NCBI GenBank assembly: GCA_038279365.1
Contig: JAYODI010000011.1
Span: 13,395 to 45,555, forward strand
Reading direction: 5' to 3'
Origin: Candidatus Latescibacterota bacterium
GTDB lineage: Bacteria > Latescibacterota > UBA2968
DNA length: 32,161 bases
In this document: positions 1 to 32,161 of the stretch, piece by piece
Numbering within the stretch: the stretch's first letter is position 1
Layout of the letters: each line of letters opens with the position of its first letter
Made by a program: the position numbers and the translations under genes
Notes under the pieces: model-generated
Databases searched by the model: none
What the model was told of the DNA's origin: nothing
What the model saw: the letters and a program-made list of their open reading frames with translations, nothing else

Positions 1-873
1 CGATTCACCCGAGTTTTTATTCTCAGATAAATTGTCTTGCCAAATGGGCAACCAAAGTGTAAATGCACTGCCTTTTTGTGGCGTACTTTTCACCTCAATG
101 CGCCCCCCCCACCGGTTGACGGTGCGATAAGCCATAGACAACCCCAACCCACTGCCCACATCTTGCTTGGTTGTAAAAAAAGGTTCAAAAATACGTTTTT
201 GGGTTTCAGCATCCATGCCCACCCCATTGTCTTGCACACAAATAGCCACTTGATCTTTTATTGCCTTTGTCGAAATAGAAATACGCCCCCCTTGGGGCAA
301 AGCATCGGCCGAATTGGTAATCAAGTGTGACAACACATGATGCAACTCAACAGGATTTCCTTTAATAGGTGGCACATCTTCCAGCTGTTCTTGCATATCA
401 ATCTTCACCCCCCGAGTCTCTGCACTTACTTGCCATTGGGGTTGGGTGGCCTTAATGGCTTCTCGCACAATGGTGTGTAATGTGGTCACACGATCCAAAG
501 GTTGTGAACCGGCTTCACGCACCGATCGATTTAACTTTTGCACCAATTCTTTGGCGCGCAAAGCATTGTTAGAAATCTTCTCTGCACACTCAAGAATTTT
601 CTCATCTTTACATTGCAACTCAATAATTTGGGCATATCCCAAAACCCCAACCAAAACATTGTTAAAATTATGTGCCACACCTTGTGCCATCTCTTCTAAG
701 GCACGCAAGCGTTCCTGTTGTATAATCTCTTGATTGGCCAACACCTGCGCTTCACTTTGCGCTTCCAAACTGCGCACGCGTTCTACCAATGTTTGTTCCC
801 GCAACTGCAACATCGCCACTTGTTGCCGCAATGCTGTAATTTCTTCTAACAATGTTTCATTTTCTTCAGCCAT
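1..873 (-). CDS. Histidine kinase (HisKA + HATPase_c), cytoplasmic; 3' end runs off the window
   Basis: Not in the ORF track; translated by hand from ATG at 873 with no stop down to base 1. MAEENETLLEE... then H-box GVAHNFNNVL, N-box LITNSADAL, G1 DNGVGM, F-box IFEPFFTTK, G2 GSGLGLS. Confidence 0.92.
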   Translation of the reverse strand, partial: MAEENETLLEEITALRQQVAMLQLREQTLVERVRSLEAQSEAQVLANQEIIQQERLRALEEMAQGVAHNFNNVLVGVLGYAQIIELQCKDEKILECAEKISNNALRAKELVQKLNRSVREAGSQPLDRVTTLHTIVREAIKATQPQWQVSAETRGVKIDMQEQLEDVPPIKGNPVELHHVLSHLITNSADALPQGGRISISTKAIKDQVAICVQDNGVGMDAETQKRIFEPFFTTKQDVGSGLGLSMAYRTVNRWGGRIEVKSTPQKGSAFTLWLPIWQDNLSENKNSGES

Positions 874-917
874 TGATACCTTCTTGCTAAGATGAGCAAT
901 AAAAGCAACCGTACATT

Positions 918-1619
918 TTATACAGGTGCAATCTTAGCGATCCATCCCGACGTAGCATCGCAATACAAAAACTGGTCTCCCCAAACAGACAACCCATGAG
1001 GCTCTGGATGCGGTTTGGGTACCGCAATACGATCCACCTCTTTTCCCGACGACACCTCTAACTTCACAATAACCCGATCTGCTGTATGCACCACCCACAA
1101 ACCATCTGACACACGCACCACACCATGTGCACGCGGGTAAGGCAAATCAAACACTTTGACAACAGACCAATCAGCAATGCGCACTTGTGTTATCGTTTTG
1201 CTTTTCAGGGTGGTCAACCACAATGTACCCGGTTCAAAGTGATCAAATTCAATGCCATGCGTCCCACCACCACCAGGCAAATCCCACCGCGCTTGCGTGG
1301 CACCCGATTCGGGGTCAATGCGCAAAATCTCTCCTGATTTGGCATCCGTGTCACGTGCCGTACGCCATTTTGTGCCCACCCCGTTGGCAGCCAACCATAA
1401 CGAACCATCCCCCCAAGCCAAACCACTGGTATTAGATGATTCACTGGGAATTTCTTTGCGTACAGGAGTTACACCATAGTCATCGACTTCGTTGAGCATC
1501 TCGATCAATGCCACACGATCACTTATCTGATCCACAACCCACAATCCAGCATCCGTCACTTGTAAACCATTCGGAACAGAGTATGGTGCTCGAAACAATT
1601 TCTTAATTTCAACATCCAT
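918..1619 (-). CDS. Small beta-propeller protein (glutaminyl cyclase/Vgb-like repeats), function unknown
   Basis: Five blade-like repeats PNGL..LWV, TSGL..LWL, THGI..LWL, AHGV..LWV, PHGL..FLY. AGGAG spacing favours ATG 1619 (alternative start 1625). Confidence 0.6.
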   Translation of the reverse strand: MDVEIKKLFRAPYSVPNGLQVTDAGLWVVDQISDRVALIEMLNEVDDYGVTPVRKEIPSESSNTSGLAWGDGSLWLAANGVGTKWRTARDTDAKSGEILRIDPESGATQARWDLPGGGGTHGIEFDHFEPGTLWLTTLKSKTITQVRIADWSVVKVFDLPYPRAHGVVRVSDGLWVVHTADRVIVKLEVSSGKEVDRIAVPKPHPEPHGLSVWGDQFLYCDATSGWIAKIAPV

Positions 1620-1722
1620 AACCATCTCCTATGAACACGATGGATTGCAACCCCTATATTATCTTACCGTGTACGCATTATGCCTTTAAAGTGCTTTGTG
1701 TCCCGTCCTATCTTTTGTCTTT

Positions 1723-2556
1723 TCATTCTGGCAACGGCATATCTGGTTTATTATAATAATATCCATGAAAAACCTGCCAAAACGAATTTCCTTCATATCG
1801 CACCGTAAATGCATCAATCCGTGTAACACCTGGGCGAAGTTTTGCAGGCCAAGGTTCTTCACGAATCACATCCATCACAATTGGCCCAGTTGCCTTAAGC
1901 GGTACAATATCATCTGCAATTTTAACCGCATCTTGAATACGCGTCCAAATCATCTTTCGCGCATCTACTGGTGCCATATGGATGGCACACAACTCGCCCA
2001 AGCCCTCTTTGACAGGCGCCGTAACAATATCTTTTACCCATCTTTCAGATTCTGTGCATGCATGCAAATCACCCGATGTAAAAACCCACGGAATACCCAA
2101 ATCACCACACAAATACGCCGCCATCTCCATTTCACCCACATCTTGGCCATTTACCCGATAAATCGTATTTCGGCTCATAGAATGTGCCAAACATCCATTT
2201 GGCGTACCCGTCATCGAATGCATGCCCACTTGCACCAAAGCATCCATACGCTGAGACAAACCCGGCAACCAACACGGTCGATTTACACCCTGCACCAAAC
2301 GCACACCCGAAATCAACTCTTCTGGCAAAATCGTACGGCCAGCGCCATGGGCATCATTAATAACAATTTCCTGAACACCCGCATCAAACAAACCCTGAGC
2401 CGCCGCATTGATTTCTGCGGTCAACAACCGTTGCATTTCAGATCGCTCAAATACACCCTTAGCCGTTTCGGCATAGTCTTTGTGTCGCGGGTCCCAGTCA
2501 TCAACACCCGCAACACCTTCCAAATCCGTCATCATGTAAACAGATTGAACAGGCAC
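1723..2556 (-). CDS. M55 family D-aminopeptidase (DppA-like)
   Basis: Motifs TDLEG, NDAHG, GMHS, LAHS, GE, SGD..AC.E and VKEG. GTG start preceded by AAGGAGG. Confidence 0.88.
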   Translation of the reverse strand: MPVQSVYMMTDLEGVAGVDDWDPRHKDYAETAKGVFERSEMQRLLTAEINAAAQGLFDAGVQEIVINDAHGAGRTILPEELISGVRLVQGVNRPCWLPGLSQRMDALVQVGMHSMTGTPNGCLAHSMSRNTIYRVNGQDVGEMEMAAYLCGDLGIPWVFTSGDLHACTESERWVKDIVTAPVKEGLGELCAIHMAPVDARKMIWTRIQDAVKIADDIVPLKATGPIVMDVIREEPWPAKLRPGVTRIDAFTVRYEGNSFWQVFHGYYYNKPDMPLPE

Positions 2557-2671
2557 AGGCTCCTCCTTTAGATCAGCAACGGCAACAACCGTGCATTTTT
2601 GAAGGGTGGATCATGACAATGCAACTTGGCGTGGGCTTTAGGCACTCAAACAGCCATTGCCATAAACCCCT

Positions 2672-3793
2672 TTACAAATCAAGCACACACAATTGCGAAT
2701 ATCCCGATGCGTCACTATCATATAAAATTTGTGACCCATCTTGCCGCCACACAGGGTGCATGTGTGTGCCATCGTGAGTATGATCAACTACCGTTGTTTC
2801 AATTAGCGTTTGGGTGGTATGGGCCTCAACATTCACCAATTCCAATCGTGCCTCTTTTGTCTTATTGTTCACCACATCCACCACAATATATTTGCCATTG
2901 GGCGAAAAAGACGGATGACCAAACCCATCCATACAAGGCGTTGCCAAACGCGCAACACCTGTATCCACATCGGTTAATACCAACTTATTGCTCTTTGACC
3001 CATCAAATGGGCTATTGGTCAAAATTTCGCGCCCATTGGGATGCCACAGCGGATGATTACCAAATTCCCCTATGCGCTTCAATTTTGATCCATCGGCATG
3101 AACCACATAAATATCTTTCACTCGTGGCAACTCGCCATAAAGCTTGTCAAAATGGATTTCATTCGTAAAGACAAACATCATCCGTGACCCATCGGGTGAC
3201 CATTTGGTATGTTTGACAAACAAATGCCAATTGGCAATCTCATCGCGCCGTGGATGAAGCGCCAAACAATCTGATAAGGTCGCCAATTGTCGCGATTTTC
3301 CCGTATTCAAATCTTGTGCAAACACACCGTGTTTGTCTTTTAGTTTCACCACATCGTCATGGGTATAATCATTGTGATGGGTATGATACGCATTTTCATG
3401 CCCAATTGGCCGAATCATGCGCAAATCACCCGTGTGTACTCCCGTTTCACCCGAGTCTGGGTTCACCCACCCAATCAACCGTTGATGGTCCTCGCGATCT
3501 TTAAAATAGATGCGCGACCCATCGGCGGCCCATTGGGCCATTGCACCATCATTTGGAGACATCACCCGTGAAGATGCCACAACTTTTAAATTGTTGCCAT
3601 CGGCATCCATCACACAAATATCACCCGTTTTCGACTTGGGCGTATCCATTCGGCTAAAAGCAATACGGCCATCCACAGGCGACCAAGGTGGCAAATCGTA
3701 ATACCCATGCACAGATCGCCGTTTGTTATTGGTCAATTGCGAAACTGCTCGCCCCGTTTTGGCATCATAGCTGGTAACCGCTTCGCATTCCAT
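2672..3793 (-). CDS. TolB-like/PD40 beta-propeller (oligogalacturonate lyase-like)
   Basis: Repeated WSPVDG, KWSPDGS, PLWHPNG, PSFSPNG and PVWRQDG motifs. No obvious signal peptide. Confidence 0.7.
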   Translation of the reverse strand: MECEAVTSYDAKTGRAVSQLTNNKRRSVHGYYDLPPWSPVDGRIAFSRMDTPKSKTGDICVMDADGNNLKVVASSRVMSPNDGAMAQWAADGSRIYFKDREDHQRLIGWVNPDSGETGVHTGDLRMIRPIGHENAYHTHHNDYTHDDVVKLKDKHGVFAQDLNTGKSRQLATLSDCLALHPRRDEIANWHLFVKHTKWSPDGSRMMFVFTNEIHFDKLYGELPRVKDIYVVHADGSKLKRIGEFGNHPLWHPNGREILTNSPFDGSKSNKLVLTDVDTGVARLATPCMDGFGHPSFSPNGKYIVVDVVNNKTKEARLELVNVEAHTTQTLIETTVVDHTHDGTHMHPVWRQDGSQILYDSDASGYSQLCVLDL

Positions 3794-3890
3794 AAAACAC
3801 ACCCTTAAATTTTGCTGTTCAAATATTCATAAAAATAGTATTCATACACACCACATCAACTTTTAACCACAGATACCCAAGGAGCATCAC

Positions 3891-4277
3891 ATGTCAAAAA
3901 AAACTGTTATCACCACCGACAAAGCCGCTTTACCTGTTGGTCCATATTCCCAAGGCATTCGCGCAGGCAACTTCATTTTTGTTGCAGGTGAAAAAGGCAT
4001 TGACCCCAAAACAGGCAAAATTGTTACAGGCGGCATTGCTGCCGAAACCCGCCAAACCCTTGAAAACATCAAAGCCATTCTCGAAGCCGCTGGCGCCACC
4101 ATGAACGATGCCGTACGTGCTGTTGTTTATATGACCGACCTATCGGCATTTCAAGAAATGAATGGCATCTATGCCGAATATTTTACGGTTGATCCACCAG
4201 GTCGCACCACCGTCGAAGTGTCGGCTTTGCCTGCAGGTGCACACATTGAAATTGAAGTAACAGCTCTATTACCGTAA
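3891..4277 (+). CDS. ridA: RidA/YjgF reactive intermediate deaminase
   Basis: GPYSQG, TLENIKAILEAAG, P.RTTVEVSALP.GA.IEIE. AAGGAG RBS. Confidence 0.92.
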   Translation: MSKKTVITTDKAALPVGPYSQGIRAGNFIFVAGEKGIDPKTGKIVTGGIAAETRQTLENIKAILEAAGATMNDAVRAVVYMTDLSAFQEMNGIYAEYFTVDPPGRTTVEVSALPAGAHIEIEVTALLP

Positions 4278-4288
4278 AACCAAACGCT

Positions 4289-4942
4289 TTATTGTTTCTG
4301 AAAAAGAAACACATTGCGATGAGGCGATTGCATGTACCAACCATAATGCTCAGCAATCCACGCCATTGTGTGCATATGATAAAAACACACATGCGTAGGA
4401 TCGCGTGCATAGCTCCAATCGGCTAGGGTGTGTGCATCTGTCCACACCTCCGTCATCACCGCAAGCCATCCACCTGCACGAAGCAAATGATTTAAACGAT
4501 CTAATTCTTCGTCGGGATAAAAAAAATGTTCAATGGTTTCAGTACAGGTAATAAAATCATAAGACCGTCGCAAAACTGTTTTGTCGGGTGCAAAGTGCGG
4601 GTCGTAGTTTGCTGTGGGAAATCCTTTTTCCTCCAGCATCAACGACAGTGTTGGGCCTGGGCCAGAACCATAATCCAATCCCATTGCACCCAACCAAAGA
4701 ACATCGGAAAGTGGCTCGGCAACCCGACTCAAAAAATCGCGATAACCTGCATGGGATGGGTCATTCTCATGAGCTTCATAACGCGCAATTTCATCTTCAA
4801 ATGCGAGCCGTTGTTCTGGCTCTAAAAATATCAAACGACACGTATCACATATAAAATAATCTCTTTGATGTGCCTGTTCAAAGAGATCTACGTGTACCGA
4901 TTTGCACAATGGACACGGTGATATATTTTGAGATCGTAGCAT
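4289..4942 (-). CDS. Class I SAM-dependent methyltransferase with N-terminal Cys4 motif
   Basis: CPLC...CDTC, LDYGSGPG, ETIEHF, Y.RDPTHV.FY. Start ATG 4942 avoids overlap with glpE. Confidence 0.85.
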   Translation of the reverse strand: MLRSQNISPCPLCKSVHVDLFEQAHQRDYFICDTCRLIFLEPEQRLAFEDEIARYEAHENDPSHAGYRDFLSRVAEPLSDVLWLGAMGLDYGSGPGPTLSLMLEEKGFPTANYDPHFAPDKTVLRRSYDFITCTETIEHFFYPDEELDRLNHLLRAGGWLAVMTEVWTDAHTLADWSYARDPTHVCFYHMHTMAWIAEHYGWYMQSPHRNVFLFQKQ

Positions 4943-4953
4943 AAATTTCTTTT

Positions 4954-5265
4954 TTATAAAAGCGATTGAGAAGCCTGCGACCACGCCTCAAACCCACCAT
5001 CCAAACTATAGGTTGCTTCAAAACCTTTTTTGTTAAAATAATCTGCTGCCCCCTGGCTCATGTTGCCGTGATAACAGCAGACAATTAAAGGACGCGTTTT
5101 GTCAGCTTGTTCTAAAAACTCGTCCACATTTTGATCACTGACCAACTTAGATTCGGGAATATGCCCCGCCTGATAAGACATCGGGTCTCGTATGTCTATC
5201 ACTTGTGCATGGTGCGCCCGAAGCAATTCTTGTGCTTCTTCAACAGAAATCCGTTTATAACTCAT
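4954..5265 (-). CDS. glpE: Thiosulfate sulfurtransferase (single-domain rhodanese)
   Basis: IDIRD..SY..GHIP, active-site CYHGNMSQGAA, YSLDGGFEAW. Confidence 0.9.
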   Translation of the reverse strand: MSYKRISVEEAQELLRAHHAQVIDIRDPMSYQAGHIPESKLVSDQNVDEFLEQADKTRPLIVCCYHGNMSQGAADYFNKKGFEATYSLDGGFEAWSQASQSLL

Positions 5266-5755
5266 GTCCAGCCTTCTTCAAATGTGCTTCAATCTTCGAA
5301 ACAATTTCTTCGGGTTCATCCACAATACTCAGTGTCAAAGCATCTGTGGGCTCTTCTAGCGCATCAAACTGAGACTGCAACATACGAGCCCCCATATAAT
5401 GCCCTTCTCTGCTGTTCATACGCTCATAAATCGTATCATAATCACCTTGCAAATACACCACACAACAATCGCCCACATCTTGCGCCAACAAGTCGCGATA
5501 CGCTTGCTTAAGAGCAGAACATGCCAGCACCGCATAATTTCCCGTTTGATTACATTCCTTCAGTTTTTCATTCAAACGCAACAACCACGGCTTGCGATCG
5601 TCATCATTTAAAGGCTGGCCGCTGGCCATTTTGTCAACATTCGATTTTGGATGAAAATCATCGGCATCAAAAAATGCGTAGCCCAATTTCTCTGCAAGCA
5701 ACATACCCACCGTACTCTTGCCTGAACCGCATACACCCATAACAATAATAACCAT
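5255..5755 (-). CDS. gntK: Gluconokinase (GntK/IdnK type)
   Basis: MGVCGSGKST P-loop, DADDFHP..NV.KM..G.PLND.DR.PWL, CSALK..YR, LQSQF..LEEP. Confidence 0.93.
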   Translation of the reverse strand: MVIIVMGVCGSGKSTVGMLLAEKLGYAFFDADDFHPKSNVDKMASGQPLNDDDRKPWLLRLNEKLKECNQTGNYAVLACSALKQAYRDLLAQDVGDCCVVYLQGDYDTIYERMNSREGHYMGARMLQSQFDALEEPTDALTLSIVDEPEEIVSKIEAHLKKAGHEL

Positions 5756-5800
5756 ATATATTCCTATTACCTGATTGTTTTCGAAATCTCACAAAAGGAT

Positions 5801-6295
5801 TTAAGAAATAATCTTCTTCATTTCATATTCAAATAAACTTGAATCATTCGGATAAGGTACCATGTGCCCAGTTTTTTCAAATCCTATCCGCTCATAAAAT
5901 TTGATCGCCACATCATTGTTACTGGTTACCAGCAAAAACAAAACAAAAACACCATGTGATTTGGCCCAATCACCCACCGATTGAATAAGACGTTGCCCCA
6001 CACCCTTCCGCCGATGCGTTGGTGCAACCCACATTGAAACCAACGTAACACGTGCGCCATCTTCCCGATTCAAAAAACCGCCCACAAGGCCACAAGCCAA
6101 GTCATTGTCCATTGCAATATAGGTGATATTTACACCCGATTGTGGCGTTGCCCGTTCAATTCATTTCTCATCCGTAAACAACGACTCACGTGCATAAGTT
6201 GAACCAAACGCGCTGGGCGTATCTTGCAATGCACGCAAACGAACATCTTTTAAAACAAGGGCTTTTTGTGGTGTTACGACTTCTATTGTAATCAT
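5801..6295 (-). pseudogene. GNAT acetyltransferase interrupted by an in-frame TGA at codon 45 (6161-6163)
   Basis: From ATG 6295: MITIEVV...VRLRALQDTPSAFGSTYARESLFTDEK*IERA..., continuing in frame into ORF 5801..6112 (SMWVAP.HRRKGVG, N..AIKFYERIGF). Confidence 0.85.
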
Positions 6296-6309
6296 AATCA
6301 AAATGTATC

Positions 6310-6343
6310 AAAGCGGACGGTCATGGATATACCGTCCGCTTTT
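6310..6343. terminator. Hairpin / intrinsic terminator after the sulfatase-like gene
   Basis: AAAGCGGACGGT-catggatat-ACCGTCCGCTTT, a perfect 12-bp stem. Confidence 0.7.
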
Positions 6344-6354
6344 TCGATCCTATA

Positions 6355-7806
6355 TTACTTTTTTGCGCGACGTGTCTTCTTCGCTTTTTTGGTTTGCTTC
6401 ACAACCGCACCTTTTACTGCCTTATTACCCGATTGTAATTTTGCAGCTTGGCTGGCCGAACCAATGTACATGTTGTTATACGCATCTTCCGATGACCGAA
6501 ATGGCCCATCGTAGTCTTTGCCATGCCAATTCAAATTGGTATCCATCGGATTGGGATTGCCCGTTTCTTTTTTGCGTTTTTCAATCCAAGCATTCATGCG
6601 CCCACGCAACAGTTCAACCATCTCGGGTTCTTTGGTGGCCAGGTTCTTTGTTTCTCCTGGGTCTTGGATTAAATTGTAAAGTTCAACCTCAGGTTTAAAA
6701 TGAAAATCAGGTTCCAATGCCACAATCAATTTCCATTCGGGTGTGCGCCAACCGTGTTTGCGCATCCACGTACACTCGGTAATATAAAATTCCGACTCGT
6801 GTGTCAACCGCTTGCCCTGCACCATTGGAATCAAACTTTGACCATCAAATTTGGTCTTGGTTTTAATGCCCAACACATCCAAAATGGTAGGCACCAAATC
6901 TTTGTGTTGGTTGTATCCCGACACACGCTTACCTGCGGGCAATTTGCCTGGCAAACGCATCATCAAAGGCACTTTCAATGTGCATTCATAAATCCCATGA
7001 TGGTCAAAATAACAATCGTGTTCATCCAATGTTTCACCGTGGTCGCCATTTAAAACCACCAACGTATCATCGCGCAAACCCAATTCATCCACACGTGTCA
7101 AAATGCGTTGAATACACGCATCCATATAAGCCACTTCACCATCATATTGCGCAATCACATGATCGGCATCGGTGATACCAGGGGGCATCCAGCTCAAGTG
7201 AAAATCGCGAAAAGGCTTAAACGCTTTAACAGGCTCCATGGATGTCTTTGATGGATCACATGGATCTTTGCTGTAAAACATCGTGTCATAAGGTGCGGGT
7301 GGCAAATAAGGTGCATGGGGGTCCATATGCCGCAAAAACAAACAAAATGGTTTGTCACCTGAAGCCAAACGCTCCAGTTCCGGCAAGGTCACGTCATTCA
7401 ACAACTCGGCCTTGCGCAAAGGCCGCTCTTCCCAACTGCCCCAAGCAGGATAGTTCAAATATTTGTCAAACCCACGGGAACTGGGGTTGCCCGTAAAACC
7501 CACGCAAATTGTTTCATAACCTTCTTTTTTGAGCATCTCTGGCAAAGTCATCACCTTATTGGTCAAACCACCCTTATGACGCAAAGCCACCACTTCTGTC
7601 GAAAAACAATCCATCCCCGTAAGCATAGACGCATAAGCCGGCGTGGTTGGAATATGTGGGCTAAAAGTATTTTCAAACAACACCCCTTCAGACGCCAACT
7701 TATCAATATTGGGCGTGGTCAACCGATTATATCCGTAGCAACTCATATGATCTGACCACAAACTGTCCACACCAAATAAAATCAAATTTTTCTTACGCTT
7801 GGCCAT
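6355..7806 (-). CDS. Sulfatase-like hydrolase (alkaline phosphatase superfamily) with a non-canonical TTPAY motif
   Basis: VDSL..DH, YGY.R.TTPNID.LA.EGV.F, DPHAPY, YDGEV.YMD, GDHGE, DHHG, ELYNL..DPGE..NLA. Confidence 0.9.
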   Translation of the reverse strand: MAKRKKNLILFGVDSLWSDHMSCYGYNRLTTPNIDKLASEGVLFENTFSPHIPTTPAYASMLTGMDCFSTEVVALRHKGGLTNKVMTLPEMLKKEGYETICVGFTGNPSSRGFDKYLNYPAWGSWEERPLRKAELLNDVTLPELERLASGDKPFCLFLRHMDPHAPYLPPAPYDTMFYSKDPCDPSKTSMEPVKAFKPFRDFHLSWMPPGITDADHVIAQYDGEVAYMDACIQRILTRVDELGLRDDTLVVLNGDHGETLDEHDCYFDHHGIYECTLKVPLMMRLPGKLPAGKRVSGYNQHKDLVPTILDVLGIKTKTKFDGQSLIPMVQGKRLTHESEFYITECTWMRKHGWRTPEWKLIVALEPDFHFKPEVELYNLIQDPGETKNLATKEPEMVELLRGRMNAWIEKRKKETGNPNPMDTNLNWHGKDYDGPFRSSEDAYNNMYIGSASQAAKLQSGNKAVKGAVVKQTKKAKKTRRAKK

Positions 7807-7891
7807 ACATCCTCCAAATATCCTACTTGTTCATTATTTACCACATTCAGTGCTTCTATGCGTGCACCTTTATTGTGGCACCATTTATAAA

Positions 7892-8710
7892 TTAAAATCC
7901 GCCCGTAATGGCACGGAATCCTTCGCCATATTGTTTTAACGTTCCGTCAGCATCATGATCACTACCCGGCTTGTGGATCACTTCAACCGAAAAATAACCA
8001 TCAAAACCCGCAGCCTGCAACAACCGCAAAGGGGTGGCATGATCGATCACACCCTCGCCCAATCCCACGGTCTCTATCCGACCATTGACCTCATCATAAC
8101 GCCCGTCGTGTGCATGCAAATGTTTGGCCAAATGACCAATGGTCTGCATGGTTTCCTCGGTCTTTTCCATAAAACGCTGCGTGTGCATCATATCCCAAAG
8201 GACTCCCAAATTGGGGTGATTGACTTTTTCGACAACTGCCCGAACTTGGGCCGATACACACCACTCATCATGAGTTTCTAAAAGTACAGTGACACCCCGC
8301 TTTGCCGCATGATCCATCACACGCTTATAAGCTTCTGCTGTGCGATGCACCATCCAATATACTTCCCCCTTACCCCGCGCCCCCCCAAATGTGCGAATCA
8401 CACCTGCACCCAAATCAGCCGCCAAATCAATGGCGGATAGGGCTTCATCAATATATTTGTTGAGCTCTGTGGCATCTTCGGTTGCAAACCGAGCACCTGT
8501 AGCAATACAACAAATCTTTAAACCTGCATCTTCAAACTTTGCACGAATCGCATCACGCGCCTGAGGGGCTGTATCCAATTCAATGCCTGCAGCATGCCCC
8601 CACCCCACACGCGGCTCCAATCCTTCAAAACCATGTCGTTTCATACCATCCACAATCTCATCCACACCCCAATCGGGGCACACACTTGTCATTGTTGCCA
8701 AACGGATCAT
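7892..8710 (-). CDS. Sugar phosphate isomerase/epimerase (xylose isomerase-like TIM barrel)
   Basis: GFEGLE, IDLAADLGA..IRTFGG, LETHD, WD..H, HLHAHD, LGEG.ID, GFDGYFSVE. AAGGAG RBS. Confidence 0.85.
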   Translation of the reverse strand: MIRLATMTSVCPDWGVDEIVDGMKRHGFEGLEPRVGWGHAAGIELDTAPQARDAIRAKFEDAGLKICCIATGARFATEDATELNKYIDEALSAIDLAADLGAGVIRTFGGARGKGEVYWMVHRTAEAYKRVMDHAAKRGVTVLLETHDEWCVSAQVRAVVEKVNHPNLGVLWDMMHTQRFMEKTEETMQTIGHLAKHLHAHDGRYDEVNGRIETVGLGEGVIDHATPLRLLQAAGFDGYFSVEVIHKPGSDHDADGTLKQYGEGFRAITGGF

Positions 8711-8828
8711 CACCCTCTCCTTTCAAATGCGAAAATTGCGCGTAAAATACTGCCCGTAACCTAATGTGATCTGCCCTTCACCGCAAGCAGAAAACAAGCC
8801 TAAACACATGACAGTTCTACCTTTTGGT

Positions 8829-8857
8829 TTGACTGTCACGCTATCCTGAAGTATTTT
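8829..8857 (+). promoter_or_regulatory. Putative sigma70 promoter upstream of manA
   Basis: TTGACT-N17-TATTTT in the divergent intergenic region. Confidence 0.35.
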
Positions 8858-8983
8858 CCTACCGCTTTGCCAACAAACATCCATTAGAGCAACAACTGTC
8901 ACATCAATCAAAAAGCGATTTTATCAGACCGTCTGCCCACTTTGGCCACACATTCACCTCTGCCTTCATTTTGGAAATTTTTT

Positions 8984-9958
8984 ATGCTCCTCGATATCAT
9001 GCTTCTCAAGCCCTATTTTCGCGAAACCATTTGGGGCGGACACACCCTTGCAAAACACTATAACAAACCCCTTCCATTAGAGCAAAACATTGGCGAATCT
9101 TGGGAAGTATCGGCCTACAAAGATATGGAAAGCGTTGTTGCCAATGGGCCCTATCAAGGGCAAACACTTCTCAAATTGGTGCAAACACTCAAAGCCGACC
9201 TGCTTGGACAAGCGGTTGTCGAGCGATATGGCACCGAATTTCCGCTTCTCATCAAACTGCTCGATGCACGCGAAGACCTCTCCATTCAAGTGCATCCTGA
9301 TGACACCTATGCCCGTACAGAAAATTTGGGCACCTACGGCAAAATGGAAGCCTGGTATGTTCTTCAATCTGACAATGGACGTGTGGCCTATGGATTACAA
9401 GACAGCATAGACAAAGAATCATTTGCATCTGCCATTGCCGAAAACCGCGTCAACGATGCCATTCGTTTCTTCAATGTCAAAGCTGGCGATGTCGTTTATG
9501 TGCCCCCAGGCACAGTACACGCCTTGTGTCAAAATGTGCTGGTTTATGAAGTGCAACAATCCAGCGACCTCACATTTCGCATCTACGACTACAACCGGCC
9601 TGACGCCAATGGACAACCCCGTGAATTACACATAGACCGATCACTCGATGTCATCACATTTGATACCCCCACACCCCATCCCAAACATTGGACCGATCTT
9701 CCCAATGCCACCCCTGCCCATACACAACTTGTGCAATCCGAACATTTTCTCCTCGAACGTTTTGCCCCCACATCAACAACCACACACGCCTATGCTTCAT
9801 TTGCCACACTCACACTCATTCAAGGCCAGGCAAGTGTGCAAGGCAAAACAGAATCCATTACCGCACAAAAAGGCGATACCCTCTTCATTCCCGCCAATTG
9901 CCCCATCACCGTATCACCACAAAACAACGCCGAATATCTCATGGCTTCGGTGCCCTAA
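8984..9958 (+). CDS. manA: Mannose-6-phosphate isomerase, class I (cupin)
   Basis: IWGG, IGESWEVS, FPLLIKLLDA...LSIQVHPDD, GK.EAWY, PGTVHAL, EVQQSSD.TFRIYDYNR, RELH. Start 8984 or 8999. Confidence 0.93.
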   Translation: MLLDIMLLKPYFRETIWGGHTLAKHYNKPLPLEQNIGESWEVSAYKDMESVVANGPYQGQTLLKLVQTLKADLLGQAVVERYGTEFPLLIKLLDAREDLSIQVHPDDTYARTENLGTYGKMEAWYVLQSDNGRVAYGLQDSIDKESFASAIAENRVNDAIRFFNVKAGDVVYVPPGTVHALCQNVLVYEVQQSSDLTFRIYDYNRPDANGQPRELHIDRSLDVITFDTPTPHPKHWTDLPNATPAHTQLVQSEHFLLERFAPTSTTTHAYASFATLTLIQGQASVQGKTESITAQKGDTLFIPANCPITVSPQNNAEYLMASVP

Positions 9959-9986
9959 ACCATACATCCACAACCAAGGATCATTC

Positions 9987-11126
9987 ATGACCGATCCCAA
10001 CAGCCTACGCCAAAAACTTCACACCCTGCTCGGCATCCCCACCACACGCTGTGACCTTGCCCCCGAATCGCGTGGTCAACTTGAACACGATGGCATCATC
10101 ATCGAAAAATGGATCTGGACAAGCGAACCTGGCTCGCGTGTGCCCGCTTTACTCTATCGCCCCAAAAACCCACGCCCACAAATGCCCGCCATCGTTATCA
10201 CCTGCGGTCATGGCGGCAGCAAAAGCCAATGGCAATATGTTTATGTGCCACTCATCTATGCCCACCTTGGGTTGGCGTGTCTGGTTTTAGACCCCATTGG
10301 CGAAGAAGAACGCCACATCACAGGCAACATGGGCACCCGTGCCCACGATCCAGAATCTGTACACAATTGCGCAGATCATGCCCACCGTCTTATCATGGGC
10401 AAACTGGTCTTTGACACCATGCGAGGTATCGATTTTTTACTCACCCGAAAAGACATAGACCCAAATCGCATAGGCGTTGCAGGCAACTCCTTAGGCGGTG
10501 CCAAAGCCACATGGATGCTTGCCCTGGACACACGCCTGCGTTTGGGCCTTGTCAGTGGTTGGGGCTATGGCGACCACCTCACCATACACGGCAAGTTTTG
10601 CACCCGCATCCCAAACCAACGCATGCGCGAACACTGCAACTGGAATGACTTCCTCTCATTGCCCGCTCCCCATTGTGCCGTCTTCATCCTAAACGGCGAC
10701 GCCGATGTCATCATAGACGACATCGGTGACAACACCATTTGGAATCAAACACGCCAAACCGTCCAAACCGTATCGGCACAATTTCCCAACAGCCACATCG
10801 CCTGTTGGTTTGAACCCAATGGAGGGCACCGTCCCTATCACGGTCATAAAATTGCACTTGAATGGATCCATAATCATCTGGGCACACCCAATATGTCCCT
10901 TGAACAAATTCGTGCGCTGCCCACCATTCAAGCAGGCACGTGGTGTGACAACAACAACATCCCTCTTGAAAAACTATACGGCACATCGCTTCATCAACGC
11001 GGAACAACCCTTCCCGACCTCAACCTCACCGCCATATCGCGCAAACACTTGGCCTGCCTAACCCCCAATGAAGTGGGCGATCCGCAATACACCATCGAAG
11101 GCTGGCTCCAAACCATTCAATCCTAA
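9987..11126 (+). CDS. Alpha/beta hydrolase (acetyl xylan esterase / dienelactone hydrolase-like)
   Basis: GHGGSK, D.IGEEER, RGIDFL..R.DIDPNRIGVAGNSLGG (GxSxG). AAGGA upstream of ATG 9987; the track's upstream extension to 9648 overlaps manA. Confidence 0.85.
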   Translation: MTDPNSLRQKLHTLLGIPTTRCDLAPESRGQLEHDGIIIEKWIWTSEPGSRVPALLYRPKNPRPQMPAIVITCGHGGSKSQWQYVYVPLIYAHLGLACLVLDPIGEEERHITGNMGTRAHDPESVHNCADHAHRLIMGKLVFDTMRGIDFLLTRKDIDPNRIGVAGNSLGGAKATWMLALDTRLRLGLVSGWGYGDHLTIHGKFCTRIPNQRMREHCNWNDFLSLPAPHCAVFILNGDADVIIDDIGDNTIWNQTRQTVQTVSAQFPNSHIACWFEPNGGHRPYHGHKIALEWIHNHLGTPNMSLEQIRALPTIQAGTWCDNNNIPLEKLYGTSLHQRGTTLPDLNLTAISRKHLACLTPNEVGDPQYTIEGWLQTIQS

Positions 11127-11131
11127 CCACC

Positions 11132-11170
11132 AAAAAGCCTCGAAGCAAATGCTTCGAGGCTTTTATTTTT
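11132..11170. terminator. Bidirectional intrinsic terminator between convergent genes
   Basis: AAAAGCCTCGAAGC-aaat-GCTTCGAGGCTTTT flanked by A and T runs. Confidence 0.88.
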
Positions 11171-11239
11171 TACCACAGTGGTCATAAAAACAAACAGGGC
11201 GTTCATCTCCATTTAACCGCTTGATCTAACACACAAGAC

Positions 11240-12832
11240 TTAGATCGCATCGCGTGTATATGCATTGTCTACCAAACGCATAATACCCCGTGGATTGGCG
11301 TTTTGCAATTCGGGAGGCAACACATTTTGTGGAAAACCTTGGTAACATACAAGGCGTGTAAAGCGCAAAATAGCGGCAGTCCCCACCGATGTAGACCGAC
11401 CATCGGTGGTGGCCGGATAAGGCCCACCATGGTGCATGGAAGAACACACTTCCACACCCGTGGGAAACGCATTAAAAATCAACCGACCCACTTTTTGTTC
11501 AACAATGGCAATCAACTCTTTATGTGCTTCCATATCGGCTTCGGTACCGTGAAAGGTCGCCGTCAAATGACCCTCTAAATCGCGTGCAACGGCTTCCAAA
11601 TCGGCCTTATTTCCACAATTGACCACCAAAGTAGATGGCCCAAATACTTCATGGCTTAATTCGGGCTGTTCCATAAACGTGGTCACATCGGTCGTAAACA
11701 CATGCGGGGCCGCCTCTGTTTTTTTAGGATCGGCATCTTTTTGGCTCTTTCCAGCAACTTGCACCCCTGCCGTATTCAACAACGTATTCAAACCCGATTG
11801 ATATGCATCACAAATACCCGAGTTGAGCATGGTGGCAGGCATAGCAGCTTTAAACAATTCTGCCGATTTATTCACAAATTTTTTCAAATCATCGCCATCA
11901 ATGCCCAACACCAATCCGGGGTTGGTGCAAAATTGCCCCACACCCAATGTCACAGATCCCAACAACCCTTCGGCAATGGCATCACCGCGCTCAGCCAAGG
12001 CACCCGGCAACACAAACACAGGATTGAGACTGCCCATTTCGGCATACACAGGAATCGGCTCTGGCCGCGCACAAGCCAAATCGAACAAAGCCCGCCCACC
12101 GGCCAAAGAACCCGTAAAACCAACGGCCTTGGTTGCAGGGTGTTTCACCAATGCTTCACCCACTTGCCGACCACGCCCGTGCAACACCGCAAACACACCT
12201 TCGGGCATACCTGTATCTTTGGCCGCTTTTTGAACGGCTTGGCCCACAAGCTCTGCCGTGCCAGGGTGTGACCGATGTGCTTTGACCACCACCGGGCACC
12301 CCGCAGCCAATGCCGATGCCGTATCGCCACCCGCAACAGAAAAAGCCAATGGAAAATTGCTGGCACCAAACACCACCACAGGCCCAACAGCCTGAAGCAT
12401 CAATCGCGTATCGGGCTTGGGCAAAGGTGCCCGATCAGGGTCGGCCAAATCAATACGTGCATCCACCCAAGAGCCTTCGCGAACCAATGCGGCAAACATT
12501 TTCAACTGCCCCATTGTGCGCCCACGCTCACCAATGAGCCGTGCCTCTGGCAAACCCGTTTCGGCCATCCCTCGTTGAATCAATTCATCACCCACATTCA
12601 AAATTTCATCGGCGGCGCGTTCCAAAAATTCTGCGCGTTTTTCTGCCGCCATAAGCCGAAAATCCGAAAAGGCCGCTGCTGCCAATGCCATGGCCCGCCC
12701 CACTTCTTCATCCGAAGCTTCGTGAAACGTCGTATCCAACTCTTCTTGCGTATTGGGGTTGATGGCCAAAAACGTATACGAACCTGCGTTAACGGCATCA
12801 TATCCAATTAAATTCTTACCATGCAACGGCAT
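11240..12832 (-). CDS. NADP+-dependent aldehyde dehydrogenase, alpha-ketoglutaric semialdehyde dehydrogenase-like
   Basis: FGASNFPLAFSVAGGDTASALAAGCPVVVKAH, VGFTGS, YAEMGS.NP, GQFCTNPG, EVFGP, HGGPYPATTD. Confidence 0.93.
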   Translation of the reverse strand: MPLHGKNLIGYDAVNAGSYTFLAINPNTQEELDTTFHEASDEEVGRAMALAAAAFSDFRLMAAEKRAEFLERAADEILNVGDELIQRGMAETGLPEARLIGERGRTMGQLKMFAALVREGSWVDARIDLADPDRAPLPKPDTRLMLQAVGPVVVFGASNFPLAFSVAGGDTASALAAGCPVVVKAHRSHPGTAELVGQAVQKAAKDTGMPEGVFAVLHGRGRQVGEALVKHPATKAVGFTGSLAGGRALFDLACARPEPIPVYAEMGSLNPVFVLPGALAERGDAIAEGLLGSVTLGVGQFCTNPGLVLGIDGDDLKKFVNKSAELFKAAMPATMLNSGICDAYQSGLNTLLNTAGVQVAGKSQKDADPKKTEAAPHVFTTDVTTFMEQPELSHEVFGPSTLVVNCGNKADLEAVARDLEGHLTATFHGTEADMEAHKELIAIVEQKVGRLIFNAFPTGVEVCSSMHHGGPYPATTDGRSTSVGTAAILRFTRLVCYQGFPQNVLPPELQNANPRGIMRLVDNAYTRDAI

Positions 12833-13015
12833 GTAAAACCTCCAAAACGAATAAAATGTAATGACGAAAAAATCCAGTTCCCTAACAAAATAGCGTTGTT
12901 ACCACCTTATTTCAACTGATATTTCAATATCAACAAACGGTATCTTGTAGATAACAATCTATAATACAACTCAAGCTATTAAGCTTAAACATATCCCAAT
13001 AGCGAATATGGGCGA

Positions 13016-13038
13016 GCTGAACGCTGAATGCTGACAGC
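13016..13038. repeat. Heptamer tandem repeat (GCTGAnn)x3
   Basis: GCTGAAC GCTGAAT GCTGACA GC, the same unit as the right arm at 17862-17885. Confidence 0.55.
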
Positions 13039-13119
13039 TTTTGTATCAAAATAAAGTGCAATTATGTTTTACTTTTCACCTTATAAAGGTCACAACAGTG
13101 AATGTCATGTTTTAAAAAT

Positions 13120-13159
13120 AAAAAAGTCTGAAACATCTTGCGATGTATCAGACTTTTTT
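13120..13159 (-). terminator. Terminator immediately downstream of tRNA-Gln(TTG)
   Basis: AAAAAAGTCTGAAACATC-ttgc-GATGTATCAGACTTTTTT stem with one mismatch and a U-tract on the minus strand. Confidence 0.8.
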
Positions 13160-13232
13160 GGTTGCCCCACAGGGATTCGAACCCCAATTCCTGGAACCAA
13201 AATCCAGTGTCTTGCCGTTAGACGATGGGGCA
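13159..13232 (-). tRNA. tRNA-Gln(TTG), CCA encoded
   Basis: Reverse complement TGCCCCATCGTCTAACGGCAAGACACTGGATTTTGGTTCCAGGAATTGGGGTTCGAATCCCTGTGGGGCAACCA folds as a cloverleaf with anticodon TTG. Confidence 0.96.
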
Positions 13233-13262
13233 ATAATATACTGGCTTAATGTTTGGAGATCT

Positions 13263-13293
13263 ATAATAAACAAAAAGACGTGTTTTTTGTCAA
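13263..13293 (-). promoter_or_regulatory. Putative promoter of tRNA-Gln(TTG)
   Basis: Perfect TTGACA (13293-13288), then TATTAT at a long 19-nt spacing. Confidence 0.4.
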
Positions 13294-13550
13294 TAGCCAG
13301 CATCTTTTCTCATTAAGAAAAGCATTTTTAGCCACATATTACAACACTATATACAGGTTTAAAGCTTCAAGACTCAAATCAACAACACTGCTTTATCCCA
13401 ATAAAAAACAATGCCTTATAATATGGGTGAAGAAAAATTTTATAGTTTATCCAAAAAATCGCACAGAAACAAGCCTTCCAAATTCATTTTCTTTGATCCA
13501 ACCATTGCACATGCCAAAATCACACCCTGTTTCGCCCCACATAATCGCAA

Positions 13551-15542
13551 TCAAATTGACACAGACCATTGCTGCCCATCAACCACCACCTGAAGCATCG
13601 ATTCCAACAAAGATACAGATGGCATAACACCGTTACCTTTTGTAGGCACAAACACAAATGCACGCCGTTCCGAAACACACAAACCCGACAAACGCACCCA
13701 ACGCGCAGGTGACTTTTCTGCGTAATTAGGGCACCAAAACATCGCATCATCTCGCATAACCAGCTCAGTATTTCCACACCACGCAAATGACACACAAATA
13801 TCATTTGCCAACCCCACACGATATCCACCGGCAACAACTTCAATCTCAGATTCACCAGGAAACAACCACGAATTTGTCCAGGTATGTGGCGTTGCAGAAA
13901 CGATCTCATCCACCACCGCCAACCAAACCGCATCATCCGATACAGGCATCAATACTGTGCGACGTACTTCGGCTTCTGCATCAGCTGTATAGCCCGAAAA
14001 TGTACTTTGCAAAATACCAATCTGATCTTGCACATCGCCCGTTGTTTTACCCATACGTGTATCACTGGCATTGGATATCACCTGCATCGCTTTATTCAAA
14101 ATCCGCTCATTGGGCAACACAGGTTCATCTTCAATATAAACTGTATTATGCGACTGACAATGAAGCACCCAATTTCGCGCCACATCACCCGTATACACCC
14201 ACCGCCCCGGATCCACAATCACAGGGTAATTCAAAGCATCATAATGCACCGTCAAATTGTCTTCGTGTGAATGCCCTGCATGTGTGGGCCCATTGTCGAG
14301 AATCACCAACGACTGCGTATCTGGGTTGCGCAATGCGCCCACACCACCCTCAGGAAATGTGATCTGGCGAATCGCCTCGCCAGCATCAGCCTCCCACGTT
14401 TGCCCATTGGACAACCAGAGACTGAAATAGGTGGGTGACACACCATGTTGAAAACGCACATCAGGGAAAATACAGCGCAACAACGCATGGGTGTTTCGCC
14501 ACGTGCCCACCCGATCAGAATCTGACAACAAAGGCATATTGCCATCAGGTGTCACCAGTGCGTCGACAAACACACCCATCTCCTTCAACCGTTGGCCATA
14601 AACATCGGCCCAGGGTTCATCATTCATCTGACCCAGCAAAAAACTCGATCCATACCACCGAATGCACCCACAATGATAGCCCGTCGATTTTTCCCAGTGT
14701 ACGCCATCGGCAAAAATCGCTCGGTTCAAACTCGATTCCATCGAATTGCGCGCCATGTGTTTCCACACAGACATCCCCGTCACTTCAGGCAAAGACATCG
14801 CCCAGAAATACACCGCCTCCATTTGCATCGATGTAAAATTGTGCTCATGTATTTTAATACCACGCCCAGCAACCATATCAAACAACAGCAAACACCGATG
14901 CAACAACACAACATTGCGTTTGGGTGTCATTTCAGAAGCATGCAAAATCGTCCAGTATGCCCACCACCAATGCGTCAACCGAATGAAAATATCCAACTCA
15001 CCAAATGGCGGGTGCAAATTGCTCGGCCCCATGGCGTGCATGCCCCTATAAAATGCTTCACCCGGAAACGGCACCTTCTCCATATAAAAATCCCACTGGT
15101 CCATCAGCGCATCAAAATATCGTCGTTCCGATTTTTCCCAGTATGCACGTGCCAAAGAGGTATACCATCGATGCCGGCCCAAACCGCGAATGGTTTGAGG
15201 ATCTTCATGTTCATACGCCGAAAAATCAAATGTTTCGCGATCCACCGCAATAAACCGATCACAATATGCATTAGAGGCCCCATACATTCGCCCGTCAACC
15301 GCATGATCGGCAAGGGTCTTTTCCCAGGCATATTCTTCTGGATCATATGCCTGAGCCAAACGCGCAATTTCAGCCAAGTTTTTTGGCTCAAAAAACAAAC
15401 GTGGCACCTTGCGGTTCCGCAAATACGTTAACAAATTCTCTGCAAAATCACCCGCATCCCATTGTGCCACCAGATCCGAGCGAAATCGATCTCGCAAATC
15501 CCTTATCGCCGCGTCGTATTCCGCATCCAACACATCTGCCAT
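13551..15542 (-). CDS. Heparinase II/III family protein (polysaccharide lyase-like)
   Basis: DGVHWEKSTGYH, PDG..PLLSDSD, GP.HAGHSHEDNL, VDPGRWVY, SHNTV. GAGGGG RBS. No clear signal peptide. Confidence 0.85.
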   Translation of the reverse strand: MADVLDAEYDAAIRDLRDRFRSDLVAQWDAGDFAENLLTYLRNRKVPRLFFEPKNLAEIARLAQAYDPEEYAWEKTLADHAVDGRMYGASNAYCDRFIAVDRETFDFSAYEHEDPQTIRGLGRHRWYTSLARAYWEKSERRYFDALMDQWDFYMEKVPFPGEAFYRGMHAMGPSNLHPPFGELDIFIRLTHWWWAYWTILHASEMTPKRNVVLLHRCLLLFDMVAGRGIKIHEHNFTSMQMEAVYFWAMSLPEVTGMSVWKHMARNSMESSLNRAIFADGVHWEKSTGYHCGCIRWYGSSFLLGQMNDEPWADVYGQRLKEMGVFVDALVTPDGNMPLLSDSDRVGTWRNTHALLRCIFPDVRFQHGVSPTYFSLWLSNGQTWEADAGEAIRQITFPEGGVGALRNPDTQSLVILDNGPTHAGHSHEDNLTVHYDALNYPVIVDPGRWVYTGDVARNWVLHCQSHNTVYIEDEPVLPNERILNKAMQVISNASDTRMGKTTGDVQDQIGILQSTFSGYTADAEAEVRRTVLMPVSDDAVWLAVVDEIVSATPHTWTNSWLFPGESEIEVVAGGYRVGLANDICVSFAWCGNTELVMRDDAMFWCPNYAEKSPARWVRLSGLCVSERRAFVFVPTKGNGVMPSVSLLESMLQVVVDGQQWSVSI

Positions 15543-15565
15543 TTTAACCCCTCACAATCTTAGAG

Positions 15566-16018
15566 CTATGATTCCGATTCCTCAGAATGATTCTTGAACG
15601 CTGCAAACCCAATCAATTCCCCATCAGGCCCTTTTGCAAATATAAAATCATACGCCCCTCGCAAATCATCTTCAACAATCTCTGCACCCAGTTTTTTTAA
15701 CTGCTTTCGCGTTGCTTCCAAATCACGCACAGGAAAACCAAAATGATTAACACCCACAATATCTTTGCGCACAAGAGGGGTTTGAGCGCTATCGACTCTA
15801 TCGTAATGACAAATAATTTATATCAAAGCCTGACATTCAGAATGAAAAAGATACTGCATCCTAAAATGTTCTCGTTCGATCCCCATTTGACCTTCTGCAG
15901 AAAAACCCAAGGCCTCATAGAATTTCATAGATCGCTCAAAATCTGATATGCTCACACAACCATGAAAACCACGGCTTAAGATGGGGATATTCTGAGGCAC
16001 GATTCTTTTGTTTTGCAT
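15566..16018 (-). pseudogene. VOC (glyoxalase-like) protein interrupted by an in-frame TAA at 15818-15820
   Basis: Track ORFs 15818..16018 and 15566..15772 share one frame: FHGCVSISDFERSMKFYEALGF...ALI*IICHY...VNHFGFPVRDLEAT...GPDGELIGF. Confidence 0.85.
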
Positions 16019-16162
16019 ATAAAAACGCTCTTAATTGTATGGAACAGCCGTTGGATGACCATTTCTGCTATCTTCCTCAAAAGACAAATATGAAACGCGA
16101 ACGATGATGCGCAACCCTTTTTTAAAAGGGTGTTCAAATTCTAATCACAAAAATATAAAAAC

Positions 16163-16202
16163 AAAAAAGAGGGTCACGATAACATAATCGTAACCCTCTT
16201 TT
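16163..16202 (-). terminator. Terminator downstream of tRNA-Gln(CTG)
   Basis: Minus strand GAGGGTTACGAT-tatgtt-ATCGTGACCCTC-TTTTTT. Confidence 0.82.
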
Positions 16203-16247
16203 GGTATGTTGATTCATTGAAAAACGCTTTAAAGATCCGTGGATTTC

Positions 16248-16321
16248 TGGTTGCCCCTCAGGGATTCGAACCCCGATTACCTGATCCAGAGTCAGACGTC
16301 TTGCCGTTAGACCAAGGGGCA
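16248..16321 (-). tRNA. tRNA-Gln(CTG), CCA encoded
   Basis: Reverse complement TGCCCCTTGGTCTAACGGCAAGACGTCTGACTCTGGATCAGGTAATCGGGGTTCGAATCCCTGAGGGGCAACCA, anticodon CTG. Confidence 0.96.
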
Positions 16322-16388
16322 AAACCAAACTCAAAAGTCTATTTTTTAGGCTACACAACATCCAAAAAAAATGACGCCTAAGTTAATT

Positions 16389-17807
16389 TCAAACAACAAC
16401 TTCCAATATTTTCCGCAAACGCCGAAGGCATGTTTCTTTTCCCAAAACAGCCATAAGTTCAAACAGCCCTGGGCCAAAACCAACCCCACAAAGCCCCAAC
16501 CGCGTAGGATGAATGAGGTTGGATGCCGACATATTCAACTCGCCAGCCAAGGTACGGGTTGCACCTTCGATATCCGTTTCTTTAAAAGAATCCAAGGCCT
16601 CTAACCGTTCAATATAGGCCCGAAGACGTTCGGGTGTATCTGTTTTCCAATGTTTTTTGAGCGTCTTTTCGTCATAACCAGTCGGCTCTTGGAAAAAATA
16701 ACCCGTTTGTCGCAAATCTTCAAGCGTATTGAGGCGCGGTTGCAAAAGTGTTGCTATTTGAGTCAATTCATCACGACGGCGATCCACATCGGCAGATTCC
16801 AACCATCCTTCAGAAATCCAAATCGGAATGGCGTCTTCAACAATCTTCTCAACAGGGCGCAAACGCATTTGTTCACCGTTGAGCCATGTCAGTTTTTTGA
16901 GATCAAAAACCGTATCGCGTGTGTGCATGCCTTCAAGCGAAAACGCCTCTATCAACGCATCGTGAGAAAACACCTCGCGCTCATCACCCGATGACCAGCC
17001 CAATAAGGCCAAAAAATTAAACAATGCTTCGGGTAAAAACCCTTGTTCCTGATATTCGGTAACCGTTGTGGCACCATGGCGCTTGCTCAACTTGCTGCCA
17101 TCTTCACCCAAAATCAGTGTGGAATGACCATATTCTGGCACATCCCAACCCAGCGCTTGAAACAGCATAATTTGCTTGGGCGTATTTGACAAATGGTCGG
17201 CACCACGAAGCACAAGTGTCACACCCATATTGTGATCGTCAACCGCAACCGCCAAATTATAAACCGGTGACCCATCAGAACGTGCCACCACAAAATCTTC
17301 GATTTCAACATTGCCCCAGCGCTGTACGCCTCTGATTTTATCGGTCCAAACCGTGTCACCATCTGGCACACGAAAGCGAACCACCTTTGATCGCCCCTCG
17401 GCTTCAAATGCCGCCTGTTGTTCGGCCGTTAAATCGCGATTATAACGCACATGCCTTTTTTCAGCTTGTGCTTTTTTGCGCATGACATCCAACTCTTCGG
17501 GTGTTTCGTAGGCATAATAGGCATGGCCACTTTCCAGCAACTGTGCAACCGCCGCTTTGTGTACTTCTGCATTGTGCGATTGAAACACCGGTTCGCCATC
17601 AAAGGCAATGCCCAACCACGCCAAACCATCCAAAATGGTTTTCAGCGAATCATCGGTATACCGTTCACGGTCTGTATCTTCCACACGCAACAGCAACTTG
17701 GCACCGTAGTGCTTGGCGTACAAATAGTTAAACAACGCTGTACGCGCATTGCCAACATGGAACCCCCCGGTAGGGGATGGCGCAAATCTTAAAATAGAAT
17801 CAGACAT
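16389..17807 (-). CDS. gltX: Glutamate--tRNA ligase
   Basis: RFAPSPTG.FHVGNARTAL (HIGH), LRVEDTD, VDDH.MGVT.VLRG.DHLSNTPKQ, KLSKRHG (KMSKS), plus C-terminal anticodon domain. Confidence 0.97.
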   Translation of the reverse strand: MSDSILRFAPSPTGGFHVGNARTALFNYLYAKHYGAKLLLRVEDTDRERYTDDSLKTILDGLAWLGIAFDGEPVFQSHNAEVHKAAVAQLLESGHAYYAYETPEELDVMRKKAQAEKRHVRYNRDLTAEQQAAFEAEGRSKVVRFRVPDGDTVWTDKIRGVQRWGNVEIEDFVVARSDGSPVYNLAVAVDDHNMGVTLVLRGADHLSNTPKQIMLFQALGWDVPEYGHSTLILGEDGSKLSKRHGATTVTEYQEQGFLPEALFNFLALLGWSSGDEREVFSHDALIEAFSLEGMHTRDTVFDLKKLTWLNGEQMRLRPVEKIVEDAIPIWISEGWLESADVDRRRDELTQIATLLQPRLNTLEDLRQTGYFFQEPTGYDEKTLKKHWKTDTPERLRAYIERLEALDSFKETDIEGATRTLAGELNMSASNLIHPTRLGLCGVGFGPGLFELMAVLGKETCLRRLRKILEVVV

Positions 17808-17814
17808 AAAAAAA

Positions 17815-17885
17815 GCTACCAGCTTTCAGCGATCAGCTTTTCAGTCAAAATACCAAATAGAAGCTGACGGCTGACCGCTCATAGC
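17815..17885. repeat. Imperfect palindrome built from heptamer repeats, just upstream of gltX
   Basis: Left arm GCTACCA GCTTTCA GCGATCA GCTT; right arm AAGCTGACG GCTGACC GCTCATA GC (complementary units). Confidence 0.65.
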
Positions 17886-17897
17886 ATATAAAGTTTT

Positions 17898-17993
<96 letters not shown>

Positions 17994-18026
17994 GCGCTAA
18001 TTTCTCATATTAAAACGTAGGCGATA

Positions 18027-18055
18027 AAAGTAACAAAGCCCTACTGTAAATGCAA
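18027..18055 (-). promoter_or_regulatory. Putative promoter for tRNA-Ser(GCT)-gltX
   Basis: TTGCAT-N17-TACTTT, about 35 nt upstream of the tRNA. Confidence 0.45.
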
Positions 18056-18072
18056 GGTAAAATCAAAACGAC

Positions 18073-18130
18073 AAAAGTCAGACGCCAAAAGGTAAATATT
18101 TCTTCGTTTGCCTTTTGGCGTTTGACTTTT
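18073..18130. repeat. 24-bp inverted repeat between the two tRNA-Ser genes (probable terminator or processing hairpin)
   Basis: AAAAGTCAGACGCCAAAAGGTAAA-N10-TTTGCCTTTTGGCGTTTGACTTTT; 22 of 24 pairs are Watson-Crick. Confidence 0.8.
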
Positions 18131-18139
18131 TGTATTTTA

Positions 18140-18227
18140 TGGCGGTGGGGGTGGGATTCGAACCCACGGACCCGTGAAGGTCAACGGTTTTCAAGACCGC
18201 CCGATTCAACCGCTCTCGCACCCCACC
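18140..18227 (-). tRNA. tRNA-Ser(TGA), CCA encoded
   Basis: Reverse complement GGTGGGGTGCGAGAGCGGTTGAATCGGGCGGTCTTGAAAACCGT...GTGGGTTCGAATCCCACCCCCACCGCCA, anticodon TGA. Confidence 0.96.
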
Positions 18228-18238
18228 GCATAGGGGGA

Positions 18239-18267
18239 AGTATAGAAAAGCACCCCAACTCTGTCAA
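18239..18267 (-). promoter_or_regulatory. Near-consensus sigma70 promoter of tRNA-Ser(TGA)
   Basis: TTGACA-N17-TATACT, ending 12 nt before the tRNA 5' end. Confidence 0.8.
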
Positions 18268-18500
18268 GCAGTTTGTCCATACTTAAAAGAGGGGGCAAAA
18301 AACAATAACACGCTATTTTTACATGCGCTTACCCAAATACATCTGCCATCTTCAAAGCGCGTGTATCACACAAAAAAGCGGTTGCCTTGCCCATACCATT
18401 CGTGTATTTTTAGACAACTAAAACACCTTCAGAAGCCTTGAGCAAACCCAAACAATACAAATTCTGTCCTCATTTCCATCCTTTGCCATAAACGCATTTT

Positions 18501-20099
18501 ATGGATGCAATCCCACTTGTCACCGGTGCACAAATGGCGGCCATTGATCGCCGTGCCATAAACAGTGGCATTTCGGGCATAGACCTCATGGAATTGGCAG
18601 GACAAGGTGTGGCATACGCAGCCAAAAGCTTGCTTAACGGGCTGGCCAACCAACACATTGTGGTGTTGTGTGGCAAAGGCAACAACGGTGGCGATGGGTT
18701 TGTATTGGCCCGATTGGCGGCCCAACAAGGTGCTTTTGTTCATGTTTTTCTTTTTGCATCCCCTCAAGATGTTCAAGGAGATACAAAAGCCCATTTAGAA
18801 CGCATCACACATCTCCCCATAACCTGCGTTTTATCCAAAGAGACCCTTTCTTCCGTTCACAGGGCATTGCATCAAACAGATCTCATTATAGATGCCTTAT
18901 TGGGCACAGGCATCAAAGGGGCACCACGTGGCCTCATTGCACAAGCCATAGACCTGCTCAAAAAAGCAAAATCTCCCATCATTGCCGTTGATGTGCCATC
19001 GGGCATGAATGCCGATACGGGGTTTGGAGATTGTGCCATTGCAACCCAAACCGTCACCTTTGCCTGCCCGCGCATCGCACACTTTTTTTATCCTGGGCGG
19101 GCTTCTTGTGGGCATTTATACCTCGTTGATATCGGCATTCCCCAAACGGCAATTCGCGCCGAAAACAGTTCGCTCTTTCTCATAGATGCCCAATGGGCAT
19201 CCCAAGCTCTGCCCAGTCAAAAACCCGATGCCCACAAAGGCGACAGAGGGCGTGTGTTTATTTTGGCAGGGTCTGTAGGCCTCACGGGAGCCGCTGCATT
19301 ATCTGCAACTGCCGCCTTACGTGCTGGATCGGGCTTGGTAACGCTCGGCATTCCCAAAAGTCTCAATGATATTTTAGAAGTCAAAGTGACCGAGGCCATG
19401 ACCTGCCCGTTGCCAGAAGTGCGAAAAGCCCGTTGTTTGGCGCTGCGTGCCCGTGGTGACATGGCTCCCCACTTGGCCAAAGCAGATGCCATTGCCATAG
19501 GCCCAGGACTTGGCACACACAGAGAAACCATTATCTTAATACATCGGCTCATTGAAGACCTCACCAGTCCCACAGTGCTTGATGCCGATGCACTCAATGC
19601 CTTGGTTGGGCATTTGGATATCCTTAAAAATTGCTCTGTGCCTTTGGTGCTCACACCCCACATGGGTGAATTTGCACGTCTTACTGGTCAAAGCATCAAA
19701 GAGGTGCGTCAAAACCCCATCACATCGGCCAAACATTTTGCACAACAGGTAGGCCATATCGTTATTTTAAAAGGTGCGCCAACCCTTGTTGCACACCCCA
19801 ATGGATGTGTTTATGTCAACCCAACGGGCAATGCTGGAATGGCCACAGGTGGCACGGGCGATGTGTTAACAGGCATCATTGCCTCACTCATTGGGCAAGG
19901 GCTAACACCCCATACAGCAGCCCAACTGGGTGTTTATGTGCACGGTCTTGCAGGTGATTGGGTGGCCACACATCACGGACAACACAGCCTTATTGCAAGC
20001 GATATCATCCAAGCACTTCCAAAAGCATTTCAAGCAACAGCCAAATCCCAACACCCAAACCCATATTGGACACAAATAAACCCATCCAAACCCTATTGA
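18501..20099 (+). CDS. nnr: Bifunctional NAD(P)H-hydrate epimerase/dehydratase
   Basis: LMELAG, CGKGNNGGDG, DALLGTG, AVDVPSG, HKGDRG, GPGLG, DADALN, TPH.GEF.RL, GNAGMATGGTGDVLTG. Confidence 0.96.
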   Translation: MDAIPLVTGAQMAAIDRRAINSGISGIDLMELAGQGVAYAAKSLLNGLANQHIVVLCGKGNNGGDGFVLARLAAQQGAFVHVFLFASPQDVQGDTKAHLERITHLPITCVLSKETLSSVHRALHQTDLIIDALLGTGIKGAPRGLIAQAIDLLKKAKSPIIAVDVPSGMNADTGFGDCAIATQTVTFACPRIAHFFYPGRASCGHLYLVDIGIPQTAIRAENSSLFLIDAQWASQALPSQKPDAHKGDRGRVFILAGSVGLTGAAALSATAALRAGSGLVTLGIPKSLNDILEVKVTEAMTCPLPEVRKARCLALRARGDMAPHLAKADAIAIGPGLGTHRETIILIHRLIEDLTSPTVLDADALNALVGHLDILKNCSVPLVLTPHMGEFARLTGQSIKEVRQNPITSAKHFAQQVGHIVILKGAPTLVAHPNGCVYVNPTGNAGMATGGTGDVLTGIIASLIGQGLTPHTAAQLGVYVHGLAGDWVATHHGQHSLIASDIIQALPKAFQATAKSQHPNPYWTQINPSKPY

Positions 20100-20142
20100 A
20101 GACCCCAAAGTCTTTTCACTCTTAAAATTTTTTACTTTCATT

Positions 20143-20643
20143 ATGCGCTCAAACGAATACATTGAAGAAGCGATAGAAGAGTCTTATCTCATTGGTCTCA
20201 ATGAAAAAGAGATTCGTGCCAATCTGGATCAATTCATCGATATTTGCGGTCGCATCATTCGCGAACATGTACACGACAAACAAAAAATGCAAATATTGGC
20301 CGAAAAATTGGCACGTGCACGCGCACTAAGTTTAATTGAAGAACGCCAAGATGGTGAGTGGAACGAAATCCAACCCACGACACCACAGCCAAATCTTGCC
20401 GAGCGCGTAGCAAGAAACAAACGGCTCATTTTGCGTGCCATTTCCGAATGTGATCCCCAACTGGTTGAAAAAATAGAAAAAGCACGGTTTCCAAAAGACG
20501 AACTCAAAATGCCCAAGTTAAACCCTTGGGAAGGAACCGTAAGGGTCGGAAAACCACGTAGTTTGTTGTTCAAAATTGGCTCTCTCGCAGTGATACTCAT
20601 TATCTTACTACTCATTTATCTTTCTCTTTTACAGCATGTGTAA
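20143..20643 (+). CDS. Hypothetical protein with a C-terminal transmembrane helix
   Basis: 166-aa ORF filling the gap between nnr and carB; charged helical body and a hydrophobic tail IGSLAVILIILLLIYLSLL. Confidence 0.75.
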   Translation: MRSNEYIEEAIEESYLIGLNEKEIRANLDQFIDICGRIIREHVHDKQKMQILAEKLARARALSLIEERQDGEWNEIQPTTPQPNLAERVARNKRLILRAISECDPQLVEKIEKARFPKDELKMPKLNPWEGTVRVGKPRSLLFKIGSLAVILIILLLIYLSLLQHV

Positions 20644-20771
20644 ATCCATTAACTTACATCATCTATATAACTTGTGATGTGCCTGCGCCCCCCGCATGTG
20701 GGTTGCAGGCATTTCTATGGTAAGCCAACATACGAACAAATCCTTCACAAACAATTAGCTGAAAGCCTTTT

Positions 20772-22223
20772 ATGCCCAAACGTACCGATATCAAAAAGAT
20801 TATGCTCATTGGCTCAGGGCCTATTGTCATTGGACAAGCCTGTGAATTCGATTATTCTGGCACCCAAGCCTGCAAAGCCCTTCGAGAAGAAGGATATGAA
20901 GTCATCTTGGTCAACAGCAACCCTGCCACCATCATGACCGACCCCGAAATGGCAGATCGCACCTATGTCGAACCCGTAACCCCCGAGGTGTGTGCAGCCA
21001 TTATTGAAAAAGAACGCCCCGATGCACTCTTGCCAACATTAGGTGGACAAACAGGTCTGAACACCGCAATGGCTTTGCACGAACAAGGTGTTCTTGAAAA
21101 ATTCAATGTCGAAATGATCGGTGCCAAACCCGACGCGATTGAAAAAGCTGAAAATCGCGAAAAGTTCCAACAAGCCATGCGCAAAATCGGTTTGGACTTT
21201 CCCAAAGGTCGTTTTGCCTATACACTCGATGAAGCGTTGGCAGTGATTGACGAAATTGGATTTCCAGCCATTATCCGCCCCTCTTATACACTCGGTGGCA
21301 CAGGTGCAGGGACGGCATACAACCTTGAAGAATATAGACTGGCAGCCGCACGTGGCATCGACCTGTCTCCCACATCTGAAATTTTGGTTGAAGAATCGAT
21401 CATTGGTTGGAAAGAATACGAACTTGAAGTGATGCGCGATCACAACGACAACGTGGTCATTATTTGTTCCATTGAAAATGTAGATCCCATGGGTGTACAC
21501 ACAGGCGATTCCATCACGGTGGCTCCTGCGCAAACACTTACCGACAAAGAATACCAGGTCATGCGCGATCAGGCCATTGCCTGTATTCGTGAAATTGGTG
21601 TTGAAACCGGTGGTTCCAATGTTCAATTTGCGGTCAACCCCGACGATGGTCGGTTGGTCATCATTGAAATGAACCCACGGGTTTCACGCAGTTCGGCATT
21701 GGCATCCAAAGCCACGGGTTTTCCCATTGCCAAAATTGCCGCCAAACTCGCCGTGGGATACAGCCTCGATGAAGTACAAAACGACATCACCCGCGAAACC
21801 CCAGCATCTTTTGAACCCACCATTGATTACTGTGTCATCAAAATTCCACGTTGGACATTTGAAAAATTCCCCCAAACAGTTGACTCACTGGGCACACAAA
21901 TGAAATCGGTGGGTGAAACCATGGCCATTGGTCGAACGTTTAAGGAAGCACTGCAAAAAGGCTTGCGGTCTCTCGAAATTGGCCGCGCCGGATTTGGTGC
22001 CGATGGCAAAGACCACAACATTCAAGAACTCTCGCGCGAAGCCTTAGAACACGGGTTGCGTGTGCCCAACTCACAACGCATGTTTTTTATCAAAGCCGCA
22101 TTCGATATGGGTTTGTCGGTCAACGACATCTTTGATGCCACCAAAATAGACCGGTGGTTCTTAGAAAACATGCGCGAAATTGTTGAAGTCGAAAAAGAAC
22201 TCGCCGCATTAATGACACCCTAA
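20772..22223 (+). CDS. carB: Carbamoyl-phosphate synthase large subunit, N-terminal part (483 aa)
   Basis: [55 protein letters not shown]. Ends inside the oligomerization domain at ...MTP*. Confidence 0.95.
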
Positions 22224-22278
22224 TTTGCCGTCTGCCGCTCAACATTCACACTTACACAACCAGACAGAATACCATCTT

Positions 22279-24090
22279 ATGACCAAACAACATACCTTTG
22301 AAGACCTCAAATCGCGCATCTCACGCAATGATCTTTTAAAAGCCAAAAACTATGGCTTTTCAGATCGTCAATTGGCAAATATCTGGAAATCAGACGAATG
22401 GACCATTCGTGCATTGCGAAAAGAAATGGGTGTATTGCCTGTTTATAAAACCGTAGATACCTGTGCTGCCGAGTTTGAAGCCTATACACCCTATCACTAT
22501 TCAACATATGAATCGGAAACCGAAGCCTTTCGCTCTGATCGCAAAAAAATCATGATTCTCGGTGGGGGCCCCAATCGCATTGGGCAAGGCATCGAGTTTG
22601 ATTATTGTTGCTGTCACGCATCTTTTGCCCTTAAAGAAGACGGATATGAAACCATCATGGTTAACTCCAACCCCGAAACCGTCTCCACAGATTACGATAC
22701 CTCAGACAAACTCTATTTTGAACCCTTAACAACCGAAGATGTGCTCAATATTGCAGATCTGGAACAACCCGATGGCACCATTGTACAATTTGGTGGACAA
22801 ACCCCATTAAACCTTGCCCGAGATCTTGAACGCGGCGGGGTAAAAATTGCGGGCACATCGCCCGATGCCATAGACTTGGCAGAAGACCGCAAACGCTTTG
22901 GCGCGCTCATTCAACAACTCGGCATTCGCCAACCCGAAAACGGTACCGCAATAAATGCCGACGAAGCCATTGCCATTGCCGAACAAATTGGCTACCCTGT
23001 GCTTGTGCGCCCTTCCTATGTATTGGGCGGGCGAGCTATGGCCATTGTCTATGATCGCGATGCGCTTATTTCTTATATGCGCAATGCCATTGATGCATCA
23101 CCCGAACGCCCCATACTCATAGATCGCTTTCTCGAAAACGCACAAGAATTTGACGTCGATGCCGTGGCCGACGAAACAGCTGTGGTCATTGGTGGCATTA
23201 TGCAACATATTGAAAGTGCAGGCGTTCATTCTGGAGACAGCGCGTGTGTATTGCCGCCTTATTCCATCTCCGACAACAACCTCGCCGAACTGCGCACCCA
23301 CACCCATGCCTTGGCCAAAGCCCTCAACGTTGTTGGGCTCATGAACATTCAATTTGCCATTCAAGATGGCAATGTCTACATCATTGAGGTCAACCCTCGG
23401 GCTTCGCGTACGGTTCCATTTGTGAGCAAATCCATTGGTGTGCCACTGGCCAAAATAGCCGCACGCGCTATGGTTGGGCGCACCCTGAAAGAGCAAGGAT
23501 TTACAGAAGAAGTACACATGAAACATATAGCCGTGAAAGAAGCCGTTTTGCCCTTTAACAAATTTCCGGGTGTCGATACCGTTTTGGGCCCAGAAATGAA
23601 ATCAACAGGTGAAGTCATGGGCATCGACTACGATTTTGGTTTAAGCTTTCAAAAAGCACAATTGGGTGCAGGTGTGCGTTTGCCCGTAGAAGGTACCGTT
23701 TTTGTAAGCGTCAATGACCGCGACAAAGAAGCGGTCATTCCCATTGCCAAAAAATTATCCGAACTCAATTTTAAGTTGGTTGCCACACGTGGTACGGCAG
23801 CCCATCTTCAAAAACATGGTGTCCCATGTGACGAGATTCTCAAAATTCAAGAAGGACGTCCCAATATTCTTGATGCCATCAAAAACGACGACATCGCCCT
23901 TATGATTAACACACCCGCTGGCGAACAATCTCAAACCGCAGATCCAGAAATTCGCCGTGCGGCCATCCAATATGGTTTGCCCTACACCACCACATTGGCA
24001 GGTGCCATTGCAGCGGTAGAAGGCATTGCATCTTTAAAACGCAACAACAAAGTGAGTATTTTGTCGCTTCAAGAGTATCACGCACAATAA
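22279..24090 (+). CDS. carB: Carbamoyl-phosphate synthase large subunit, C-terminal part (+1 frame relative to the N-part)
   Basis: GFSDRQLA, YKTVDTCAAEF, GGGPNRIGQGIEFDYCC, EVNPRASRTVPF, MGS domain, SLQEYH. First ATG at 22279; frame open from 22216. Confidence 0.93.
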   Translation: MTKQHTFEDLKSRISRNDLLKAKNYGFSDRQLANIWKSDEWTIRALRKEMGVLPVYKTVDTCAAEFEAYTPYHYSTYESETEAFRSDRKKIMILGGGPNRIGQGIEFDYCCCHASFALKEDGYETIMVNSNPETVSTDYDTSDKLYFEPLTTEDVLNIADLEQPDGTIVQFGGQTPLNLARDLERGGVKIAGTSPDAIDLAEDRKRFGALIQQLGIRQPENGTAINADEAIAIAEQIGYPVLVRPSYVLGGRAMAIVYDRDALISYMRNAIDASPERPILIDRFLENAQEFDVDAVADETAVVIGGIMQHIESAGVHSGDSACVLPPYSISDNNLAELRTHTHALAKALNVVGLMNIQFAIQDGNVYIIEVNPRASRTVPFVSKSIGVPLAKIAARAMVGRTLKEQGFTEEVHMKHIAVKEAVLPFNKFPGVDTVLGPEMKSTGEVMGIDYDFGLSFQKAQLGAGVRLPVEGTVFVSVNDRDKEAVIPIAKKLSELNFKLVATRGTAAHLQKHGVPCDEILKIQEGRPNILDAIKNDDIALMINTPAGEQSQTADPEIRRAAIQYGLPYTTTLAGAIAAVEGIASLKRNNKVSILSLQEYHAQ

Positions 24091-24157
24091 ATTACGAGAA
24101 GGGAAAACAATCCTTCTTTTGCGTGTTTATTGTCATTTCATATCCGTTAGACACCCT

Positions 24158-26206
24158 ATGACGCCCACATTCCGTCACATCTTCATTTGCCTTTTTTGCG
24201 CCATCACATTGGCATCTTGCAAAAGTGTGTACTACAACACTTTTTACAATGCCAAACACAGCTATCAATTAGCCGAGCAAACGCGCAAAGATTCGGAAAC
24301 ACCAGGCAGTCGTTTAACCCCAGCAGTCTATCGCGAGCTCTACAAACGCACCATTGCCAAAGCTTCTGCGGTGCTGGAACTCTATCCCAAAAGCAAGTGG
24401 GTCGACGACGCGCTCTTGCTCATTGGCAAATCGTTTTATTGGCGTGAAGAATACAGCGATGCACTCACCAAATATCAAGAACTTCAAGAAAACTTTCCCA
24501 AAAGTGCCTTGTTGTCTGAAACCATTTATTGGCAAGGGCTCACATTATGGGCATTGGATCGTCCAGAAGAGGCCCGTTTTTCATTTTCGTATATCAACGA
24601 AAGTGAAGAGCCCGAACTCTTTGGCTTGGCCAACCTGGCATTGGCCGAAATGGAAGCCGAATCGCAAAACCACGAATCGGCCATTGAAGCCTATCAAAGT
24701 CTTATTGTTACTTTGGGCAAAAAACACAAATTACTTGCCCATGCTTGGCAAGGCATTGGCAACAGTCTCTACGAATTAGGACGCTATGATGAAGCCTTAG
24801 ATGCTTATAAAAATGTGCTCGCGTCCAACCCCGAAAAACAAATCAACTTTGACACACGCCTCCAAATTGGCACCACCCTTGAAAAACAGGGTAAGTTGGA
24901 CGAAGCTTTAGCGGCATACGACAACATTCTCAAAATCAAACGCCTGCGCATTTATGAAGCAGAAACACAACTCAAACAAGCCAATGTTTATCGCACCAAA
25001 GAATTTTATGCCGTCTCAGAAGAAACATATAACCAAGTCATTCAAAAATATCCGCGCAGCAAATACAGTGCTGAAGCCTATTACCGAATGGGCCTCATCA
25101 GCCAACAAGTGCACAAAGACCTTGAAAAAGCCAAAACGCTCTTTGAAAATGCCAGCAAAGAAAGCCGTCAATCAGAAGCAGGCGAAGCAGCCCTTCAAAG
25201 ACGCAAAGATCTCATGCTGTTAGAGCGGTATCGCCTTCAAGCCGACGACGCCAAAGACCCACAAACAGCCATTGTGCCACTTTTCAATTTGGCAGAGCTG
25301 TATCTCTTTAGCTTGGGTGAAACCGACTCGGCACTGGCTACTTACCAACAAGTGCTCACCTTGGCAGATACCACATCGTTTGCCCCCAAAGCACTTTATG
25401 CCATTGGTCTTATTTATGCCGACAGTTTAAAAAATGATTCTGCTGCAAGCGAAAACTTTCAAAAACTCATCAACGAATATCCCAACACACCCTATGCCAT
25501 AGATGCACGAAAACGCATTCAACAAAATCGTACAGACGATGCGTTGGCAGAAGCACAATTTCTCGAAGCTGAAGACCTCAAACGAGAAGGTCTGCCCCCC
25601 AGTGATTACATGCCTCTCTTACAGCAAATTGCCACAGAGTATCCCAAAAGCCTCTATGCCCCACAGGCACTTTTTGCTGTTGCCTGGGCATATGAAAATG
25701 ATTTGGATGAATTAGACAAAGCCAAAAATATTTATCAACAAGTTGCCGATCATTACCCGCTGACGCGGTTTGCAGAAATTGCCACCGAAAAACTTTCGGG
25801 TGATTTTTTAATGCCGCCCAAACCCAAAGAAGCACCACAAGATTCGACACACCAACCATCACAAAAAGCACCATCAGAACCTGCACCAACAGGTTTGCAA
25901 TCACCCTCAAATTTGGAAATCATAGATATCAAAGAAGCAGATTCTCCTCCCGAATTGATATCTTCAAGACCACCCCAATATCCCGCTTCGGCAGAAAATG
26001 ATGGACGCCCCGTTACGGTGGTCGTACGCTTGCTCGTTTCACACGACGGCACCGTTAACAAAGCCGAACCGGTGAGCGGCCCCAAAGCCTTTTACAGCGC
26101 AGCCATTTTATCGGCCGTCAAATATCAGTTTCGCCCAGCACAAAAAAATGGCCAAGCTCAAAGTGTTTGGATCGAACTCCCCATGACCTTTCTTCCACCA
26201 GATTAA
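24158..26206 (+). CDS. TPR-repeat lipoprotein with Pro-rich linker and C-terminal TonB domain
   Basis: Signal peptide and lipobox LASC; YYNTFYNA...YPKSKWVDDALLLIGK; many TPRs (YP.S.Y..EA); C-terminal PQYP..A...VVVRLLVSHDGTV..A...A.KYQFRPA.KNG. Confidence 0.85.
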   Translation: MTPTFRHIFICLFCAITLASCKSVYYNTFYNAKHSYQLAEQTRKDSETPGSRLTPAVYRELYKRTIAKASAVLELYPKSKWVDDALLLIGKSFYWREEYSDALTKYQELQENFPKSALLSETIYWQGLTLWALDRPEEARFSFSYINESEEPELFGLANLALAEMEAESQNHESAIEAYQSLIVTLGKKHKLLAHAWQGIGNSLYELGRYDEALDAYKNVLASNPEKQINFDTRLQIGTTLEKQGKLDEALAAYDNILKIKRLRIYEAETQLKQANVYRTKEFYAVSEETYNQVIQKYPRSKYSAEAYYRMGLISQQVHKDLEKAKTLFENASKESRQSEAGEAALQRRKDLMLLERYRLQADDAKDPQTAIVPLFNLAELYLFSLGETDSALATYQQVLTLADTTSFAPKALYAIGLIYADSLKNDSAASENFQKLINEYPNTPYAIDARKRIQQNRTDDALAEAQFLEAEDLKREGLPPSDYMPLLQQIATEYPKSLYAPQALFAVAWAYENDLDELDKAKNIYQQVADHYPLTRFAEIATEKLSGDFLMPPKPKEAPQDSTHQPSQKAPSEPAPTGLQSPSNLEIIDIKEADSPPELISSRPPQYPASAENDGRPVTVVVRLLVSHDGTVNKAEPVSGPKAFYSAAILSAVKYQFRPAQKNGQAQSVWIELPMTFLPPD

Positions 26207-26293
26207 ATGCAAAAATTACAGCTTCTCAATTATTTTACATAGACAGATCCTGTATTTTAAGATTTTGCATTTTTAATTTTGAATTGTTTTTCT

Positions 26294-27088
26294 ATGCCCG
26301 AAATATCCAACTTCATTCAAGAACCTGCCACAATTGTCCAAAACGAGCCCGTGTCTCAAGGCGTTTATCTCATGCGCCTTGAATCTCCTCAAATTGCCAA
26401 AGCCATTCAACCTGCGCAATTTGTTCAGATTTTGACCGACCCAGGGTTATCGCCTTTTTTGCGCAGACCATTTAGTGCACTGCGCGTGCAGGGCCATACA
26501 TTCGACATCATCTACGATGTCATCGGCCCCGGTACCGAACGCATGCAACAAGCCAAAGCGGGCGATACACTCAACATCAGTGGGCCATTGGGGCAACCTT
26601 TTCACCCCCCAAAAACCAAACGCATCTTGCTCGTAGCAGGCGGTGTGGGGTTGGTGCCATTGGCATTTTTGGCTTGGCAACATCCTGACCGGCGCACCGA
26701 CATGGTCTATCTCATGGGAGCAGCAAACAGCACCCGCATGCCCAATATGGATGCGCTCTTGCCTCAAGATCTCACGCGTTATTTGGCAACCGATGATGGC
26801 AGTGTGGGGCACAAAGGATTTGTAACCGAACTGATCGCCGATCACGTCATCACCAACGACACCACCATTTTAACCTGTGGCCCACACCCCATGATGGCAC
26901 GTGTAGCCGCAATTGCTGCCGACCTGAACATACCGTGTTATGCGTCACTTGAAAACCATATGGCCTGTGGCTTTGGTGCCTGCGTTGGTTGTGTGGTCGA
27001 ATACAAAAACTTTGAAACCGACGACAGACGCTATCGCAGAGCTTGCTTAGAAGGTCCTGTTGTAGATGCTGCCGCCATTGTTTGGTAA
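26294..27088 (+). CDS. pyrK: Dihydroorotate dehydrogenase electron transfer subunit
   Basis: LRRPFS, GPLG, AGGVGLVP, TDDGS.G.KGFVT, CGP.PM, MACGFGACVGC...CLEGPV (2Fe-2S). Confidence 0.95.
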   Translation: MPEISNFIQEPATIVQNEPVSQGVYLMRLESPQIAKAIQPAQFVQILTDPGLSPFLRRPFSALRVQGHTFDIIYDVIGPGTERMQQAKAGDTLNISGPLGQPFHPPKTKRILLVAGGVGLVPLAFLAWQHPDRRTDMVYLMGAANSTRMPNMDALLPQDLTRYLATDDGSVGHKGFVTELIADHVITNDTTILTCGPHPMMARVAAIAADLNIPCYASLENHMACGFGACVGCVVEYKNFETDDRRYRRACLEGPVVDAAAIVW

Positions 27089-27107
27089 TGACCCTTTAGG
27101 AAAACAG

Positions 27108-28052
27108 ATGACCGACAAAAACAACACACTTGATTTATCTACAAAAATCACCAAAGATTTAACCATTCAAAATCCAGTTATGATGGCTTCTGGCACATTT
27201 GGACATGGTGCCGAATATGCATCGCTCTTTGACCTTGGCAAACTTGGCGGCATTGTTACCAAAACCATTACCTTTCATCCGCGCGCAGGCAACCCACCTC
27301 CACGCACAGCCGAAACGGCATCGGGCATGCTCAATTCGATTGGGCTTACCAACCCAGGCATAGATGGTTTTATTGCCGAAAAAGTACCCCCTCTGGCCGC
27401 GCTCAATACATGTCGCGTGGTGAGCATTGCAGGTACGTCCGATGAAGAGTTTGCCGAAATGGCCCGTCGCTTTAACGACTTAGACGGTGTCGATGCACTT
27501 GAACTCAACATTTCTTCGCCCAACATGAAAGACGGTGGCATGCTCTTTGGATGTTCCGAAACAGGAGCCCATGCCGTTACCAAAGCTGTTAAAGCCGTAT
27601 CCAAATTGCCTATCATTGTCAAACTCACACCCAATGTCACCGACATTACCGCCATTGCCAAAGCTGTAGAAGACGGCGGTGCAGATGGCATTGCCATGAT
27701 CAACACACTACTTGGCATGGCCATTAACATCAACACACGACGCCCCATTTTGGGCAACATCACAGGTGGTCTTTCTGGCCCAGCCATTAAACCTGTTGCC
27801 CTTGCCCTCACCTGGAAAGTAGTCAACACGGTTTCCATACCCGTCATTGGCATGGGGGGCATTACCACCGCACGTGACGCACTCGAATTTCTTATCATCG
27901 GCGCATCTGCCGTTCAGGTTGGCACAGCCACCTTTGTCCATCCAGGCGCTGCGTTAGAGGTCATAGATGGCATTGCTGACTACTGTCAAACAAATGGAAT
28001 GGCGAACCTATCTGAACTCATTGGTAGCCTTCAACCGCCACAAACCCATTAA
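27108..28052 (+). CDS. pyrD: Dihydroorotate dehydrogenase B catalytic subunit (family 1B)
   Basis: NPVMMASGTFG, GNPPPR.AET..GMLNSIGL.NPG, KLTPNVTDI, INT, GGLSGPAIKPVAL, GASAVQVGTA. Adjacent to pyrK. Confidence 0.95.
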   Translation: MTDKNNTLDLSTKITKDLTIQNPVMMASGTFGHGAEYASLFDLGKLGGIVTKTITFHPRAGNPPPRTAETASGMLNSIGLTNPGIDGFIAEKVPPLAALNTCRVVSIAGTSDEEFAEMARRFNDLDGVDALELNISSPNMKDGGMLFGCSETGAHAVTKAVKAVSKLPIIVKLTPNVTDITAIAKAVEDGGADGIAMINTLLGMAININTRRPILGNITGGLSGPAIKPVALALTWKVVNTVSIPVIGMGGITTARDALEFLIIGASAVQVGTATFVHPGAALEVIDGIADYCQTNGMANLSELIGSLQPPQTH

Positions 28053-28059
28053 AAATCTC

Positions 28060-28575
28060 GTGAGATATATTCTCATATTGTGTGCCCTGCTCACACTATC
28101 TGGGTGTGTCTCACATCCACGCTATCGCACCAAACCCGTCACATCAAACCCCACCAAACCCAAACCTGACAAACCCAAGTCAGAACCTGCAAAGAACAAA
28201 ACACCAGACAAAAAAAAAGCCCCATCGGGTAACGCTTCAGGCTTGCCAGTAGATCTCACACGCATCAAAAGTGAACCCTACCAAATTGGCAATTCCTCAT
28301 ACTATGCCCACAAGTTTCATGGCCGCCCCACGGCCAGCGGCGAAATTTTTGACATGAATGGACTCTCTGCGGCACACAGAGAACTGCCCCTGGGCACCAT
28401 CATTCGCGTGACACACCTTGGCAATGGAAAATCGGTCACCCTCAAAGTCAATGACCGAGGCCCATTTATTGAAGGTCGCATTCTCGATTTATCACTGGGT
28501 GCCGCCCGAGAACTCGAAATGATAGAAGAAGGCGTGGCCAAAGTCATGATCGAAATTGTCAAACCCGTCGATTAA
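28060..28575 (+). CDS. rlpA: RlpA-family lytic transglycosylase lipoprotein (DPBB domain, no SPOR domain)
   Basis: GTG start, lipobox LSGC, Pro/Lys linker, SYY..KFHGR.TASGE.FD, AAHRELPLG, VNDRGPF..GRILDLS. Confidence 0.92.
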   Translation: MRYILILCALLTLSGCVSHPRYRTKPVTSNPTKPKPDKPKSEPAKNKTPDKKKAPSGNASGLPVDLTRIKSEPYQIGNSSYYAHKFHGRPTASGEIFDMNGLSAAHRELPLGTIIRVTHLGNGKSVTLKVNDRGPFIEGRILDLSLGAARELEMIEEGVAKVMIEIVKPVD

Positions 28576-28583
28576 CCTATTCG

Positions 28584-28612
28584 TTGACGATCCGTATTTC
28601 GCATTGTATGTT
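28584..28612 (+). promoter_or_regulatory. Putative sigma70 promoter
   Basis: TTGACG-N17-TATGTT upstream of the PQQ dehydrogenase gene. Confidence 0.45.
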
Positions 28613-28658
28613 TCTAAGCCTTCATAAATTATCCATATCACCACACAAGGAGTACTGT

Positions 28659-30077
28659 ATGGCGAAGTTGTGTTATTTTTTTATCTGTTTGGTTTTCTCT
28701 TATGGTTCATCATTTGCTCAAGAAGTGCCCGAAGGCCAACGTTTATATGGCCAATATTGTGGTCAATGCCACGGTGCAAAACTCCAAGGTGGAAATGCCA
28801 AAAGCTTAATCACAGGTTCATGGAACCATGGCAGTGGCAATCAATTTAGAAATATCAAACACGGTATCACCCATGTGGGTATGCCTGCATTTGGAAACGT
28901 ACTCACAGATGATCAAATTCGGGCCATTGTCAATTACCTCAAAGAAGAAGAAAAGAAAGCCCAACCCGAACCGCCTCCATTGCCAGATCAATTGCTCTCT
29001 CAAGATTATGAAATTGCCTTAGATGTTTTTGCAGAAGGGTTACAAACACCTTGGGCCATCGATTTTATTGATGCCAATCTGGCCCTCATTACCGAACGCC
29101 CCGGTCGCGTGCGTGTGGTCAAAAATGGCCAACTTCAACCCGAGCCCGTCTCTGGCACACCCGCAGTTATTGCAGAAGGTCAAGGGGGGCTTTTAGATGT
29201 GGCCATTGACCCCAACTATGCAAGCAATGGTTGGATCTACTTGTCTTATAGCCACCTCTTGCGCGAAGCCCAAGGTGATGAACGGCGTGGTCCTGCCATG
29301 ACCCGCATCGTGCGTGGTCACATCAAAAACAATACGTGGGTTGACGAACAAGTCATTTACGAAGCACCTCACGAAACCTATCGCACCACCCGCCATCACT
29401 ATGGCAGCCGCATCGTTTTTGACCCACAAGGTTACCTCTACTTTTCCATAGGTGATCGTGGTGCTGGCGACCAAGCCCAAGACCTCAGTCGCCCCAATGG
29501 CAAAATTCACCGCATCTATCCCGATGGCAAAATCCCTACAGACAACCCCTTTTACAACCAAAAAGGTGCACTCAAAACCATCTACTCTTATGGCCACCGC
29601 AACCCACAAGGTTTAGCAGTACACCCCGTAACAGGACGCGTTTGGGATACCGAACATGGCCCCATGGGTGGCGATGAACTCAACTTAATCAGCAAGGGCA
29701 AAAACTATGGGTGGCCAGAAATTACATACGGCCTCAATTACAACGGCACCATCGTTTCTGACTTTGTGCGTAAAGAAGGCATGGAACAACCCAACTACTA
29801 TTGGAAACCCTCCATTGCAGCTTGTGGACTCGATTTCTACAGCGGTGATCTCTTTCCCAAATGGAAAAATCAACTCATGGCCGGTGGTCTCGCTTATGAA
29901 GTCATGAGCTTGTTAAACATCGAAGCAGACCGTGTGATGCACGAAGAGGTGGTGGTCAAAAGCTTGGGGCGGGTGCGCGATGTTACCACAGGTCCAGATG
30001 GTGCCATTTATGTCGTATTAAATGGCCCAAACAAAGTCATACGGCTCACACCCATTGCAACCCGATTCATCAAATAG
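28659..30077 (+). CDS. PQQ-dependent glucose/sorbosone dehydrogenase family protein with N-terminal cytochrome c domain
   Basis: Signal peptide (SFA-Q), CGQCHG heme motif and GMPAF; PWAI.F, TERPGR, GQGGLLDV..DP, HYGSRI.F, YGHRNPQG, EHGP.GGDELN, NYGWP, GRVRDV..GPDG. AAGGAG RBS. Confidence 0.92.
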   Translation: MAKLCYFFICLVFSYGSSFAQEVPEGQRLYGQYCGQCHGAKLQGGNAKSLITGSWNHGSGNQFRNIKHGITHVGMPAFGNVLTDDQIRAIVNYLKEEEKKAQPEPPPLPDQLLSQDYEIALDVFAEGLQTPWAIDFIDANLALITERPGRVRVVKNGQLQPEPVSGTPAVIAEGQGGLLDVAIDPNYASNGWIYLSYSHLLREAQGDERRGPAMTRIVRGHIKNNTWVDEQVIYEAPHETYRTTRHHYGSRIVFDPQGYLYFSIGDRGAGDQAQDLSRPNGKIHRIYPDGKIPTDNPFYNQKGALKTIYSYGHRNPQGLAVHPVTGRVWDTEHGPMGGDELNLISKGKNYGWPEITYGLNYNGTIVSDFVRKEGMEQPNYYWKPSIAACGLDFYSGDLFPKWKNQLMAGGLAYEVMSLLNIEADRVMHEEVVVKSLGRVRDVTTGPDGAIYVVLNGPNKVIRLTPIATRFIK

Positions 30078-30152
30078 GCAGTGACGCTTTCCAAATCCAA
30101 TGAGACGGCTAAAAAGCAGGTGAATACTTGCTTATCCGTAAGGAGAAAATGA

Positions 30153-30596
30153 ATGGCCAAAGCACACACCCTTGCCAGTTCGGTCATTGATGCCCCCATT
30201 GAAAAAGTGTGGGCAACCATACGCGACTTTAATGCCTTACCAGCTTGGCACCCTGCAATTGCCGATAGCCAAATTGAAAAAGGGGAACCCAGCGACAAAA
30301 TTGGTTGTATTCGCAACTTCAACCTCAAAGACGGAGGCAACATTCGCGAACAACTGCTCACCTTAAGCGACATAGCACACACCTGTACGTATTCCATTCT
30401 TGAATCACCCATGCCCGTTGAAAATTATGTGGCCACGTTGCGCTTGCTCAAAATCACCGATGGCAACCGAACCTACATTGAGTGGTCAGCTGAGTTTAAC
30501 ACACCACCCGAAGCAGAAGCAGAAATGGTTGCACTTGTAGGTGGCGGCGTATTTCAAGGCGGCATTGATGCACTCAAAAACATTTTAGAAGCTTAA
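30153..30596 (+). CDS. SRPBCC / polyketide cyclase-like protein
   Basis: IDAP.EKVW..IRDFN.LP.WHP, GC.R, E.L, YSI..SPMPV.NY.ATL, EW..EF. AAGGAG RBS. Confidence 0.88.
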   Translation: MAKAHTLASSVIDAPIEKVWATIRDFNALPAWHPAIADSQIEKGEPSDKIGCIRNFNLKDGGNIREQLLTLSDIAHTCTYSILESPMPVENYVATLRLLKITDGNRTYIEWSAEFNTPPEAEAEMVALVGGGVFQGGIDALKNILEA

Positions 30597-30610
30597 CACA
30601 ACATCACCAC

Positions 30611-30650
30611 AAAACCCCGTTAGAACAGGATTCTAACGGGGTTTCTTTTC
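30611..30650 (+). terminator. Intrinsic terminator
   Basis: AAACCCCGTTAGAA-cagga-TTCTAACGGGGTTT-CTTTT. Confidence 0.85.
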
Positions 30651-30671
30651 ATCGCATCAAAGGAACATCGC

Positions 30672-32161
30672 ATGGCCAACCTCTTTCTTGGATTGGACTC
30701 CAGTACTCAAAGCCTCAGTGCCATCCTCATCGACCTCGACAAAAAAAAAATCGTCTACGAAACGTCTCTCAACTACGACGATGCCCTCCCACATTATGAC
30801 ACCGAAAACGGCGTCTTAAAAACCAGTGATCCCCAAATTGCTCCCACCCCCCCCATACTATGGGCCGAAGCATTAGATGTACTCCTTGCCAAAATGAAAC
30901 ACGAAGGTGTCCCCCTCAACCAAATCAAAGCCATTTCGGGCTCAGGGCAGCAACACGGTTCAGTGTACCTCAATCAAAGAGCTTCTCACGCCTTATCAAA
31001 CCTCAACGCCAGCAAAACCCTCGTAGAAAACCTCACCAATATCTTTTCACGAAAAACTTCCCCCATTTGGATGGATTCTTCCACGCGACCCGAATGCGAT
31101 GAAATTTGCGACACCCTGGGTGGGCTTCAAGCCACAGCAGAAATCACAGGATCCACCACATTTGAAAGATTCACTGGCCCACAAATTCGCAAGTTTTACA
31201 AAAACGAACCCGATGCCTATCAACAAACCGCACACATCATGCTCGTCAGCTCATTTATGGCATCCATCCTCTCTGGCACCATTGCCCCCATAGACCACGG
31301 AGATGGGGCTGGCATGAACCTCATGAACATCCAAACGCGCCAATGGCATCCAAAAGCCTTAGATGCCACGGCTCCCAATCTAAAAGATCGCCTTCCACCC
31401 TTGGCCAAACCCTGGACGATCATAGGCCCCATCAGCACGTACTTCGTCAATAAGTATGGTTTTGATCCAAACACCCAAACACTCACGTGGTCAGGTGACA
31501 ACCCCAACAGCGTGATCGGCTTGGGTCTCATTCAAGAAGGCATGGTCGCCATTTCTTTGGGCACCAGCGACACCTACTTTGGCACCATGCAAACTTGCCA
31601 AACCGACCCGCGTGGTGAAGGACACGTATTTGTCTCCCCCACAGGTGACTACATGAGCCTCATCTGCTTCAAAAATGGGTCATTGGCCCGCGAAGCCATT
31701 GCCGAACAATTTGGCCTCAATTGGGATGGTTTTTCACAAGCCCTTCAAGCAACACCTCCAGGCAACAATGGCAAAATTTTACTGCCCTATTTTGAGCCCG
31801 AAATCGTACCCAATGTGCTCACACCCGGCATCCACCGTTTCGACTTAGATGAAAACGATGCAGAGGCTCACTGCCGTGCCGTTGTAGAGGCCCAAATGAT
31901 GTCGATGCGCATTCACGCACAATGGATGAGCGTGCGCCCATCAGCCATCTATGTTACGGGGGGAGCATCGGTCAACACAGACATCTTGCAAATTATGGCC
32001 GATGTACAAAATTGTTCCGTTTATCAATTTGCAGTCACCAACAGCGCCGCATTGGGTGCCGCATTGCGTGCCGCACATGGCTATTTATTTTCATCAAATA
32101 CAGCCACCACTTGGCAAAACATCATTGCCGGATTTGCTGAGCCCATTTCAGGATCAGAAAT
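30672..32161 (+). CDS. xylB: Xylulokinase, FGGY family, eukaryote-like subtype; 3' end runs off the window
   Basis: Not in the ORF track; translated by hand from ATG 30672 (AAGGA RBS): FLGLDSSTQS, ISGSGQQHGSVY, SPIWMDSST, ERFTGPQIRK, GDG.GMNL, GDNPNS, SLGTSDT, CFKNGSLARE. Confidence 0.92.
   Translation, partial: MANLFLGLDSSTQSLSAILIDLDKKKIVYETSLNYDDALPHYDTENGVLKTSDPQIAPTPPILWAEALDVLLAKMKHEGVPLNQIKAISGSGQQHGSVYLNQRASHALSNLNASKTLVENLTNIFSRKTSPIWMDSSTRPECDEICDTLGGLQATAEITGSTTFERFTGPQIRKFYKNEPDAYQQTAHIMLVSSFMASILSGTIAPIDHGDGAGMNLMNIQTRQWHPKALDATAPNLKDRLPPLAKPWTIIGPISTYFVNKYGFDPNTQTLTWSGDNPNSVIGLGLIQEGMVAISLGTSDTYFGTMQTCQTDPRGEGHVFVSPTGDYMSLICFKNGSLAREAIAEQFGLNWDGFSQALQATPPGNNGKILLPYFEPEIVPNVLTPGIHRFDLDENDAEAHCRAVVEAQMMSMRIHAQWMSVRPSAIYVTGGASVNTDILQIMADVQNCSVYQFAVTNSAALGAALRAAHGYLFSSNTATTWQNIIAGFAEPISGSE

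Follow-up and report, generated by a model that had tools for sequence, protein, structure and literature searches.

The gene for the large subunit of carbamoyl-phosphate synthase (carB) in the stretch of DNA analysed here (32,161 nt, hereafter the window) is split into two adjacent genes, and the same split is present in a large set of related genomes. We interpret this, with high confidence, as an ancient and fixed gene fission, with CarB produced as two chains, each from its own gene. The features concerned are the following.

20772..22223, + strand: carB N-half gene, 483 aa plus TAA; holds the carboxyphosphate ATP-grasp domain and the beginning of the oligomerization domain
22212..22223, + strand: end of the N-half, ATG ACA CCC TAA, then T; the "slippery site" of the first-pass annotation
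22224..22278, + strand: spacer between the carB halves, 55 nt, A/C-rich, intergenic, with no detectable signal
22225..22227, + strand: TTG, first start codon of the +1 ORF, 1 nt past the TAA; possible alternative start of the C-half, unconserved
22279..24090, + strand: carB C-half gene, 603 aa plus stop; remaining oligomerization domain, carbamoyl-phosphate ATP-grasp domain and allosteric domain

Relative to the N-half, the C-half is shifted into the +1 frame. This frame is closed by TAA (22210-22212) and TGA (22213-22215), and is open from 22216 onwards (CAC CCT AAT TTG ...), a geometry which the first-pass annotation had described and with which both the sequence and the ORF list agree. The resulting ORF (22225..24090) encodes 621 aa from the TTG, or 603 aa from ATG 22279. 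The first-pass annotation had left the choice between a two-chain CarB and a CarB that depends on recoding. Every comparison described below favours fission, and recoding is contradicted by the varied spacers, frames, stop codons and last codons of the related loci.

Taken together, the two halves fully cover the CarB profile, with nothing missing. The model NCBIfam NF003671 (carB, 1058 positions, cut-off 599) gives 846.7 bits for the N-half, which takes up positions 1-474, and 869.1 bits for the C-half, which takes up 477-1057; this bears out the earlier impression that both halves look intact. With TIGR01369, neither half reaches the cut-off of 1027 by itself (N-half 789, C-half 749 bits), which is no surprise for half-proteins. 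ATP-grasp families are matched by both, and two homologous ATP-grasp units are present: the N-half also finds the C-half region in every genome, with 37–40% identity; on E. coli CarB (PDB 1bxr) it aligns to residues 1-478 of 1073 (944.8 bits), with a second alignment stretch at residues 556-968. Relative to the profile, the new termini amount to about 5 extra residues at the end of the N-half and about 12 at the start of the C-half. The segment at the break point is short and variable in contiguous relatives; the break lies in this linker, which belongs to the oligomerization domain, at about E. coli residue 480. No intein halves flank the break, the two parts abutting at profile positions 474/477 with no extra sequence, and an intein domain is absent among the Pfam domains of N-half relatives. 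The gene for the partner subunit, carA, had correctly been reported as lying outside the window; it was found on another contig of the same genome (G000:C6:12152-13258), where it is intact (open frame of 373 aa; TIGR01368 524.1 bits, cut-off 307.35). As carA is intact elsewhere and a search with the N-half found no other carB copy in this genome, the CarB enzyme is needed.

The split is conserved throughout the order. In all 31 genomes (two families, nine genera) the match to the N-half ends at query residue 481-483; the corresponding open frames are 341–612 aa long, with none near 1070 aa, and a C-half lies 3' of the N-half on that strand; G001, whose gene is interrupted by contig ends, is the exception. 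Across the phylum sample, the same N-half stop point occurs in 51 genomes (that of the window itself, 29/29 of family f1, 19/19 of f2 and 2/2 of f4). Both halves show 78–93% protein identity in relatives and are devoid of internal stops. A second split group comprises family f14, in which the halves are adjacent, and family f8, in which the N- and C-halves reside on different contigs in 4/4 genomes, the N-half of one of them (G039) being situated mid-way along a 435-kb contig. Since the halves are unlinked in f8, two chains must work there without any read-through.

Among the best 120 database hits, 41 are 472–501 aa long, and 40 of these 41 end at the same point as the N-half. One such hit, from a Candidatus Latescibacterota MAG, is named carbamoyl-phosphate synthase large subunit by NCBI and is not marked as partial. 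Most frames in family f3, which belongs to the same class, are 1030–1186 aa long. Shorter frames were seen in f3 (G087, 493 aa; G105, 584 aa; G113, 606 aa; G126, 407 aa) and in f10 (G053, 641 aa; G063, 437 aa) and may be due to contig ends; G069 is a contig end. More distant relatives outside the sample (59–72% identity) were covered by a contig scan with the N-half, and among the matches listed 68 of 80 loci are contiguous, none is split and 12 run into contig ends; the shortest extension among these matches was 71 aa, at one locus. The contiguous loci include the single one from Chitinophaga in this set (L047). Neither a carB frameshift nor a split of the gene in Latescibacterota turned up in a literature search.

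While the position of the break is conserved, the DNA at the junction is not. We compared 26 loci with adjacent carB halves, the junctions of two of them (L021 and L023) being read by eye. The C-half is in frame 0 relative to the N-half in 5 cases, in +1 in 9 and in +2 in 12, and the spacers range from -4 nt (an ATGA overlap) through 2, 6, 10 and 13 nt up to 58 nt. TAA, TGA and TAG all occur as stop codons of the N-half. CCC is the last N-half codon at a single locus, that of the window itself; the others end in ACC, GAC, GCA, CCA, GAA, CCG, GAT, GCG, AAC, GTC or CAG. Even members of the same genus differ, with N-halves that end GAA TAG (G001) or ACC TAA, and a 97%-identical database protein (P0001) ends Thr-Thr. 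The 55-nt spacer of the window is unlike both the equally long spacer of G001, where a TAG closes the +1 frame 8 nt past the stop, and the 13-nt spacer of G002, a further genome of this genus. In genus g5, the C-half starts 2 nt past the N-half stop or overlaps it. The first-pass annotation had proposed to look in relatives for a conserved CCC_TAA with a conserved +1 register as the mark of recoding: what is conserved is the residue at which the N-half ends, combined with unrelated spacers in all three frames.

The number of fission events was addressed with a quick tree of N-halves, which needs two changes to account for the two split clades. An AU test with all 20 split rows constrained to one clade among 38 did not reject a single origin (p = 0.094); the tested group was defined after the tree had been seen, and two long branches (L126 and L076) as well as near-duplicate rows from genus g5 were left out. 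The sequences are thus compatible with one cut as well as with two.

We favour a process where the ribosome would terminate normally at the TAA (22221-22223) and translation of the C-half would start independently, at the conserved ATG 22279. The start of the C-half, MTKQHTF, aligns with ATG or GTG starts of the C-halves of relatives, and ATG 22279 is thus the probable start codon. No AGGAG-like motif is found ahead of it, consistent with the earlier remark that it lacks an AAGGAG-type ribosome-binding site. This absence is not distinctive, because the N-half's own ATG 20772 likewise lacks a Shine-Dalgarno (SD) sequence and a 4-mer SD is present at only about 40% of the crude gene starts in this genome. 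The 55-nt leader, which is A/C-rich and free of structure, may stand in for the SD, and its length rules out a tight stop-start coupling as in genus g5. The two chains would afterwards combine, together with CarA from elsewhere in the genome, into a three-chain enzyme, as has been demonstrated biochemically for the split system of Aquifex; that the assembled chains are active is suggested by their conservation and by the Aquifex precedent.

The two genes are probably co-transcribed. The 55-nt spacer contains neither a promoter-like nor a terminator-like site and gave no match to Rfam at E-values up to 1; the surrounding region (20400-24400) has 4 promoter-like and 6 terminator-like sites, compared with shuffle means of 5.7 and 5.6. 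One contig from an RNA library (X12) covers 21700-22225 and has a 22-nt loose end, to about 22247, that matches the spacer with 2 differences. The RNA-library contigs give no cover over 22255-22513, and as X12 stops short of the C-half it is silent on co-transcription or expression.

Of the alternatives, the one that survives best concerns only the start of the second chain. The C-half might begin at TTG 22225 by termination-reinitiation 1 nt past the TAA, resulting in a chain of 621 aa with an 18-residue His/Gln-rich extension. No start codon of the ORF comes before this TTG, and the arrangement in genus g5 would make a coupled restart a habit of the clade. However, TTG is a weak start codon, neither G001 nor G002 has an equivalent of the 18 codons that lead to ATG 22279, and the C-halves of both these genomes begin at an ATG aligned with 22279, the upstream stretch being closed by stops in G001. 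We therefore consider initiation at the TTG to be unlikely.

A second possibility is slippage at a low level. CCC followed by a stop codon is a shift-prone context, and some +1 slippage can occur at CCC_UAA. In this one strain, where CCC_UAA happens to be paired with an offset of +1 and with 19 spacer codons free of stops, a few ribosomes might slip and produce a fused CarB of 1105 aa beside the two chains. The comparisons lend no support to this, and we think it very unlikely. If true, such a fusion would be an accidental and unselected "re-fusion by recoding", possibly a first step toward re-joining a split gene.

Still less probable is a programmed +1 frameshift, where tRNA-Pro would re-pair from CCC to CCU at CCC_UAA and the fused CarB would be the functional product. 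The sequence permits such a shift, as CCC_T overlaps the sole 8-nt window in which the frames can be joined and the +1 frame opens at 22216, and the size given earlier for the shifted product is arithmetically correct (483 + 19 + 603 = 1105 aa). It is highly improbable that this is more than coincidence, as the codon CCC is confined to the window, all three frame relations occur among relatives, the halves are unlinked in f8, and the 19 codons that would form the "insert" are unconserved even within the genus. In addition, the stop is TAA followed by T, which is not weak; the genome carries the matching tRNA-Pro(GGG) gene, and proline is encoded most often by CCC (38%). As had been noted, no internal SD of the prfB type is visible, with no SD-like run in the 30 nt upstream of the junction, nor is there RNA structure in the spacer downstream (fold z-score +0.92). 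The prfB gene of the same genome served as a positive control and has a canonical +1 site, GGGAGG TAT CTT TGA C, with a 3-nt spacer after GGGAGG. The carB junction shares with this programmed frameshift only the geometry, with the downstream part in +1 and the zero frame ending in a stop; an internal SD, a weak stop and a conserved site or frame are missing, whereas the genome's prfB has all the site features.

The CCC_TAA at the break is a coincidence restricted to one strain, and the pattern is no more than chance would give. Among the genome's 4601 stop-to-stop ORFs of at least 200 codons, 36 end in CCC, 30 as CCC_TAA, and in 43% of them the +1 frame continues without closing for 21 codons or more beyond the stop; the chance that a 55-nt spacer lands in the +1 frame is one in three.

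A single frame change between the halves of one gene is what a 1-nt assembly indel would produce, and the first-pass annotation had allowed for one, but this and a recently broken pseudogene are exceedingly improbable: contigs from two other studies (X10 record 4, 21889-22554; X7 record 26, 22113-22409) cross the junction, 22210-22225, without a gap and with no more than 1 substitution, which excludes the indel, and decay is contradicted by a split common to 51/51 genomes of three families, by the identity of the halves and their lack of internal stops, by the lack of another carB copy found with the N-half query and by the intact carA.

Our data describe an ordinary case, a known kind of arrangement in a new clade, which probably belongs to the Latescibacterota. 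They carry a caution, as a gene break located exactly on a textbook shift-prone motif can be a plain old fission, a question that a few related genomes are able to settle. As regards annotation, the appropriate names are CarB N-terminal section and CarB C-terminal section, and the pair should not be labelled a frameshifted pseudogene. The linker in the oligomerization domain of CarB is a permissive site for cutting, having been cut in the whole order and in f4, and also in the second group (adjacent halves in f14, unlinked halves in f8).

The CarB of E. coli (PDB 1bxr/1jdb) has the same domain order and is strongly matched over residues 1-478, but is one chain of 1073 aa, while that of the window consists of two chains with new termini. 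In the archaeon Methanocaldococcus jannaschii, the N- and C-terminal sections of CarB are, we assume, about 480 and 620 aa long, in which case the break would coincide with that found in the window, with genes that are presumably near each other and not adjacent; a literature search found no paper on this split. For Aquifex, we take the break to be at the boundary of the two homologous halves, after the oligomerization domain, in genes that are unlinked. On that assumption the window differs in that its break interrupts the oligomerization domain (around E. coli residue 480) and its two genes are neighbours with a 55-nt spacer. The carB of the window consists of separate, individually intact and conserved large-subunit genes, as is characteristic of split-gene carbamoyl-phosphate synthases. 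The separate CPS.A and CPS.B chains of Aquifex aeolicus assemble with the glutaminase (GLN) into an active enzyme, and the large subunit is derived, as in the window, from separate genes and with no recoding (Ahuja et al. 2001, J Biol Chem, summarised in the review PMC6022934).

The carB gene of the window is divided between two open reading frames, an N-half and a C-half, which together make up all of CarB, the large subunit of carbamoyl-phosphate synthase (CPS), with no foreign insert such as an intein.

20772..22223: carB N-half ORF, 483 aa
from TTG 22225 (621 aa) or from the next ATG, 22279 (603 aa): carB C-half ORF, in the +1 frame relative to the N-half

Both halves clear the 599-bit cut-off of NF003671, the NCBIfam carB equivalog: the N-half covers profile positions 1-474 with a score of 846.7 bits, and the C-half, at 869.1 bits, covers 477-1057 of the 1058 positions. 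Positions 22206-22227 read ...GCA TTA ATG ACA CCC TAA T TTG..., and as the +1 frame is shut by TAA (22210-22212) and TGA (22213-22215), it is open solely from 22216. The first-pass annotation, whose coordinates, codons and sum (483 + 19 + 603 = 1105) all agree with the sequence and the ORF listing, had read this break as a candidate programmed +1 frameshift or gene fission, with a 1-nt assembly indel also possible. Our analysis confirms the observation and supports fission, and rejects both frameshift and artefact. The gene carA, which it had placed outside the window, is intact on another contig of the same genome, G000 (524 bits vs a cut-off of 307). Upstream of the carB region (13159-18227, minus strand) are four tRNA genes: tRNA-Gln(TTG), tRNA-Gln(CTG), tRNA-Ser(GCT) and tRNA-Ser(TGA).

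Among solved structures, the N-half aligned to residues 1-478 of the 1073 of E. coli CarB (PDB 1bxr and others, 944.8 bits), which places the break within the oligomerization domain. Where carB is contiguous in relatives, the segment between the conserved ...WFL...E.EL... and ...LLRRAK..GFSD... helices is short and variable (for example AAGNLEDVG, LSSSIDKDS or REDVLADAA), and the break lies in this loop, which is tolerant of change. One relative of the N-half, the database protein P0099 (496 aa, 80% identical), extends 14 residues beyond the usual end (...GLMAPQRHGVPCPNDRTI), which shows that what follows the last helix can vary freely.

The split is shared by relatives. When the N-half was searched against G000 and 30 relatives of its order (2 families, 9 genera), the match ended at query residue 481-483 in all 31 genomes, within open frames of 341-612 aa, none near 1070 aa and the shortest being cut by contig ends. 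The C-half lies on the same strand a few hundred bases downstream, except in G001, a member of the same genus as G000, in which contig ends interrupt the gene. In a phylum sample of 151 genomes, 143 of which gave a match at E <= 1e-100, short N-half frames occur in G000 and throughout families f1 (29/29), f2 (19/19) and f4 (2/2), and also in f8 (G034, G039, G047, G051) and f14 (G043); family f3, of the same class, has a contiguous carB with frames mostly of 1030-1186 aa. Outside the phylum, the matches listed comprised 80 distant loci from many phyla, 68 of them contiguous, none split and 12 running into contig ends. Of the best 120 database hits of similar length, 41 measure 472-501 aa and 40 of these end where the N-half ends; the other 79 measure 704-846 aa, many being tagged 'partial'. 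In close relatives, some gene calls for the N-half (P0004-P0006, 501 aa) begin 18 codons upstream of the conserved MPKRTD start (M/VPAIPTHVGRRH...), probably through over-extended start calling.

In all four f8 genomes the halves are on separate contigs; in G039, where the contig of the N-half is 435 kb long, this half occupies 289-291 kb and the ~2.4 kb retrieved downstream contain no C-half. A two-chain CarB would thus work where no read-through is possible. Of the four genomes searched in f8, three (G034, G039, G051) carry, beside the split, unlinked carB, a contiguous paralogue of 1074-1090 aa that is ~53-56% identical to the halves in the window, and the pair may represent two CPS enzymes, e.g. 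arginine- and pyrimidine-specific.

G034:C62:16304-19510: contiguous carB paralogue
G039:C11:183990-187172: contiguous carB paralogue

A quick ML tree built from 48 N-half sequences has two groups of split forms. The first, f1 + f2 + f4 (23 rows, SH-aLRT 93), lies within a weakly supported group (88) with the contiguous f3 clade and f6, while the second, f8 + f14 (5 rows, support 98), is grouped with contiguous f7, f10 and a named Latescibacterota MAG. Parsimony on this tree gives 2 changes. With the set reduced to 38 rows, one clade uniting all the split forms was not rejected by an AU test (p = 0.094), and carB fission may have occurred either once or twice. The named MAG (L031) is placed inside the clade of the phylum (97, N-half tree), consistent with a placement of G000 in Latescibacterota, as is the NCBI name of P0005 (93% identical).

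ATG 22279 aligns with the C-half start of every relative (M-T/S/K-KQHT...) and is therefore the conserved start. The first-pass annotation was right that it lacks a Shine-Dalgarno (SD) motif, but this is no distinctive sign, as ATG 20772 of the N-half and most starts lack one too: SD motifs precede 25% (5-mer) or 40% (4-mer) of 2979 crude first-ATG starts in G000, vs 2% and 6% of random positions, so that the absence is unremarkable. No promoter-like or terminator-like site was seen in the spacer between the halves, which would be compatible with their co-transcription. A restart at TTG 22225, 1 nt past the N-half stop, is a minor alternative to ATG 22279, made attractive by the tight stop-start coupling used in genus g5, but the 18 additional codons are not conserved.

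A programmed +1 frameshift would make CarB synthesis depend on recoding at CCC_TAA, and is rejected on the comparison that the first-pass annotation had proposed, made over the 26 loci whose halves are adjacent (L001-L023, L109, L113, L114), together with the lack of recoding features. Neither CCC_TAA nor the +1 register is conserved: 5 loci have the C-half in frame 0, 9 in +1 and 12 in +2, the spacer from the N-half stop to the aligned C-half start ranges from -4 through 2, 6, 10 and 13 nt to as much as 55 and 58 nt, all of TAA, TGA and TAG occur as stops, and CCC is the last sense codon in the window only (1/26). Most telling are two genomes of the same genus: in G002 (N-half 93% identical) the end is ACC TAA with a 13-nt spacer; in G001 it is GAA TAG, with a 55-nt spacer of unlike sequence and a TAG 8 nt past the stop that shuts the +1 frame. 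P0001 (97% identical, 483 aa), the closest protein in the database, has ...LMTT at its end, where the window has ...LMTP. Most of genus g5 (L003-L009) has a 2-nt spacer (TGA/TAA CC ATG), and in L010-L012 stop and start overlap as ATGA (spacer -4); the halves are translationally coupled in this genus, and the genus of the window has spacers of 13-55 nt.

The positive control, prfB of G000, has a canonical programmed +1 site (GGGAGG, TAT, CTT TGA C).

G000:C196, locus L106 1487-1510: prfB +1 site, family match starting at profile position 14

As the first-pass annotation had noted, the carB junction has no comparable SD, none being present in the 30 nt upstream. The stop context is TAA-T; there is no stable fold (MFE -5.3 kcal/mol vs a shuffle mean of -7.8, z = +0.92) and no Rfam match at the junction. 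G000 encodes tRNA-Pro(GGG), cognate for CCC, plus CGG and TGG, and CCC is its commonest Pro codon (27,320/72,225). It has 4601 ORFs that reach 200 codons or more; CCC_TAA ends 30 of them, and in 43% the +1 frame is open for at least 21 codons beyond the stop. Such gene ends are common in G000, and the carB junction is unlike a recoding site.

An assembly indel is ruled out by contigs that other studies' public runs yielded, two of which span the junction gap-free (X10 record 4, 21889-22554, 1 substitution; X7 record 26, 22113-22409, 0 differences), a third stopping at 22228 with 0 differences (X5 record 15).

The carB case is of value for annotation hygiene and as an instructive instance of a recoding signal that proves false; it is otherwise of low interest, and public databases already list both genes under their ordinary name. 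Our literature search found no paper on a carB frameshift or on a Latescibacterota carB split, nor one confirming a split carB in M. jannaschii. Split CPS large subunits have already been described: the separately encoded chains of the Aquifex aeolicus enzyme are reported to assemble with the glutaminase into an active complex (Ahuja et al. 2001, as summarised in review PMC6022934). The fission found here is a new clade-level example of this known arrangement. In M. jannaschii, CarB has N- and C-terminal sections of ~480 and ~620 aa, which would put its break point where it is in the window.
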